A DNA stretch of 64,000 nt, taken from assembly GCA_965248925.1 (NCBI GenBank), contig CBDFLE010000006.1, positions 2,848,001 to 2,912,000 of the forward strand. The letters run 5' to 3'. This stretch comes from Candidatus Multivoradales bacterium. GTDB taxonomy: Bacteria > Acidobacteriota > Thermoanaerobaculia > Multivoradales > J023. This document shows positions 1 through 64,000 of the stretch, in pieces. The position numbers were made by a program, and so were the translations under genes. Positions within the stretch are counted from its first letter, which is position 1, and each line of letters starts with the position of its first letter. The notes beneath the pieces are model-generated. The model did no database searches and was not told where the DNA came from. It was given only the letters and a program-made list of their open reading frames with translations.

Positions 1-10
1 GGGCTCTTCA

Positions 11-637
11 GTGGTTTTTACTTTGCCCAGTGGCACACTCTCGTCACTGCGGCTGGCCGACATCGATCTCGATGCCAGTTCGCTAGCAACCGCTGAGGCG
101 CGACGGCCCCAACTGACGCCGCAAATGCCTCCCCCGGTCAAGCGGCGGGCCAAATGGGTGCTGAGCGATAAGGACATTCCCCAGGCGGCACCGCTGCCGG
201 CGCCGCCGGCCGTGCCCGACAGTGCCTCGGCCGACACCGCCTCGCCGGTTGCCGAAGAGCAGGAGCAAGCCCCCCAGGCACAGCTTGAGGTGAGTTCCTG
301 GGAAATGGTGGAGAACGTCGATATCGGCGGCTTGGAGATCGTCGGTGAGCTTCAAAACTCCGGCGAGGATCTAGCCTTTGGTGTCCGTGTTGTAGTGACT
401 CTGCTCGACCAGAATGGGGTTCAGATTGGCACCAGCGACGGCTTTGTCGCTGAGAAGTCACTAGCTCCGCGCACCCGCTCGAGGTTCCGCGCCCTGTTTC
501 CGGGGGTCTATCAGTTAGAGGCCGATCCGAGCTTCGAGCTAGCAGCGGAGAACATCCGCATCGGCTTACCGGGAGCAGAAGGCGCAGCGGCCGAGGGCGA
601 GGAGCCGGCCGGCGAGCCGGAGCGCGGTGACGGCTGA
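11..637 (+). CDS. FxLYD-domain protein, probably 5'-truncated by the window edge
   Basis: Pro/Ala-rich linker followed by 'IVGELQNSG..AFGVRVVVTLLDQNGVQIG..LAPR..SRF', which resembles the FxLYD Ig-like domain. The frame is open back to the window start. Confidence 0.55.
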   Translation: MVFTLPSGTLSSLRLADIDLDASSLATAEARRPQLTPQMPPPVKRRAKWVLSDKDIPQAAPLPAPPAVPDSASADTASPVAEEQEQAPQAQLEVSSWEMVENVDIGGLEIVGELQNSGEDLAFGVRVVVTLLDQNGVQIGTSDGFVAEKSLAPRTRSRFRALFPGVYQLEADPSFELAAENIRIGLPGAEGAAAEGEEPAGEPERGDG

Positions 638-717
638 GAACCCGCGGCGCGATCTCTACTTCTTCAACAGCACAGCTTGAGCGGCACGGTTGCACCAACA
701 CAAGTCCCCCAAGAGCC

Positions 718-2040
718 CTAGTTACGGTATCTCGGAAACCCCTGCAGATCGTGCTGCTGCACCTTGCGTTGCAGAGTACGGTAGCTCCATCCAAGGGCCG
801 CCGCCGCGGCTTTCTTGTTGCCGCCACTTTCTCGCAGGGCGTCGCGCAGGCGCTCTTCTTCTGGCACTTCTGACGCTGTTTCACGGGGTAGCAGGCGGGC
901 GAAGTCGCTGCCGCTCAAGCGACCACTCTCGTCGAGGATGACGGCGCGCTCGATCAGGTTGGCTAGCTGCCGGACATTCCCCGGCCAGGGGGCCTCGCTC
1001 AGGTTTTCTAGGGCTTCTTTGCTCAGCTCTGGTGGGGTCTTGGCGTGGCGTTCGGCGATTTGTCGGCAGAGGTGGCGCGCTAGTAGGGGAATGTCGCTAC
1101 GACGTTCATCTAGGGTCGGCAATTCGATGGGGAAGACGTCCAGGCGGTAGAAGAGATCCTGGCGAAAACTGCCGCTGGCGACCATCTCTCCCAGGTCGCG
1201 GTTGGTCGCCGCCACCACCCGGGCGTCGGAGCGCAGCGAGCGACCGCCGCCAACTCGCTCGAAGGTGCGCTCTTCGAGTACCCGCAGAACTTTACCTTGC
1301 ATTGACAGGCCGATCTCGCCGATCTCGTCAAGGAAGATGGTGCCACTTGCCGCTAGCTCGAAGCGCCCCGCCTGACGGCGGTTGGCACCGGTGAAGGCTC
1401 CCTTCTCGTGGCCGAAGAGCTCATTCTCCATCAAAGTCTCGGGAATGGCGGCACAGTTGACTGCCACGAATGGCCCGGCGGCCCGGCGTGACAAGCCGTG
1501 TAGGGTGCGGGCAAAGAGCTCTTTGCCAGTGCCGCTCTGACCCGTCAGTAGCACCGTGCTATCGGTGGGGGCAACCTTGCGTAGCAAGCGCAGCGCCGCT
1601 CGTAGGGTGGGATGACGGCCGACTATCGGCGGTCCTCCGAGGCATTGGAAGACCGTGCTGCTGTCGTCGGTCCCTAGCAGGCCGCGAACCAGCTCGAGCA
1701 ATTCGTCGAGTTCTAGCGGCTTTTCCAGGAAGTCGGCCGCGCCCAGCTTCATTGCATCGACCGCGGTGGCAACGGTGCCGAAGGCGGTCAGCACGACTAC
1801 CGGCACTTCGGGCTGGCACTGGCGACTGGCGGCCAACACCTGCAAGCCATCAGCGCCGGGAAGTCGCAAATCGCTGAGCACCAGAGCAAAGCGCTCGCCC
1901 CTCATCAGGCGGCCAATCGCTTCGTCACCAGCGGCGGCGGTGGTGACTTGGTGGCCAGCGCTTTCCAGTGTGTGGCGCATTAGTTTACGCAGCGCGTCAC
2001 GGTCTTCGACCACTAGAATGGTCTCCTGCGTAGCGCTCAA
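718..2040 (-). CDS. Sigma54-dependent response regulator (NtrC family: REC, AAA+, Fis HTH)
   Basis: REC domain (LVVEDR, DLRLPG, TAFG, KP), Walker A GQSGTGKE, GAFTGA loop, FLDEIGE, WPGNVRQL and a C-terminal HTH. A TTG start at 2040 follows a GGAGG RBS. Confidence 0.93.
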   Translation of the reverse strand: MSATQETILVVEDRDALRKLMRHTLESAGHQVTTAAAGDEAIGRLMRGERFALVLSDLRLPGADGLQVLAASRQCQPEVPVVVLTAFGTVATAVDAMKLGAADFLEKPLELDELLELVRGLLGTDDSSTVFQCLGGPPIVGRHPTLRAALRLLRKVAPTDSTVLLTGQSGTGKELFARTLHGLSRRAAGPFVAVNCAAIPETLMENELFGHEKGAFTGANRRQAGRFELAASGTIFLDEIGEIGLSMQGKVLRVLEERTFERVGGGRSLRSDARVVAATNRDLGEMVASGSFRQDLFYRLDVFPIELPTLDERRSDIPLLARHLCRQIAERHAKTPPELSKEALENLSEAPWPGNVRQLANLIERAVILDESGRLSGSDFARLLPRETASEVPEEERLRDALRESGGNKKAAAAALGWSYRTLQRKVQQHDLQGFPRYRN

Positions 2041-2204
2041 CCAGACCTCCAGGCGAGAGTTTGCCGGGTTGCTTGGACCCGAGCCGGGCGGCTTCCGTAT
2101 AATTCCATGTGCATGTAAGGCCGGGCCTACGTGGTGCAAGCCAGCATTGCGCGCTATTGTAGCGTGCGACCCGCGATCGCCTCGATGATCTAGAGTAATC
2201 AGCC

Positions 2205-2801
2205 GTGAGCCCAAAAACCATATCGCCTTCGTCTTTGGCGCTCGAGCGCCAGGCGCAGCAGAGAGACCTCGACCGTCTGGCTGCCGATATTCAGCAGTAC
2301 CGAGTCGACTATCTGCGTTTCTTTGCCGGCGACCGCAAGTTACCGCCCTATGAACTGCGGGATCGACTGAATGCCGGACTGCGGCAGCTGCGAAGTCAGC
2401 GCGGGCTGGGTGCGGCGGGACAGTTTCGCCTCACGACTCTGGAATCTCAGTTCAACAGCTTTTGTGACCTCTTTGGTCGGCGCGAACGCGAGCGGGAAAA
2501 GTCTGCCGTAGCTAGGCCGCTGGTGAAGAGTCCACAGTACGACTCAGAGAGCGGTGTGATCATCGGCCATCGGCCAGCCGACGGCACCGTTGAAGCCCTC
2601 TACAAACGACTGTACCTCCGTCGGCAAACCCCCAATCCGAAGATGGATGTCGAGCGATTTCGTTCCTATCTGGCCCGCCAGGCGGATGCGATCCGCGGCA
2701 AGACCGGCTGCGCTGACATCAAATTTCGGGTGGTGGTGGAAGACGGCAAGACGAAGCTCAAGGCTAAGCCCATGCGGCGTACCGCTGCCAAGTTGGGCTA
2801 G
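2205..2801 (+). CDS. MXAN_5187 C-terminal-domain-like protein
   Basis: N-terminal 'Y..FFAG....PP' helix bundle and C-terminal 'IRGKTGCADIKFRVVVEDGKTKLKAKP', recalled as typical of this family. Confidence 0.6.
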   Translation: MSPKTISPSSLALERQAQQRDLDRLAADIQQYRVDYLRFFAGDRKLPPYELRDRLNAGLRQLRSQRGLGAAGQFRLTTLESQFNSFCDLFGRREREREKSAVARPLVKSPQYDSESGVIIGHRPADGTVEALYKRLYLRRQTPNPKMDVERFRSYLARQADAIRGKTGCADIKFRVVVEDGKTKLKAKPMRRTAAKLG

Positions 2802-2823
2802 CTCAACCGACGAGGAGACGAAC

Positions 2824-3984
2824 GTGGTCAAACCCACGCGCTGGATCTGGCTGCCGATCGTGATCGCCGCCGTGGCGACTTTGGTCGGCGCAATGCCTAA
2901 CTTGGACATGGCGCTCGAAACGCAGAAGGAAATGGTGGCGAGCTACCCTGACGACGCCAGCGTCCACAACGACTTGGCCAACCTATTCGTCCTTGCCGGC
3001 CAAAATGAATCGGCAGAGATGGCTTACCAAAGGGCGCTCGAACTAGCCCCGGCCGATCCTGCCGCGCTGTTCAATCTGGCGTTGTTGAAGCAGCAGGATG
3101 GACGGCTCGACGATGCTGCGCAGCTCTACCAGCAGGTGCTAGAAATCGACCCGCGCAATGCCTGGAGCTACTACCAACTCGGAATTCTCTATGCCTCGCG
3201 CGGCCAAGACGACAAGGCGGTCGACCACTACGCCCACGCTTTCGGCCTCAACACCATGCTGTCGCTTGCCAGCCACAACCCGCACATCATCGACAATGAG
3301 TTCACTACCCAGGCACTGATCGCGGCCGCCAAATATGTGCCGATGGCGAGCGCCGAAACACCCCTGGTGTTTGGCGAAGGCAGCCGTCTGCGCGGTTTGC
3401 TGGTCCCCGAGGAAGGAGCCGACGAAGACTCTGCGGAGGGTTCCCCGGCGATGGCGACCGAGGAGGGTGAATCAGGGACTGGCACCAGCATGCAGCAGGG
3501 TGCTGCGGAGAGCAGCGGCTCTGGGTCCTCGTCGGCTTGGGTCGACGAAGATATTGTCAAGGACGAGACCACCGGCAATCGGGTGTTGACCAGTGATTCC
3601 CTCGACCGCGGAAGCCAGCTCGGCAAGGTGAGCGGTGGCTCGGCGGCCGCTCGTGGCGGCTCGAACCGCTTTCGTCCCGGCAACTCTGCCCGCCGACCGG
3701 TTCGGCAGCCCCAAACCCGGCAGCCGACCGCCCGTCCTCGAACTCCACCGGCGGGGCATCCGGCGGCGCGGCCAGCAGTCAAGAACGAGAAGGAAGAGCA
3801 GGTCAGGCGGCAGCGCATCCCCGTCGCGACGGTCCAGCGGCCGCTTCGTAGCAACCCTACGGTGCGCTTCCGACCCGGTGTGCGCAGCACCAGCCGGCTG
3901 GAACTGGAGCTGTTAGCACCTTCGAGTCAGGCCCCGGAACGTTGGGCGAAGCTCGACCAGAGCGGGGGGTTGAAGAGACGCTGA
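2824..3984 (+). CDS. Secreted/membrane-anchored TPR protein with a disordered C-terminus
   Basis: GTG at 2824 follows GAGGAG. N-terminal hydrophobic segment, TPR repeats (HNDLA..AYQRALELAP, ALFNLALL..YQQVLEIDP, YYQLGILY), then an acidic and Arg/Pro-rich tail. Confidence 0.75.
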   Translation: MVKPTRWIWLPIVIAAVATLVGAMPNLDMALETQKEMVASYPDDASVHNDLANLFVLAGQNESAEMAYQRALELAPADPAALFNLALLKQQDGRLDDAAQLYQQVLEIDPRNAWSYYQLGILYASRGQDDKAVDHYAHAFGLNTMLSLASHNPHIIDNEFTTQALIAAAKYVPMASAETPLVFGEGSRLRGLLVPEEGADEDSAEGSPAMATEEGESGTGTSMQQGAAESSGSGSSSAWVDEDIVKDETTGNRVLTSDSLDRGSQLGKVSGGSAAARGGSNRFRPGNSARRPVRQPQTRQPTARPRTPPAGHPAARPAVKNEKEEQVRRQRIPVATVQRPLRSNPTVRFRPGVRSTSRLELELLAPSSQAPERWAKLDQSGGLKRR

Positions 3985-3996
3985 GATCCTTGCTCT

Positions 3997-5067
3997 TTAG
4001 ATGTTGAAGCGGAAGTGCGCGACCTCGCCGTCGTGCATGGTGTATTCCTTACCTTCTAGCCGCAGGATCCCCTGTTCGCGACATTTGGCCATGCTGCCAA
4101 GGCGCAATAGATCCTGCCAGGGGATGACTTCGGCGCGGATAAAACCACGGGCGATGTCAGAGTGGATGGCATCGGCCGCTTGGCGGGCCGAGGAGCCGCG
4201 GCGCAGAGTCCAGGCTCGCACCTCGTCCTCACCGACGGTAAAGAACGAGATCAACCCCAGCAACTCGTAGCTGGCGCGCAGCACGCGGTCCAAGCTGGCT
4301 TCTTCGAGTCCAAGTTCGGCGAGGAACTCGTGCTGCTCCTCTTCTCCCAGTTGGGAGATCTCGGCCTCGATAGGCGCACTCACCACCACCCCGCGGCAGT
4401 TTGGGCCGATCTTGATGCCGGCGTCTTCCAAGCTGGTGGAGGCAACCCTTTCTTCACCGACGTTGAGTACCACCAGCAAGGGCTTGGCCGACAATAACTG
4501 AAAGCCTCGCAGGCGCTTTTCGTCGTCGTCACCGACTTCTACCTCGCGCAGCGGGCGCTCGTTCTCGAGGGCCGGTAGTAGCACCTCACTCAGTAGCTCT
4601 TGCTCCCGCTTTTCGTCGGTCGACAAACCGCGCTTGGTTGCTTTGGCCAGCCGCTCCAGGCGCCGCTCGACCAGTTCCATATCGGCTAGCACCAATTCTA
4701 GGTCGATGGTTTCGACATCGCGTTGTGGATCGACCGAGCCGTCGCTGTGCAGGAGCTCAGGATCTTCAAAATCGCGCACGACGTGCACCAGGGCGTCGAC
4801 GTTGCGCAACTCGCCGAGATCGAGGCTCTCTGGCCCGCCGCCTTTCTGAATACCGGGAATGTCGACGTATTGCACCGTCGCCGGAACATAGCGCTTGGGC
4901 TTGTACATGTCGCGCATCTTGGCCAGGCGCGGATCGGGTACCTTGGCGATGGCGACGTGGGTTTTCTTGGAAGTTGAAAACTTGCCAGTTTCCTTCTCCG
5001 AGGCGGTTAGCAGGTTGAATAGCGTGGTCTTGCCGGCTTTGGGCAGGCCGAGGATGCCGAGTTGCAT
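3997..5067 (-). CDS. ychF: Redox-regulated ATPase YchF
   Basis: GILGLPKAGKTT, DIPG, NVGE and the C-terminal TGS-like 'FFTVGEDEVRAWT..IHSDIARGFIRAEV..LRLEGKEY..FRFNI'. Confidence 0.95.
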   Translation of the reverse strand: MQLGILGLPKAGKTTLFNLLTASEKETGKFSTSKKTHVAIAKVPDPRLAKMRDMYKPKRYVPATVQYVDIPGIQKGGGPESLDLGELRNVDALVHVVRDFEDPELLHSDGSVDPQRDVETIDLELVLADMELVERRLERLAKATKRGLSTDEKREQELLSEVLLPALENERPLREVEVGDDDEKRLRGFQLLSAKPLLVVLNVGEERVASTSLEDAGIKIGPNCRGVVVSAPIEAEISQLGEEEQHEFLAELGLEEASLDRVLRASYELLGLISFFTVGEDEVRAWTLRRGSSARQAADAIHSDIARGFIRAEVIPWQDLLRLGSMAKCREQGILRLEGKEYTMHDGEVAHFRFNI

Positions 5068-5206
5068 GATTCTAGGGTCTCCGTGGTTCTCGCCGAGGCA
5101 TCGAGCCCGACGCGGCTGCATTCTGCCATGTTGGCAGGGGGGGACAACAGAGCCCGGCCGAACTAAGGCGGCCGCGTTAACACAGCCAATCTAGCGCGAC
5201 CGAATC

Positions 5207-6514
5207 CTAGATCTGCGCCCGCAACTCCAAGCCCTTGACCAACACGCTCGGGGCGCCTACCAGGCCGCCGGCCAGAGGAGTGAAAGTCAAATCGCGAGCC
5301 GCCGCCAGTAGTCCATGCAGCAGGCTTTGCACCGTGCCGGTTAGCCAGGCTCCGGCAACCGCGCCGGTGGGGCGGCCGGACTCGACCGAGAATCCGCAGA
5401 CCGGTACCGCAAAGCGGCCACTGGCCAGGTCCAGCCGCGGACCCCCTTCCACATCCAACAAGTAATAGCCGCGGCGGATGTCGGCCAGTAGCTGGGCCAC
5501 CGACACCGCCGGATCGGGTTGCAGATAGAGATGGGTGGCGCCAGGTCGCGGCAGATCGCGCCAGCTGGCTCGCCGCAAGCAGCCCGAAGAGTGCCCGAGC
5601 TTGCCGCGGCGAGCTTCCCACCAGGCGAGCAGGGGTTGGCGAAAGGCGCCTTCCTCGATCAGGGTTACTGCTCGGGTCGGCATGCCCTCGCCGTCGACCG
5701 GAGCGGCGCTAATACCGCATTCGAGTCGGCCGTTGTCGATCAGGGTGAGCACGCCGCTGCCCAATTTGCCTTGGCGGTCGGCCCAACTCTGCGCCAGTTT
5801 GATGGCTTCGGGACTGCGCCATAGCGGCTGCAAAGCGGCGAGCAAAGCGGCCATCAATGGCGGTGCGAGGAGAAAGTCACCCCGGTCTCGCGGTGGGGCG
5901 GTGCCCTTTTCAGCTATCAACAAGCGGTCGGCGAGTCGTCGCGCCAAACTTTGGGGATGAAACTGGCGTGCTTGGCGCTGGGGAACCAGCAGGCTGACCG
6001 CGCGGCCGCCGCGGCTGGTGGCCTGCAAGTAAAGGACCGCGGCTCGCTGGCGAACTTGCACTTCGATCTGCTGGCTAGAGATCAGCTGACTCTCGCTCGA
6101 GCCGTCTTCGAGCTCGGCACGCAGCAGACGGGCTTGGGGTAGCTCTGCCTGCAACTGCATGGCGATGGCTTCGACCAAGGCCTGTGCTTCGCTCTCACCG
6201 ACCAGCGGGGAGTCGAGATCCGAGGGTGCCGCCCAGGTGGGCACGCCGGTGGCCGAGGGCAGCCGCAGAGCCCGTCCATCGGCGCTTGGCCAGGGGCCAT
6301 CGGCGGTTGGCTCGCCGGTCTGGGCGTAGAAGAAGGAGCGTCGCGGATCGCCGGCCCGCACGGCCCATCCTTCTTCGCGGCGCAGCGAAGTGACGCTGCT
6401 GCCGGTTTCGAAAACCAATTGACGCGAGCGCCCTCGCTTGTGGTAAACCTCGACATCTTTCCAGCCCTCGGCGACCAGCGCCTCGAGGGTTTCGGAGAGC
6501 GCTGCGGCGACCAC
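5207..6514 (-). CDS. PmbA/TldE family protein
   Basis: 'APVDGEGMPTRAVTLIEEG', 'GATHLYLQP' and C-terminal 'APSVLVKGL'. No HExxxH motif. Directly downstream of the TldD gene; start uncertain. Confidence 0.8.
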   Translation of the reverse strand: MVAAALSETLEALVAEGWKDVEVYHKRGRSRQLVFETGSSVTSLRREEGWAVRAGDPRRSFFYAQTGEPTADGPWPSADGRALRLPSATGVPTWAAPSDLDSPLVGESEAQALVEAIAMQLQAELPQARLLRAELEDGSSESQLISSQQIEVQVRQRAAVLYLQATSRGGRAVSLLVPQRQARQFHPQSLARRLADRLLIAEKGTAPPRDRGDFLLAPPLMAALLAALQPLWRSPEAIKLAQSWADRQGKLGSGVLTLIDNGRLECGISAAPVDGEGMPTRAVTLIEEGAFRQPLLAWWEARRGKLGHSSGCLRRASWRDLPRPGATHLYLQPDPAVSVAQLLADIRRGYYLLDVEGGPRLDLASGRFAVPVCGFSVESGRPTGAVAGAWLTGTVQSLLHGLLAAARDLTFTPLAGGLVGAPSVLVKGLELRAQI

Positions 6515-6537
6515 CGGACGATGACCAGAACCCCATC

Positions 6538-7851
6538 TCAAGGGCCTACCTCCAGACCTTTCAGCAGCAGCGCCGGGGTGGTGGCCCACACTGGCAGCCT
6601 GATGCCTCCTTTGGCACACCAGCCAGCACCGGCAGAGCGCACTTCGCTACCGACACCGACCACCGCATGCAGCAGATCGCTGACGTGGCCGCGCAGCCGG
6701 CTTCCACCCACTGGTGTCGCCAAGGCGCCGTCTTTGATGCGGTAGCCGAAAGGAAACGCGAGCTGGAATTCACCAGAAATCGGATCCAGGCGACCGTGGC
6801 AAGCTGCGGGCAGGTAGAGGCCGCCCTCGGCGCCAGCCAGCAGCTCGCCTGGGCTGAGATCGCCAGCGGCCAAGACCAAGTGGGTCGAGCGGGGTCCCGG
6901 GGCCAGATGGCGGTTGCCGCGCCGCGCGGCGCCGGGTAGCAAGCGTTCCGAGCGCCTGCCCCAACGGCTGTCGCACAGCGGCTGTTCGACCTTGCCGCCG
7001 CGCAGCAGCAGTCGCCGGGCGGCGGGAAATCCCTCGTCGTCGCTACGCCGCCGCACCGATTCGGGAGCTGAACCGGGGTCGTCGAAAACGTCGAGCAGCG
7101 GGGAGCCGAATTCGACCCCAATGGCCGCTTCCGGGTGACCGCCGAGGGCCAACGTATCGGCTTCCAGGGCGTGAGCCACCGCTTCGTGCAGGAGTACGGC
7201 GGTGGCGTCGCTGCCCAGCACGAAGGCGCCCCGCCAGGGTTCCGGCGGCGGTTGGCCATGGGCCTTGTGGGCCCGCACCATGCCGTCGGCGATGCGCCGG
7301 GCGTTCGCCGCACTGGCACTGTCGAGCAGGCCGCCCCAGCGACCCCAGGGGGCTTTTACATCGTAGCTGTAGAAGGCTTCGCGCTCGGTTGCCGAATTCA
7401 GTTGGTTGCCCACCACTCGCGTCCAGCGGCGGTGGCGGCGGACGGTGAGGCGAGGCTCGAACTTGGCCCCGTGCTCGCTGAGTGCGTGTCGTACCGCTGC
7501 CGGCAGAGAGAGCAACTCGTTGGCCTCGATTGGCTGGCGCCAGGGCATGTTGTTCAACTGTGGGCGAGGGTAGGATGCTCGCGGCATCGCTCGGGCGACC
7601 CGGCGCAGGGCTTCGTCGAAGGTCTCCGAGGAGATCCGGTCGCGGCCGGCCAGCCAGGTTTGATCGCCGCGGGTCAGGCGTATGGCCAGCCCAGACTCGC
7701 GCCGGGCGCGGAAACCGGGCCCGACATCATCCGGTGGCAGCTCGAGATCTTCACGGCGTTCAAAGAAGACATCGCAGAGGTCTTCCGGGCGATCGGCGAT
7801 CTGCTGCAGAGCGCGGACAATGGCGGCTGTGTCGATGTTGGAGAACGGCAC
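6538..7851 (-). CDS. TldD family metalloprotease
   Basis: Zinc motif LLHEAVAHALEAD, 'DDEG', and C-terminal 'GWCAKGG.RLPV..TTP' carrying the conserved Cys. Confidence 0.85.
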   Translation of the reverse strand: MPFSNIDTAAIVRALQQIADRPEDLCDVFFERREDLELPPDDVGPGFRARRESGLAIRLTRGDQTWLAGRDRISSETFDEALRRVARAMPRASYPRPQLNNMPWRQPIEANELLSLPAAVRHALSEHGAKFEPRLTVRRHRRWTRVVGNQLNSATEREAFYSYDVKAPWGRWGGLLDSASAANARRIADGMVRAHKAHGQPPPEPWRGAFVLGSDATAVLLHEAVAHALEADTLALGGHPEAAIGVEFGSPLLDVFDDPGSAPESVRRRSDDEGFPAARRLLLRGGKVEQPLCDSRWGRRSERLLPGAARRGNRHLAPGPRSTHLVLAAGDLSPGELLAGAEGGLYLPAACHGRLDPISGEFQLAFPFGYRIKDGALATPVGGSRLRGHVSDLLHAVVGVGSEVRSAGAGWCAKGGIRLPVWATTPALLLKGLEVGP

Positions 7852-8140
7852 TTGAGCAATCCTTTCGGAACACCGCCGGGCGGCCCGTCTGGGGTTGCCC
7901 ACAAGGTCATTGGCGGGGGCTCATTGTACGCGGGCGGTGGTTCTTCCGGGGTCGTTTTCTCGTTTCGTAAGGGTAACTCGCGTCTTGACCGAAGGGTGGT
8001 GGGCCGCAACCTGGCGAGCGACCCGTTTTTCAGCCAGGGTTGCGATACGATGCAGAGCCTCCGCGGCCGAGCCCGAAAACCCGAATCGAAGCCGCCTGCG
8101 CCCAGCGGGTGGCCGATCGCAGGATGAGTGAGCAAAATCG

Positions 8141-9733
8141 ATGAGCGAGCAGACCCCCGCAAAGTTGTCGCCCCAGGCTTCGGCCCTCGGCGAGCTCGAG
8201 ATTCGTTTGCAGGCCGCCCGGTTGGGGGGCGGAAAGCAGCGCATCGAGCGCCAGCATGCTGCCGGCAAGCTGACCGCCCATGAACGCGTCGAGCTGCTGC
8301 TCGACAGCTGTTCGTGGGTCGAGATCGATGCCCTTGTCAGCCACCGCTGCCAAGACTTCGGCATGGGCAAACGACAGATTCCTGGCGACGGCCTGGTGGC
8401 GGGCTACGGCACCATCGAGGGTCGGTTGGTCTACGTCTTTGCTCAGGATTTCACCGTCTTTGGCGGTTCCTTGTCGGAAACCAACGCCAAGAAGATCTGC
8501 AAGGTGATGGATCTGGCGGTGGAGAATGGCGCACCGGTGATCGGCCTTAACGATTCGGGCGGTGCGCGGATCCAAGAAGGAGTGGTGTCGCTGGGTGGCT
8601 ATTCCGATATCTTCCTGCGCAATACCTTGGCTTCGGGAGTGGTGCCACAGATCAGCGCCATCATGGGTCCCTGCGCTGGTGGCGCGGTCTACTCACCGGC
8701 GATCACCGATTTTATTTTCATGGTTGAAGGGACCAGCTACATGTTTGTCACCGGTCCCGACGTGATCAAGACGGTGACCCACGAGGAAGTCACCAAGGAA
8801 GAACTCGGTGGCGCTAGCACTCACAGCTCGAAAAGCGGCGTCGCCCACTTCACGGTGGCCAATGATGCCGCCTGCCTGATGGCGATTCGCGAGCTGCTGT
8901 CGTTCTTGCCGTCGAACAACATTGATGCGCCGCCGCTAGGCAACAGTGAGGACGACCCGGGCCGCGAGGACGAATCCCTCGACCAACTGGTGCCGGCGGA
9001 CCCGAACAAGCCCTACGACATCAAGAAGTTGATCCAGACGGTGGTCGACGACGGTCATTTTTTCGAGGTGCAGGCGAACTACGCCAAGAACCTGGTGGTT
9101 GGCTTCGCCCGCTTGGCCAATCAGAGCGTCGGTATAGTCGCCAACCAACCGGCCTACCAGGCTGGGGTGCTGGATATCAATGCCTCGCTCAAGGGCGCGC
9201 GCTTCGTGCGCTTCTGCGACGCCTTCAACATTCCGCTGATCACCTTCGAGGACGTTCCCGGGTTCTTGCCGGGCACCCAACAGGAGTTTGGTGGCATCAT
9301 CAAGCATGGCGCCAAGCTGCTCTACGCCTTCGCCGAAGCTACCGTGCCGAAGATCACCGTCATCACCCGCAAGGCTTACGGCGGCGCTTATTGTGTGATG
9401 GCTTCTAAGCATTTGCGCACCGACGTCAACTTCGCCTATCCGATGGCTGAAATCGCGGTGATGGGCCCAGAAGGGGCAGTCAACGTCCTCTACCGCCGCC
9501 AACTCGCCGCCGCTGCCGAGCAGGGGGAATCGGCGGTGGCCGAGCTGCGTGCCGCCAAAGTGCGGGAGTATCGCGAGAAGTTTTCCAATCCCTATGTAGC
9601 CGCTGAGCGGGGGTTTATCGATGCCATTATCGAGCCTCGGCAAACCCGCTCTCAGATCATCCGGGCACTGCGCCAGCTGGCCAGCAAGCGCGCCAGCGTG
9701 CCGCCCAAAAAGCATGGCAATATGCCATTGTGA
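8141..9733 (+). CDS. pccB: Acyl-CoA (propionyl/methylmalonyl-CoA) carboxylase, carboxyltransferase beta subunit
   Basis: [48 protein letters not shown] and KKHGNMPL motifs. Confidence 0.9.
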
Positions 9734-9867
9734 GGTGGCGAGCGAGAGCATCAGACCCGAAATCCGCCACGCTGGACGGCCCCCCTTGACAGAGGTCGCG
9801 CCGGTCGGGCAAGCTGACCCCCCCTTTCGGCCACCGGCCGGGAGTTTCAGTCGACTCGAGGAAAAGC

Positions 9868-10278
9868 ATGCGAGAAAAAGATAGAGAGCTTCGCCGTCGG
9901 CGGCATCGCCGCATGAAGCGCCTCAAGAAAAGGCACCAGGAAGAGCAAGCGGCAAAAGAGCGCCAGGAGCGTTCGGCGCGCCGCGCCGCCACCAAGAAGA
10001 AGACCGCAGCCAAGCCCAAGGCCACCAAGGCGAAGGCTACTAAGGCGAAGGCTACTAAGGCCACTACCAAGACCAAGGCCGCGGCATCCAAGACCGGGCC
10101 AAAGAAAGCCGCGGTGGCTGAGGCAGCTGCCGACGATAAGACGGTAGAGGCCGAGGCAGCAGCAGAGGCCGATTCCAAGCCCAAGCCGAAGGCAAAAGCC
10201 AAGCCAAAAGCAAAGGCGAAGCCCAAGGCAAAGGCCGAAGCGAAGCCTAAGGCAAAAGCTGAGGAAGCTGACGATTAG
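9868..10278 (+). CDS. Small basic Lys/Ala/Pro-rich protein (histone H1-like composition)
   Basis: Arg-rich N-terminus followed by KAT/KAK and KPKAKA repeats. RBS-like GAGG upstream; same strand as the rpiB-glyA operon. Confidence 0.65.
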   Translation: MREKDRELRRRRHRRMKRLKKRHQEEQAAKERQERSARRAATKKKTAAKPKATKAKATKAKATKATTKTKAAASKTGPKKAAVAEAAADDKTVEAEAAAEADSKPKPKAKAKPKAKAKPKAKAEAKPKAKAEEADD

Positions 10279-10294
10279 CCTGGAGGGAGTCGAT

Positions 10295-10732
10295 TTGCAC
10301 GTTGCCTTCGGTGCGGATCACGCGGGTTTCGAGCTCAAGAACAAACTACTTGAGTTTGTCGAGGGTCTTGGTCACGAGACTGTGGACCTGGGCACCTCTG
10401 CCGCCGCTAGCGTCGATTATCCGGACTATGCGACCGCGGTCGCTCGGGCGGTGAGCGAGGGGCGGGCTCGGCTCGGCATCTTGGTCTGTGGCACGGGCCT
10501 CGGCATGGCGATTACCGCGAACAAGTTTCGCGATGTGCGGGCGGTAACTTGCAGTGAGCCGTTCTCGGCCCGCATGGCTCGCGAACACAACGACGCCAAC
10601 GTGCTGGCTCTAGGGGCTCGGGTGGTTGGTGTGGGCCTTGCTCGTGAGGTCGTTCAGGTTTTTCTGGAGACTGCATTCGCCGCCGGTCGCCATGGTCCCC
10701 GGGTCGATCTGATCCGCGCCTTGGATTGCTGA
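10295..10732 (+). CDS. rpiB: Ribose-5-phosphate isomerase B
   Basis: [24 protein letters not shown] and GRH motifs; the rpiB-glyA order is conserved. Confidence 0.95.
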
Positions 10733-10802
10733 GAAATTGGGTCATCGAAGAGGATTTGGCCCACTGTCGGGGCATTTCGTAGGAAGTGACTCTGGAGTAA
10801 CT

Positions 10803-12056
10803 ATGCCAACCTACGACGCGGTGCAAGCCGCCGATCCCGAGATCTACCGCATCTTGTCCGCTGAGCGTCAGCGCCAATCCCAGGGGTTGGAGCTGATCGC
10901 CTCGGAGAATTTCGTCAGCGAAGCGGTCTTGGAGACCGCTGGCAGCGTGCTGACCAACAAATATGCCGAGGGATATCCAGGGCGTCGCTACTACGGAGGC
11001 TGCGAGCATGTCGACGAGGCCGAGCAGTTGGCCATCGACCGCGCCAAGAAACTCTTTTCTGCCGAGCACGCCAACGTCCAACCCCACTCGGGTACGACCG
11101 CCAACATGGCGGTGTATTTCGCCTTCCTAAGACCCGGTGATGTGCTGATGGGCATGGACCTTTCCTGCGGCGGTCATTTGACCCACGGCCATCGGCTGTC
11201 CTACTCCGGTCGCGATTTCCAGGTGGTGAGCTATGGCGTTGACCGCGACAGCGAGTTGATCGACTATGACGAGGTGGAGCGGTTGGCGCTGGAACGGCGG
11301 CCCAAGATCTTGGTGGCCGGAGCCAGCGCCTATAGCCGACAGCTCGATTTTGGCCGTTTCCGCGCCATCGCCGATGCCGCGGGCGCTTTGTTGATGGTTG
11401 ATATTGCGCATATCGCCGGCCTGGTGGCGACCGGTCTCCATCCGTCACCGGTGCCCTTTGCAGATGTCGTCACGACGACCACTCACAAGACTCTGCGCGG
11501 TCCTCGGGGTGGGCTGATCTTGTGCAGAGAAGAGCACAAGAAAATGCTCGATCGGGCTCTCTTTCCGGGCCTCCAAGGCGGGCCGCTGATGCATGTGATC
11601 GCTGCCAAGGCGGTGGCTCTTCGCGAAGCCGCCAGCGAGCAGTTCGCGGCCTATCAAGAGCAGGTGATAGCCAACGCCGCGTGCCTGGCGGCCAAGCTCC
11701 AGCAGCGCGGCCTGCGAATCGTCTCTGGTGGCACCGACAATCACCTCATGCTGGTCGATGTATTTGCCGCTGGAATCACCGGCAAGGTGGCCGAGAAAGC
11801 TCTCGGCCAGGCGGCGATTACTTGCAACAAGAACACCATCCCCTACGACCGTAACCCGCCGCTGGTAGCTTCGGGAATCCGTCTCGGCACCCCCGCTTTG
11901 ACCAGTCGTGGCATGGCGGAAGCAGAGATGGAGCAAGTTGGCGAAGTGATCGCCGATGCGATGCAGGCGGCCGACGACGACCAGGCCTTGGCGGCGATCA
12001 AGGGGCGGGTGATGGAACTCTGCGAGCGTTTCCCGCTCTACGCCGACCTGACTTGA
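10803..12056 (+). CDS. glyA: Serine hydroxymethyltransferase
   Basis: [31 protein letters not shown] lysine motif [23 protein letters not shown]. Confidence 0.97.
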
Positions 12057-13375
12057 GTAGACGCGGCCTGGCCAACTCGCGGCGGCACGCCGAATCGCTG
12101 TCGCAGAAGTCCGCGGACTTCGCCGATCAAGTACAGCGAGCCGCAGATCAGCAGGCGGTCGGCACAGCCTTCTAGCGCTTGCCACAGAGCGTCAGCTACT
12201 CGCGGCTCCAGCCCCTGGGCGCGGTCGCCGAGCAGCTTGGCGGCTAGGGCCATACCGCCGCCGCGGCTGTGGCTTGTGGGCTCGGTAAGCCACAGCTTGC
12301 GGCAGCGCTTGGCCAAGGGGGGTAACATCCGCTCGATCTCCTTGTCGGCAAGGGCGCCGAACAGCAGGTCGATAGGCTGCTTGAGGGTGTCCAAGTAGCT
12401 TGCCAAGACCTTGCTGGCGGCGGGGTTGTGAGCGCCATCGAGCAAGACTCGGGGTCCCCCAGGGAGGTCGACCCATTCCAGTCGGCCCGGCCAGCGGCAA
12501 TCATGGCTACCGGTGTCGATAGCGGTCGGGCCGAGGGCCGAGAAACCGCTTTCGGCCAGCCGTTCGCCGGTAGCTACGGCCAGTGCCAGGTTGTTCAGCT
12601 GGTGCCGTCCCAACAGGTTCAAGACTAGTGGATAGGTGGCTCGCGAGGTGTGCAAGGTGGCTCTTTGGGCCAGGCTCGCTGGAGCGCCTTCGCTTTCGAT
12701 CCTGACCTCTTGGTCGACCCGCACCAGCTCGCTGCCCAACTCCTCAGCTCGCTGCTTGAGAACCGCCGCGACTTCGGCCTGCGGCGCCCACACTAGAGCG
12801 GGCCTGCCGGCGCGCAGAATACCGGCCTTCTCGCTGGCAACTTGCGCCAAGGTGGCCCCCAGACTCTCTCGGTGGTCGAGGGCGATCGAGGAAATCACCG
12901 AGATCTGAGGCTCGCTCAGGTTAGTGGTGTCGAGGCGGCCACCGAGGCCGACTTCGAGCACGGCCAAGTCGACTTGGCGGCGCTGGAAATATAGCAAGGC
13001 GGCCAGGGTCAAGGCTTCAAAATAAGTCGGCGGGCGCCGCGGGTCGATGGCTGAGCTGTGGTCGAGCACCTCGCGCAGCAGGTCGGCCAGGTGCGGGTCT
13101 TCGATCAGCCGACCATCGATCCTCAGCCGTTCACTGACCTGTTCGAGGTGGGGCGAGGTGTAGAGCCCGCAGCGATAGCCGGCGGCGCTGGCTATCGCTG
13201 CGATCAGAGCGGCGGTCGACCCCTTGCCATTGGTGCCAGCGACCAAGACGGTTGGCAAGCCGGCCTGTGGATTGCCCAGGGCGGCTAGCAAGGGGCGGCT
13301 GTGCCGCAACCCTGGCCGGATGCCAAACATCGCCAGCTGGGCAAGTATCTGCTCGCTGGTCTGGTCATTGGGCAC
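12038..13375 (-). CDS. folC: Bifunctional folylpolyglutamate synthase/dihydrofolate synthase
   Basis: [39 protein letters not shown] and GSLYLIG motifs; lies downstream of accD. Confidence 0.95.
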
Positions 13376-13402
13376 AGTCAGGGTGCGGCGTCGGCCGCGG
13401 AC

Positions 13403-14248
13403 TCAGAGGAAATGCCGCAGGCAGCGGGCGACGGTGGCTTTCATCTCGCCGCGGCTGACCACCATGTCGAGAAAGCCCTTGTCGAGCAGGAACTCACTGC
13501 GCTGGAAACCATCCGGCAAGCTCTCGCGGATGGTCTGCTCGATCACCCGGGGTCCGGCGAAGCCGATCAAGGCGCCGGGTTCGGCGATGTTGATGTCGCC
13601 CAGCATCGAGAACGAAGCGGTCACGCCACCGGTGGTGGGGTCGGTGAGGATCGAGATGTAAGGCAGGCCGCGCTCGCGCAGCTGAGCTAGGGCAGCGGAG
13701 ATCTTGGCCATCTGCATCAGCGACAGAACACCCTCTTGCATGCGCGCCCCGCCGGAGGCAGAAACCACGATCAAGGGCACCTGGCGGCGGGTGGCTTCTT
13801 CCACCGCGCGGGTGATCTTCTCACCGACTACCGATCCCATCGAGCCGCCCATGAAGCGGTAGTCCATCACCGCCAGCACCACCTCGATGCCTTCGAGGGC
13901 TCCGGTCAGCACCATCACCGCGTCACCCGCGCCGGTCTTCTTGCGGTAGGTCTCCAGGCGGTCCTTGTAGGGCTGCGTGTCGGTGAAGTTCAGCGGGTCG
14001 ATGGCGGTGATGTTGTCGAACAGCTCCTGGCCGCTGCCCTCGTCGAGCAGCAGCTCGATTCGCTCGTGCGGTCCTATACGGAAGTGATAGCCGCACTTTG
14101 GGCAGATTCTGCGACTGCGGCGCAGTTCCTTGGAGTAGACGATCTCCTTGCAGGAGACGCACTTGACCCACAGGCCTTCCGGCACGGTGCTGCGCGGCCG
14201 ATCTCCGCGGACCGGCTTGGGTTTCTTGGCTTTCTTGAACCAGGCCAC
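13403..14248 (-). CDS. accD: Acetyl-CoA carboxylase carboxyltransferase beta subunit
   Basis: Zinc finger CxxC..CPKC, FMGGSMG, SGGARMQEG, PTTGGVTASF and GFAGPRVIEQT. Confidence 0.96.
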   Translation of the reverse strand: MAWFKKAKKPKPVRGDRPRSTVPEGLWVKCVSCKEIVYSKELRRSRRICPKCGYHFRIGPHERIELLLDEGSGQELFDNITAIDPLNFTDTQPYKDRLETYRKKTGAGDAVMVLTGALEGIEVVLAVMDYRFMGGSMGSVVGEKITRAVEEATRRQVPLIVVSASGGARMQEGVLSLMQMAKISAALAQLRERGLPYISILTDPTTGGVTASFSMLGDINIAEPGALIGFAGPRVIEQTIRESLPDGFQRSEFLLDKGFLDMVVSRGEMKATVARCLRHFL

Positions 14249-14353
14249 GGCTGAAATCTCGGCCAGCAGGCAGCAGTCTGCTCTACTGCCAGTCTACAAG
14301 GCGGAAGAACTCAGCTCAGGCCACCGCAGGTGGCGGCCGGAGCGCTGAGTCTC

Positions 14354-14590
14354 TTAGACGTCGTCGTCGCCCTCGGCTTCTTCGAGTTCGTTGGGCACGT
14401 TAAGTCGCAAACAAGCCGCGTCGTACATTTGCCGGGCGGCCTTCTTGCTGGTTTGTAACTCAGCTAGCCGGTCCTTGACCTTGGCTAGCTCTGCCTCGAT
14501 CTGCTGATCGAGTTCAAGGATGTCTTCTTTTGTTCTGGTGAGAGTGCTCTCGTAGAACGTTCTTTGGTCGTCGGTCAGGCTCATGGCCAT
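14354..14590 (-). CDS. Small coiled-coil hypothetical protein
   Basis: 78-aa heptad-rich helix with a GGAGG RBS, lying between the kinase and accD on the same strand. Confidence 0.65.
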   Translation of the reverse strand: MAMSLTDDQRTFYESTLTRTKEDILELDQQIEAELAKVKDRLAELQTSKKAARQMYDAACLRLNVPNELEEAEGDDDV

Positions 14591-14742
14591 CCTCCATGAA
14601 AACTTCGCTCTCGGGCGCTAGTTCGCAGATATTCGGCCCCAAGCCCCCGCGAAGGGTCTGTCGGGCAAAGGTTGGGTGAGAATACTCGGCTTCGTCGAAG
14701 CTGACAAGCGACAGGTCGTCGGTACTTCGGCCGGTAGCCGAC

Positions 14743-17052
14743 TCAACTGCCGCCAGCACCACCCTGAGATCCATCCGTCGAAGCTTCGTCGTGGGCTGAT
14801 GTCTCGCTTTGGCGGGCCGCTTCGAGTTCTTGCTGCAGTCGACGACGCTCGCTTTCGAAACTTCGCTGGAGTTCGTCGGCTCGTCGTTTGAGTTCGTCGT
14901 CGACCTGCTTTTCGACCGGCTCCGGTTGCTCTTCCACCGTGGCGGCGGTGCTGGGTGAGGCCTCCGCCGGCAGGTCGGCAGCGTCTGGAGCAGACAGTGG
15001 TTGCGGCTGGGGAGCCCGGCTCTGCTCGTTGTCCACGGCCGGTGGTGGGACGGGTCGATTGGGGTGGCTCCTCCACCAGGCGAAGGCAGCCACCGCCACC
15101 GCCACCGCCAGCAGGGCGGCAATCCACCAGCCGAAGGCTCGACGACGAGGCTGCCGAGGGGGAGTTTCCGCCGCCGTGGTCAGCGGCAGGTCGAGATCTG
15201 CTGCAGTGGGCGCTGCGGGTGCGGGGGGCAACTCTGGGGCAGGCTCGAAGACCACCTCCCTGGCTGCGTCATGTCCTGCTTTCGAGTTCTCGCCAGCAGG
15301 GTCAACGGGCACTGCCGCCACCGCCGGTGATTCTGGCGCGGCGGGTTCGGTCGATTCAAAGGCGTCCGAATCTCTTCCAAAGAGGCTGTTGACATAGCGT
15401 GTCAAGTCCCCCTGCCCGGCGGCCAGCTGTAAGTTGCTGCGGGTGGTTTCTAACTCGGCGGCCAGCTCCCCCGCCGAGCCGTGGCGTCGACCTGGGTCTT
15501 TGGCTAACGCCCGGCTCACAACCTGTTCGATCTCCTCTGCCAACTCCGGCGCCAAGTCACGGGGTGCTGAGTGGCGGCATTCACGCACTGCATCGAGCAC
15601 CGCCATCTCGCTGTCGGCGGTGAATAGTTTGTGGCCGGTGAGCATCTCGAACAGCACCGAGCCGAGAGAGAACAAATCTGAGCTGGCGTCCACCGGTTGT
15701 CCCGAGGCTTGCTCTGGGGACATGTACTGGAGCTTTCCCTTGAGTGCTCCCATCTGCGTGGTGCTGGCCTTGACCACAGCTTTGACGATGCCGAAATCGC
15801 ACAGCTTGATGTCGCCGTCCCAGCTGATTAGCACGTTCTGCGGCGAGACATCGCGATGTACCAGGCCGAGGGGGCGATCTTCGAAATCACGCTGGCGGTG
15901 GGCATGATCGAGGGCCTGAGCCAGGCGCATACCGATCAGCAAAGCCAAGCCGGGCGGCATTTTCTGGCCGCTGTCGTCCGCCCGCCGCAGCAGGGTGCGC
16001 AAGTCTGTTCCTTCGACATACTCCATGGCGATGAAGTAGTCCTGGTCGACTTTGCCGAGATCGTAGATCTGGATGATGTGGTTGTGGCTCAGCTGCGCCG
16101 CCAGCTTAGCTTCGTCGATGAACATGCTGACGAAGTCCTGGTTGCTGGTCAGGTGCGACAGAATCTTCTTGATCGCCACGGTTTTCTCGAAGCCTTCGAC
16201 CCCGCTGCGGCGAGCTTTCCAGACCTCGGCCATACCGCCGACTGCAATCTTCTGCAGCAGCCGATAGTCGCCAAAGCGGAGGTCGCTCTCGGCTTTTCGG
16301 GCCGCTGGGACCTCCAGGAGGGGATCGCTTGGAGCCTCTTCCAGGTGCGCTTTGGGGATCAACTGCCTGGCTGCAAGAGGCGCTGCCGGGGGCTGGATTT
16401 CGAGAGCTGAAATGGATTCCTTGAGCAACTGATCGAAGTCGTCGTCAGGGCCCGTGCCGGCGCTTTTGGCCGCAGTCTGGGGGCTTGGCGTGGCCGCAGG
16501 CGCGGCTGAGGAGGTGGTGTCGAGAAGCCCAGGGAACGTCTGTTCAAGCTTGCGGTCGAGTTCCGCCTCGAATTCCGTATCGGGCATTTCTTCAAGTTCT
16601 CGCCGGGCCGCCCCTTCGGCTTCCACCTCGGCTAGAAGATCACCGAAAATATCGGCGGATGTCAGCAACTCCCCGTCGTCCGCGGCCGCCGGGGAGGCGG
16701 TGGGAGAGTGCAGAAAAATGCCCACCTGCTGAGCCAGGCCGGCCTCTGACAACGGTTTGGTGATCACCTGGTCGGCGGCAAAGTCGAGGGCCGAGATATG
16801 ACCGGCCAAGGTCGCCGGTACCAAAACCATGGCCCCCGGGCCGCCGCCGTGGCGAGCAAAGCTGCGCAGTAGATCCTTCGCTCCGGGCAGTGAGCCGCTA
16901 GCGATCAACAAGTCTGGCGCGTGAGTGGCGATGCTGCGCAAGGCGGCTTCGCGGCTGTCGGTCAGAACCACGTCCCAGCCGTCCGGCCGTAAGGCGGAGG
17001 CAATAAGCTCGGCGCAATGAGTATCCGGTTCAACGACCAGGATCAGTAACAT
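14743..17052 (-). CDS. Hanks-type Ser/Thr kinase with an N-terminal pseudo-receiver domain and one TM helix
   Basis: Kinase motifs [33 protein letters not shown] and SDLFSLG. REC-like N-terminus; TM segment '[19 protein letters not shown]'. Confidence 0.9.
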
Positions 17053-17205
17053 CTTGGCCCTCCAGGCACGACAATGGGCGAGATCCTAGCACCGACCGCA
17101 GATCCAGTCAGCCGTCGCCTCTTCCCTCCGCCGCACGCTCCGCTAGAATGGACAGCGAAGGCGAGTCCGCGACCGTATTCAACTCAAAAACCGAGGAAGA
17201 TTCGA

Positions 17206-17955
17206 ATGTCTGGTCATAGTAAGTGGAGCACGATCAAGCGTAAGAAAGGGGCGATTGACGCCAAGCGTGGCAAGGTCTTCACCCGCATCCTGCGCGAGGT
17301 GACGGTTGCCGCCAAACTCGGCGGCGGTGACCCCAGCGCCAATCCCCGTCTGCGGTCCGCGGTGCAAGATGCCAAAGCCAACAATCTGCCCAAGGACAAG
17401 TTGGAACGGGCGATCAAGAAAGGCACCGGCGAACTCGAAGGGGAAACCTACGAGGAAATCACCTACGAAGGCTATGGTCCAGGAGGAGTCGCCGTTCTGG
17501 TGCAGACCATGACCGACAACAAGAATCGGACCGTCGGCGAGGTTCGCCACCTGTTTGGCCGGCATGGTGGCAACCTGGGAGAGAACGGCTGTGTCAGCTG
17601 GAAGTTCGACCAGCGAGGCTATCTTGCCATCGATCCCGGTGAGATGGACGAAGACGCCTTCATGGAACTCGCTCTGGAACTCGGCGCTGAGGACATCGCC
17701 ACTGAGAAGGGTGCCTACGAGATCTTCACCGCCCCTGCCGACTACAACGGCATCAAAGAGGCTCTAGAAGAGCGCGAAATCACCGTCGCCTTGGCCGAAT
17801 TGGCAATGATTCCGCAGACCACCATGGAGCTGGATCAGAAAGCTCTTGGCAAAGTCCTGCGGCTGCTCGAAGCTCTTGAGGACCAAGACGATGTTCAGCA
17901 CGTCTGGGCTGATTTCGACGCCGATGAGAGCGCTCTGGAAAGCGCCGCGAGTTGA
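17206..17955 (+). CDS. yebC: YebC/PmpR family protein
   Basis: [34 protein letters not shown] and [11 protein letters not shown] motifs. Confidence 0.95.
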
Positions 17956-17969
17956 ACCGGCGCTCCGCG

Positions 17970-18485
17970 ATGCGAATCCTCGGCATCGATCCAGGCAGCC
18001 TGCACACCGGCTATGGTGTGGTTGATCGGCAAGGCTCAAAGCTGCAAACCGTGGCGCATGGCAGGATCTCTTGCTCCCGTGGCCAGCCGCTGGCCGAGCG
18101 CCTGTGCCGCCTCAGCCGCCAGCTCGACCAGTTGCTCACCCAGCACCAGCCAGACGCCGTCGTTCTGGAGGCCCTCTTCCATGGCGTCAATCCGCGTTCG
18201 CTGATCGTTCTGGCGCAGGCCAGAGGAGCCCTGCTGGTTACCCTGGCGCTTGCTGGACTGGAAGTCACCGAATACTCGCCGGCAGAGATCAAGATGGCCG
18301 TGACCGGCAACGGTCGGGCCGACAAGGGGCAAGTGGAGCAGATGGTGAAGCTGGTGCTGGGACTGGGCACTAGCCAGCTGGCGCCAGACGCCAGCGATGC
18401 TTTGGCGGCGGCCATCTGTTTCGCTCAGCGATTTCGAGTGGATCGCTTGCAGCGCCGGGTGGGAAGGCCGAGCACCCAGCCATAA
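17970..18485 (+). CDS. ruvC: Holliday junction resolvase RuvC
   Basis: ILGIDPG, E..F, LAQARG, EYSPAEIK.AVTG.G.ADK.QV and DASDALA motifs; follows yebC. Confidence 0.95.
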   Translation: MRILGIDPGSLHTGYGVVDRQGSKLQTVAHGRISCSRGQPLAERLCRLSRQLDQLLTQHQPDAVVLEALFHGVNPRSLIVLAQARGALLVTLALAGLEVTEYSPAEIKMAVTGNGRADKGQVEQMVKLVLGLGTSQLAPDASDALAAAICFAQRFRVDRLQRRVGRPSTQP

Positions 18486-18524
18486 ACACTGCAATCAAAC
18501 AACTTGTGATCCACGAGGAGATTC

Positions 18525-18554
18525 TTGACCGGTCATTTTCGCCTATGCTAAGCT
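18525..18554 (+). promoter_or_regulatory. Putative sigma70 promoter for the exbB operon
   Basis: TTGACC-N18-TAAGCT with a TGn extended -10 element, identified by eye. Confidence 0.4.
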
Positions 18555-18589
18555 GCGGGAAGTTTAAGGCAAGAGAAGCTCCAAGAGAA

Positions 18590-18676
18590 ACTGGGAACAG
18601 GACCCGCGTCACGCGGGTCTAAGTAGCTCAGACACTGGGAACGAGACCCGCGCCACGCGGGGCTAACTGGCTCAGA
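18590..18676 (+). repeat. Tandem 43-nt hairpin repeat (2 copies) in the exbB leader; candidate cis-regulatory RNA
   Basis: ACTGGGAACAGGACCCGCGTCACGCGGGTCTAAGTAGCTCAGA (18590-18632) and ACTGGGAACGAGACCCGCGCCACGCGGGGCTAACTGGCTCAGA (18634-18676), 37/43 identical. Confidence 0.85.
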
Positions 18677-18688
18677 GGAGGAAGAAGG

Positions 18689-19369
18689 TTGGAAATTGGC
18701 GGAACATTGATGGGTTACGTGAAGCAAGGAGGCTTGTTCATGTGGCCTCTACTGATTTTCTCCGTCGTCGCCCTGGCGGTAATCTTCGAGCGCTGGTTTG
18801 CTCTGCGCAAGGCAAACATTAACGTCAACGAGTTTCTGGGCAAGATCCGGAAGTCGTTGGTGGTCAATAAGTCTGTGCGGGACGCCATCAAGGTCTGCGA
18901 GCAGTATCGCGGACCGGTTGCCTCGATCATGAAGGCCGGCCTTCTCAAGTACGGCCAGCCCAGGGAAGACATCGAGAAAAGCATCGAAAATGCCGCACTG
19001 TACGAGATGAGTCGTCTCGAGCGAGGCTTGGTGGTCCTGGCGACCATTGCCAACGTCGCGCCGTTGATCGGCTTCCTCGGCACGGTGACAGGCATGATCC
19101 GTTCCTTCGACGCTCTGTCGCAGGCGGGTCTGACGAATCCGGGTTTGGTGGCCGAGGGTATCTCCGAGGCCCTCATTACTACGGCTGCCGGTCTCATCGT
19201 GGCTGTTCCCACCCAGATCGCCTACAACTACTTCATGGCCAACATCAACAAGAAGGTGCGGGATATCGAAACCTCCACCAACATGTTGTTGGAGACCTTT
19301 GGTGAGATGGAGCGTGACGGGATTGCGGCTGACACGGCTGCCGGCGGAAGCGCCGCGGCTAGAAAGTAA
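18689..19369 (+). CDS. exbB: MotA/TolQ/ExbB proton channel family protein
   Basis: GGLFMWPLL, APLIGFLGTVTGMI and GISEALITTAAGL motifs. Confidence 0.9.
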   Translation: MEIGGTLMGYVKQGGLFMWPLLIFSVVALAVIFERWFALRKANINVNEFLGKIRKSLVVNKSVRDAIKVCEQYRGPVASIMKAGLLKYGQPREDIEKSIENAALYEMSRLERGLVVLATIANVAPLIGFLGTVTGMIRSFDALSQAGLTNPGLVAEGISEALITTAAGLIVAVPTQIAYNYFMANINKKVRDIETSTNMLLETFGEMERDGIAADTAAGGSAAARK

Positions 19370-19390
19370 CGGACCACGGGGCAAGGCGAC

Positions 19391-19819
19391 ATGCGTCTAA
19401 GAGCACGACACCAGCAAGGGGCAGTGGTCCCGACATCTTCGATGGCCGACATCGCTTTTCTTCTGATCGTCTTCTTCATGGTGACGATCACCTTCGAAAA
19501 GGATAAGACCCAGGTATCGCTGCCACGCACCGACCTGCGGTATGAAATCCCCAAGGAGGCCGCCTACATCTCGGTGACTGCGAATCGCCAGATCCGAGTG
19601 ACCGACGGCGAAGAGATGAGTATTGCGGTTGATCTCGCGGATGTCGTATCGTTCGCTGCCAATCTGGTGTCGCGCTTCCCCGACCGTCCGGTAGTGCTCA
19701 AGGCTGATGCCGACGTGCCCTACGAGCAAGTCGACAAAATCATAGACTCGCTGAAGCAGGCCAAGGTCGAGCTGATCTACTTGCTTTCCGAGCAGAAAAC
19801 GGTCGACAACCCAGGCTGA
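19391..19819 (+). CDS. exbD: ExbD/TolR family protein
   Basis: TM segment SMADIAFLLIVFFMV with the conserved Asp, and the VVLKAD..VPY..V..IID motif. Confidence 0.88.
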   Translation: MRLRARHQQGAVVPTSSMADIAFLLIVFFMVTITFEKDKTQVSLPRTDLRYEIPKEAAYISVTANRQIRVTDGEEMSIAVDLADVVSFAANLVSRFPDRPVVLKADADVPYEQVDKIIDSLKQAKVELIYLLSEQKTVDNPG

Positions 19820-19832
19820 GGAAGAGGCACGG

Positions 19833-20351
19833 ATGAAACTGAAGAAAGAAAGCCCCGATGCCGAAATCCCGGCCTCCTCGATGGCGGACATCGCCTTCTT
19901 GCTGATCGTCTATTTCATGGTCACCACCACCTTCGCGGCAACTCGCGGTCTCGACTTCGCGCTGCCGAAGGACGACGACACACCGCCGATTATCGAGAAG
20001 GAAGATTCGGTCTTGGTCGAGATCGACAGCAACGGTCAGTTGATAGTTGACCAGAAGCCCATGGAGCTCAAGGAGATCCTCGGCTACCTGGCCCCCAAGC
20101 TGGAGACGAATCCGAAAAAACCGGTGATCATCAGGCCCGAAAGCAACGCGCCCTACGGCAAGATGGTGCAGGTCTTCGACAAACTCAGGCAAGGAAAGGT
20201 GATCGATTCCAAAGAAGAAGAAGGGGTCAAGAAGCTGGTTTGGTTAGACGAGCAGGTGCACCCCGGAGTGACCAAGGAACTGCTAGAGGAAGGGAAAGAC
20301 ATCAATGTCACGATTCCCACTCAGCGTGAGATAGACGCATTCTGGTTCTGA
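19833..20351 (+). CDS. exbD: ExbD/TolR family protein (second copy, C-terminally extended)
   Basis: SMADIAFLLIVYFMVTTTF and VIIRP...APYG.MVQVFD motifs. Confidence 0.88.
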   Translation: MKLKKESPDAEIPASSMADIAFLLIVYFMVTTTFAATRGLDFALPKDDDTPPIIEKEDSVLVEIDSNGQLIVDQKPMELKEILGYLAPKLETNPKKPVIIRPESNAPYGKMVQVFDKLRQGKVIDSKEEEGVKKLVWLDEQVHPGVTKELLEEGKDINVTIPTQREIDAFWF

Positions 20352-20442
20352 CGCCGCACGAGTTAGGCGCTGTCTGATTCTGATGTTGCTTCGCTTAAGT
20401 ACTGCCCGCTGCTGCTACTCTGCTACCTGGAGATGATCGCAA

Positions 20443-21153
20443 ATGGCTGATAAGACATCCCCCAGCTCTTCGCTCAAGGACGATCTCGAGCAGGGTGAGT
20501 TCGTTACCTTCGCTCACGAAGAAGAAGAGGACACCAAGAATCGCAAGGTGTTTTATGCCGTAGCGATTATCTTCCACTTTGCTTTTCTCATCTGGAATTT
20601 CCCCGAATTCAACTCCGCGGCTGAGGTCGTAGCTGACAAGAAGAAAGTCTACGTGGTCCAGCAGGTGCGCTTTCAGCCGCCACCGCCGAAGCAAAAGCAG
20701 GAGATTCCGAAGCAGAAGTCGAAGAAAGTGCCGATCCCTGACCCGACTCCGGACGAGCCCGAGCCGATTCGCCTGGACGAGCCCGAGCCAGAACTCGATC
20801 TGCCGCAGCTCGACGACATAGTCTTTGGAATTCCCGATGCGCCGCCGATAGCCGAGCCCGAAGGGCCGATCCACGTCGGTGGTGATGTCAGAGCGCCGGA
20901 CAAGCTCGAATCCCCGCAGCCGCAGTACACGGAGATCGCCCGCAAAGCACGCATCCAAGGGGTAGTGATCGTTCAGGCGATCATCGACAAGCAGGGCGAG
21001 GTCACCAACGTCAAGGTTCTCAAGGGCCTGCCGATGGGCCTCTCTGAGGAAGCGGTCAAGGCGATCAAGCGCTGGAAATTCAAGCCGGCTACGCTCAACG
21101 GCAAGCCCGTCGACGTCTACTACAACCTGACGGTGAACTTCCGTCTGCAGTAG
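20443..21153 (+). CDS. tonB: TonB family energy transducer
   Basis: TM helix containing a His, a Pro-rich linker, and TonB_C '[32 protein letters not shown]'. Confidence 0.9.
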
Positions 21154-21194
21154 ACGACTCAATAAAGACGCTTGAGACTCCAAGAGCAGAACCG

Positions 21195-22016
21195 ATGGCC
21201 TTTCAAGGGTCGCTGAAAGAGCTCCCGCTGCCGGACATCATCCAACTGGTGTCGGTTTCCGGTAAGACGGGGGTTTTCGCGCTAGAGACTGGAGACCAGA
21301 CGGGAGAGATTTATCTCGTCGACGGAGCCATCGTAGATGCCCGAGTGGGGGATGTGCGGGGGGAAGAAGCGATCTACGAACTAGCCATCTGGCAAGAAGG
21401 CGAGTTCCTCTTCAATCCCGGAATTAAGGCCGAAGAGCGTACGGTCAGCAAGACCAACACCAACCTCTTGATGGAGGCGGCCCGCCGCATCGATGAGTGG
21501 CAGGTGCTGTCGAAGCGCATCCCGTCGACGCGGGTCGTACCGGTGTTTACCAGTCAGGGTTCAACAAGCTCGGTTTCCTTTACTCCTCGTGAGTGGTCGG
21601 TGATTTGCAAGATTGATGAACGGCGGACCATTGAACAGCTAGCGGTTGTGCTCGGCATGAGCGCTTTTGATGTCTGCAAGTTGCTCTACGGATTGGTCAC
21701 TGCAGGACTGGTAGAACTGCAAGAAAGCAGCAGCGGAGTGCCAGCAGAGCGTCTCGAGAGCTTGGCGACAGCCGAATTGGTTGATGTTGCCGGCAAGATC
21801 TATGAGCAGGCTAAAACCCTTTTGGCCGCCAACCCGGAGAAGCTGCCAGAGATCGAGGCGGCTTCGCGTCGCACTCAAACAGAAATGGAATCCGGGCGTG
21901 GCGCTCAGGCGGTTCTTGACCTGATCAATTCGCTCGAGAAAGTGGTTTCGGCCGCGCTGGGGCCCAATCAATCCCAGCTATTCGTCGATCGAGTCAATCA
22001 ACTGCTGAGCGGTTGA
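21195..22016 (+). CDS. DUF4388 (PatA_N-like) domain protein
   Basis: 'FQGSLKELPLPDIIQL...KTG..GEIYL.DG.IV.A...GEEAIY..W.EGEF.F...LLMEAARRIDEW', followed by a winged-helix-like segment. Confidence 0.8.
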   Translation: MAFQGSLKELPLPDIIQLVSVSGKTGVFALETGDQTGEIYLVDGAIVDARVGDVRGEEAIYELAIWQEGEFLFNPGIKAEERTVSKTNTNLLMEAARRIDEWQVLSKRIPSTRVVPVFTSQGSTSSVSFTPREWSVICKIDERRTIEQLAVVLGMSAFDVCKLLYGLVTAGLVELQESSSGVPAERLESLATAELVDVAGKIYEQAKTLLAANPEKLPEIEAASRRTQTEMESGRGAQAVLDLINSLEKVVSAALGPNQSQLFVDRVNQLLSG

Positions 22017-22104
22017 GGCTCCGCGGGCTCTCCCCTTTCCCTAACCCCGCCAATCGGGTTCTGGGCCACGGACTTCAGCGAGCTGCGTCGAAAGGAGTTA
22101 AGAA

Positions 22105-23259
22105 ATGCGTAAGTCATCCTTGATTTGGGTTCTTCTCTGGTTGTTGGCCTTGCCTGCCTGGGCAGGTTGGGACGAGGGTGTAGCAGCCTTCAAGGCGGGA
22201 GATTTCAAAGCTGCAGAACAGCAATTTCGGGGCGTTGTCAAGCAGAGTCCCGATGGCTATCAAAGCCACTACATGCTCGGTCTCAGCTTGCAGCGGATCA
22301 ATCGCAAGGAAGAGGCCTTGGCCAGCTTGCGTAAAGCCTACGACCTGAATCCCAACGATCTACCGGTGAAGATGGCGCTTGGCCAGTCCTACCGTGCGAT
22401 GCGCCGGTTTGGCGACGCTGCCCAGCTGTTGGCGAAGATTGATGCCTCGACAGTGCCCAGCAATCAGCGCCAACAGTTCTACCAGATGCGGGCCGAGGCA
22501 TACTTCCGCAGCAACAACATGCCGAGAGCTCTCGCGGACTTCAAGCAACGAGCCGCCCTACTGCCCAACGATGCCCAGGCGCAGTACACCTATGGCTCGA
22601 CGGCCCTCAGTCAAGGGCAATCGTCGGCGGGCCTGGCGGCACTCAAGAAAGCTAACTCGCTGGCGCCCTCTGACAGCAAGATCGCCAAGATCTACGTCAA
22701 AGGGCTGATCAAGCAGGGGCAGGTACCCGGAGATAAGGCATCCAAGAAGCGCTTCTATATGCAGGCTGCCAGTATTGCCAAGAAGTTGGCAGCTGCCAGC
22801 CCGACCTACGACCACCTGATGCTCCAACTCTCAGCCGAACTCGGAGCAGGCCTCTATGGCCGAGCAGCTGAGACGGGCAAGGTGGCGATCTCTAAGAATG
22901 GTGCAGACTGGCTACCGCACTACTACGTCGGCCAAGCCTTCACTTCCATCGGTCAGTTTAGCGAAGCGCTGACGCCGCTGCAGACCGCGCTGGCCAAAGT
23001 AGGATCGACCAAAGACAAGAATAGAGTCTACCTCCAACTGGGCTACATGTTCTCGAAGCAGAAAGACTATGCCAAGTCAATCGAGGCATACAATCGCGGC
23101 GGTCATGGTGAGAGGGCTGCTAAAGTTCTGGAGATTCAGGAGACAGATAAATACAACTCCAAGGTGGAGGAAGAGAACAAAGTCATCCAGGAGATGAAGG
23201 CTGAAGCGGCTCGCTTGGAAGCGGAGATGGCAGCCTTAGAGGGTGGCGGCGGCCGTTGA
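22105..23259 (+). CDS. Secreted TPR protein
   Basis: Sec signal peptide (ALPAWA), multiple TPR-like repeats and a C-terminal coiled coil. Confidence 0.8.
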   Translation: MRKSSLIWVLLWLLALPAWAGWDEGVAAFKAGDFKAAEQQFRGVVKQSPDGYQSHYMLGLSLQRINRKEEALASLRKAYDLNPNDLPVKMALGQSYRAMRRFGDAAQLLAKIDASTVPSNQRQQFYQMRAEAYFRSNNMPRALADFKQRAALLPNDAQAQYTYGSTALSQGQSSAGLAALKKANSLAPSDSKIAKIYVKGLIKQGQVPGDKASKKRFYMQAASIAKKLAAASPTYDHLMLQLSAELGAGLYGRAAETGKVAISKNGADWLPHYYVGQAFTSIGQFSEALTPLQTALAKVGSTKDKNRVYLQLGYMFSKQKDYAKSIEAYNRGGHGERAAKVLEIQETDKYNSKVEEENKVIQEMKAEAARLEAEMAALEGGGGR

Positions 23260-23288
23260 TCGCTAAGGCCTTGTCGGATCGGCACGAG

Positions 23289-23310
23289 CAGGGGGTTAGG
23301 CCCCCTGTTC
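23289..23310 (+). terminator. Hairpin, possible intrinsic terminator
   Basis: CAGGGGG-TTAGG-CCCCCTG followed by TTC, just after the TPR gene. Confidence 0.4.
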
Positions 23311-23348
23311 TCATATGTGGCTGGAACATGACGCGGTAGTATAGGAGC

Positions 23349-24599
23349 ATGCACCATCCACTGGCTCGGCCACTCTTGCGCAGGCTTCTGCTGCTAGCCC
23401 TGCTGGCCGGTTTGCATTCTTGCCAGACTTCAGCGGCGCCCGCTGTAGACTTGGCAGAGCCCGCTGAGGCGGCAGCTCAGGTGGCTGAGGAGCGCGCCGA
23501 AACGGCCGCCGGCCCGAACACTGAGCCGGAAAGGCGTGACCAGCTTCTACCACAACTCGACATCTACGTGCCCGAAGGCCGGCTCGATCTTCGTCTCGGT
23601 CGCCTGGTGAAGAACTCACTCTTCGAGGGGCAAATCAAGTACGACTTCGTTGGTGGCGATATCTCGGCATTTCTACGCTATCGCTACTATGGCTATCGCG
23701 CGATCTATCAATTGGGGTTGTTCGATTCAGTGGAATTCTCGGATCTTGGCGAGTTGGACAACGATTTTGAGCGAGTGCGGGGCATCCTCTTCCTGACCGA
23801 GTTTCCACACAGTTATCACTATCGGACCTTCTGTCTAGTAGAAGTCGACCGCTTGCAGAGCAGCAAGGAGGAACTGCGATTCTCCAACGAGCGCACAAAC
23901 ACCTTCGTCCGCCTCGGCTTCCAGCGCGGCACACCCGACGACGAGCGCTCCAACTCGATCGCTGGCGAAACGCGTGCACGGGCTGAGAACCTGCTCACCG
24001 CTCACCGCAAGATTGGCCCTTCACAAGCTGGCTTTACCGCCGCTTTAACCTACTCTTTCGACTTCATCGGCGCTGATTTCGACTACCTTAGATTCGAGTT
24101 CGAAGCCCTCAAGCGATTCGATCTCAGCCCCAGGGTGTTCGCCATAGCGAGAGCCCACGGCGGCTCGTTCCTGACCAAGAAACAGGTCCGAGAAGGCACC
24201 GACATCCCCTTGCCTGACCGATTCTCGATTCCCCGCAGCGAGCTCTTTCGCCTCGACGGCCGGGAAAACCTGAAAGGGGTTGAACAGAAGATCTTCGGCA
24301 CCGAGGAGTTTCACACCACCTTAGAGCTCTTCGTGCCGTGGTTCATTGACCGCTCCCGGAGCTTCTTGGGCCTCGATTGGCAAAACTTCTATTGGGTGCT
24401 CTATGGTGGCGCTGGTATTGCGGGATTTGACAGCGAAGTGTTCAGCGACTTCGACAACTACATCCCAGATGCGGGGCTTGGGTTCGAAGCCTCGTTCAAG
24501 CTCCGCGATTACACCTTCTTTCTCGGTGCCATCGTTGCTGAGGCGCTGCGTGGAGCGGGCGGTGTGGAAACTCACCTGGTGTTGAAGTCCTATCACTGA
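23349..24599 (+). CDS. Outer-membrane beta-barrel protein, Omp85/BamA surface-antigen-like, apparently without POTRA domains
   Basis: Signal peptide with a lipobox-like LHSC. Alternating aromatic beta strands. 'FRLDGRENLKGV' resembles the Omp85 loop-6 motif, and 'DAGLGF' lies near the C-terminus. Confidence 0.55.
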   Translation: MHHPLARPLLRRLLLLALLAGLHSCQTSAAPAVDLAEPAEAAAQVAEERAETAAGPNTEPERRDQLLPQLDIYVPEGRLDLRLGRLVKNSLFEGQIKYDFVGGDISAFLRYRYYGYRAIYQLGLFDSVEFSDLGELDNDFERVRGILFLTEFPHSYHYRTFCLVEVDRLQSSKEELRFSNERTNTFVRLGFQRGTPDDERSNSIAGETRARAENLLTAHRKIGPSQAGFTAALTYSFDFIGADFDYLRFEFEALKRFDLSPRVFAIARAHGGSFLTKKQVREGTDIPLPDRFSIPRSELFRLDGRENLKGVEQKIFGTEEFHTTLELFVPWFIDRSRSFLGLDWQNFYWVLYGGAGIAGFDSEVFSDFDNYIPDAGLGFEASFKLRDYTFFLGAIVAEALRGAGGVETHLVLKSYH

Positions 24600-24636
24600 G
24601 AATTTCTCAGCCCCCCGGCAGACCGGGCCGGTGCAA

Positions 24637-25560
24637 CTAATCCGCGTCAGCCTTGTCATCGACGCTACCGAGATCCTCGCGGTGCAGGGATGCCACCGCG
24701 CCCACCAAGCCGGCCAAGCCGCCGAGGCCGATCAAGGCCATCGATTGTAGTGGGCGGAGGAACTCAGTGGCCATGACCGAAGCCATCGCTCGGCCCTCTG
24801 TTTGGCCAAGAAGCGCCAGGTGACCGCTCCACAAGGCGATCAGCGCCAGCACCGCGCCGGCCAGCCCCTGCAGCAGGCCTTCAGCATAGAAGGGGCCACG
24901 AATGAAAAACTCGGTGGCGCCTACCAACCGCATGACCGCGATCTCCTCCCGATACAGATAAACCGTCAAGCGAATGACGCTGGCAATAGTGAAAACGGCC
25001 GTGCCGAGCAGAATTCCGCCCAGCAACAAGCCCAGTCCCCGCAACACCAGAATGACGGCTTGCAGCTGCGCCAACCAATCGCGATCATCGTCTACCATCG
25101 ACACTGCAGGGTCCGCTCGCAGGTCGCCCAGCCAGGCAGCTAGGGCGGCCGGTTCGACCTCTGCCCAGTGCAGCCGAGCCTCGAACGATGGCGGCAGCGG
25201 CTCATCGCTCCAGCCATCCAGCAGATCCGCCATACTGGGGAAGGTCTGACGAAAGCGCTCTCCCGCCTCCTCGGCGCTGACTGCTCTGAGTTCAACCACC
25301 CACGGAGGCTGGCTCGCCTGCGCGTGGACGCGATCGAAAGCGTCCAAGTCAGTATCTGGCTGTAGATAGACCACGATCCGGCTCTTCCCCTGCCAGTGGT
25401 CGATCTGCCGCTGTAGGTTGGTGCTGATAAGAAGAAAAACGCCCGCCAGAAAGATGCTGACCGTGATCGTCAGCAGCGCCAGCAGGCTGATTCTCCAGCC
25501 TCGGACCAAGCTGAGCAGGGCCTCGCGAGCGAAGTAGGCAAGGGCCTGAGAAAAACTCAA
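24637..25560 (-). CDS. ftsX: Cell division permease FtsX
   Basis: Four TM segments, LPPSFE, and EIAVMRLVGATEFFIRGPF..EG; overlaps ftsE. Confidence 0.9.
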   Translation of the reverse strand: MSFSQALAYFAREALLSLVRGWRISLLALLTITVSIFLAGVFLLISTNLQRQIDHWQGKSRIVVYLQPDTDLDAFDRVHAQASQPPWVVELRAVSAEEAGERFRQTFPSMADLLDGWSDEPLPPSFEARLHWAEVEPAALAAWLGDLRADPAVSMVDDDRDWLAQLQAVILVLRGLGLLLGGILLGTAVFTIASVIRLTVYLYREEIAVMRLVGATEFFIRGPFYAEGLLQGLAGAVLALIALWSGHLALLGQTEGRAMASVMATEFLRPLQSMALIGLGGLAGLVGAVASLHREDLGSVDDKADAD

Positions 25561-26321
25561 GAATCGGCCCCTGCGTCGACCGCCTCCGTTTCAGAGTCGG
25601 CCTGTGAGCGCTCGCCGCCTGCGGTGGAGGCGTGAAGAGAAAGTCCAGGCCTTGCTCGTTCCGCGTCGTCGGCCGCCAACCTACCTCGGTGAAGGGTCAG
25701 TACTCGCTTGCCCAGACGCTCAATTATGCTGCGGTCATGGGTTGCTAGCACCACCGTACTCCCCTGGCTTTGAATCTCCAGTAGCAGCTTGAGGATCTCG
25801 ATCGACAACTGTGGGTCGAGGTTGCCTGTAGGCTCGTCGGCAAGCAGGATGTCAGGGCTGTTGATCAGCGCGCGCGCAATCGCCACTCGCTGTTGCTCAC
25901 CTCCCGACAGCTGCCGCGGATAGGCGCTCATGCGATGGGCGAGCCCTACCCGGCGCAGGGTCTGGTAAGCCAACTGCTTCTGCTTGCGCGAGTTCAGCCC
26001 AAGCACTTTTGGCAAATAGCCAACATTCTCGAAAACCGTTTTTCGCGGAATCAAGCGAAAGTCCTGGAAGATCACGCCAATGGTGCGGCGCAGGTAGGGG
26101 ATCTTGCGCCTTGGGAGCGAGGATACGTTGCGGCCGTTGACGAGGATGTGCCCCGAGCTTGGTACCTCTTCTCGATAGATCAACTTGAGAAAAGTCGACT
26201 TGCCCGCACCACTCGGACCGGTCAAGAAGACCAACTGTCCACGCGGAATCTTCAGGGTGACATCGGCGAGACCAACTTGCCCTCCGGGGTAGCGCTTAGA
26301 AATGTTGAAGAACTCGATCAA
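25557..26321 (-). CDS. ftsE: Cell division ATP-binding protein FtsE
   Basis: [40 protein letters not shown] and [11 protein letters not shown] start inferred. Confidence 0.93.
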
Positions 26322-26349
26322 GACTGCCTGCAACTTTCCCCAGACAGCC

Positions 26350-27810
26350 TTAGTCGCCACTCTGAGCGAGTAGCTCGCGCACCAACTGCTGTACCGTCTG
26401 TGGCTCGGCGCGGCCGCGAGAAAGCCTCATCACTTGGCCCACAAAGAAGCTCTGCAACTTCTCTTTGCCGGCGCGAAAATCCGTTGCTTGCTGGGGATTG
26501 TCAGAGATCGCTTGCTCCACCCAAGAGCGCAACTGTGGCACATCGCTGACCTGCAGCAGCCCCAGCCGCTGCGCGGCTGCTAGCGGTTCTTCGCCACTAC
26601 CCCACAATGCCGCCAACACCTGCTTGCCGGCGCTCGAAGAGAGCTTGCCGTCCCCTACCAACTCCACCAGCGCGACCAGGCGGGGAGTGTCGATCGCTTG
26701 CTCGACGCCGATTCTGCGGTCCTTGAGCTCACGCAAGATCTCGGTCTTGATCCAGTTGGCGATACTTCCGGAACGCTCAGGAAGCAACCCCGCCGCACGT
26801 TCGAAATAGTCGCCCAAGGGCCGACTGCTGCTCAGCAGCCGAGCATCTTCGGCACTGAGGCCAAACCCTTCGCGATAGCGCTGCCGCCGAACCCACGGTA
26901 GCTCTGGCAGCGCACTCCTCATGGCCTCGATCTGGGCTTGATCAAGCCGCAGCGGTGGTAGATCAGGCTCGGGGAAGTAGCGATAGTCGTGGGCCTCTTC
27001 CTTGCTGCGCATCGGAAAGGTCAGATTGCGCACCGAATCGTAGGTCCGAGTCTCCTGAATCACCCTGCCGCCACTCTCCAACAGCTCGACCTGGCGCTCG
27101 ATCTCGTACTCGATTGCTTTGGCGACGAAGCGGAAGGAGTTCAGATTCTTCACCTCTGAGCGGGTACCCAGGGTCTCGTCGCCGAGTCGCCGCACGGAGA
27201 TATTGGCATCACACCGCAAGCTGCCCTCTTCCATGTTGCCGTCGCTGGTCTCGGTGTAGAACAACACCTGGCGCAGAGTTTGAAGATAGTCCTGAGCCTC
27301 ACCGGCACTACGCAAGTCGGGCTCGGACACGATCTCGGCCAATGGCACTCCACAGCGGTTGAAGTCCACCAGGCTGGTGCCCGGCAGCGCCCCTCCCCCT
27401 GGAGCCTCGTGCAGCAGCTTGCCAGCATCCTCCTCCAGATGCAGGCGGGTGATCCGCACCGTCTTGTCGTGCTCGCTCAGCGGCAGCAGGCCATGCTCGG
27501 CCAAAGGGCGATCAAACTGACTGATCTGGTAGCCCTTGGGCAGGTCGGGGTAGAAGTAGTTCTTGCGCGCGAAAACAGAGGTCAGGTGCACCTGGGTGCC
27601 CAACGCCAGGGCGAGCCTAATGCCGAGACTTACGGCTTCACCATTCAGTACCGGCAGCGTTCCGGGGTAGCCCAGGCAGATCGGGCACACCAAGGTGTTT
27701 GCCGCCGCACCGAATCGGTTTGGGCAGCGGCAGAAGATCTTGGTCCTGGTGCCCAGCTGAACGTGGACTTCAAGGCCAATGACCGCCTGCCAATCATCTT
27801 GACGCTCCAT
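26350..27810 (-). CDS. gatB: Asp-tRNA(Asn)/Glu-tRNA(Gln) amidotransferase subunit B
   Basis: IGLEVHVQL, RKNYFYPDLPKGYQISQ, HLEEDAGK, CDANISVR and DYRYFPEPDL motifs. Confidence 0.96.
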   Translation of the reverse strand: MERQDDWQAVIGLEVHVQLGTRTKIFCRCPNRFGAAANTLVCPICLGYPGTLPVLNGEAVSLGIRLALALGTQVHLTSVFARKNYFYPDLPKGYQISQFDRPLAEHGLLPLSEHDKTVRITRLHLEEDAGKLLHEAPGGGALPGTSLVDFNRCGVPLAEIVSEPDLRSAGEAQDYLQTLRQVLFYTETSDGNMEEGSLRCDANISVRRLGDETLGTRSEVKNLNSFRFVAKAIEYEIERQVELLESGGRVIQETRTYDSVRNLTFPMRSKEEAHDYRYFPEPDLPPLRLDQAQIEAMRSALPELPWVRRQRYREGFGLSAEDARLLSSSRPLGDYFERAAGLLPERSGSIANWIKTEILRELKDRRIGVEQAIDTPRLVALVELVGDGKLSSSAGKQVLAALWGSGEEPLAAAQRLGLLQVSDVPQLRSWVEQAISDNPQQATDFRAGKEKLQSFFVGQVMRLSRGRAEPQTVQQLVRELLAQSGD

Positions 27811-27865
27811 GATGGACCCAGTTTAACGTGAATAAGACCGCTTAACCGCCGATCCTTGGGGCAGC

Positions 27866-28981
27866 TCAGAGGCTGAGGTTGCTGCGGCGAAAACCGCGAG
27901 GGTCACGATTCGCCGCGCGCAGCTGGCCACAGGCGGCGCTGACATCGTCGCCGCGCTGCTTGCGCACCGTCGCCAACATCCCCCGCCGTCGCAGGCGATC
28001 GCGAAAAGCGGTGATGCGCGGGCCGGCTGGGCGCTTCATCCAGTCCTCAAGCACCGGATCCGGGTTGAGCGGAATCAGATTGACCTTGGCCCTCAGGCCC
28101 GCCAACAATCTGACCAACAAATCCGCATCGGCAAGGCTGTCGTTGAACTCCTCGATCAAGATGTACTCAAAAGTGATCCGCTGCTTGGTGGCCAACGGGT
28201 AGCGGGCCAGCGCCGGCAGCAGCCTCGCCAGCGGATACTTACGGTTGATCGGCATCAGCCGGTCGCGTCGCTGCTCGTCGGGAGCGTGCAAAGAAATCGC
28301 TAGTTGGGGACGCTTGGGCCAGCGGGCCATGGCTTCAATGCCGGGGATGACGCCAGCGGTCGAGACAGTGATGCGGCGCCAGGAGATCTGCTCCATCAAG
28401 ATCTCCATGGCGGTGCCGAGATGCTCAATATTCAGCAGCGGCTCGCCCATGCCCATGAAAACCAGATTGACCCCCCCACCTTCGGTACCCAGGCCGTCGA
28501 GAGCTAGCACTTGAGAGATGATCTCCCCGGCGCTGAGGTTGCGACCGGAGCCCCAGAAGCCGGTGACGCAGAAGCGACAGGCCAAGGCACAGCCAGCTTG
28601 GCTCGACAGGCAGAGGGTGCGCCGTTCGCCATCAGGTATATCGACGGTCTCGATGGTGGCGCCGTCGTCGAGTTTGAACAGGTGCTTGGCCGTGCCGTCC
28701 TGCGATCGGTGCACCTCAGTAGCCGTCGGTCGGTCGATTCTGAAGCTCTTGCTGAGCCGCTGCCGTAGCTCCTTGCTGAGGTCGGTCATTTGGCCAAAGC
28801 CAGTGACCTGGCGGTGATAGAGGGCGCGGTAGATCTGCTCACAGCGAAAGGGCTGGTCGACGTGGTCAGACAGGGTCTCGGTCAGCTCGCGGCGGCAGAG
28901 ACCGAGGAGCTGAACACGGATGCCCGCCACACCGGTCGCTGCGGTACCGGCTGGGGTTGGCTGAATAGTGGGAAGAGGCAT
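27866..28981 (-). CDS. rlmN: 23S rRNA A2503 / tRNA A37 C2-methyltransferase RlmN
   Basis: CLSSQAGC, radical SAM CxxxCxxC motif, MGMGEP, SLHA and AACGQL. Confidence 0.95.
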   Translation of the reverse strand: MPLPTIQPTPAGTAATGVAGIRVQLLGLCRRELTETLSDHVDQPFRCEQIYRALYHRQVTGFGQMTDLSKELRQRLSKSFRIDRPTATEVHRSQDGTAKHLFKLDDGATIETVDIPDGERRTLCLSSQAGCALACRFCVTGFWGSGRNLSAGEIISQVLALDGLGTEGGGVNLVFMGMGEPLLNIEHLGTAMEILMEQISWRRITVSTAGVIPGIEAMARWPKRPQLAISLHAPDEQRRDRLMPINRKYPLARLLPALARYPLATKQRITFEYILIEEFNDSLADADLLVRLLAGLRAKVNLIPLNPDPVLEDWMKRPAGPRITAFRDRLRRRGMLATVRKQRGDDVSAACGQLRAANRDPRGFRRSNLSL

Positions 28982-29080
28982 GTCTCGCTGTGTGGAGTAG
29001 GACTTGCGGAAGCAGGCCGGCTGTTTCTCAAGCTACTGTGAGAAGCTCTCAGTCAGGAACTCGCAATCAGGAACTCGCAG

Positions 29081-29386
29081 TCAGGAGCTGCGTTGACGCT
29101 TGCCGCGGCGGGTCGGATCGATACCGACCGATCTGAGGAAAGTGACATCCTCGCCGCCAAGGACGAAAACCGGTTCTTGGACCACAGGCCTGCTCCGCGT
29201 CTTGAGTTCGATCTGGGCCCCCTTCTCACCCGCTTGCTTGGGATCGAGCACTAAGAAGATCGAAAAATCCAGCTCCCGAATACGCCGCACCGCCTTGCTG
29301 ACTTCGGCCGAAGAGGCCACCGCATCAACCAGAGCTCGGCTGAGTTCCTGCAACATACGGCGGGCTTGGTTGTCTGCGGGTTTCAT
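29081..29386 (-). CDS. Hypothetical protein
   Basis: 101-aa ORF co-oriented with rlmN, ending in a 'D..FLRS.GIDPTR' motif. Confidence 0.6.
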   Translation of the reverse strand: MKPADNQARRMLQELSRALVDAVASSAEVSKAVRRIRELDFSIFLVLDPKQAGEKGAQIELKTRSRPVVQEPVFVLGGEDVTFLRSVGIDPTRRGKRQRSS

Positions 29387-29630
29387 GGTTTTGTGAACTG
29401 CTCGTACAAGTACATGGCGTCAACACTTACCGTAAGTGAACCCACCCAAATCGAGCGGAATTCGGCGACCGAAACTCAGTCGCTATTATCCCGCTTGCCT
29501 GATGAGGGTGTCAAACAGACCTATTTGCTGCCGTTTTGGCGTCACGGGAAGGTGAGTTGTCGGCTGCAGGGACTGCTCGCTCTTCTGCTAAGCTGTCAAC
29601 AGAGGCATTGGTAGACAGGAGGAAAATGCA

Positions 29631-29810
29631 ATGGGTCTCGGATTAGGTGTCCCAGAACTAGTGGTAATTCTGTTGATCGTAGTTGTTCTTTTCGGCGCCA
29701 CTCGCTTACCGCAGCTCGGTCGTGGTTTGGGCGAAGGCATTCGCAACTTCAAGGGTGGATTGAAGGACGACGGTCAGACAGCTGTCGAATCGGGCAAGAA
29801 AAACAGCTAG
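29631..29810 (+). CDS. tatA: Sec-independent translocase subunit TatA/E
   Basis: Absent from the ORF track (59 aa). Translates as [46 protein letters not shown]..., with an AGGAGG RBS. Confidence 0.93.
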
Positions 29811-29857
29811 TAGAGAGGGAGGCGGCGAAGTCGACCTATGACCCCACCGCTTTATGC

Positions 29858-30619
29858 TCAGCCCCTGAATTCGCGAACCAGGGCAGAGGCTTGCTCGGCG
29901 CTGGCCAGCATCTCCCTTTCCTCGCTCGCCTGCCACAGCCCTCGGTGGTGGCCGATGTAGATCCCCAACACTCGGTCGACAAACTGACGTGTTTCGCGGA
30001 AGGGCGGCAAGCCGCCGAACTTGCGTACGTTGCCGGGACCAGCGTTGTAGGCCGCCAGGGTCAGCTCCAAATCTCCCTCGTATTGGCGTAGCAGCTGGCT
30101 CAAGTAGCGTACGCCGTGGGTCAGGTTGAACCGCGGGTCGGTCAGCTGATCGCGGCCTTCCTCGGCGATATTCCCTGGCATCAACTGCATCAGACCGGTC
30201 GCACCCTTGCCCGACACGGCGGTCGGATTGAAGCCTGATTCCACCTCGACAATCGCGGCGATCAGCAGGGCGTCTATGTCGTAGCGCTCGGCTACCAGGC
30301 GGATCTCGTGGCCGAAAGGCAGACCGCTTAAGGGGCTGCTAGAGCGGTCGCTGTGGCGCAAGCGGAAGACATCGAAGCTGGTAGAACGAGCGCGGATGAT
30401 CTCGCCCAGCGAGCCAGTTGCGAGAACGTCCTCGCCCTCATTTTCGTAGCCCACCCATTGGGCCAGCTCCTCTAGCAGGGCGATCTCCTCCGCTGCCGGC
30501 GGGTTGGCGGCTGGCCGCCTATCGGCATCGTCGTGAGGTGGAGTGCTGACGCTCAGCGCTAGCAACAGGGTCAATATCAACAGAATGCCCTTCATTGGTG
30601 GGGCTTTCGTATAGGTCAT
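29858..30619 (-). CDS. Lytic transglycosylase (Slt domain)
   Basis: AIVEVESGFNP.AVS.KGA.GLMQLMP, LAAYNAG and PPFRETRQFV motifs, plus a signal peptide. Confidence 0.9.
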   Translation of the reverse strand: MTYTKAPPMKGILLILTLLLALSVSTPPHDDADRRPAANPPAAEEIALLEELAQWVGYENEGEDVLATGSLGEIIRARSTSFDVFRLRHSDRSSSPLSGLPFGHEIRLVAERYDIDALLIAAIVEVESGFNPTAVSGKGATGLMQLMPGNIAEEGRDQLTDPRFNLTHGVRYLSQLLRQYEGDLELTLAAYNAGPGNVRKFGGLPPFRETRQFVDRVLGIYIGHHRGLWQASEEREMLASAEQASALVREFRG

Positions 30620-30826
30620 GGTTTGTAACTCTCAAGGCGCGGCCCAGGCACACGGCATCTTTCTAGTGAGTGACGAGGGGGTGAACAGCCGCTGAAGGTG
30701 ATGGGCCGGCCGGGTTTGTCGGGAACCCCGAATGCCTGAACGGCGGGGTTCATTTCAACGATTCAGCGCTAACGCTGCATCCAAGGAACTACCTTCTAAC
30801 AAGGTGGCACTACCCCAGGGCAAACC

Positions 30827-30843
30827 TGCAAGCGCGGTGCCAA
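30827..30843 (-). promoter_or_regulatory. Sigma54 (-24/-12) promoter facing the lytic transglycosylase
   Basis: The minus strand reads TTGGCACCGCGCTTGCA, matching TGGCAC-N5-TTGCA with the correct GG-N10-GC spacing. Confidence 0.75.
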
Positions 30844-30888
30844 GTGGCCGGGGTGGGCTTCTTGGTAACCGGGCGGGGCAAAGGGGCC

Positions 30889-31170
30889 TCAGGGCTTGCC
30901 GAAGGTGCGACGACTACGGCGGCCGAGCTTTAGCCGGAATTCCTCGACCGCGATTCCCAGATTGCTGACCTTGTTGCGCAAGGTGTTGCGATGTACGCCG
31001 AGTGAACGAGCTGACCGGCAGAGATTGCCATCGTTGGAGCGAATCGAAGCTACGATGAACTGCTTTTCGAACTCTTTGCGAGCCTGCTCCAGGGTCACGC
31101 CCTGGTTGACCAGCTCGTCAACTATCTGGGTCAGTTGCCCATTGAGGTTTCTATGTCGCATCTTGGCCAA
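30889..31170 (-). CDS. Small Fis-family HTH protein
   Basis: 'FEKQFI...NDGNLCRSARSLGVHRNTLRNK' is a Fis-type HTH. Confidence 0.85.
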   Translation of the reverse strand: MAKMRHRNLNGQLTQIVDELVNQGVTLEQARKEFEKQFIVASIRSNDGNLCRSARSLGVHRNTLRNKVSNLGIAVEEFRLKLGRRSRRTFGKP

Positions 31171-31258
31171 ATCTCCCGCTGCTGATCGCTCCCCTCAGCC
31201 GTGCAGGCTAACACAGACAACCGCCGGTCCAGCAAGGCCGGTGGCCAAAAAACTGCAC

Positions 31259-32452
31259 TCATTTAATCTGCAAAACGTCACCCAGGAAGACAGTGTATCG
31301 GGAGCGCAGGATTCGCGCCAAGGAGGCGTTCTCGTGCACCGAGAGGATGCCGAGTTCGCCCAGGACGATTGGCGGGAATCCTTGCCGGCCTTGGCGATAG
31401 ATGGTGAAGATGTCTCCGGCGGCCGCATTGTCGTTGCTGCCGCGATCGATGTACACCAGATGGCCCATGCCGAGAGCGACGATGTCGTTTTCGCTGAAGA
31501 TAATCGACGGGCTGTCGACCAGTTCCTCAGGCTTCGCCGGATAGTTGACCGGCCGCAAGGCGGTCAACCGGCGCAGTGGTACTGGCTCGGGTTCGAACAG
31601 GCGCAAGGCCGTACCGACCGGCATTGGGTAGCAAGAGAGGATAATCTCACCAATGGATGTGTTCTCTTGCACGGACAGCAAGCGAACTCGGCCCAAGTAG
31701 CGGTTTAGGCGCCCGAACTTGTTGCCGGTTCGTGGGTGTTCGACCAGTTGCGAAGGCTCGATGCCGGTGAGCATCTCCCCCGCTGACAGTCCGTCTGCCC
31801 GGCCACCTTCGAGATAGACGATGTCGCCTAGTCCGAGGCCGTACTTCTGCGTGTTCGACTTGCCGTAGAGGCCCTTTATCTCGGAATCTCGCTGTGGATC
31901 GAGAGTCGGGGTGAGAAACTCGTACTCCGAACCGGCGATCTTGAATGGGAAGCTCTCGCCGTCGTCCCCGATGTACCCGCTACAGTAGATATCTGCTTCG
32001 TACCCCAAGGGAATCGGTGCGTCGGCACCCCCTCGGGCACGATTCTCTCGATCATTGATCAGCGCGCTGAACGGGTCCTCTGGCGCCAGCGAGGCATCTT
32101 CGAGCGGCACCGCCGCGATCCCCTCGGCCTCCAGTGTCGCCACCGTGCTCGGGGTCATCACCAGCGGATCGTCGGGATAGATCCAATGCGAGTCGAGGAT
32201 GTATTGATTGGCCTCCCAGATCTGCGGCCAGAGGTGGCCATCGCCGAGAAAGCGCTGCGCCAGGCCCCACAGCGAGTCGCCGGGCTGGACGACGTAGATC
32301 TGTGATCCTGCAGGGACCATTGAGGGCGGGTTCCAAGCCGTCCAATGCTGATCTGCAAGATGTAGATCACGCGGTGGCTCGTCAGCCGTCAGGCCCAGGG
32401 CCATCAAGACGGGTATTGCGGTGAGAATTGCGTACCAGCTCCGCTTGCTCAT
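31259..32452 (-). CDS. LysM peptidoglycan-binding protein (TsaP-like architecture)
   Basis: Signal peptide, LysM 'YVVQPGDSLWGLA..FLGD..LWPQIWEAN..I...HWIYPDD', then repeated beta domains (GDIVY...G...G, GD.F.IYR). Confidence 0.75.
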   Translation of the reverse strand: MSKRSWYAILTAIPVLMALGLTADEPPRDLHLADQHWTAWNPPSMVPAGSQIYVVQPGDSLWGLAQRFLGDGHLWPQIWEANQYILDSHWIYPDDPLVMTPSTVATLEAEGIAAVPLEDASLAPEDPFSALINDRENRARGGADAPIPLGYEADIYCSGYIGDDGESFPFKIAGSEYEFLTPTLDPQRDSEIKGLYGKSNTQKYGLGLGDIVYLEGGRADGLSAGEMLTGIEPSQLVEHPRTGNKFGRLNRYLGRVRLLSVQENTSIGEIILSCYPMPVGTALRLFEPEPVPLRRLTALRPVNYPAKPEELVDSPSIIFSENDIVALGMGHLVYIDRGSNDNAAAGDIFTIYRQGRQGFPPIVLGELGILSVHENASLARILRSRYTVFLGDVLQIK

Positions 32453-32702
32453 CCAAGCACCTCCCGGTCGCTCGTCGACGACATGTCGTGTCGAGCCACC
32501 TCTGTGGCTATTTTCCGGACACTTGCGGCTATCGGCTGCCGGGTGATTGCGCGGTAGCCAGCTGCAATGCAAGGCCAGCGCAGATTACCATGCCAATGTA
32601 GATTTACGTATTGGTCCATTTGCGACCTGGAAGCCAAGGTAACGGGATTACTTACGAGTGTCAAGACGGCTCCCGTCAGCGACCTGGGAGCCGGCCGATT
32701 CC

Positions 32703-33614
32703 TCATCGCAGCGCCTCCAGTCGATCCTCTGCTTGGGCGGCTGCCGAGCTGCCGGGAAAGCCATCCACAACTTCCCGGTAGGTTTCCTTGGCGCTCTTCA
32801 GATCCCCCAGCGCCTCCAGGCATTTTCCGGCCTTCAGCATCGCGTCAGGTACTTTGTTGCCGGCCGGATAGCGTTGCACCGTGGTGGTGAAAGCGGCCAG
32901 CGCGCTGGAGAAATCGCCTCGCGCATAGCGACTCTCGCCGATCCAGAATTGGGCGTTGTCGGCCAGCTCTGAGTCGGCGAAGCGTTCGATAATCTGGCGG
33001 AACGAGGCTTCCGCCTCAGCGTAACGCTGACGGTGAAAAAGAGTGTAGGCCTCGTCATAGATTCTTTGCGCGGGATCGAAGTGCTCGACTATTCGAGGTG
33101 TTGGTGCGGCCTCGACCGGGGTGGTCTCAGGGCGCTCGACCCGGCGCTGGTCAGGTCGTTGGATCTCCTCGACTGGAGTCGTGACCGACGGCCGAGTGGG
33201 CCGTGGTTCCAACTCCAATTCCACTTCTTCGACCGGCAGTTCATCGATCAGGGGGCCGATGGCGACAGGTTGCCCGGCCGCCTTGCCCAGGGCAGTGGAT
33301 TCGGCAGCTGCTCGAGCGGCTGCTTCGGCAGCAGCGTCGCGAGTGGCGAGTTCGCCCCGCAAGCGTTCGACTTCTTTTTGCAGACGCTGGGCCTCCACCT
33401 CGCCGACCGTGGCTCGCTGCTGCAACTCAACGATCCGCTGTTGCAGCAGTTCGACTTGCCCCTCTTGGCTTGCTGAGCCAGAGCGGATCAAGCCGCCACC
33501 GCAAGCAGCTAGCGACAAGCCGAGGCAGAGTAGCATCCCGCCGTTAGATACCCGAGTGAGAGTTGCGCGCCGTTGGTCGCTTGATTCGGCAGGATGTTTT
33601 CTCGGGCAGCTCAT
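32703..33614 (-). CDS. cpoB: Tol-Pal-associated CpoB/YbgF lipoprotein
   Basis: Lipobox LAAC, a coiled coil, and TPRs 'LADNAQFWIGES', 'GNKVPDAMLKAG'. The true start may be at 33536. Confidence 0.85.
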   Translation of the reverse strand: MSCPRKHPAESSDQRRATLTRVSNGGMLLCLGLSLAACGGGLIRSGSASQEGQVELLQQRIVELQQRATVGEVEAQRLQKEVERLRGELATRDAAAEAAARAAAESTALGKAAGQPVAIGPLIDELPVEEVELELEPRPTRPSVTTPVEEIQRPDQRRVERPETTPVEAAPTPRIVEHFDPAQRIYDEAYTLFHRQRYAEAEASFRQIIERFADSELADNAQFWIGESRYARGDFSSALAAFTTTVQRYPAGNKVPDAMLKAGKCLEALGDLKSAKETYREVVDGFPGSSAAAQAEDRLEALR

Positions 33615-33617
33615 GGC

Positions 33618-34466
33618 TCAAGAGGATCCTTTCTTCTGTTTGTCGAAGGCGCGACGTCGCTCTTCGTACTTCTTCTTGTCCTTAGCGAGTTTCTTGAGCA
33701 CCTTGGTCTGGCGCTGGTCCAGTTCCGCGATCCACGGCGAGTCGGGATGTTCTTGCTCGAGTGCTTGGCGGGCGGTGGCGGCTTCCTCGCTCTGGTCACA
33801 TCTGAGGTTCGCTAGACTGAGCCAAAAGAGCACCTCGTCCATTCGGCCGTAGCTCGGATGGTCGTCGCCGACCGGCGCCAATCGTTGGATCGCGGCGGAG
33901 CACAGACCGTAACGAAAGTAGAACTTGCCGATGATCAACTCGGCGGCGGCCAAATTGTTTCCCGCTGCGGCGATCTGCTGTCGTGCCTCGGTGGTGTACT
34001 CACTGGTTGGATAGAGCCGGATCAGTTCCTGATAGGCGGCGATCGCCTGATGCGAGGCTTGCTGGTCCCGGTCAGGCTTCTCCATTCGCTGAAAAAGACA
34101 GTTGGCCACTTGAAATTGGGCGTAGTCGGCCCTTTCACTGGTCGGAAAGCGGTTCAGGAAATCGCGGTACCTGGCCTCACACTTGACGTAGTTGTCGGGT
34201 CCACCGTTTTGGTAGAGGGCGTCGGCGGCCAAGAGCAGAGCCTCGCGGCCGGTGCGCGAGTTGGGCTCGACCTCGAACGCATGGGTCAGCAGCCGCCGGG
34301 CGCGGAAGAACTTCTCAGCTTCCATCTGGGCCTTACCCTGCTCCAAGGCCTCGGCGGCCGAAAGGCGCAGAATTGGGTCCTGCCGTTGGTTGCCGCTACA
34401 AGCAGCAACCAGCAATAGCAGCCCACAGAGGAGGGGTCTGAAGAAGATTGGGGATTTTGTTCTCAT
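33618..34466 (-). CDS. bamD: Outer membrane protein assembly factor BamD
   Basis: Lipobox VAAC, 'FLNRFPTS..ADYA', 'DRDQ..', 'LAAAEL.IGKFY' and 'AAI.R'. Confidence 0.85.
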   Translation of the reverse strand: MRTKSPIFFRPLLCGLLLLVAACSGNQRQDPILRLSAAEALEQGKAQMEAEKFFRARRLLTHAFEVEPNSRTGREALLLAADALYQNGGPDNYVKCEARYRDFLNRFPTSERADYAQFQVANCLFQRMEKPDRDQQASHQAIAAYQELIRLYPTSEYTTEARQQIAAAGNNLAAAELIIGKFYFRYGLCSAAIQRLAPVGDDHPSYGRMDEVLFWLSLANLRCDQSEEAATARQALEQEHPDSPWIAELDQRQTKVLKKLAKDKKKYEERRRAFDKQKKGSS

Positions 34467-35122
34467 GCGGTTTCCTGTGCGATTTCCTTGAGCTGGCGCA
34501 TGGCGGCCGCCGGGTCGTCTGCGTTGAAGGTCGCCGAACCGGCGACGCACACGTCAACACCCGCGGCAGTAATCTGCGCAATGTTGTCGGCGCCGATGCC
34601 GCCGTCCATCTCGATCGAGACGGTCAGTTGGCGCTCGTTGATCATCCCTCGCAAGCGCCGTGCCTTGTGTACCACGAAGGGCAGAAAACTCTGCCCGCCG
34701 AATCCTGGATTGACCGACATCAGAACCACAAAATCCAAATGGTCCAGCACATCGACCAAGAACTCGACCGGGGTGCCGGGATTGAGTGCGACGCCTGCGC
34801 GAGCGCCGCCTTCGCGAATCTGGCCCAGCAGGCGGTCGAGGTGCTCGACTGCCTCCCAATGCACCGAGATCCAAGCCGCGCCAGCTTCGAGGTAGGCATC
34901 CAAGAGACGCCCTGGGTTGGAGACCATCAGGTGCACGTCGATCGGCAGTTCGCAACGCCGGTGGACCGCCTCGAGCACCGGGATGCCGAAGCTCAGATTG
35001 GGGACAAAGTGGCCATCCATGACATCGAAATGAACCAAGCCGGCGCCACCCTCTACGCACAAGTCGAGAGCGCTGCCCAGATCCGCCAGGTCGGCGGCGA
35101 GAATCGAGGGGGCGAGAATCAT
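34463..35122 (-). CDS. rpe: Ribulose-phosphate 3-epimerase
   Basis: APSIL.AD, HFDVMDGHFVPNLSFG, MSVNPGFGGQ and DGGI motifs. Confidence 0.96.
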   Translation of the reverse strand: MILAPSILAADLADLGSALDLCVEGGAGLVHFDVMDGHFVPNLSFGIPVLEAVHRRCELPIDVHLMVSNPGRLLDAYLEAGAAWISVHWEAVEHLDRLLGQIREGGARAGVALNPGTPVEFLVDVLDHLDFVVLMSVNPGFGGQSFLPFVVHKARRLRGMINERQLTVSIEMDGGIGADNIAQITAAGVDVCVAGSATFNADDPAAAMRQLKEIAQETA

Positions 35123-35907
35123 GGAAGTCGGTACCCCCGGTCATTGACTGAAGTGGGGCCGAGCGCTAGATCGGGCTCTGGTGCCACCACGCCGAGCGAG
35201 ATCACCTCACCGCGGTGCAGAGGGTGGCCGCTGAGCGGGAATTGACGCAGAACAGTTCCCGGTGCTCGGCCTGGGTAAGTCTCGTAACCCACTCTGCCCA
35301 AGCGAAACCCGCGCTGCTCGAAAAAGCGGCGCACGGTGTCGTAGTCGCGATCAATCAAATCTGGCATCAAGAAAACTTCCATCGGATTGGCCACCGAGAT
35401 GAACAAATCCACCGCGCCGCCCAGCTTCACCATCGAGCCCACCGCCGGCTGCTGCGACACCACCGTACCGCGCGGGCCCCGCGGGCTGTAGATGCTGAGC
35501 GTCCGGCCCAGGCTGAGGCCAGCGGCCGCCAATACCACCTGTGCTGCTTGCGGCGCCTCGCCGATCACTGAAGGCACTTGCAGCAGCTGCGGACCGCGCG
35601 ACAACAGGAGGGTTACCTTACTGCCACGACGCACTAAGGTGCTGGCACCCGGACGTTGCAGCAGAACATGGCCGTCGGGCACCTGCTCATCGAAGCGATC
35701 CTCACCATGATCCAGTTGCGGGTTAAGCCCCTGATCGGCGAGCAAAGCCCGCGCCTCGGTCTCGGCCAGGCCCTTCAGTTCGGGCAGTGGAGTCACCCCC
35801 CGGCGCACGAACTGGCTGAACGAAACGTAGGCCACCAGGCCGAATATCACCGCCAACGTACCCAGGTAGGCCAGGCATCCCAGGCCACGAAACCACTTGC
35901 GCCACAT
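35119..35907 (-). CDS. PASTA domain-containing membrane protein
   Basis: N-terminal TM segment and three PASTA repeats (LPELKGL, VPSVIG, MPDLID; V..Q.P..G). Confidence 0.88.
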   Translation of the reverse strand: MWRKWFRGLGCLAYLGTLAVIFGLVAYVSFSQFVRRGVTPLPELKGLAETEARALLADQGLNPQLDHGEDRFDEQVPDGHVLLQRPGASTLVRRGSKVTLLLSRGPQLLQVPSVIGEAPQAAQVVLAAAGLSLGRTLSIYSPRGPRGTVVSQQPAVGSMVKLGGAVDLFISVANPMEVFLMPDLIDRDYDTVRRFFEQRGFRLGRVGYETYPGRAPGTVLRQFPLSGHPLHRGEVISLGVVAPEPDLALGPTSVNDRGYRLP

Positions 35908-36016
35908 AGATACCGCAGTCTACCAGAGGAGCGTTCAGAGACCGAGGAGGGTGAGCTGATTCTTACGCCGGGTCCGACTTAGCGAACATAGAGAGGCCGA
36001 CAAGTGAGTTGGTGAC

Positions 36017-37315
36017 TCAAGAGAGGATCTTGGTTAGATCGAAGAAAATCACCACCGCCATCAAGGTCATCAGCATCATGAAGCCGAGCTGGCTAACTCG
36101 TTCCTTGAAGCGCAGAGACAAGTCGCGCCGCAGCACGCTCTCGACCAGTAAAAGAGAGATGTGGCCGCCATCGAGCACCGGAATCGGCAGCAGATTCATG
36201 AAGCCGATACTGATCGACAGGAAGCCCATGGTGAACAGCAGGTCCCTGATACCTCGCTTGGCTGCCTCGCCAGAGATGACCGCGATCTCGACCGGCCCCG
36301 ACAGCGCGCTCTTGGCCTTGATGTCATTGGTCAGCAGTTTGCCGAGAATCTGCACACTGCGCTGGACAATCTCCAAGTTGAAGCGGACGCTGGCAACAAT
36401 CGCCTCGCCCAGTGGTAGCTTGCGGAAGATGCCACCGTAGACGCCGATCTTGCCCAGGCCTTCCTCGTCGGCTTCCGGGGTGACGATGACCTTCACTAGC
36501 TGGTCGTTGCGCAGCACGCCGACTTCCACCGCCACTCCGGGGTGACTTTCGATGAACTCGACGAAGCCCTTCCAGCCCCCCACTGGTTGGCCGTCAATGG
36601 TGTGCGGCAGGTCGCCGGAGAGAAATCCGGCGCGGGCGGCAGGTCGGTCCTTGACCACCTGGGTGATGCGCACTTCGAGTTCCGGACGGATGCCGGCGTC
36701 GCCGTACTCGTAGCGTTCCACTTTGATCGGTGTCACCGTAGTGGCGAAGCGTTCGCCAGCGCGCTCAACGGTGACTTCGACCGGTTTCTCGGCCGCGGTC
36801 ATGAAAGCAAAAGAGACGTCCTTCCATTTGTCGACCTTTTGGCCGTCGATGGCCACGATTAGGTCGCCGATCTCCAGCCCAGCCGCCAGTGCAGGGCCGT
36901 CTTCTTGTAGCCAGCCCACCACCGAGGGGCTTTCCTGCAGCGCCTGGGCTTCGAAGCCGGCCATGAAGACGCCAGTGATCAGCCCCACCGACAACACCCC
37001 GTTCATCGCCGGGCCTGCCAAGTAAACGATGATTCTCTGCCACCGCGGCTTGTTGAGAAACGCGTTCGGGTCGTCGTTGCGTTCGTCGGGGAGCTCTCCG
37101 TCGAGTCGGACATAGCCGCCGAACGGCAAGGCCGACAGACGACAATCCGTACCGCGGTAATTGAATCCCCAGAGCCTCTTGCCGAAGCCGAGAGAGAAGA
37201 CGGGCACATGCACGCCAAAGAGCTTAGCGGCCAGGAAATGGCCCATCTCGTGGACGAAGACGATTGCCCCGAGAGCAACCAAGAAAGCAGCGGAGTTGAA
37301 GAGGATTCCTTGCAT
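36017..37315 (-). CDS. rseP: RIP metalloprotease RseP
   Basis: HEMGH motif, two PDZ domains and NLLPIPVLDGG. Confidence 0.94.
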   Translation of the reverse strand: MQGILFNSAAFLVALGAIVFVHEMGHFLAAKLFGVHVPVFSLGFGKRLWGFNYRGTDCRLSALPFGGYVRLDGELPDERNDDPNAFLNKPRWQRIIVYLAGPAMNGVLSVGLITGVFMAGFEAQALQESPSVVGWLQEDGPALAAGLEIGDLIVAIDGQKVDKWKDVSFAFMTAAEKPVEVTVERAGERFATTVTPIKVERYEYGDAGIRPELEVRITQVVKDRPAARAGFLSGDLPHTIDGQPVGGWKGFVEFIESHPGVAVEVGVLRNDQLVKVIVTPEADEEGLGKIGVYGGIFRKLPLGEAIVASVRFNLEIVQRSVQILGKLLTNDIKAKSALSGPVEIAVISGEAAKRGIRDLLFTMGFLSISIGFMNLLPIPVLDGGHISLLLVESVLRRDLSLRFKERVSQLGFMMLMTLMAVVIFFDLTKILS

Positions 37316-37485
37316 TACAGCCAGAGAGTCTAGCAGGTCGCGCGGCCCTGGTAGACCACCACTGACGCGCCAACCGAGGTTGCTATTGTTTGCCGGTGTC
37401 AGGCAGTCTGCCAAAAAAGCCTTCAGCTATGTCTGGGGGATGGTGTGGATTGGGATCGAGTTCTGGTGCTGCGCCAGGCTCCGCC

Positions 37486-37541
37486 CGTGCCACCCGTCTC
37501 GGCAACATCCGCCCAGCGTGCCACCCGCCTCGGCAACATCC
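37486..37541. repeat. 25-bp direct repeat x2 (REP-like), downstream of the HUH transposase
   Basis: CGTGCCACCCGTCTCGGCAACATCC (37486-37510) and CGTGCCACCCGCCTCGGCAACATCC (37517-37541), one mismatch. Confidence 0.85.
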
Positions 37542-37781
37542 ATCGCGGCCGCTGTTTTTTGGGCTCTGCGAAGTTCACTATCTTGTCCATGGGTGCTCAT
37601 ATCGATTGCAGATGGACGAGGATTCGTGATCTTTGGCTTAACAGTGTCCATCGAGCAAGTTTGCCAACCGCTCGTCATTGCCTTCGGGTTCTATCAGGAC
37701 AGACCTCCCCTGTTGATTGAGAAGTTAATTCCGGTTGTTTTTGGTCTCTCTTGGCAGCAGAGACCCTCGTAAAGTCGCAGC

Positions 37782-38750
37782 CTATCCAGGCACCTGGATC
37801 GGTCCTGCTCTACTACCGGGCTGGCCAAAATCGCTCGAAACACTAGGCCGTGGGGGCGGAAAACAGCTCGGCGGAAACTCTACCGAGTGATCTCCTGCCC
37901 GCAAGCGGACGGCCGCTTGCCGATATGCTTCGACAAAGAGGCGGTAGGCCTCCTTCAACTGCTTGCGGACCGCTCTCGATGCTGCATGGACAGCTGGAGC
38001 TGGAGATTTCTTGCTGCGAGCAGGCCGCTGGTGTGGGTGCTGCTTGCGGATCACTGCCGCACCCAGGGGCACGGGGCCGCCGAGTACCACCCGTCGGGCG
38101 CTTTCAGCATCGATCTCCGCGACCATCTCGGTAAGACGCCGTCGAATTTCATCAGACGGCAGGTGCCGCCAGCAGGGCAGCGGATCCAGCCGCAGGGTAT
38201 GGCGTTTGGTGAAGGTCTCAAGGTCGACCTTCTGGTAACGGCGGTGGGCTTCGTACTCGAGACTGCGGTCACGCCAAATCCCCTCTAGAGGTTTGCCCTG
38301 GGTGAGAGCTTCGATGCACTGCAGCCCTGGCCACTCCCGGCAGCGGAGCACCAGATTCTCTTTCGGGCCGTGGCTGATCACATAGCGCAGTCTGGAAACC
38401 AACGCCGCCTCTTCGCTGCTGACTTCGATAGCTCGGAAGCGGCGGCCCCAGAATTTCTCCGGCCAGTCGACAATGAGATTTGCTTCGCGGGCAAGGTTGC
38501 CGTTGACGTACTCCATGAAGCCGGATAGATCTTTGACGTTGGCGGCTCCGATCAGGAAATGGAGGTGGTTGAGGAGGCCGCCGAAAGCATAGATCTCCAC
38601 CGGATGGCGCAGCTGGGCGCGGGCGATGATGCCGATCGCAATGCTGCGGAAGTGCTCGCCAGCAGGTAGCAGGTATCGGCTTTGGAGGCAGCGCGTGGTG
38701 ATTTCGAAGATAGCGCCGCCGGGGCGAATGTGTCGGAGTTGTCTTCCCAT
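37782..38750 (-). mobile_element. HUH/Y1 tyrosine transposase (IS200-fold, RAYT-like) with a C-terminal extension
   Basis: 'FEITTRC..SRYLL', HUH motif 'LLNHLHFL', 'FWGRRFRA', catalytic-Tyr-like 'LRYVISHGPKENLV..WPG' and C-terminal 'VEFPPSCFPP'. ATG at 38750. Confidence 0.82.
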
Positions 38751-38857
38751 ACCCCCCAAAGACGACAGGGGGGACTCCAATCTTGCGGGTTCGGGCGAGA
38801 AACTTCGAAGATTTTGTGGAGGATCTGGTGCGGAACACATCCGCGGATGGCGTAACT

Positions 38858-39005
38858 GGCTGAAAACAAATGAGTACGAATCGGGTGGCACCCTGAATGG
38901 CACCCTGAATGGGGGCCTGAATGGGCACCCTGAATGGGCTGAAAACAAATGAGTACGAATCGGGTGGCACCCTGAATGGCACCCTGAATGGGGGCCTGAA
39001 TGGGC
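38858..39005. repeat. Nested tandem array: 79-bp-period duplication containing seven CCTGAATGG subunits
   Basis: The unit GGCTGAAAACAAATGAGTACGAATCGGGTGGCACCCTGAAT... starts at 38858 and 38937. CCTGAATGG occurs at 38892, 38904, 38916, 38929, 38971, 38983 and 38995. Confidence 0.9.
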
Positions 39006-39018
39006 TACTTCAGCTACT

Positions 39019-39867
39019 TCAGCTGTTGGCCGACCAGTGCTGAGCGCCAATCAACCACAGGCCGGCGAGAAAGACCGGGGTGGCCAGGAGCAGAGCATCG
39101 AGGCGGTCGTAGAGCCCGCCGTGGCCGGGAATGAGCTGTGAGGAGTCTTTGACCCCAGCTCCGCGCTTGAACAAGCTTTCCACTAGATCGCCGACTTGGG
39201 CGACGACAGCGGTTGCCGCCGCCACTGACAGCAATCCCCCGTCGAGACGGTCGAGGCGCCACATTGACCACACGGCAGTCGCGCCCATGGCGGCGAGGAA
39301 GCCTCCCGCGGCTCCTTCCCATGACTTGTTGGGACTGATCCGTGGCGACATCTTGTGGCGACCGATTTTCGAGCCGACGTAGAACGCCATGGTGTCGCTC
39401 AGCCAGACAATCGCCAGCAGTGCCGCGACCAGCCAGGGGTCTTGCCATTGCAAGGCCCCGAGGCAGGCCAGCGGTACCGCGAAGTAGGGCACCGCGAAGG
39501 CAGCCAGGCCGATCGCCAATGCCGCCTCTTCGACTTTGGTGCGCGGTGACAGGCCGACCAAGGCCGCTGCCAGGGTTACCCCGTGAGCGGCGACCACCAG
39601 CCACAGGCTCACTTTGCCGGATTGTGGATAGAAGCGGAATGCACCGTAAAGCAGGGTTCCGGCTAGGGGCACCCACAGCAACAACCAGCCCAGGGGCGCG
39701 CTCGGCGCCCAGTGGCGAGCAATGCGCACGAACTCGTTGGCGGTGGCTGTCAGTAAGATCGCCAGCAGGCCGAAAATCACCACCGAAGGCAGCAGAAACA
39801 CGGCCACCAGACAGAGCGGTGCGGCGATCAGACCGAAGATCAGGCGCTGTTGTCGCGAACTCGTCAC
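39019..39867 (-). CDS. cdsA: Phosphatidate cytidylyltransferase
   Basis: WLSDTMAFYVG, ISPNKSWEG, GDLVES.FKR..GVKDS..IPGHGG..DRLD. Confidence 0.94.
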   Translation of the reverse strand: MTSSRQQRLIFGLIAAPLCLVAVFLLPSVVIFGLLAILLTATANEFVRIARHWAPSAPLGWLLLWVPLAGTLLYGAFRFYPQSGKVSLWLVVAAHGVTLAAALVGLSPRTKVEEAALAIGLAAFAVPYFAVPLACLGALQWQDPWLVAALLAIVWLSDTMAFYVGSKIGRHKMSPRISPNKSWEGAAGGFLAAMGATAVWSMWRLDRLDGGLLSVAAATAVVAQVGDLVESLFKRGAGVKDSSQLIPGHGGLYDRLDALLLATPVFLAGLWLIGAQHWSANS

Positions 39868-39876
39868 GCCGGGTTC

Positions 39877-40686
<810 letters not shown>

Positions 40687-40728
40687 CTCAGAGAGGCGCA
40701 ATGTACCACAGCGAACCCCGCGGACGGT

Positions 40729-41496
40729 TCAAGCTTGCCAACCGTCCAGGGGCGCCCAGCGGCGGTGGTAGAAGACTTGCTCTAGCGACAGCCCCTGGGC
40801 CGGGGCGGTGGGGCCGGCGGCGGTGCGAGGCTGGCCGCTCAGCAGGTGGTCGATCCAGCCCGGCTGCTGCGTTCCGCGACCTACCAACACTATGCTGCCG
40901 ACCAAGCTGCGCACCATGCCGCGGAGGAAGCCGTCGCCAAGGAAACTCAGCCGCACTTCACGTCCGACTTCGTCGACGGTGACCGCGAACAGCCGCCTGA
41001 AGGGCTGGCCGTGGGAACCGCCGGCGAGGGCGAAAGCGGTGAAGTCGTGTCTGCCCACCAACCGCGCCGTCGCGCGCCTCATGGCCGCCACGTCGAGCTG
41101 GCGCGGCGCCAGGGCGACGAAGGGTTCCACTGGCGCCGGCGCGGCGCGACCACGATACAAACGGTAGATGTACTCCTTGCCCAGCGCCGATTTGCGAGCA
41201 TTGAAGTTGGCAGGCATCCGGTGGGCCGCCAGCAGCCGTATGTCCAGAGGTAAATGGTGGTTTGTCGCCAGCACCAGGCCGCGGTAGGGAAAGGTGCGCG
41301 GAAGTCGCAGATGGGCGATCTGGCCGTGAGCATGGACCCCCGCATCGGTGCGGCCCGCGCCGTGGATGCGAATCGGCTCACCGAGGACCTTTGCCAGCGC
41401 TTCTTCGACCACCTGCTGGATCGCTAGAGCGTTGCTCTGTCGCTGCCAGCCGGCGTAGGCCGTGCCGCGGTATGACAGAGTCAGGCGGCAGACCAT
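40729..41496 (-). CDS. truA: tRNA pseudouridine(38-40) synthase
   Basis: Y.GT.YAGWQ.Q, AGRTDAGVHA.GQ, G.HDF..F, GFLRGMVR and TAPAQGL motifs. Confidence 0.94.
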   Translation of the reverse strand: MVCRLTLSYRGTAYAGWQRQSNALAIQQVVEEALAKVLGEPIRIHGAGRTDAGVHAHGQIAHLRLPRTFPYRGLVLATNHHLPLDIRLLAAHRMPANFNARKSALGKEYIYRLYRGRAAPAPVEPFVALAPRQLDVAAMRRATARLVGRHDFTAFALAGGSHGQPFRRLFAVTVDEVGREVRLSFLGDGFLRGMVRSLVGSIVLVGRGTQQPGWIDHLLSGQPRTAAGPTAPAQGLSLEQVFYHRRWAPLDGWQA

Positions 41497-42893
41497 TTGC
41501 TGCCTCGCAGTGAGATGAAGAAGGGTGCCCAGATCACCAGCCAAAGCCAAGGGAAGAGTTCGATCTCGGTGATCTGGGGCAAGTAAGACAGCTGCACCAG
41601 GGCGCTCAATATCAACCAGGCGCGATGTCGCGCCAGCGCCGCCCAAGGCAGCACCCAGAGGAGGTACCAGGGATAGAGAGTCGCTGTGCAAATCAACACC
41701 GCCGCGAAGATCCTGCCGCTGCCCGCCACCAGGCCACTGCCCCACAGGGCGCGGCCGATCAGCCCGAGTAGCAGCAAGGCCAATAACCCCTTGGCCAGCA
41801 GCTGGGGATAGACCCAAGGGTGGAGTCGGGAGATCTGCTGATGGCGACCAGTGAGCCTTTTCAAGCGGTCGAGGCCGTTCTTGATCCGGCGGTCGGCTTC
41901 GATCCGTTCCAGGCCGCGCCACAGCGGCTCGTAGAGCGCTCCGTTGAATTCCCAGGAGACGCCATAGCGCACCAAGCCGGGAGGAATGCCATCGGTCGAA
42001 GCGGCCACCGCTCCGAGAGTGCCCAGAACCGGCAACAGGGCCGCCAGCAGAAAGAGCGCCGGTCGCCGGCTGAGCAGCGCCCACAGGGGTAAGGCCACCA
42101 AAGGGACGAGTTTGGTGAGAACCCCAGCCGCCGCCGCCAGTCCGCTGATCACCGCCGGTCGCGACTGGCTCAGCAGCCAGCCGGTCCCGACGATCGCCAG
42201 AACTCCTAGCCCGTCGATGTGGCCCATGCCGGCGACTTCCATGACAACCAGGGGATTCCAGGCATACCAAGCGGTCCGGCCGCTACCGAGCCCCAGGTTG
42301 GCGGCCAGGCGGATTAGCAGCCAGCAGGCGGTGAGTTCGGCAACACAGAGTAGAATCTTGAGGCTTAGGAGGGGTAGCGGCAATATGCTCGACAATCCAA
42401 ACAAGGCGAGCGCCACCGGCGGGTAGACCGTTTCGACATCTTTGTGCGGCACCGCTCGCCACAGATCGTCGCGAAGCTCTGCCAGCCGAGGACTTTCGGG
42501 AGCTAGCAGATACGGATTGTGACCCGCTGCCAGCACCCTGCCGTCCCAGGTGTAGCGCAGGATGTCGTCGGACAGTGAAGGCGGTAGGGGAATGAGGAGT
42601 AAGCGCAGCAGGGTCGCTATCAGCAGCACTTGGGTGGTGTCCAGGCGGTTTTCGAGCCGGCGGACCGCGCGGAACCAAAGCCCGAAAGCCAGCGCCAGCA
42701 GGCTGAAGGTCAGCCAGGGTGTCCGCGCTAGGTCCCAAACCGCGAGCAACGCCGCGTGAACGGCGATCAGAGGAAAGACAACCTGCCACAGCTCCGCGGC
42801 CGGCAGGATGGAGGAAGCTAGCTTCGATGGAAGTGTTATCGACGTGGTTCGAGCCGCTGGCTGCTTTTCTGGGCTGGTTGGAGAGTTGGGCAT
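41481..42893 (-). CDS. Polytopic GT-C (GT87-like) membrane glycosyltransferase
   Basis: 'LSDDILRY.WDG', 'NPY', 'TVYPP', 'WNPL...E..G.GH.D', 'K..P' and 'PWY' motifs across many TM helices; start uncertain. Confidence 0.7.
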   Translation of the reverse strand: MPNSPTSPEKQPAARTTSITLPSKLASSILPAAELWQVVFPLIAVHAALLAVWDLARTPWLTFSLLALAFGLWFRAVRRLENRLDTTQVLLIATLLRLLLIPLPPSLSDDILRYTWDGRVLAAGHNPYLLAPESPRLAELRDDLWRAVPHKDVETVYPPVALALFGLSSILPLPLLSLKILLCVAELTACWLLIRLAANLGLGSGRTAWYAWNPLVVMEVAGMGHIDGLGVLAIVGTGWLLSQSRPAVISGLAAAAGVLTKLVPLVALPLWALLSRRPALFLLAALLPVLGTLGAVAASTDGIPPGLVRYGVSWEFNGALYEPLWRGLERIEADRRIKNGLDRLKRLTGRHQQISRLHPWVYPQLLAKGLLALLLLGLIGRALWGSGLVAGSGRIFAAVLICTATLYPWYLLWVLPWAALARHRAWLILSALVQLSYLPQITEIELFPWLWLVIWAPFFISLRGSKWSAA

Positions 42894-44383
42894 TGCCGGG
42901 TTCGCTGGTGGCGCCGTGGATTCTTGGTGCCTATTACGTGATCCTGGGGATCCTGGCTTGCTATGGCGTCCACCGCTTGGTGATGGCCTGGGGCTATTGG
43001 CGGACCCGACACTCCACCCCACCACGACCCGCGAACCCCGACCAATGGCCGTTGGTCACTGTTCAGTTGCCGATTTTCAACGAGATGTTCGTCGCCGGCC
43101 GCCTGGTAGACGCGGTCTGCGCCCTAGACTATCCGCGCGATCGCTTAGAGATCCAGGTTCTCGACGACTCTACCGATGAGACCAGTGAGCTGATCGCCGA
43201 GCATGTCGAACGGGCGCGCCTGCAAGGGGTCAATGTGTTGCACTTGCAGCGCCAAGACCGTCGGGGCTACAAGGCGGGGGCGTTGGAGGAAGGGCTGAGC
43301 CAGGCCAGTGGTGAGCTGGTGGCGATTTTCGACGCCGATTTTGTGCCGCCGGCCGACTACCTACGCAACACCGTGCCGTATTTCGCCGATCCGGAGATCG
43401 GCATGGTGCAAGCCCGTTGGGGTCACCTCAACCGCGATTTCTCCTTGCTCACCCGGGTGCAGGCGATCTTTCTCGATGGCCATTTCGTGGTCGAGCACAC
43501 CGCTCGTCACCGGGGTGGCATGTTCTTCAACTTCAATGGCACCGCCGGCATCTGGCGCCGCCAAGCCATCGTTGACGCCGGTGGCTGGGAGCACGACACC
43601 CTGACCGAAGATCTCGATCTCTCCTACCGCTCGCAGCTGGCCGGTTGGCGTTTCCTCTATTTGCCGGAGCTGGTGGTGCCGGCCGAGCTGCCAATCGAGG
43701 TCGCGGCTTACAAGAGTCAGCAGCACCGTTGGGCCAAGGGTTCGGTGCAGACCGGCCGCAAGCTGTTGGGCCGAGTGCTGCGCGCTCCTCTGCCGTGGAA
43801 GGTCAAGCTCGAAGCCTTTGTCCATCTGACCAACAACTGGAGCTACGCCCTGATGGTGGCGCTGTCGTTGTTGGTCTTTCCAGCGATGTATTTGCGCCGC
43901 GGCGATGAGAGCTGGAAGTTGCTGGTCTTCGATCTGCCATTGTTCATGGCGGCAACGGTGTCGGTGTTGATTTTCTACACTGTCAGCCAGATCGGTGTCG
44001 GTGCCGGCTGGCAGCGCCGGCTGTGGCAGCTGCCGGTGCTGATGGGCATGGGGATCGGCTTGGCGGTCAACAACACCCGAGCGGTGCTTGCCGGCTGTTT
44101 CTCGCGCGGCGGGGTCTTTCACCGCACGCCAAAATCGGGCGCCGAGGGAGCCCTCGCCACCACCGATGCGTCGTCGTCGCGCCGCCGCTACCGGCTGGGC
44201 AAGGGGCTGTCGTTCTGGATCGAGGGCTTGCTGGCGCTCTACTTCCTGCTCTCCACCGGGCTCGCCATCGACTTGGGCATGTGGCTCTCCCTACCCTTCC
44301 TCTATCTCTTCTTGCAGGGCTACACCTACATGTTCCTGCTCGGCCTACTGCCGACCCGAGGCGCCGCGGTCGAAGCTTCCTGA
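42827..44383 (+). CDS. GT2 processive glycosyltransferase (cellulose-synthase-like)
   Basis: [28 protein letters not shown] and QQHRWAKG (D,D,D,QxxRW), with flanking TM segments; start uncertain. Confidence 0.88.
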
Positions 44384-44405
44384 GCCGGCTGGTGCCCCGC
44401 CCGGT

Positions 44406-45326
44406 CTAGTTGACCACCGGATTCTGTTGCAGGCAGAACCCTTTCAGGTTGGCCGAGAACTTGTCGTTGGCCTTGTACTCGGCACGGGAGGAGCCCCCGA
44501 GAAAGCCGTTTTCAGCATTCTTGAAGGTGATCTCAAGAGCACCGCCGACGTTGCCGGGGAGCACCAGGTCCTCGGCTTGGCGCTGGAAGGAGAACTCGTC
44601 GGTCCAGATGGTGAAGCTGTTAATCAGCGCGCCGTCTTCACCATACGCCTCGCCTTCGATCGACGGTGGGTCGTTGACGGTGTCCGCGCCGAAGGGAAGA
44701 TCCTGCATGAAGGTGATTTCAGTACCGCCGGAGAAGCCGCCGCCGAGCAGAAACCGGGAGCGGGTGCGGTAGCAGAAACCACCGGCATTTAAATTGATCG
44801 CCGTACCGCTGGCGGCGAAATCCTGGTTGGTATTGACTTGAAAGAAGTCCACCGAAATTGGCTGGTTGCTCGTGATTATTGCCCAGCCACGGATAAAGCC
44901 ATCGCCGTCGGGCGCCGCTGTGGCATTGCCGTTGAGGTTGATGGCGATCATCTGTCGTGGTGCCAGAATGGGGAGCGCGACGTTTCCTTGAGTGCCTAGC
45001 GAATCGACAAGGTGGAGTACCAAAGTTGGTGTGTCGGCGGCCTGCCCCTCGTTGCGAATGGTCACGAAAGTCGTTTCGCCGAAGGGATTGGTGGAGTCGA
45101 TCTTGAAGTGTCCCAGGATGTAGAAGGTAGAGGGATTCTCTACCTTGGCGTCGTCCATCGGTCGACTGGCGGTGGGCTGGGAGGGGTCAATGGATGTGGC
45201 GTAATGGGGCCGGGCGAGCTCGGATAGGGGCCCGTTGTGCAGTTGGATGATCACCTCGGCGGTCGCAGACGAGGCGAGGGCCAGGGCGAGTAAGGTGCAA
45301 AGGGTGAGGGCCTTGGTTGCTGTCAT
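44406..45326 (-). CDS. Secreted hypothetical beta-rich protein
   Basis: AGGAG RBS, signal peptide (SATA-E), an Asn/Gly/Thr-rich body and two Cys. Confidence 0.7.
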   Translation of the reverse strand: MTATKALTLCTLLALALASSATAEVIIQLHNGPLSELARPHYATSIDPSQPTASRPMDDAKVENPSTFYILGHFKIDSTNPFGETTFVTIRNEGQAADTPTLVLHLVDSLGTQGNVALPILAPRQMIAINLNGNATAAPDGDGFIRGWAIITSNQPISVDFFQVNTNQDFAASGTAINLNAGGFCYRTRSRFLLGGGFSGGTEITFMQDLPFGADTVNDPPSIEGEAYGEDGALINSFTIWTDEFSFQRQAEDLVLPGNVGGALEITFKNAENGFLGGSSRAEYKANDKFSANLKGFCLQQNPVVN

Positions 45327-45453
45327 GCCGAATCTCCTTGAGCGATCGAGTATGGGAAAACACATCCTCTGAATTATAGGCCACCCGGTTGGGCGCGAAG
45401 GGCCAAAAAAGGGCTAGTAGCTTCCGAATTGCGCTGCTCTGTGGGTTGAGACG

Positions 45454-47736
45454 CTAGCGCCGCACCACTTCGAGGTTGGCGTAGCGGGCGATCAACTTAC
45501 GCCGGCCGACGGTCTCGAAGAGGACGATCACCCTCAGGTCGTCACCGCTGCCCTCGAGGTGCATCACTTGGCCGGGGCCGAGGTGAGCGTGGCGAACTCG
45601 TGAACCACGGCGGATCTGGCCGCTAGCGTGGTCGGCCTCGTCGGGATCGAAGCTGCTCACCATGGGCCGTGGAGCGGAGGAGGGGGTCCGCGAGGCGCGC
45701 CTGCCGGCCGCCGTGGCGGATGAGGTTCGGCCGCCAGCGGAATGGCTGAAGAAGTCGTAGACCGCTGAGTTGTTTTCGCGGTGGTCGAGTTCTCGGCTGA
45801 GCTCCTGGTCGAGAAACTCTTCGGGAATCTCGGCCAGGAAGGGCGATTCGTTTTGATCTTGATAGCGGCCGGCGATGCGGCGGCGACGGCAAGCGGTGAG
45901 GACCAGGCGCTTCTCAGCGCGGGTCATGCCGACGTAGAGCAGGCGGCGCTCTTCTTCGAGGTCTTCGTCGCTGGCCTGGGCGTTGAAATGTGGCAACAGG
46001 CCCTCTTCCAAACCGCTGACGGCGCAAACGGCGAATTCCAGCCCCTTGGCGCTGTGCAGGGTCATCAGCGACACGCCGCGCTCTTGCTGCAAGTTGTCGA
46101 GATCGCTCGACAGCGAGACCTGATCGAGAAAGGCGGTCAGCAGATCGTCGTCGTCACTGCCGTAGGCGTTGGCCTCGGTGAATTCCTGGGCGGCAGAGAC
46201 GAATTCCTGGATGTTCTCCAGCCGGGCCTGACTGTCGGCGTCGCGTTTGGCGAACTGTTCGCTGTAGCCGGTGGCCTCGATCACCTGCCGCAGCAAGGCC
46301 GCCAGCGGCAGGCCGTCGGTCTCTTCTGCCAGCTGCAGGATCATGTCGCGGAACTTGAGTAGGGCGTTCTTGCTGCGGGCGGCGATGCCGGGCAGGTCCT
46401 CGTCCAACAGCAGCTGCCAGGGCGAACGCTCGCTGGCTTCGGCGTGGTCGTAGAGCCGATCTTGGGTGGTTTTGCCGATGCCGCGAGCCGGGCGGTTGAG
46501 AATCCGCCCCAGCGAGTGCGGATCATGCAAGTTGCGCAGCAGGCGCAGGTAGGAGATCAGATCTTTGATCTCGGCGCGCTCGTAGAAGCGTACTCCGCCG
46601 ACCAGGGTGTAGGGCATGCGGCGCCGTAGCAGCTCGTCTTCGAGAGCACGGGTCTGGGCGTTGGTGCGGACCAGGATGGCCATGTGCTCGAGTTTGAACT
46701 TGGGCTGCAAGGCGCTCAGGGTGCCGGTCAACCAGCGGGCTTCGTCGCGCTCGTCGGCGGCGCGGTAGAGGGCGATCTTGTCGCCGGCGCCGGCATCGGT
46801 CCACAGTTTCTTGCCCCGCCGCCCGCGGTTGTTGGCGATCAAGGCGCCGGAAGCGTCGAGAATGTTCTGGGTCGAGCGGTAGTTGCGCTCCAGCTTGTAG
46901 ATTCGCGGGTCGCTGAATTTGTTCTCGAAGTGGAGGATGTTCGACAGCTCGGCGCCGCGCCAGCGGTAGATCCCCTGATCCTCGTCGCCGACCGCCATGA
47001 GGTTGCCATCCTTGCCTGCCAGCAGGCTAATCAGCCGTAGCTGAGCATGGTTGGTGTCTTGAAACTCATCGACCAACAAGTAGCGGGCGCGCTGGCGGAT
47101 GCGTTCGCAGAGTTCGCTGTCGCTCTCTAGCAGCTTGACGGTCAGGGAAATCATGTCGTCGAAGTCGACGCCGCTGGCTTGCCGCACTGCTGCTTGATAG
47201 CGTTTGTAGATGCTTGCCACCTTGCGGCGGAAGTAGTCGTTAGCGCGGCGTTCGTATTCGGCCGGTCCGAGCAGCTTGTTCTTCGCTCCGCTGATCGCCG
47301 CCAGCACTGCCTGGGGTCGGAAGGCGCTCTCGTCGACCTCCTCTTTCTTGAGCGCCTTCTTGATCAGCTCTTGTTGGTCGCGGCTGTCGAGAATGACAAA
47401 ATCGTGGCGTAGTCCAACCCGCTCGCCATAGCGCCGCAGCAGACGCAAGGCGTAGCGATGAAAAGTACCAACAAAGGTGTCGAGGGGGTAACGGGCGACC
47501 AGTTCCTCGACCCGCTCGCGCATCTCGCCCGCCGCTTTATTGGTGAAGGTGACAGCGGTAATCTGCCATGGGTCAACCCCGCATTCTCTGATCAGCCAGG
47601 CGATGCGGTAGGTAATCACCCGGGTCTTGCCGGAGCCGGCACCGGCGATCACCAGCTGCGGTCCCTCGCCGTGGACCACTGCGGCATATTGATCCGGATT
47701 GAGCTGGTTTTTGAAATCGATGGCGGTCGTGGGCAT
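45454..47736 (-). CDS. pcrA: ATP-dependent DNA helicase PcrA/UvrD
   Basis: AGAGSGKT, TFTNKAA, DEFQDTN, NYRST, TLHSAKGLEF, EERRLLYVGMTRA and a C-terminal Tudor-like domain. Confidence 0.93.
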   Translation of the reverse strand: MPTTAIDFKNQLNPDQYAAVVHGEGPQLVIAGAGSGKTRVITYRIAWLIRECGVDPWQITAVTFTNKAAGEMRERVEELVARYPLDTFVGTFHRYALRLLRRYGERVGLRHDFVILDSRDQQELIKKALKKEEVDESAFRPQAVLAAISGAKNKLLGPAEYERRANDYFRRKVASIYKRYQAAVRQASGVDFDDMISLTVKLLESDSELCERIRQRARYLLVDEFQDTNHAQLRLISLLAGKDGNLMAVGDEDQGIYRWRGAELSNILHFENKFSDPRIYKLERNYRSTQNILDASGALIANNRGRRGKKLWTDAGAGDKIALYRAADERDEARWLTGTLSALQPKFKLEHMAILVRTNAQTRALEDELLRRRMPYTLVGGVRFYERAEIKDLISYLRLLRNLHDPHSLGRILNRPARGIGKTTQDRLYDHAEASERSPWQLLLDEDLPGIAARSKNALLKFRDMILQLAEETDGLPLAALLRQVIEATGYSEQFAKRDADSQARLENIQEFVSAAQEFTEANAYGSDDDDLLTAFLDQVSLSSDLDNLQQERGVSLMTLHSAKGLEFAVCAVSGLEEGLLPHFNAQASDEDLEEERRLLYVGMTRAEKRLVLTACRRRRIAGRYQDQNESPFLAEIPEEFLDQELSRELDHRENNSAVYDFFSHSAGGRTSSATAAGRRASRTPSSAPRPMVSSFDPDEADHASGQIRRGSRVRHAHLGPGQVMHLEGSGDDLRVIVLFETVGRRKLIARYANLEVVRR

Positions 47737-47795
47737 ATGAAGCTGGGCTCGAAGGGGTAAAGGGTTGCAGGCAGAGGTCGGAGCGGCCAAGCTGG

Positions 47796-49619
47796 CTACT
47801 CGACGGTGACACTCTTGGCCAGGTTGCGCGGTTGGTCCACATCGCATCCGCGACGCACGCCGATGTAATAGGCCAGTAGTTGCAGCGGCACGACGTTGAC
47901 AATCGGCTGCAGCAGCCGGTCGATCCGCGGCACGCGGATGATGTCGTCGGCCAAGTTGCCGAGGTCTTCGGGGTCGCGGTCGGTCAGCGCGATGATCTTG
48001 CCGTCGCGGGCCTTGACCTCGCTCATGTTGGCAATGACCTTGTCGGATACCCGCAGGCCGGTGGCGATGGCCACCACCGGTAGATCTTCGTCGATCAACG
48101 CGATCGGTCCATGCTTCATCTCGCCGGCGGGATAGCCCTCGGCATGAATATAGGAAATTTCCTTCAGTTTCAACGCGCCTTCCAGCGCGATCGGGTAGTT
48201 GACGCCGCGACCCAGATAAAGGAAATCTTCGGCGCGGGCGTAGCGCTTGGCCAGCTCCTGGATGTGGGCCTCCTGCTCGAGGGCCTCGTTCAGTGCCAGC
48301 GGCAAGTGGGCCAGGCCCTCGAGGTGGGCAGCTTCAATCGGTAGGCCGCGAGCTTGCCGCAAGTAGAGGGCTAGCAAGTAGAGGGCTTCGAGCTGAGTGG
48401 TGAACGCCTTGGTGGAGGCGACCCCGATCTCTGGCCCGGCGTGGGTGTGAATCACCCCTTCGCTGATCCGTGTCGCCTGGCTGCCGGCCACATTGCAGAC
48501 CGCCAGCAGGCGGCCGCCCCGCTCTTTGGCGATCTCCATGGCCGACAGAGTGTCGGCGGTCTCGCCGCTCTGGGTGATGCCCACCGCCAGCACGTCGCCA
48601 TCGACGATCGGGTCGCGGTAGCGGTACTCCGAGCCGTAGTCGACCTCGACCGGAATGCGCACCAGGGTCTCGATCATGAATTTGCCGACCAGTGCCGCGT
48701 GCCAGGAGGTCCCGCAAGCCAGCAGGTGCAGGCGCCGGACGTGGGCCAGATCTCGGCTGGCGATACCGCAATCGTCCAACCTGACGGTGCCGCGCTCGAA
48801 GTCGACCCGGCCGGCCAGGGTGTCTTGTATCGCCTGCGGTTGCTCGTGGATCTCTTTGAGCATGAAGTGCTTGTAGCCACCCTTCTCGATCTGTACCAAG
48901 TCCCAATTGAGCCGGTGGGTCTGGCGCTCTACCGGTTGGCCGGCGCCGTCGAGCACTCGCACGCCGTCGGCCTTGAGCTGGGCCAGGTCGCCGTTTTCGA
49001 GGAAGATCACCTCACGGGTGTGGGCGAGCACAGCGGCGGCGTCTGAGGCCAGGAGCTGCTCTCCTTCGCCCAGGCCGAGCAACAGCGGCGGCCCCTGGCG
49101 CACGGCGATGATCTCGCGTTCGGTCGACTCGATGCTGATGGCGGCGAGGGCGTAGAGGCCGTCGAGCTCGGCCACCGTGCGACGCACGGCGGCTTCGAGA
49201 TCGTCCTCCAGATAGGAGGAGATCAAGTTAGCCACCACTTCGGTATCGGTGTCGGTGGAGAATTGCCAACCCTCGGCGAGCAAGCGGCGCTTGAGGGGCA
49301 GGTAGTTCTCGATGATGCCGTTGTGGATCAGCGCCACCCGGCGGCGGCTGTCGAGCACCGGGTGGGCGTTCTTCTCGACCGGCGGGCCATGGGTGGCCCA
49401 GCGGGTGTGGCCCAGGCCGTAGGAGCCGCTGAGTGGAGTCTCCACCAATCGCTGCCGCAGCTCGCTCAGCTTGCCCGCCGCCTTGACCGCGGCCAGCTTG
49501 CCGTCACGAACGACCACCACGCCGGCCGAGTCATAACCCCGGTACTCGAGTCGTTCGAGACCATCCATCAACAAGCGAACCACCTCGCGATGGCCCACGT
49601 AACCGACGATTCCACACAT
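47796..49619 (-). CDS. glmS: Glutamine-fructose-6-phosphate transaminase
   Basis: MCGIVG, LEYRGYDSAG, GHTRWATHG, QSGETADT and PRNLAKSVTVE. Confidence 0.97.
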   Translation of the reverse strand: MCGIVGYVGHREVVRLLMDGLERLEYRGYDSAGVVVVRDGKLAAVKAAGKLSELRQRLVETPLSGSYGLGHTRWATHGPPVEKNAHPVLDSRRRVALIHNGIIENYLPLKRRLLAEGWQFSTDTDTEVVANLISSYLEDDLEAAVRRTVAELDGLYALAAISIESTEREIIAVRQGPPLLLGLGEGEQLLASDAAAVLAHTREVIFLENGDLAQLKADGVRVLDGAGQPVERQTHRLNWDLVQIEKGGYKHFMLKEIHEQPQAIQDTLAGRVDFERGTVRLDDCGIASRDLAHVRRLHLLACGTSWHAALVGKFMIETLVRIPVEVDYGSEYRYRDPIVDGDVLAVGITQSGETADTLSAMEIAKERGGRLLAVCNVAGSQATRISEGVIHTHAGPEIGVASTKAFTTQLEALYLLALYLRQARGLPIEAAHLEGLAHLPLALNEALEQEAHIQELAKRYARAEDFLYLGRGVNYPIALEGALKLKEISYIHAEGYPAGEMKHGPIALIDEDLPVVAIATGLRVSDKVIANMSEVKARDGKIIALTDRDPEDLGNLADDIIRVPRIDRLLQPIVNVVPLQLLAYYIGVRRGCDVDQPRNLAKSVTVE

Positions 49620-49651
49620 ATCGGAAGTCCTCGTAGGGCTGGTCGGCTGCG

Positions 49652-51058
49652 CTAGTCCCGGCGCTGGTCCCGGCGCTTGCGGCTCGCCCAATCTTCGATG
49701 TTGCGCTGCCGGGCGCGGCCAACGCCGAGGGCACCCGGCGGCACGTTCTGGGTGATCGTCGAGCCGGCGGCGGTGGTGGCTCCAGCACCGACCTCGACCG
49801 GTGCCACCAGCATAGTGTCGCTGCCGACGAAGGCACCGGCGCCGATTTCGGTGCGATGTTTGTTCTTGCCGTCGTAGTTGCAGGTCACCACTCCGGCACC
49901 GATGTTGGCGCCGGCGCCAACTGTGGCATCGCCCAGGTAGGTCAGGTGGCTGGTCTTGCTGCCCGCCCCCAGGGTGGTTTTCTTGAGTTCGACGAAATTG
50001 CCCACCTTGCTGCCCTCGCCAAGCACGGTGGCCGGTCGCAACCGGGCGAAGGGCCCGACGCTGGCCGCCTTGCCGACCCGCGCGCCATCGAGCACGCTGT
50101 AGGGTTCAATGCGGACGCCATCACCGATCTCGCTGTTCCGAGCCCAGACTCCTTGTTCGAGAATACAGCCTCGGCCGACACGGGTGCTGCCGGTCAGTGT
50201 TACGCCGGCGTGCAAGATGGTGTCGGCGGCGACTTCGACCCCTGGCTCGACTACTGTACGTGTGGGTTCCAAGATGGTGACGCCGCGGGCCATCAATCGG
50301 TTCAGATGGCGTTCGATCAGCGCTCGGTGAGCGATCGCCAGATCGCGGCGATTGTTGACCCCGAAGGCCTCGTTGGAGTCTTCCAGTTCGACCAACTCGA
50401 CCCCAGCCGCGCAGCTGGCGGCCAGCGAGCCGACCGCGTCGGTCAGGTACAGCTCACCTTGGGCGTTGCTCGGCTGCAGTCGGTGCAGCTGCTCGAAGAT
50501 CGGTCCCGCGGGTAGGGCGTAGATGCCAGCGTTGACGGTATCGATGGCCAACTCTTCGGCGCTGGCGTCGGCAGCCTCGACGATGCGCTGCAAGCGGCCG
50601 TCGCGGGTGCTGAGCACCCGGCCCAGCGAGCCGGGGCAGGCGAGGTGGGCGACGGCCAGGGCACCCCCTTGGGATCCCGCGGCGGCGGCCAGCCGCTCGA
50701 GGGTTTGGGGGCGTACCAAGGGCACGTCCCCAGAGAGCACCAGCAGAGTGTCTTCAGCCGTCACGTGAGGCTCGGTCTGAGCTACCGCGTGGCCGGTGCC
50801 GAGCTGCTGGCGCTGCTCGACCCAGAGCAAATCATGGGCGTCCTTGAACTGCTCGCGGACCTGATCGGCGCCATGGCCGACGATGACCAGGATCTTCTCA
50901 CAGCCGGCTTGCCGGGCAGCTTCGATCACCCAGGCGAGCAGCGGCCGGCCGCCGACCTGGTGGAGAATCTTGGGGCTCTCCGAGAGCATCCGTGTTCCCT
51001 TGCCGGCGGCCAAGATAGCGGCGATACGGCGACCGCGGGAACTCTGGCCAGGTGTCAT
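49652..51058 (-). CDS. glmU: Bifunctional UDP-GlcNAc pyrophosphorylase/acetyltransferase
   Basis: LAAGKGTRM.S..PK, QLGTGHA, NAQGELYLTD, hexapeptide repeats and CNYDG. Confidence 0.96.
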   Translation of the reverse strand: MTPGQSSRGRRIAAILAAGKGTRMLSESPKILHQVGGRPLLAWVIEAARQAGCEKILVIVGHGADQVREQFKDAHDLLWVEQRQQLGTGHAVAQTEPHVTAEDTLLVLSGDVPLVRPQTLERLAAAAGSQGGALAVAHLACPGSLGRVLSTRDGRLQRIVEAADASAEELAIDTVNAGIYALPAGPIFEQLHRLQPSNAQGELYLTDAVGSLAASCAAGVELVELEDSNEAFGVNNRRDLAIAHRALIERHLNRLMARGVTILEPTRTVVEPGVEVAADTILHAGVTLTGSTRVGRGCILEQGVWARNSEIGDGVRIEPYSVLDGARVGKAASVGPFARLRPATVLGEGSKVGNFVELKKTTLGAGSKTSHLTYLGDATVGAGANIGAGVVTCNYDGKNKHRTEIGAGAFVGSDTMLVAPVEVGAGATTAAGSTITQNVPPGALGVGRARQRNIEDWASRKRRDQRRD

Positions 51059-51118
51059 TCGTGGCTCCTGCTTGGAGAGCCCGATCGCCTTGACCGTCGG
51101 GCATGCAGCCCGCGGTTC

Positions 51119-51739
51119 TTAGGCGGCGGCGCCCGGACGGGCTACCAGGCTCTGGAAGTCCTCGTTTTCGCGCAAATCCTCGAGATCCGGGTCATGGAAG
51201 GCATGAATGCGGTTCTTGGGCTCCAATTCGATCGCTCGGGCGAGGCTCTCAAGAGCTGCTTCCTCGGCGCCGGCCATGGCTTGCACGGACGCTTGCAGGT
51301 AGGCGAAACGCTCGTCTTTGGCTTTGCTGTGCTGTTCGCAAAGCTTCAGCGCGGCATCCAAGTTGCCTCGATTCTTCTCGATCACCGCCTGCAGGTAGGG
51401 GTCTTTGGTTTCTATCTCATCGCGCAGTTGGCTCTCGCAGATCTCGAGGTTCTGCCGCGCGCGGTCGCGCAGCGACATACTAGCGGTTTCTTCGATGACT
51501 AGGCGCAGCGTGTCGGCGGCCTTCTGCCACTTCTTGCCATGCAATTGTTCGAGCCCCGCGGCGTAGGTCTTAAGGGCGACGTCTTGGAACGCCTCGCGCG
51601 GCTCGCTCAAGCCCAACTCGCCGAGCTTGGAAATCACCACGATAGGCTCGACCTTGAAGCGCTGAGCGAGCTCAGCAACATCGTTCTGGTGGTTTTTGGT
51701 CAGGTAATTAGTCTCTGCTTTGGTCCAACGTTTCGGCAT
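51119..51739 (-). CDS. TPR-like hypothetical protein
   Basis: Short N-terminal HTH-like segment, then TPR-like helices ending 'ALESLARAIELEP.NR..A..DPDL..LR'. Confidence 0.7.
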   Translation of the reverse strand: MPKRWTKAETNYLTKNHQNDVAELAQRFKVEPIVVISKLGELGLSEPREAFQDVALKTYAAGLEQLHGKKWQKAADTLRLVIEETASMSLRDRARQNLEICESQLRDEIETKDPYLQAVIEKNRGNLDAALKLCEQHSKAKDERFAYLQASVQAMAGAEEAALESLARAIELEPKNRIHAFHDPDLEDLRENEDFQSLVARPGAAA

Positions 51740-51772
51740 ATCTCTCCCGGATCGACGGGGTCGTCGTCGGCG

Positions 51773-52357
51773 CTATCGTTTGCGCAATTCGACAAGTATT
51801 TGCTTGGCGACCGACTTCAGGGTGTCGAAAACGCCTCGGCCATTGGTGGCCACGGCCTCGAAGGTCGGTTCGCGTTTGAAGTTCAAGATGCGGTACATCT
51901 CGTCTGCTGCTACGACGTTAGGGAGGTCGCGCTTGTTGAACTGCAGCGCGTAGGGCAGCTCAGCCAAGTCGAGACCGTGCTCCTTGAGGTTGACCTCCAG
52001 GTTGCGGATCGACTCGACATTCGAGTCCATCCGCTCCAATTGGCTATCGCCGACGAAGATAACCCCGTCGGCCCCTTTGAGGATCAGCTTGCGGCTGGCG
52101 TCGTAGAACACCTGGCCGGGCACCGTGTAGAGGTGAAACCGGGTGGTGAAACCACGGATTGAACCCAGATCGAGGGGCAGGAAATCGAAGAACAACGTGC
52201 GATCGGTCTCGGTCGCCAGCGAGATCATCTTGCCCTTGGCGTCCGGCGCCGTCTTGTTGTAAATGTACTGCAGGTTGGTCGTCTTGCCACCAAGCCCAGG
52301 GCCATAGTAGACGATTTTGCAGTTGATTTCTTTCGCTGCGTAATTGATGAAGGTCAT
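51773..52357 (-). CDS. mglA: MglA family small GTPase
   Basis: [44 protein letters not shown] and NKRDLP, closely matching the Myxococcus MglA signature. Confidence 0.95.
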
Positions 52358-52471
52358 GGGAAAATTCTCTAAGAGCGGCGACCAACCCGCCTCCCAGGCC
52401 CGAGGCTCTGGTCTTAAATCCTGCGCCGACGAGTGGCGGAACTCACCTGCCCTGGTGCCTGGTCCTGGCGA

Positions 52472-52960
52472 TCAGTCGGTGAATAACGCGTCGATGTCTT
52501 CGTCGGTAATTTCCGCGAATGGAGTGTGTGAAGTTTGCCCTGCGGGGACCGCTGCTGCCGCCTTCTCCGTCATCGCCTCGAAGATGCGATCAAACTCGGA
52601 GTCGGCGCGCTTGACCCGTAGACGCACCAAGCCGAGGGAGGAGCGCTCATCGAAGATCACCTGCAAAATGGCTTGCTTGGCGACGGAGGAGGTATGGATA
52701 TGATAGCGCTGCCCCTCGTGGAAGAGCACCGAGAACTCGCGTTCCCCGATCAGTTTGGCGAGACTGTCCGTGGCAGCCACGTTGCCGGCGGTCAGCGACG
52801 CCAGAGAGGTGGTGTCGAAGTGGTCGACGTCACCGGCCGCAGAAATCTGCTGGCCGTTCTTGTCGATCAAGAAGACCGCCTTGGCGTTGGCGTCGTTGTA
52901 TAGCCGCCGCAGCACCTCTTCGAGGCGCACAACCTCTTCTTCGTACAGTATGAGATCCAT
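52472..52960 (-). CDS. mglB: MglB roadblock/LC7 GAP
   Basis: 'L.LYEEE', DKNGQ, DTTSLASLTAGNVAAT, SSLGLVRLRVK and the C-terminal helix FAEITDEDIDALF. Confidence 0.93.
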   Translation of the reverse strand: MDLILYEEEVVRLEEVLRRLYNDANAKAVFLIDKNGQQISAAGDVDHFDTTSLASLTAGNVAATDSLAKLIGEREFSVLFHEGQRYHIHTSSVAKQAILQVIFDERSSLGLVRLRVKRADSEFDRIFEAMTEKAAAAVPAGQTSHTPFAEITDEDIDALFTD

Positions 52961-53082
52961 CGATCGTATGAACTCCCTCGCTCGTGACGTGCGGTCGCCA
53001 CGGAGATTGAAGGTATAGCATAGCCGTTCAAGGCCGTCAAAACGACCCCGCTGTCGAAACACCCCGCGTCAGAGCCTTTTTT

Positions 53083-54816
53083 ATGCCCCTTTTTTCGACT
53101 TCTGAAAGCGATTTCGCCGTCGCGCCGTGGTATTTGCGACCGACTTGGTGGCTCGTGCTGGTGGCGCTGAGTATTCCTCTGCTCGGCATCTTGGTCCCTG
53201 GCCTGGCGCCGCATGGGTTCCTGGTGCGGGTCGATCTGATGCTGTTGCTGGCGCTGCTGGGGGCCTTGGCGGCCCAGCACCAGCCGCTGGGCGGCAGTGG
53301 TTTAGGCCTAGGCACTTTGGTGCTGGCACCGGCCATACACTTGCTCGGCGGTGCCCCGGCGGCTTTGGTGGCGGCGGCAGTGTTGATTCTGGCCGCTACT
53401 CTGCGGCAGGTGGCGATCGAGAGATTAACCCCGGAATTGAGCGACGAGCGCCGCTTTGGGCGCACCCTAGAGAACGCTACTTTGGTCGCTGTGTCGTGCC
53501 TGTTGGCGGCCATCGCCGGGCTCGACCGACCCTTGCTGGCAATTTGGCTCTATCTGCTCACCTATGCTCTGCTCGAGCTACTGTTGGCCCGTCTGCGGCG
53601 ATCCTTCGGCTGGCACCAGATGGTGGCCACCGCGCGGCCGCTGACCCTCGATGCGATTGGCTGGCTGATCGGTTTGGCCCTGGCCTCCACCGCACCGTCC
53701 TGGGGCCGCACCTGGTTGCTGCTCGCTCTGTTCTCGCTGCTCGCCGCCGAGGCTGCCCGCCATGCTCTGTTTCGCAGTGCCGGCGACCGCCGGGTTAGCG
53801 AGCTGCGCCATATCGAGGGCGCTCGGGCGCGGATCCTCGGTGAGGAGGCCGGACTTGGAGGCATTGCCCAGCAGGTGTTGGTGGAGTGCCGCAATATCTT
53901 GCCGGTGGAGTGGTTCGAACTCGAGTTGTTGGGCGAGACAGCGGCGGTGGTGGGCGAGGATCCAGCCGCCGTTCGCTGGTCGGCGGGGCCCGAAGGGGCA
54001 TTGCAGACCGGCCCGCCAGCGCCCCCTGAGCTACCGCCTTCCCTACCCGGCATCCATCGCCGTCTTGGCTGGCGGGTGATCAAGCAGCGGCTCGAGGCCG
54101 AAGGCCGAGCCCTGGCGGTGGTGCGCTTGTGGTGCGATCCGCGGTGTATCGAAGCGGGGGCGGAGGAGCTGCTCGGTTCGTTGGTGCCGCAGATGGCGAG
54201 TTCCCTGGATCGCGCCCGGCTAGACCGTGAAGCCCGTTTCGACGTGCTTACCGGAGTCCCGGTGCGGCGGGTGTTGGAAGCTCGTTTGCAGCAGATCTAT
54301 CGCCAGATCTGTGATCGGGGTCGATCGATGGCAGTGGTGATGTGCGATGTCGACCATTTCAAACGGGTTAACGACACCTACGGCCACGCAGCTGGCGACG
54401 CCGCTCTGCGCCAGGTGGCCGAGGCCTTGTCGGCTGGGCTCGAGGATGGCCAACTAGTGTGTCGTTATGGTGGCGAGGAGTTCACAGTGCTAGCGGAGAA
54501 CACCGAGGGAGTGGCGGCTTTGGCGCTGGCCGATCGTTTGCGGGCTGCGGTCGAGGGGATTGAGTTGGAGTGGGAGGGCCAGCGCATTGAAATACGGATG
54601 AGTTGCGGTGTAGCTGCTTTTCCCGAACTCTATGCGCGCACCGCGGGAGAGCTGGTTCTGCTGGCCGACGAGGCTCTCTATCGAGCCAAAGCGTTGGGTC
54701 GCAACATGGTGATCTTGAATAAAGGGCGGGGTCGCTTTCGAGACGCCTGGGGGCGAGAGATCCAGGACGACCAGGCGACTCTGGCCCCGGTCGAACCACC
54801 GCGCATGTTTAGCTGA
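53083..54816 (+). CDS. Membrane-bound diguanylate cyclase
   Basis: Multi-TM N-terminus, GAF-like middle region, D.LTG, DVDHFKRVNDTYGHAAGD, RYGGEEF and ADEALYRAK..GRN. Confidence 0.9.
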   Translation: MPLFSTSESDFAVAPWYLRPTWWLVLVALSIPLLGILVPGLAPHGFLVRVDLMLLLALLGALAAQHQPLGGSGLGLGTLVLAPAIHLLGGAPAALVAAAVLILAATLRQVAIERLTPELSDERRFGRTLENATLVAVSCLLAAIAGLDRPLLAIWLYLLTYALLELLLARLRRSFGWHQMVATARPLTLDAIGWLIGLALASTAPSWGRTWLLLALFSLLAAEAARHALFRSAGDRRVSELRHIEGARARILGEEAGLGGIAQQVLVECRNILPVEWFELELLGETAAVVGEDPAAVRWSAGPEGALQTGPPAPPELPPSLPGIHRRLGWRVIKQRLEAEGRALAVVRLWCDPRCIEAGAEELLGSLVPQMASSLDRARLDREARFDVLTGVPVRRVLEARLQQIYRQICDRGRSMAVVMCDVDHFKRVNDTYGHAAGDAALRQVAEALSAGLEDGQLVCRYGGEEFTVLAENTEGVAALALADRLRAAVEGIELEWEGQRIEIRMSCGVAAFPELYARTAGELVLLADEALYRAKALGRNMVILNKGRGRFRDAWGREIQDDQATLAPVEPPRMFS

Positions 54817-54837
54817 TCCGACGAGTTCCGTACTAAC

Positions 54838-56289
54838 TTAGCGGCGCCAGTAGGCGGCGGTGAACAGGGCCGCGATCGAATACAACTCCAGCCGGCCGAT
54901 CCACATCAGCAGGACCAACACCAGTTTCTGCCAATCGGCGAAGAAGGCGAAGTTGGCCGTAGGCCCGACCTGGCCCAATCCCGGGCCAATGTTGGCCAAG
55001 GCGGCGATCGTAGCGCTGGCGGCTACTTCCAGCTCGAGGTTGCCGACCGAGAGCAGGATGGTCCCCACTACCCAACAGGTGACGAAGAGAAAGAAGAAAC
55101 CGACGACGCTGCGGACCACCGTATCAGGTACCGGCGAGCCGCCGACCAAGACGCGGATGACCGAATTCGGGCTGAAGCTCAACCGCACTTCGCGCACCGC
55201 CGCCTTGAAGGAAATCACGAAGCGCATGATCTTCATGCCGCCAGCGGTCGAGCCGGCGCAGGCGCCGACGAACATCAGGGCGACGATCAACAGGCGCGAA
55301 AAATTCGGCCAGAGATCGAAGTCGGCGGTGCTGAAGCCGCTGGTGGTGACGATCGAGACCACCTGGAAAATCGAGTCGAGAAGAGCCCGTGGTAGCGAGT
55401 CGTAGGCAGGGCTGCTGAGCAGGTTGAAGGTCATCAAAACACTGGCGCCAAGCAGTAGGCCGAGGTAGATCCGGAGTTCGGAGTCGCGCAATAGGTGCAG
55501 CAGCCCGTGACGCGCCCGGAGTCCGTAGTAGAGGGAGAAATTGACCCCCGCCAGTACCATGAAGACTATGATCACCAGCTCGACAGCCGGCGAATCAAAG
55601 GCACCCACCGAGGCGCCACGAGGGGAGAATCCGCCGGTCGAGAGGGTCGAGAAAGTGTGGGTCAGGGCGTCGTAGAGGTCCATGCCGACGGCCATCAGAA
55701 AGGCGGTCTGGAGAGCGGTCAGGACCAGGTAGATCTTCCACAAGACGGCGGCGGTATCGTGGACCCGAGGATGCAGCGTTTCGGCGGTGGGGCCGGGAAC
55801 TTCGAGTTTGTAGAGGAAGCGTGCGCCTGGCCCGAGTTCCGGCAGCAAGGCGACGAACAGGACGATGATTCCCATGCCTCCCAGCCACTGACTGAAACTG
55901 CGCCAGAAGAGAATGCCACGGCCGTGATCTTCGATCGTGGTCATGATCGACGCGCCGGTGGTGGTGAATCCCGAGGCAGACTCGAAAAGCGCATCCACCG
56001 GGTTACTGAGGGTGCCGGTGAGCAAATAGGGCAAAGCGCCAAAGAGCGAAGCCAGCAGCCAGCCGCCGACCACGATCAACACCCCTTCGCGGCGGTAGAG
56101 GTCGCGCGCATCGCCGCCATAGAGCCCCAACGCCACCCCGCTCAGGCCGGTCAGGCCGGCGGTCAGTACGAAGGCCAGGGCGGCCTGGCTCTCACCGTAG
56201 ATCAAGCAGCACAGGGCGGGTAACAACTCGGCCACGGCGAGCACCAGCAGCAGGCGTGCCAGCACCCGGCACACGGGACGCAGCTTCAC
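54838..56289 (-). CDS. trkH: Trk potassium uptake permease
   Basis: FES.SGFTTTG, WLGGMGI, STGGFS, GSTAGG.K, NIGPG and GRLE motifs. Confidence 0.94.
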   Translation of the reverse strand: MKLRPVCRVLARLLLVLAVAELLPALCCLIYGESQAALAFVLTAGLTGLSGVALGLYGGDARDLYRREGVLIVVGGWLLASLFGALPYLLTGTLSNPVDALFESASGFTTTGASIMTTIEDHGRGILFWRSFSQWLGGMGIIVLFVALLPELGPGARFLYKLEVPGPTAETLHPRVHDTAAVLWKIYLVLTALQTAFLMAVGMDLYDALTHTFSTLSTGGFSPRGASVGAFDSPAVELVIIVFMVLAGVNFSLYYGLRARHGLLHLLRDSELRIYLGLLLGASVLMTFNLLSSPAYDSLPRALLDSIFQVVSIVTTSGFSTADFDLWPNFSRLLIVALMFVGACAGSTAGGMKIMRFVISFKAAVREVRLSFSPNSVIRVLVGGSPVPDTVVRSVVGFFFLFVTCWVVGTILLSVGNLELEVAASATIAALANIGPGLGQVGPTANFAFFADWQKLVLVLLMWIGRLELYSIAALFTAAYWRR

Positions 56290-56332
56290 CGGGCGAGGCT
56301 CCCCGCGCGGCTCGCCAGCCAGCCGGTCATGC

Positions 56333-57703
56333 TCACCTTCGGTGTCCCGGGAAAAGTAAATTGACGGTGGCTAGTTCTTCGTCCTGGACGAACAGGATTA
56401 CCGTATCGCCGACCTCGAGCCGATCTCTGCCTCGGGGCACGAAGACCTTCTCGCCGCGGACCTTGTCGTCGCGGACGACGGCGCCAACAATGACTCCGCG
56501 GGGTGGGCTCATTTCGGCGAGGGTGACTCCGGCGGCCGGGCTGGCCGGCTCCAGCCGGCGCTCGATGACCTGCGCCTGGCCCTGCTGCAGAGAGACGATG
56601 TTGGAGCTGAAACCGCTGTCGATGTAGTCCTGGATCCGGCGGTGGGCGAGGGTTCTCGGAGAGACCACCCGGAGCAAGCCGAGCTTGCGCCACAGATGGG
56701 ATGTTTCGGTGCGATCAACCAGGGCGACGACCTGCGACACGGCGAGTTCTTGGGCCAACAGACTGGCCATCAGGTTGGCTTCGTCACTGCCGGTCAGGGC
56801 GACGAATACGGCCGCGTCGTCGACCCTTTCGGCCCGTAGCAGCGACATGTCGGTAGCGTCGCCGTGGAGGATCTCGAATTTCGGTAGCAATGCCGCCAGC
56901 TGCTTGGCGCGGGCTCGATCCCGCTCGATTATTCTCACTTGATCAGCCTTGCCGGCCAGGGCGCGAGCAACGGTCAGGCTGGTGCCGCTACCGCCAGCGA
57001 TGACGATCGTACCGAGGCTCGGCGGCCGCGCGCTGACCAGCTGCTCGACTTGGTCGATGACCTCGCTCTTCGACAAGATCAACGCCCGGTCGCCAGCTTC
57101 GGCGCGGTCGTTGCCCGAGGGCACGATCAGCTGTCCGCCACGCTGGAAAGCCACCACCAGGCTGCCTCGCGGGAGACGGACATCACGCAGCGGCTGGCGG
57201 GTCAGCAGCGATCCGGCGTCAATCTGGATCTTGCGCAGCTGCACCTTACCCTGGGCGAGGTACTCCACTGCCAGAGTGTTGTGGCCCAGGATGTGGTTCA
57301 GGATCTGGGTGGTGGCGAGCAGTTGGGTCGACAGCATCAGATCGATGCCGAAGACATCTTCGTAGATTCGCCGGTGAATAGTGACTTCTTCGGCGATCCC
57401 CACTCGCACGGCGGTGCGTTGGGCACCCAGATGCCGAGCCAACAGCGAGGCGGCGAGGTTGGCCTCGTCATTAGACGACACGGCTAGGAATAGATCGGCC
57501 CGGCTTACCTCGGCGGCTTGCAGCACTGGTACGTGGGAACCACTGCCGAGGACAAAGCCTACATCTAGCTTTTCCTCGATACGCTGCCGTTTGCTCGGAT
57601 CGATCTCGACCACCACCACGCTGTGTCCGGCGAGGGAAAGGGACTGGGCGAGGTGGAATCCCACTTCCCCTGCTCCCATGACGACGAATCGGTTGCTCTT
57701 CAT
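56333..57703 (-). CDS. trkA: Trk potassium uptake regulatory subunit
   Basis: Two RCK_N/RCK_C pairs (GAGEVG; AGGSG); adjacent to trkH. Confidence 0.92.
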   Translation of the reverse strand: MKSNRFVVMGAGEVGFHLAQSLSLAGHSVVVVEIDPSKRQRIEEKLDVGFVLGSGSHVPVLQAAEVSRADLFLAVSSNDEANLAASLLARHLGAQRTAVRVGIAEEVTIHRRIYEDVFGIDLMLSTQLLATTQILNHILGHNTLAVEYLAQGKVQLRKIQIDAGSLLTRQPLRDVRLPRGSLVVAFQRGGQLIVPSGNDRAEAGDRALILSKSEVIDQVEQLVSARPPSLGTIVIAGGSGTSLTVARALAGKADQVRIIERDRARAKQLAALLPKFEILHGDATDMSLLRAERVDDAAVFVALTGSDEANLMASLLAQELAVSQVVALVDRTETSHLWRKLGLLRVVSPRTLAHRRIQDYIDSGFSSNIVSLQQGQAQVIERRLEPASPAAGVTLAEMSPPRGVIVGAVVRDDKVRGEKVFVPRGRDRLEVGDTVILFVQDEELATVNLLFPGHRR

Positions 57704-58079
57704 ACGTCGATCGACCTTGGCTGTTGCGGCTAGAACTCTGCGCTACGCAGGCATTGAGATCTGCATCTTCAAGAAGCCTTCCCGGTCGCAGCGCGGCGAT
57801 CATCATAGGACAGGAAGTCGACTCTGGAAAGTCGGCTCGCCGCAGTGCGGCTTGCGAGGAATTCGATCGGCGCATCATAATTCGGCGATTACTGATAACC
57901 ATCGGTTCCATTGACCATCGTCTGGCTCTCTGAAATCAGCAAGCTGGCGGGTTGAGCGAAACCGCAAAACCGCGGTACTACGAACCTACGTTACTGCGAC
58001 AACAAAGTCGGCGCTGGCGGCGCCACCGGGCAAAGTTTGCCGGACTGGATGGTTCGGCGAAGCTCCGAGGAGGTTTTCG

Positions 58080-60470
58080 ATGCGAGGCTACCGGGTTCTA
58101 TGTCTGCTGATCTTGGCGTTCTTGATGACGGTTCCAGTGTGGGCCCAGAGTGGCGAGATCGAAGGTGCCATCACCCGTGAAGATGGTTCCGGGATTGGTG
58201 GTGTAACGGTCGTGGTGTCCGAACTGGGCGCCGTGGAGATCACTAGCAAGAGTGGTACCTTCCGCTTCAGCGGGGTACCGTCGGGCACCTACACGTTGAG
58301 CTTCTCCCTCGGTGACCACGCCGATAGCGAAAGTGGAGTCGAGGTCGCCGCTGGTGATACCACCGCAGTGACCAAGAAGGTCGACTGGGATGTCAGCTTC
58401 GCCGAGACCATCACGGTCTACTCGGCCTCGCGGCGCCAGGAGCGCATTGTCGATGCGCCGGCCTCGATCAGCGTTTTCGATGAAGAGGACATCGAGCGGC
58501 AGGCGGCCACCGGCCAGATCGCCAAAGTGGTCGAGTTCGCGCCTGGGGTCGAGGTCAACCAGAGCGGCATCTTCGACATCAACCTGAACGCCCGTGGTTT
58601 CAACAGCTCGCTCAATCGTCGAGTGCAGACCATCGTCGATGGTCGCGAGCCGTCGGTGCCTTTCCTCGGCTCCACCGAGTGGGGTTTCTTGTCCAACCTG
58701 CAAGACATGGCGGTGGTCGAGTTGGTGCGTGGACCCTCTTCGGCGCTCTATGGCGCCAATGCTTTCAATGGGGTGCTCAACCTGATCACCAAGGCGCCAC
58801 GGGACCACCAGGGTGGTCGGATCGGTCTGACCGCGGGCGAGCTCAGCACCCTCAAGGCCGACTTCCTGTGGGCCGGCGAGCTGGGTAGCGATTGGTACGT
58901 CAAGGTCGGCGGTTCTTACAACGAAGGCAAGGACTTCTCTCGCTCGCGAGTTGGCGGTACCGAGTACGCGGGCTTGCCGACCGAGGTCGATAACCCCAAT
59001 CCCGACTACGACAGCACCCACCTCAACCTGCGGTTAGACAAGTACTTCGGCGCCAACTTGTTCACCATCGAAGGCGGCATCTACGACGCCTTCGGTAACA
59101 CGGTGGTCACCGGTATCGGCCGGGTCAACATTCAGGACGTCGAGCGCACTTGGGCGCGGGTGAACCTGTCGGGCGAGCACTACAACCTGCTGGCCTACTC
59201 CAACACCCGCGAAACCCCAGATCAGCACGCCCTGGCCTCGGGCGGACGGATTTTCCTCGATTCCGAGAACACCAAGGTCGAAGCTCAGACCAACTGGGAC
59301 TTCAACGACGGCAAGGTACGGCTGGTCGCGGGTGCTTCCTACAAGGAAGAGGAGATCGATACCGCCAATTCCGCGGGTTTCCAGACTTTGGTGTTCGCGC
59401 CGGTCAAAGAGGACTACACGGCCTTCTTTGCTCAGCTCGACTTCGACATCGGCGACAATCTCAAGCTGGTGCTCGCCGGTCGTTTTGACGACAGTTCGCT
59501 GCACGACTCTCAGGTGTCGCCCAAAGCGGCCTTGGTGTGGAGCATCAACCCGAAGAACACTCTGCGCTTCTCCTACAACGAGGCCTTCCAGGTGCCCAAC
59601 TACTCGGAGTTCTTCCTCGACGCACCGACCGCCATCCCCGGGGTTGGCTCGGCGTTGGATCTGTCGGGCATCGAAGCGGCGCTGTGTACTCCCTTCGGCA
59701 TCTCTTGCGGCTTTGGCTCCCCCACTCGGGTCAAGGCTCTCGGCAATGTCGATCTGGAAGTCGAAGAGGTCACTTCATTCGAACTTGGCTACAGCGCCAT
59801 TTTGGGCAATAAGGGCTATTTGACGATCGACTTCTACCAGAACGAGCTGGAGAACTTCATCACCGACCTGACCGCCAATGCCTTCGGTTCGATCAACCCG
59901 AGATTTGGCCCTTACACCCCACCCGCGGGTCACCCACTGCCGGATTTGCTCCGCGGGACGCTGGCCGGCGCCCTGGGCCCACTGATCGCCTTCCTGTCGA
60001 ACAACGTCGACGGCACGCCAATCTTCGCCTTGGCTTCCTACACCAACGCTGGCGCGGTCGACACCCAGGGAATCGACTTGGGTCTCAACTACTACATCAC
60101 TCCGCAGTGGCAGTTTGATTTCAGCTACTCCTGGTTCGACTTCGACATCAAAGAAGCAAGCGCCGGCTCGGACGTGCTGCTGCCCAACGCGGCCGAAAAT
60201 CGCTTCAGCTTAGGCTTCACCTACAGCGGTTCGCAGTGGGGCGGTTCAGCCAAATTCCGCTGGGTAGACGATTTCGACTGGGCCGCGGGTGCCTTTGCCG
60301 GGCCGGTGGAGTCCTACAGCGTGGTCAACCTCAGCGGCTACTACGACATCAACGAGAACATCACCGTCGGTGCCAACATCTCGAACGCCTTCGATGATGA
60401 GCACTACGAGTCCTTCGGTGGCGATCTGCTCAATCGTCGCGCCTTGGGCTACGTGACCTTCCGCTTCTAG
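58080..60470 (+). CDS. TonB-dependent receptor with an N-terminal carboxypeptidase-regulatory-like domain
   Basis: Signal peptide, 'G.FRFSGVPSGTYTL', TonB box-like ETITV, plug 'VELVRGPSSALYGANAFNGVLNLITK', and a barrel ending in Phe. Confidence 0.92.
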   Translation: MRGYRVLCLLILAFLMTVPVWAQSGEIEGAITREDGSGIGGVTVVVSELGAVEITSKSGTFRFSGVPSGTYTLSFSLGDHADSESGVEVAAGDTTAVTKKVDWDVSFAETITVYSASRRQERIVDAPASISVFDEEDIERQAATGQIAKVVEFAPGVEVNQSGIFDINLNARGFNSSLNRRVQTIVDGREPSVPFLGSTEWGFLSNLQDMAVVELVRGPSSALYGANAFNGVLNLITKAPRDHQGGRIGLTAGELSTLKADFLWAGELGSDWYVKVGGSYNEGKDFSRSRVGGTEYAGLPTEVDNPNPDYDSTHLNLRLDKYFGANLFTIEGGIYDAFGNTVVTGIGRVNIQDVERTWARVNLSGEHYNLLAYSNTRETPDQHALASGGRIFLDSENTKVEAQTNWDFNDGKVRLVAGASYKEEEIDTANSAGFQTLVFAPVKEDYTAFFAQLDFDIGDNLKLVLAGRFDDSSLHDSQVSPKAALVWSINPKNTLRFSYNEAFQVPNYSEFFLDAPTAIPGVGSALDLSGIEAALCTPFGISCGFGSPTRVKALGNVDLEVEEVTSFELGYSAILGNKGYLTIDFYQNELENFITDLTANAFGSINPRFGPYTPPAGHPLPDLLRGTLAGALGPLIAFLSNNVDGTPIFALASYTNAGAVDTQGIDLGLNYYITPQWQFDFSYSWFDFDIKEASAGSDVLLPNAAENRFSLGFTYSGSQWGGSAKFRWVDDFDWAAGAFAGPVESYSVVNLSGYYDINENITVGANISNAFDDEHYESFGGDLLNRRALGYVTFRF

Positions 60471-60503
60471 GGCAAGAGCCAAGAGCGCAGCCCCGAGTCG
60501 GGG

Positions 60504-60542
60504 CGCAAAGAGCCCAATCGGCTAGCGGTTGGGCTCTTTGCG
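60504..60542 (+). terminator. Strong stem-loop after the TonB-dependent receptor
   Basis: CGCAAAGAGCCCAA...TTGGGCTCTTTGCG, a 14-bp inverted repeat. Confidence 0.65.
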
Positions 60543-60715
60543 TGTGTATCGAGGTCGCAGGATCGGTGGTGGGGTGCGAATCAGGCAAGCCGGGTGCTAC
60601 AATCGTCGAAACTAAGATCTTCGCGAGTGCGTAGGGCGCCTCGGCAATCCCGCCATACCAGTTTGGTCGCCCCGCCAACGCGCTAAGCGATTTGTGTGTT
60701 GAAGGAGTCAGGACC

Positions 60716-61834
60716 ATGATTCGACAGATTTCACGGACATCCCTGTGGGTAGCCGTCTTGCTCTTACTGAGCACTCCGTTGCTAGCTGCCGCACCTGGGG
60801 GGCGTCTTTTCGAAGACGAAGGTGGCGCACCAGCGCTTTCCGAGCCGGTCTTGCCGAACAGCTTTAGCGGATTCGACACCACCACCTACACTGACGAGGC
60901 GACCTTCTTGGGCGCTGCTAACTGTACGGTGGTCAATCTGGAGAGCTTCGAGGGCGAACCCCCTACCAGCACCTCGGATCAGTCGTCGATCGCCCTGGCC
61001 GACTTCACTATCACCGAGATCGACTCGCCCAATATGGGTGTTTGGAACGTCCCGCAGTTTGGCGGCTCGGCCACCGATGGCACTCAGTGGGTAGGCTTCA
61101 GCTACTGCGACGATGGTTGCAATCCAGACATCAAGACCTTGAGCTTCTCCAGCCCGATCAACACCTTTGGCTTCAATATCTCTGACTACGGTGACTTCGG
61201 AAGCGGCAATTTAGAACTCGCCAACGATATTGGCGAAGTGTTCACTGCCGCCACTTCCGGCGGTCCTGACGGCAATCTGCTCTTCTTCGGCATGATCAAC
61301 AACGAGGCCACCTTCACCACCATCACCTTGAGCGCCACGATCAGTGGCGAGTTCTACGGCATCGACGAGGTCTATTACTGCTCGGCGCCGATGGATGCCG
61401 ACTTAGAGATCAGCAAGAGCGGCGTGGTAGCGGGCAACACGGTCACCTACACCGTGTCGGTGTTCAACAACGGTCCCAACGACGCCACCGGCGTCAGCGT
61501 CACCGACATGATTCCGGCCGAGTTGACTTACGTTAGCGACGATTGTGGGGGCATGAACACGCCACCGTGGACCTGGAACCTTGGCAACCTGGCTAACGGC
61601 GCTAGCGCCACCTGCGTCATCACCACCACGATCAACTCGGGAGTAGTCGGGCCGATCGTCAACACCGCCACGGTGAGTGGCGACCAGACCGACCCAGCGC
61701 CGGGCAACGAGTCCGACACCGCGACGGTGACTTCCGGCTCAGTGCTCGATATCCCGACTTTGGGAGGTCGCGGCCTGGCCGTCTTGCTATTAGTTCTGGC
61801 CGGGGCTGGGGCGCTACTGTTGCGCCGCCGCTGA
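60716..61834 (+). CDS. Surface protein with a DUF11 domain and an IPTL-CTERM sorting signal
   Basis: Signal peptide, DUF11-like 'ADLEISK..VTYTV.V.NNGP.DATGV.VTD..P', and C-terminal 'DIPTL' + TM + RRR. Confidence 0.82.
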   Translation: MIRQISRTSLWVAVLLLLSTPLLAAAPGGRLFEDEGGAPALSEPVLPNSFSGFDTTTYTDEATFLGAANCTVVNLESFEGEPPTSTSDQSSIALADFTITEIDSPNMGVWNVPQFGGSATDGTQWVGFSYCDDGCNPDIKTLSFSSPINTFGFNISDYGDFGSGNLELANDIGEVFTAATSGGPDGNLLFFGMINNEATFTTITLSATISGEFYGIDEVYYCSAPMDADLEISKSGVVAGNTVTYTVSVFNNGPNDATGVSVTDMIPAELTYVSDDCGGMNTPPWTWNLGNLANGASATCVITTTINSGVVGPIVNTATVSGDQTDPAPGNESDTATVTSGSVLDIPTLGGRGLAVLLLVLAGAGALLLRRR

Positions 61835-61856
61835 TCCCCTCCGTCAGCTGCTAACG

Positions 61857-61890
61857 AAGGCCCTTCGGACCCTGTGTCGGAGGGCCTTTT
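61857..61890 (+). terminator. Intrinsic terminator
   Basis: AAGGCCCTTCG...CGGAGGGCCTT followed by TT. Confidence 0.6.
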
Positions 61891-61920
61891 CGCATCGCCA
61901 GAAGTGGTGCTTCAGGCCGA

Positions 61921-61949
61921 TTGACAGCCCCTGCCCCCTCGCTTACACT
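61921..61949 (+). promoter_or_regulatory. Sigma70 promoter of the tRNA cluster
   Basis: TTGACA-N17-TACACT followed by a GC-rich discriminator, 18 nt before tRNA-Pro. Confidence 0.8.
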
Positions 61950-61967
61950 CTGCGCTCGCGTTTCCGA

Positions 61968-62044
61968 CGGGGCGTGGCGCAGTCTGGTAGCGCATCTGCT
62001 TTGGGAGCAGAGGGTCCCCAGTTCGAATCTGGGCGCCCCGACCA
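61968..62044 (+). tRNA. tRNA-Pro(TGG)
   Basis: 77-nt cloverleaf, anticodon arm TCTGC-TTTGGGA-GCAGA, GTTCGAATC T-loop, encoded CCA. Confidence 0.96.
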
Positions 62045-62102
62045 GGACTCCCTTCGGTGGAGCCCGAGGAAACGTGAAATGGCGAGGCTTTTGAAGACCC
62101 GG

Positions 62103-62179
62103 CTGCCTGTAGCTCAGTTGGATAGAGCGGCGGCCTTCTAAGCCGCGGGTCGGGGGTTCGAATCCCTCCAGGCAGGCCA
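62103..62179 (+). tRNA. tRNA-Arg(TCT)
   Basis: 77 nt, anticodon arm GCGGC-CTTCTAA-GCCGC, GTTCGAATC, CCA end. Confidence 0.96.
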
Positions 62180-62234
62180 ACCTCGACCCTCATGCGACAC
62201 GCTCAGGCGTGGCCACCTCGCCCGACAAGTCTTA

Positions 62235-62311
62235 GCGCCCGTAGCTCAGCTGGATAGAGCGACGGCCTCCGGAGCCGTAGGTCACAGGTTCGAATCCTGT
62301 CGGGCGCACCA
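62235..62311 (+). tRNA. tRNA-Arg(CCG)
   Basis: 77 nt, anticodon arm ACGGC-CTCCGGA-GCCGT, GTTCGAATC, CCA end. Confidence 0.96.
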
Positions 62312-62647
62312 CTCCTTCCACCTTTAGATTCAACAGTTTAAGACCGCTTTTGCCCCTCCGCCGAAGCGGATGGATAGGCCCTGTTTTGCCCGTTGTACCC
62401 ACCTGAAATGGGCCAAAGTGGGCACGAAGGGGCACTTCTGAAGGGGCGTACTAAGGTCACTTTTGGCCACTAAGTGCGCGTCTCCTCTGCCTTTGCTTGC
62501 CTGCTGGTGCCCTTGGAGGCCCTTCGGAGCCCTTCACTCCTTTCGAGCCCAGATCGGCTGCGCTAGAATTCAAGCGTACTCGTAGCAGCAGTTCGGTGAG
62601 TTGAATGCGCTCTTGACGCTTGCGAGGGTGTCGACACGGAGGGTTCT

Positions 62648-63304
62648 ATGCCTGTTTTGCCGATTAGCGATGGCCAAGGGTCTCTGGTGCGCAACCCTAT
62701 TTCGATTCTTCGCTCGGTGATGCGGGACCCAAACCCCGACATCAATCACACGCGGGTGGCAGCGCAGGAATTCGCGCTGTATGTGGCCGACACGATGCCA
62801 AAGGTCGAACTGCGTCTTGATGCGGGCTTGTTGGCCGGAATTCAGTCCGTAGAGCTGCCTGGCGATTCTCCGGCACCGCGGCCGGCTGCCACAGCCTCTC
62901 TGATCCTGTACTTCAATCTATGTTGCGCAAGACACCACCCCGAGCATATTGGGCTCGAGAAGCCGGGGTTTCTCCTGCCAAGCAGTCGCTCAACGGTAAG
63001 GCGGGCATGGAGGGAGTATTCCTCCGTAGCCCATCTCTGGTTTGCTACCGCCTTCAGGCCGCCGAAGCCGGACGAGGAGTTGCGGGCCTACCTCTGGGAG
63101 TTCTTGGGCTTGGCAGAGACGTTGCGTCGCCGCGCCGAGTCCATTTTCCCGCATGGTCAGACGAAGCCGTTGCTCGACCCTGAGCACAGCTGGAAGTGCC
63201 CAGAAGACTTCGACCTTCCAGAGGTCGAAATCGAGCTGCCGCCCCTGAGCTTCGAGATCCTGAAAAAGCTGATCGACGAGTACAAGTCTCACAAGACCGC
63301 CTAG
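62648..63304 (+). CDS. Hypothetical protein (island cargo)
   Basis: 218-aa ORF with GAGG upstream; no family recognised. Confidence 0.55.
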   Translation: MPVLPISDGQGSLVRNPISILRSVMRDPNPDINHTRVAAQEFALYVADTMPKVELRLDAGLLAGIQSVELPGDSPAPRPAATASLILYFNLCCARHHPEHIGLEKPGFLLPSSRSTVRRAWREYSSVAHLWFATAFRPPKPDEELRAYLWEFLGLAETLRRRAESIFPHGQTKPLLDPEHSWKCPEDFDLPEVEIELPPLSFEILKKLIDEYKSHKTA

Positions 63305-63407
63305 CAGAGATCCGTCCCAAGCGCCACCCGTCCAAAGCGTTTGGACGGGTCCATCTGCGTTGGACGGGTCCACAGCGTTTGGTGTTAGCGGCTGAGCAAG
63401 AACGTAT

Positions 63408-63749
63408 CTATTCGGTGTAATCCGAGCCGGTGTGCAGCCCCTGCTCGCGCCGAGCGGTGCTTTGGAGATACTTGAGATACCCCTCGATGTCTTCAAGGCC
63501 ATCGAGTTCTCGAATCACCGGCGCAAAGTAGGCGAGGGATCGGATCTTGGCTAGCTTGGGTGCCTCTGGAGATCGCTGGATTCGTCGACCGGCTGCGAGG
63601 AGAATGGCTGCTCTGATCTGATCGATGGAGACTTGCTGCTGGTAGAGATCAAGAGCGAGTACGCGGTCAGTGGGTCTTGCCTGAGCAGGGGTCTCCTGCT
63701 GCTCAAGGTAAGCTCTGAGAATCGCCTGGACGTAGTCGCACTTGCTCAT
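63408..63749 (-). CDS. Small hypothetical protein translationally coupled to istB
   Basis: ATG at 63749 overlaps the istB stop (ATGA). Contains '[19 protein letters not shown]'. Confidence 0.65.
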
Positions 63750-64000
63750 GACACCTTCGCCTTTCGCCGCCGCGCGCGGTCTTGTGCTCGCCGTTTCTTT
63801 TCCTCTTCTGCTTCTTTGCGCCGATAGGAGTCGCCTTCGATGGTGACGATCTCGGCGTGATGTACGAGCCGATCGACAAGGGTGACCACGCAGGTGGCCG
63901 AGGCGAAGACGCTCTGCCACTCGGAGAAGGGTTTGTTGGTGGTCAGCAGAATAGATTTCTTCTGATACCTCCGGCTTACCACCTCGAAGAGGAGGTCGGC
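63746..64000 (-). CDS. istB: IS21 helper ATPase IstB, C-terminal part
   Basis: '[28 protein letters not shown]...[19 protein letters not shown]' is the IstB/DnaC-like signature. Confidence 0.88.

Follow-up and report, generated by a model that had tools for sequence, protein, structure and literature searches.

Structure of the element between cdsA and rseP

The window, the 64,000-nt stretch of DNA that was analyzed, contains a Y1/HUH transposase gene on the minus strand (37782..38750). The ORF, read from 38750 to 37782, encodes 322 aa with the motifs NHLHFL (H62-x-H64) and LRYVISHG (Y123 in YVISHG), and a C-terminal extension of ~170 aa has no Pfam family. No tnpB-sized ORF lies between the transposase gene and rseP or cdsA. 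A preliminary description had reported a Y1/HUH protein of this length without tnpB; the ORF, its motifs and a PF01797 (Y1_Tnp) score of 26.1 bits against a cut-off of 23 confirm it. The element was also said to sit inside a core operon. It does lie between cdsA (39019..39867, minus strand), the left neighbor, and rseP (36017..37318, minus strand), the right neighbor, but it is intergenic. The cdsA stop codon (39019-39021) and the rseP frame are intact, and both genes lie outside the element.

At the left end the inner copy of the terminal motif reads outward as AATCGGGTGGCACCC (38879..38893, plus strand; TGGCAC at 38886-38891). The left tail, CCTGAATGG (38892..38900, plus strand), is near-identical to CCTGAAAGG, which the C6:892048 and C6:1751495 copies carry in this place. 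The left-end array (38858..39005, plus strand) consists of 12-nt units (GGCAC plus tail) nested inside a 79-nt duplication that repeats the entire motif, with the second motif at 38958-38972. Its repeat is 69 nt long with a period of 79 and holds a further family of 12-nt units. At the outer edge a 9-nt tandem duplication of GCTACTTCA (39004..39021, plus strand) overlaps the cdsA stop codon, and we infer that it is linked to the element. At the right end the inner motif reads outward as AGGCGGGTGGCACGC (37516..37530, minus strand) with the tail GCTGGGC (37511..37517, minus strand); the paralogue tails are GCTGTTGG, GCTGTGGG and GCCTGTTGG. The right-end duplication (37486..37541, minus strand) has a period of 31 nt, and its outer copy carries one substitution and a shortened tail. 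Periods of 25 and 79 bp had been proposed for the two duplicated units; the second holds, but 25 nt is the length of the right repeat and not its period. Contigs from 3 of 4 public runs, all of one sample that is possibly the source of the assembly, span the right-end duplication without differences. The left array is spanned by no listed run contig, with breaks at 38887 and 38976.

The 5' non-coding part (38751..38878, minus strand) contains, in close relatives, a site that we take to be IHF-like from its consensus; the site is degenerate in the copy studied here. Allowing up to one mismatch, it occurs within 60 nt inside 7/51 left ends, in 0/51 outside controls and in 0/73 right ends. It was noted at the left ends of L002, L005, L031, L033 and L035 and at left-type ends of the genome that carries the window (G000). 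The 3' non-coding part (37531..37781, minus strand) is ~250 nt long, a length similar across the family, and its sequence is kept only among close copies. Comparison of 84 such regions revealed no cross-family similarity that would indicate a conserved RNA; the top 8-mer was inside the shuffle range and folding z was about -0.6 to -0.9. A promoter and terminator scan found one weak promoter-like site, in host DNA, and no terminator.

Two features of the surroundings were recorded. The gene order is uppS-cdsA-rseP without dxr (39019-40701 and 36017-37318 of the window). No full-length dxr match was found in G000 or 14 same-family genomes, and 5/9 same-order genomes have one. The insertion was rejected as the cause of dxr loss since the 14 same-family genomes lack a full-length match as well; isoprenoids may accordingly be supplied by another route. 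Directly beyond the right end, 124 nt (37360-37483) are 78% identical to C6:2434376-2434497 of the same genome. This homology begins at the outer edge of the element and may represent captured DNA or a small repeat hit by the element.

Relationships of the transposase

H62 and H64 are invariant and Y123 is at least 90% conserved among 53 sequences, and the three residues align with the HUH and Y115 motifs of E. coli RayT. An AlphaFold model (mean pLDDT 87.9) had RayT (4ER8) as its best match (Foldseek E 7.9e-5; Z 14.2, rmsd 3.0 over 155 residues). An HUH motif and a single catalytic tyrosine on a predicted Y1 fold place the protein in the TnpA-Y1 (HUH) superfamily. Its score with the NCBIfam RAYT model NF047646 was 36, under the cut-off of 80.

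In a core tree of 42 rows, 23 family rows formed a clade (support 100/99, stem 1.36) apart from RayT and 18 YxxxNP-type Acidobacteriota proteins. Its sister group comprises 13 YxxxNP-type rows, taken as subclass 2.1 by motif and length. The tree was built without IS200 or subclass 2.3 rows and was rooted at the midpoint only, and the placement of RayT is unsure owing to its long branch. Among the 239 of 270 homologues with an HxH motif, the tyrosine was followed by HG in 145, QG in 55, NG in 17, QA in 1 and NP in 0, and none was found in 21. The spacing from H to Y is 61 residues in 178/218 homologues, and in the model strand 62-69 leads into helix 72-94. A C-terminal domain like Bac_DnaA_C, HTH_23 or HTH_28 was found in 0/53 aligned members (E 0.01). 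Judged by sequence, the proteins are a separate Y1/HUH clade (YxxxHG/QG, without an HTH tail), and going by Table 1 of PMC6006769 they appear to fit none of subclasses 2.1 and 2.3, class 1 or class 3. The available supplements of that paper held no match for four genus names. The tree bears out an uncharacterized clade, which had been suggested as a RAYT subclass; that the element is a RAYT in the REP sense is not supported, as it is multicopy. An atlas search with residues 140-305 returned unnamed clusters only, most commonly from Myxococcota, and these are a lead.

Copies and distribution

The transposase element is multicopy like an insertion sequence. G000 has four more full-length copies with 96.6, 92.9, 92.9 and 77.0% aa identity (77-97% at the nucleotide level), as well as seven copies at 37-43% identity and fragments. 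Synonymous codon changes exceeded non-synonymous ones in all four copy comparisons. Matches occur in 35/41 genomes of the family and order, with a maximum of 53 per genome. Across a phylum sample of 121 genomes, strong full-length matches were restricted to G000 and two same-order genomes, and 13 others had distant matches. The clade is large, and a library clustered at 50% identity contains 1,242 of its clusters (E 1e-30 or better); named relatives are almost all Acidobacteriota, many titled Thermoanaerobaculia. A metagenome protein scan added 5 distant or partial loci, and the plasmid collection gave 2 weak partial matches.

The position next to cdsA was compared in relatives, as the preliminary description had proposed. 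None of 23 other cdsA loci has an adjoining transposase. The cdsA-rseP gap is 55-145 nt in 11 of them and 1.2 kb in 3; rseP was out of reach in 9.

A second subfamily in G000 (C5:709130, C5:1438300, C5:695970 and C6:3633652; 37% identity) has identical upstream sequence in its four copies, and its start codon overlaps the stop of an upstream ORF. Its end is palindromic, GTGCC-T-GGCAC. This subfamily may travel with a passenger gene.

The end motif

The 10-mer GTGCCACCCG occurs at 37487 and 37518 and CGGGTGGCAC at 38882 and 38961, precisely where they were originally placed. The genome-wide excess of the 10-mer is modest, 64 seen vs 34-38 expected (Markov orders 4-6), which is under twofold; GGGTGGCACC was seen 147 times vs 49-56 expected. 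The 10-mer is just the core of a longer end motif. In Thermoanaerobaculia relatives the inverted ends, read outward, have the consensus AWTCGGSTGGCAC, then C (79%) and T (65%); read inward, the motif is GGTGCCAS. At 112 further unique loci the flanks were examined for TGGCAC to a distance of 400 nt. The outward orientation was present in 80/105 left and 81/106 right flanks, the reverse orientation in 15 and 12. Outward TGGCAC is present on both sides in 64/99 loci, vs 2 in reverse orientation, which upholds the suggestion that homologue flanks share an end motif of their own. The exact hexamer is missing on at least one side in 35/99 loci. The position of the motif at both ends of relatives, with tandem copies starting inside it, is far beyond chance.

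No convincing GTAG- or GTGG-footed hairpin was found when 10 candidate feet in the non-coding parts of the element were folded, in line with the reported lack of a GTAG-type REP, and the element ends show weak folds only. Three extra palindromes (37784-37799, 37743-37765 and 38838-38849) are where they had been described but are absent or imperfect in paralogues: by eye, CATCCGCGGATG is not kept and the other two are partly kept. They are apparently unconnected with the system. Solo and truncated ends are frequent, and in G000 solo ends outnumber genes. Elsewhere in this genome, C5:923133-975421 and C6:3502227-3517810 contain a repeat with CGGGTGGCACC every 7.5-12 kb, possibly modules of a large repeated gene.

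Tandem reiteration of the ends

Amplification of the end sequences had been predicted, and about a third of ends (57/161) are reiterated in tandem, scored as a second occurrence of CAC with 6 nt of tail no more than 150 nt away. The rate was 0.13% at 2,260 coding positions and 2/103 at mirror positions. Genome-wide, TGGCAC is the top 6-mer at the starts of perfect 9-18 nt tandem duplications. It is found at 51 of 5,045 starts, where about 1 is expected from its overall rate of 0.00024. A change of the central base abolishes the effect (GGGTGGCAC 20/212 vs GGGTGCCAC 0/98). The array rate climbs with motif score from 27/3,497 poorly matching sites to 76/553 sites scoring 0 or more.

Reiteration might be thought independent of the enzyme, with a GC-rich motif prone to slippage during host replication, to recombination or to misassembly. 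In favor of this, G+C is 62% in this genome, short tandem repeats of other kinds are present, and the left array lacks a spanning contig. Against it stand strict polarity, central-base specificity, a rate that rises with motif score, and microhomology of 0-2 nt at 77/107 junctions. The pattern also recurs in many separately assembled genomes, and the right duplication was found in run contigs. We consider this origin very improbable. The tandem re-copies at the ends are likely a record of the points at which DNA is cut and rejoined by the enzyme.

To locate the end points of the units, 362 ends were parsed. Jumps were present in 163 of them, 379 in total, and the parse yielded 111 clean junctions that were unique. 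Four were dropped (one N run, three nested), leaving 107 (84 short and 23 long units). Ends of G000, partly picked as reiterated, supply 48 of the 107, and related loci are not independent. With outer ends to about +39 allowed in the search, the outer end is compatible with +5..+13, or 5-13 nt outside the motif, in 82/84 short and 18/23 long units. The inner start falls within TGGCAC in 74/84 short units; in 18/23 long units it lies at least 10 nt further in, reaching up to 1.7 kb. No microhomology was present at 30/107 junctions. In one metagenome assembly (G011), whole-gene tandems of 1,473 and 1,686 nt, as assembled, have the same outer point as short units, and it is shared by units of about 250, 115 and 12 nt. 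Outer junctions at A^G were seen at 9/31 ends continuing CT vs 0/16 continuing CC, rows that are not independent; this covariation is only suggestive, and the two bases beside the motif may act as a DNA guide.

A nick at TG^GCAC would account just as well for the sharp inner start of short units, and the identity of the cut strand cannot be read from the microhomology at junctions. The enzyme could have the opposite polarity, nicking TG^GCAC on the outward strand, copying outward over the tail and then rejoining. TG^GCAC is compatible with 67/85 short units, 13/23 short junctions without microhomology lie exactly there, and the best conserved bases of the end motif flank TG^GCAC on both sides. 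Long units, however, start from 10 to about 1,700 nt inside with the outer zone unchanged, tails move with the element and host junctions fall at +7..+12, so that opposite polarity seems distinctly unlikely.

Somewhat less unlikely, but still improbable, is a two-nick exchange in the manner of IS608, in which inner and outer cuts on one strand are joined between sister strands or via a small excised circle. Such an exchange predicts duplications and matching deletions without primed copying. G^G context is found at 26/67 outer sites vs a background of 13.6%, so the two sites share context. Solo and truncated ends are numerous, and in one case an end has been fused to another end's GGCAC (C6:1750131 to the flank of C5:965503). 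TnpA-REP itself cuts both sides of its site and recombines the fragments in vitro, and the two-nick route is drawn in Fig. 7A of PMC3333891. Against the two-nick scheme, specific cuts would be required at scattered inner sites up to 1.7 kb away, and the 30 junctions that share no base speak against it. Joints and circles were also unseen in contigs, though contigs drop rare variants.

Distant YxxxNP-type genes show reiteration at 7/33 ends (motifs loosely chosen), so the habit is wider than the YxxxHG/QG clade. Short (170-205 aa) YxxxNP Y1 genes of other Acidobacteriota (L183, L193, L194, L203, L204) lie between hairpin ends whose last bases are GGGGCAC or GGGCCACC; reiteration of the same kind was seen in two of them. 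Long nested arrays of end units occur in G000 at C6:1089148-1090081, 1196894-1206640, 2177228-2177456, 4209765-4210022 and 931378-931557, and the first three have no transposase match nearby.

Tails, flanks and target sites

Tails are common to copies at unrelated sites: those at C6:892183 and C6:1751360 have both tails in common and unrelated flanks. Seven ends have an element-free homologue of their flank. Five of the 7 junctions resolve to +7..+12 and 2 are unresolved, and the host side begins with G in all 5 resolved junctions. A host-side G corresponds to a 3' C on the inward strand, the same as the strand-transfer requirement given for TnpA-REP in the accessible part of PMC8266576.

Left and right flanks of 82 two-ended loci shared short words no more often than a mismatched-pair control, and a fixed target duplication was rejected. 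The 8-nt repeat CTTCAGCT (37421 and 39016) is ~55 nt beyond the right end and likely due to chance. Three ends in G000 adjoin direct repeats (186, 240 and 367 bp), and on both sides of the C6:1751360 copy the flank is 99% identical to sequence on contig C5, over 267 and 489 bp. At C6:2960084 a multicopy insertion sequence breaks off against a solo left end after about 1,190 matching nt.

No clean two-ended insertion paired with an empty site was found, and it is from paralogy that we argue that the complete element moves as one piece. An exact 26-nt pattern for the empty allele of the cdsA-rseP site had no match in metagenome contigs. Contigs of the runs, which drop rare variants, yielded no usable joints, circles or new insertion sites.

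Could the gene instead be a domesticated, REPtron-like resident nuclease that spreads a short site and is itself immobile? Solo ends outnumber genes in G000, RayT is the closest solved structure and codon changes are mainly synonymous, which speaks for such a nuclease. Near-identical gene copies at unrelated sites would not be expected of it, nor would a cdsA site without the gene in 23 relatives. In addition, no REP hairpin was found and the NF047646 score of 36 is below the cut-off of 80. There is little chance that this reading is correct.

A proposed mechanism

Taken together, the element is multicopy with inverted terminal motifs around its transposase gene, and somewhat more likely than not its enzyme makes the arrays. 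The enzyme would nick 5-13 nt outside each motif, a host polymerase would copy inward, and rejoining would complete the unit. Copy number, the motif at both ends, the end points of the units, the tails and the lack of a fixed target duplication are observed; the chemistry is wholly what we infer. The enzyme would nick the strand reading into the element, usually after C, leaving its tyrosine on the 5' end of the element; this C rule is loose. With the inner point fixed at TG^GCAC the next outer base is G in only 39/67 cases, and a start with G is possible for only 16/23 long units, about 12 being expected by chance. The flanking 3'-OH would prime strand-displacement synthesis. The new strand would stop or be cut, mostly within the motif at GTGC^CA but in some cases deeper in the element, by tens of nt up to about 1,700, and then might attack the phosphotyrosine, adding one tandem unit. 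Such addition is the 'BIME amplification' scheme in Fig. 7B of PMC3333891. If a foreign 3'-OH took the place of the flanking one, the end would be inserted elsewhere.

Being inverted, the two ends would work on opposite strands and for the most part separately from each other, which would leave solo ends and captured flanks and would not produce a regular target duplication. IS91 is described as having one-ended events that lack a target duplication (PMC13181058), and Replitron-1 is reported to have fuzzy ends and variable duplications (PMC10288648). Nicking, inward copying and rejoining is the simplest account of one outer zone, a variable inner point, inherited tails and G at host junctions.

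A bolder possibility, which we regard as doubtful, is a two-origin HUH transposon in which each inverted end would be an independent nick-and-copy origin specified by a short non-hairpin motif. Equally tentative is its corollary that a Y1 enzyme writes tandems of 9 nt to 1.7 kb, fires single ends and captures flanks. If true, this would be a transposition mode undescribed for Y1 enzymes and would provide a site-anchored duplication tool.

Significance and comparison with known systems

TIR-bounded Y1 elements were catalogued in 2013 and 2018 (PMC3733652, PMC6006769). As far as the available text of the TIRYT and REP literature goes, it does not answer how an enzyme acting on single strands could move an element whose ends are inverted, and the BIME amplification model is proposed and undemonstrated. 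The arrays are natural reaction products and point, at each end, to two sites at base level, TG^GCAC and +5..+13, which makes that model directly testable with short oligonucleotides. Given a large clade and tens of matches per genome, the family may be a notable source of rearrangement in Thermoanaerobaculia. A literature search, thin in its coverage of subscription journals, found no paper on reiterated ends or the YxxxHG clade and no experimental study of TIR-bounded Y1 elements.

The preliminary description put the element forward as the best candidate in the window for an undescribed system. A wholly undescribed system is not supported, since RAYT-like genes bounded by terminal inverted repeats were published as TIRtrons or TIRYTs (Di Nocera et al. 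2013, PMC3733652; PMC6006769). TIRYTs have been taken to correspond to subclass 2.1 of TnpA-Y1 (Quentin et al. 2018, PMC6006769) and to Group 1 of the RAYTs, the group reported to be duplicated more often than any other (Bertels et al. 2017, PMC5581495). Like TIRYTs as described there, the element has a long RAYT-like Y1 protein, no REP hairpins, a gene between TIRs and solo repeats elsewhere. Some TIRs, though not all, carry the consensus GGGGWSAS (PMC3733652), which agrees with GGTGCCAS at 6/8 positions in our own comparison with the consensus given in the text. The TIRYT figure and alignment of that paper may list a GGCAC-type end. The available text of the paper makes no mention of reiterated ends, which YxxxNP-type (TIRYT-type) genes also have (7/33). 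The element differs from TIRYTs in its YxxxHG/QG/NG proteins (not YxxxNP) that lack an HTH tail and form a separate clade, in its motif GGTGCCAS and in its higher copy number. It appears to be a variant of the published but unstudied TIRYT/TIRtron kind, within a separate, uncharacterized clade.

Subclass 2.3, as outlined in the available part of PMC6006769, resembles the element in length (about 325 aa), in having several diverged copies per genome and in lacking REP. Its proteins have a core of 172 aa, YVDLNP and a 55-aa insertion between beta3 and alphaC. The element proteins have no 55-aa insertion after the HUH strand (spacing 61) and differ in Y motif and host range, which sets them apart from the published description.

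TnpA-REP (RayT, 4ER8; PMC3333891, PMC8266576, both available in part) shares with the element the closest solved fold (Z 14.2) and local tandem amplification of its site, and low-specificity cleavage after C would, by analogy, fit the element. In contrast to TnpA-REP, the element has no GTAG-footed hairpin, encodes a protein of twice the length and is multicopy and lineage-specific. REPtrons reportedly do not transpose as a unit (PMC3333891, PMC8266576). The GT(A/G)G-footed hairpins, single copy and vertical inheritance that define REPtrons (RAYT groups 2/3) are not features of the element.

IS200/IS605 elements share HUH chemistry and the lack of target duplication. Their TnpA (subclass 1.1) is ~150 aa with YxxxQ, and they have subterminal hairpins and often tnpB, whereas the element has a 322-aa protein with YVISHG, no tnpB and weak end folds only. 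IS91/ISCR elements, from the available part of PMC13181058, likewise have HUH chemistry and no target duplication, and also show one-ended events and flank capture. Unlike IS91, which has one ori end, one ter end and a Rep-type transposase, the element carries the same motif at both ends in inverted orientation.
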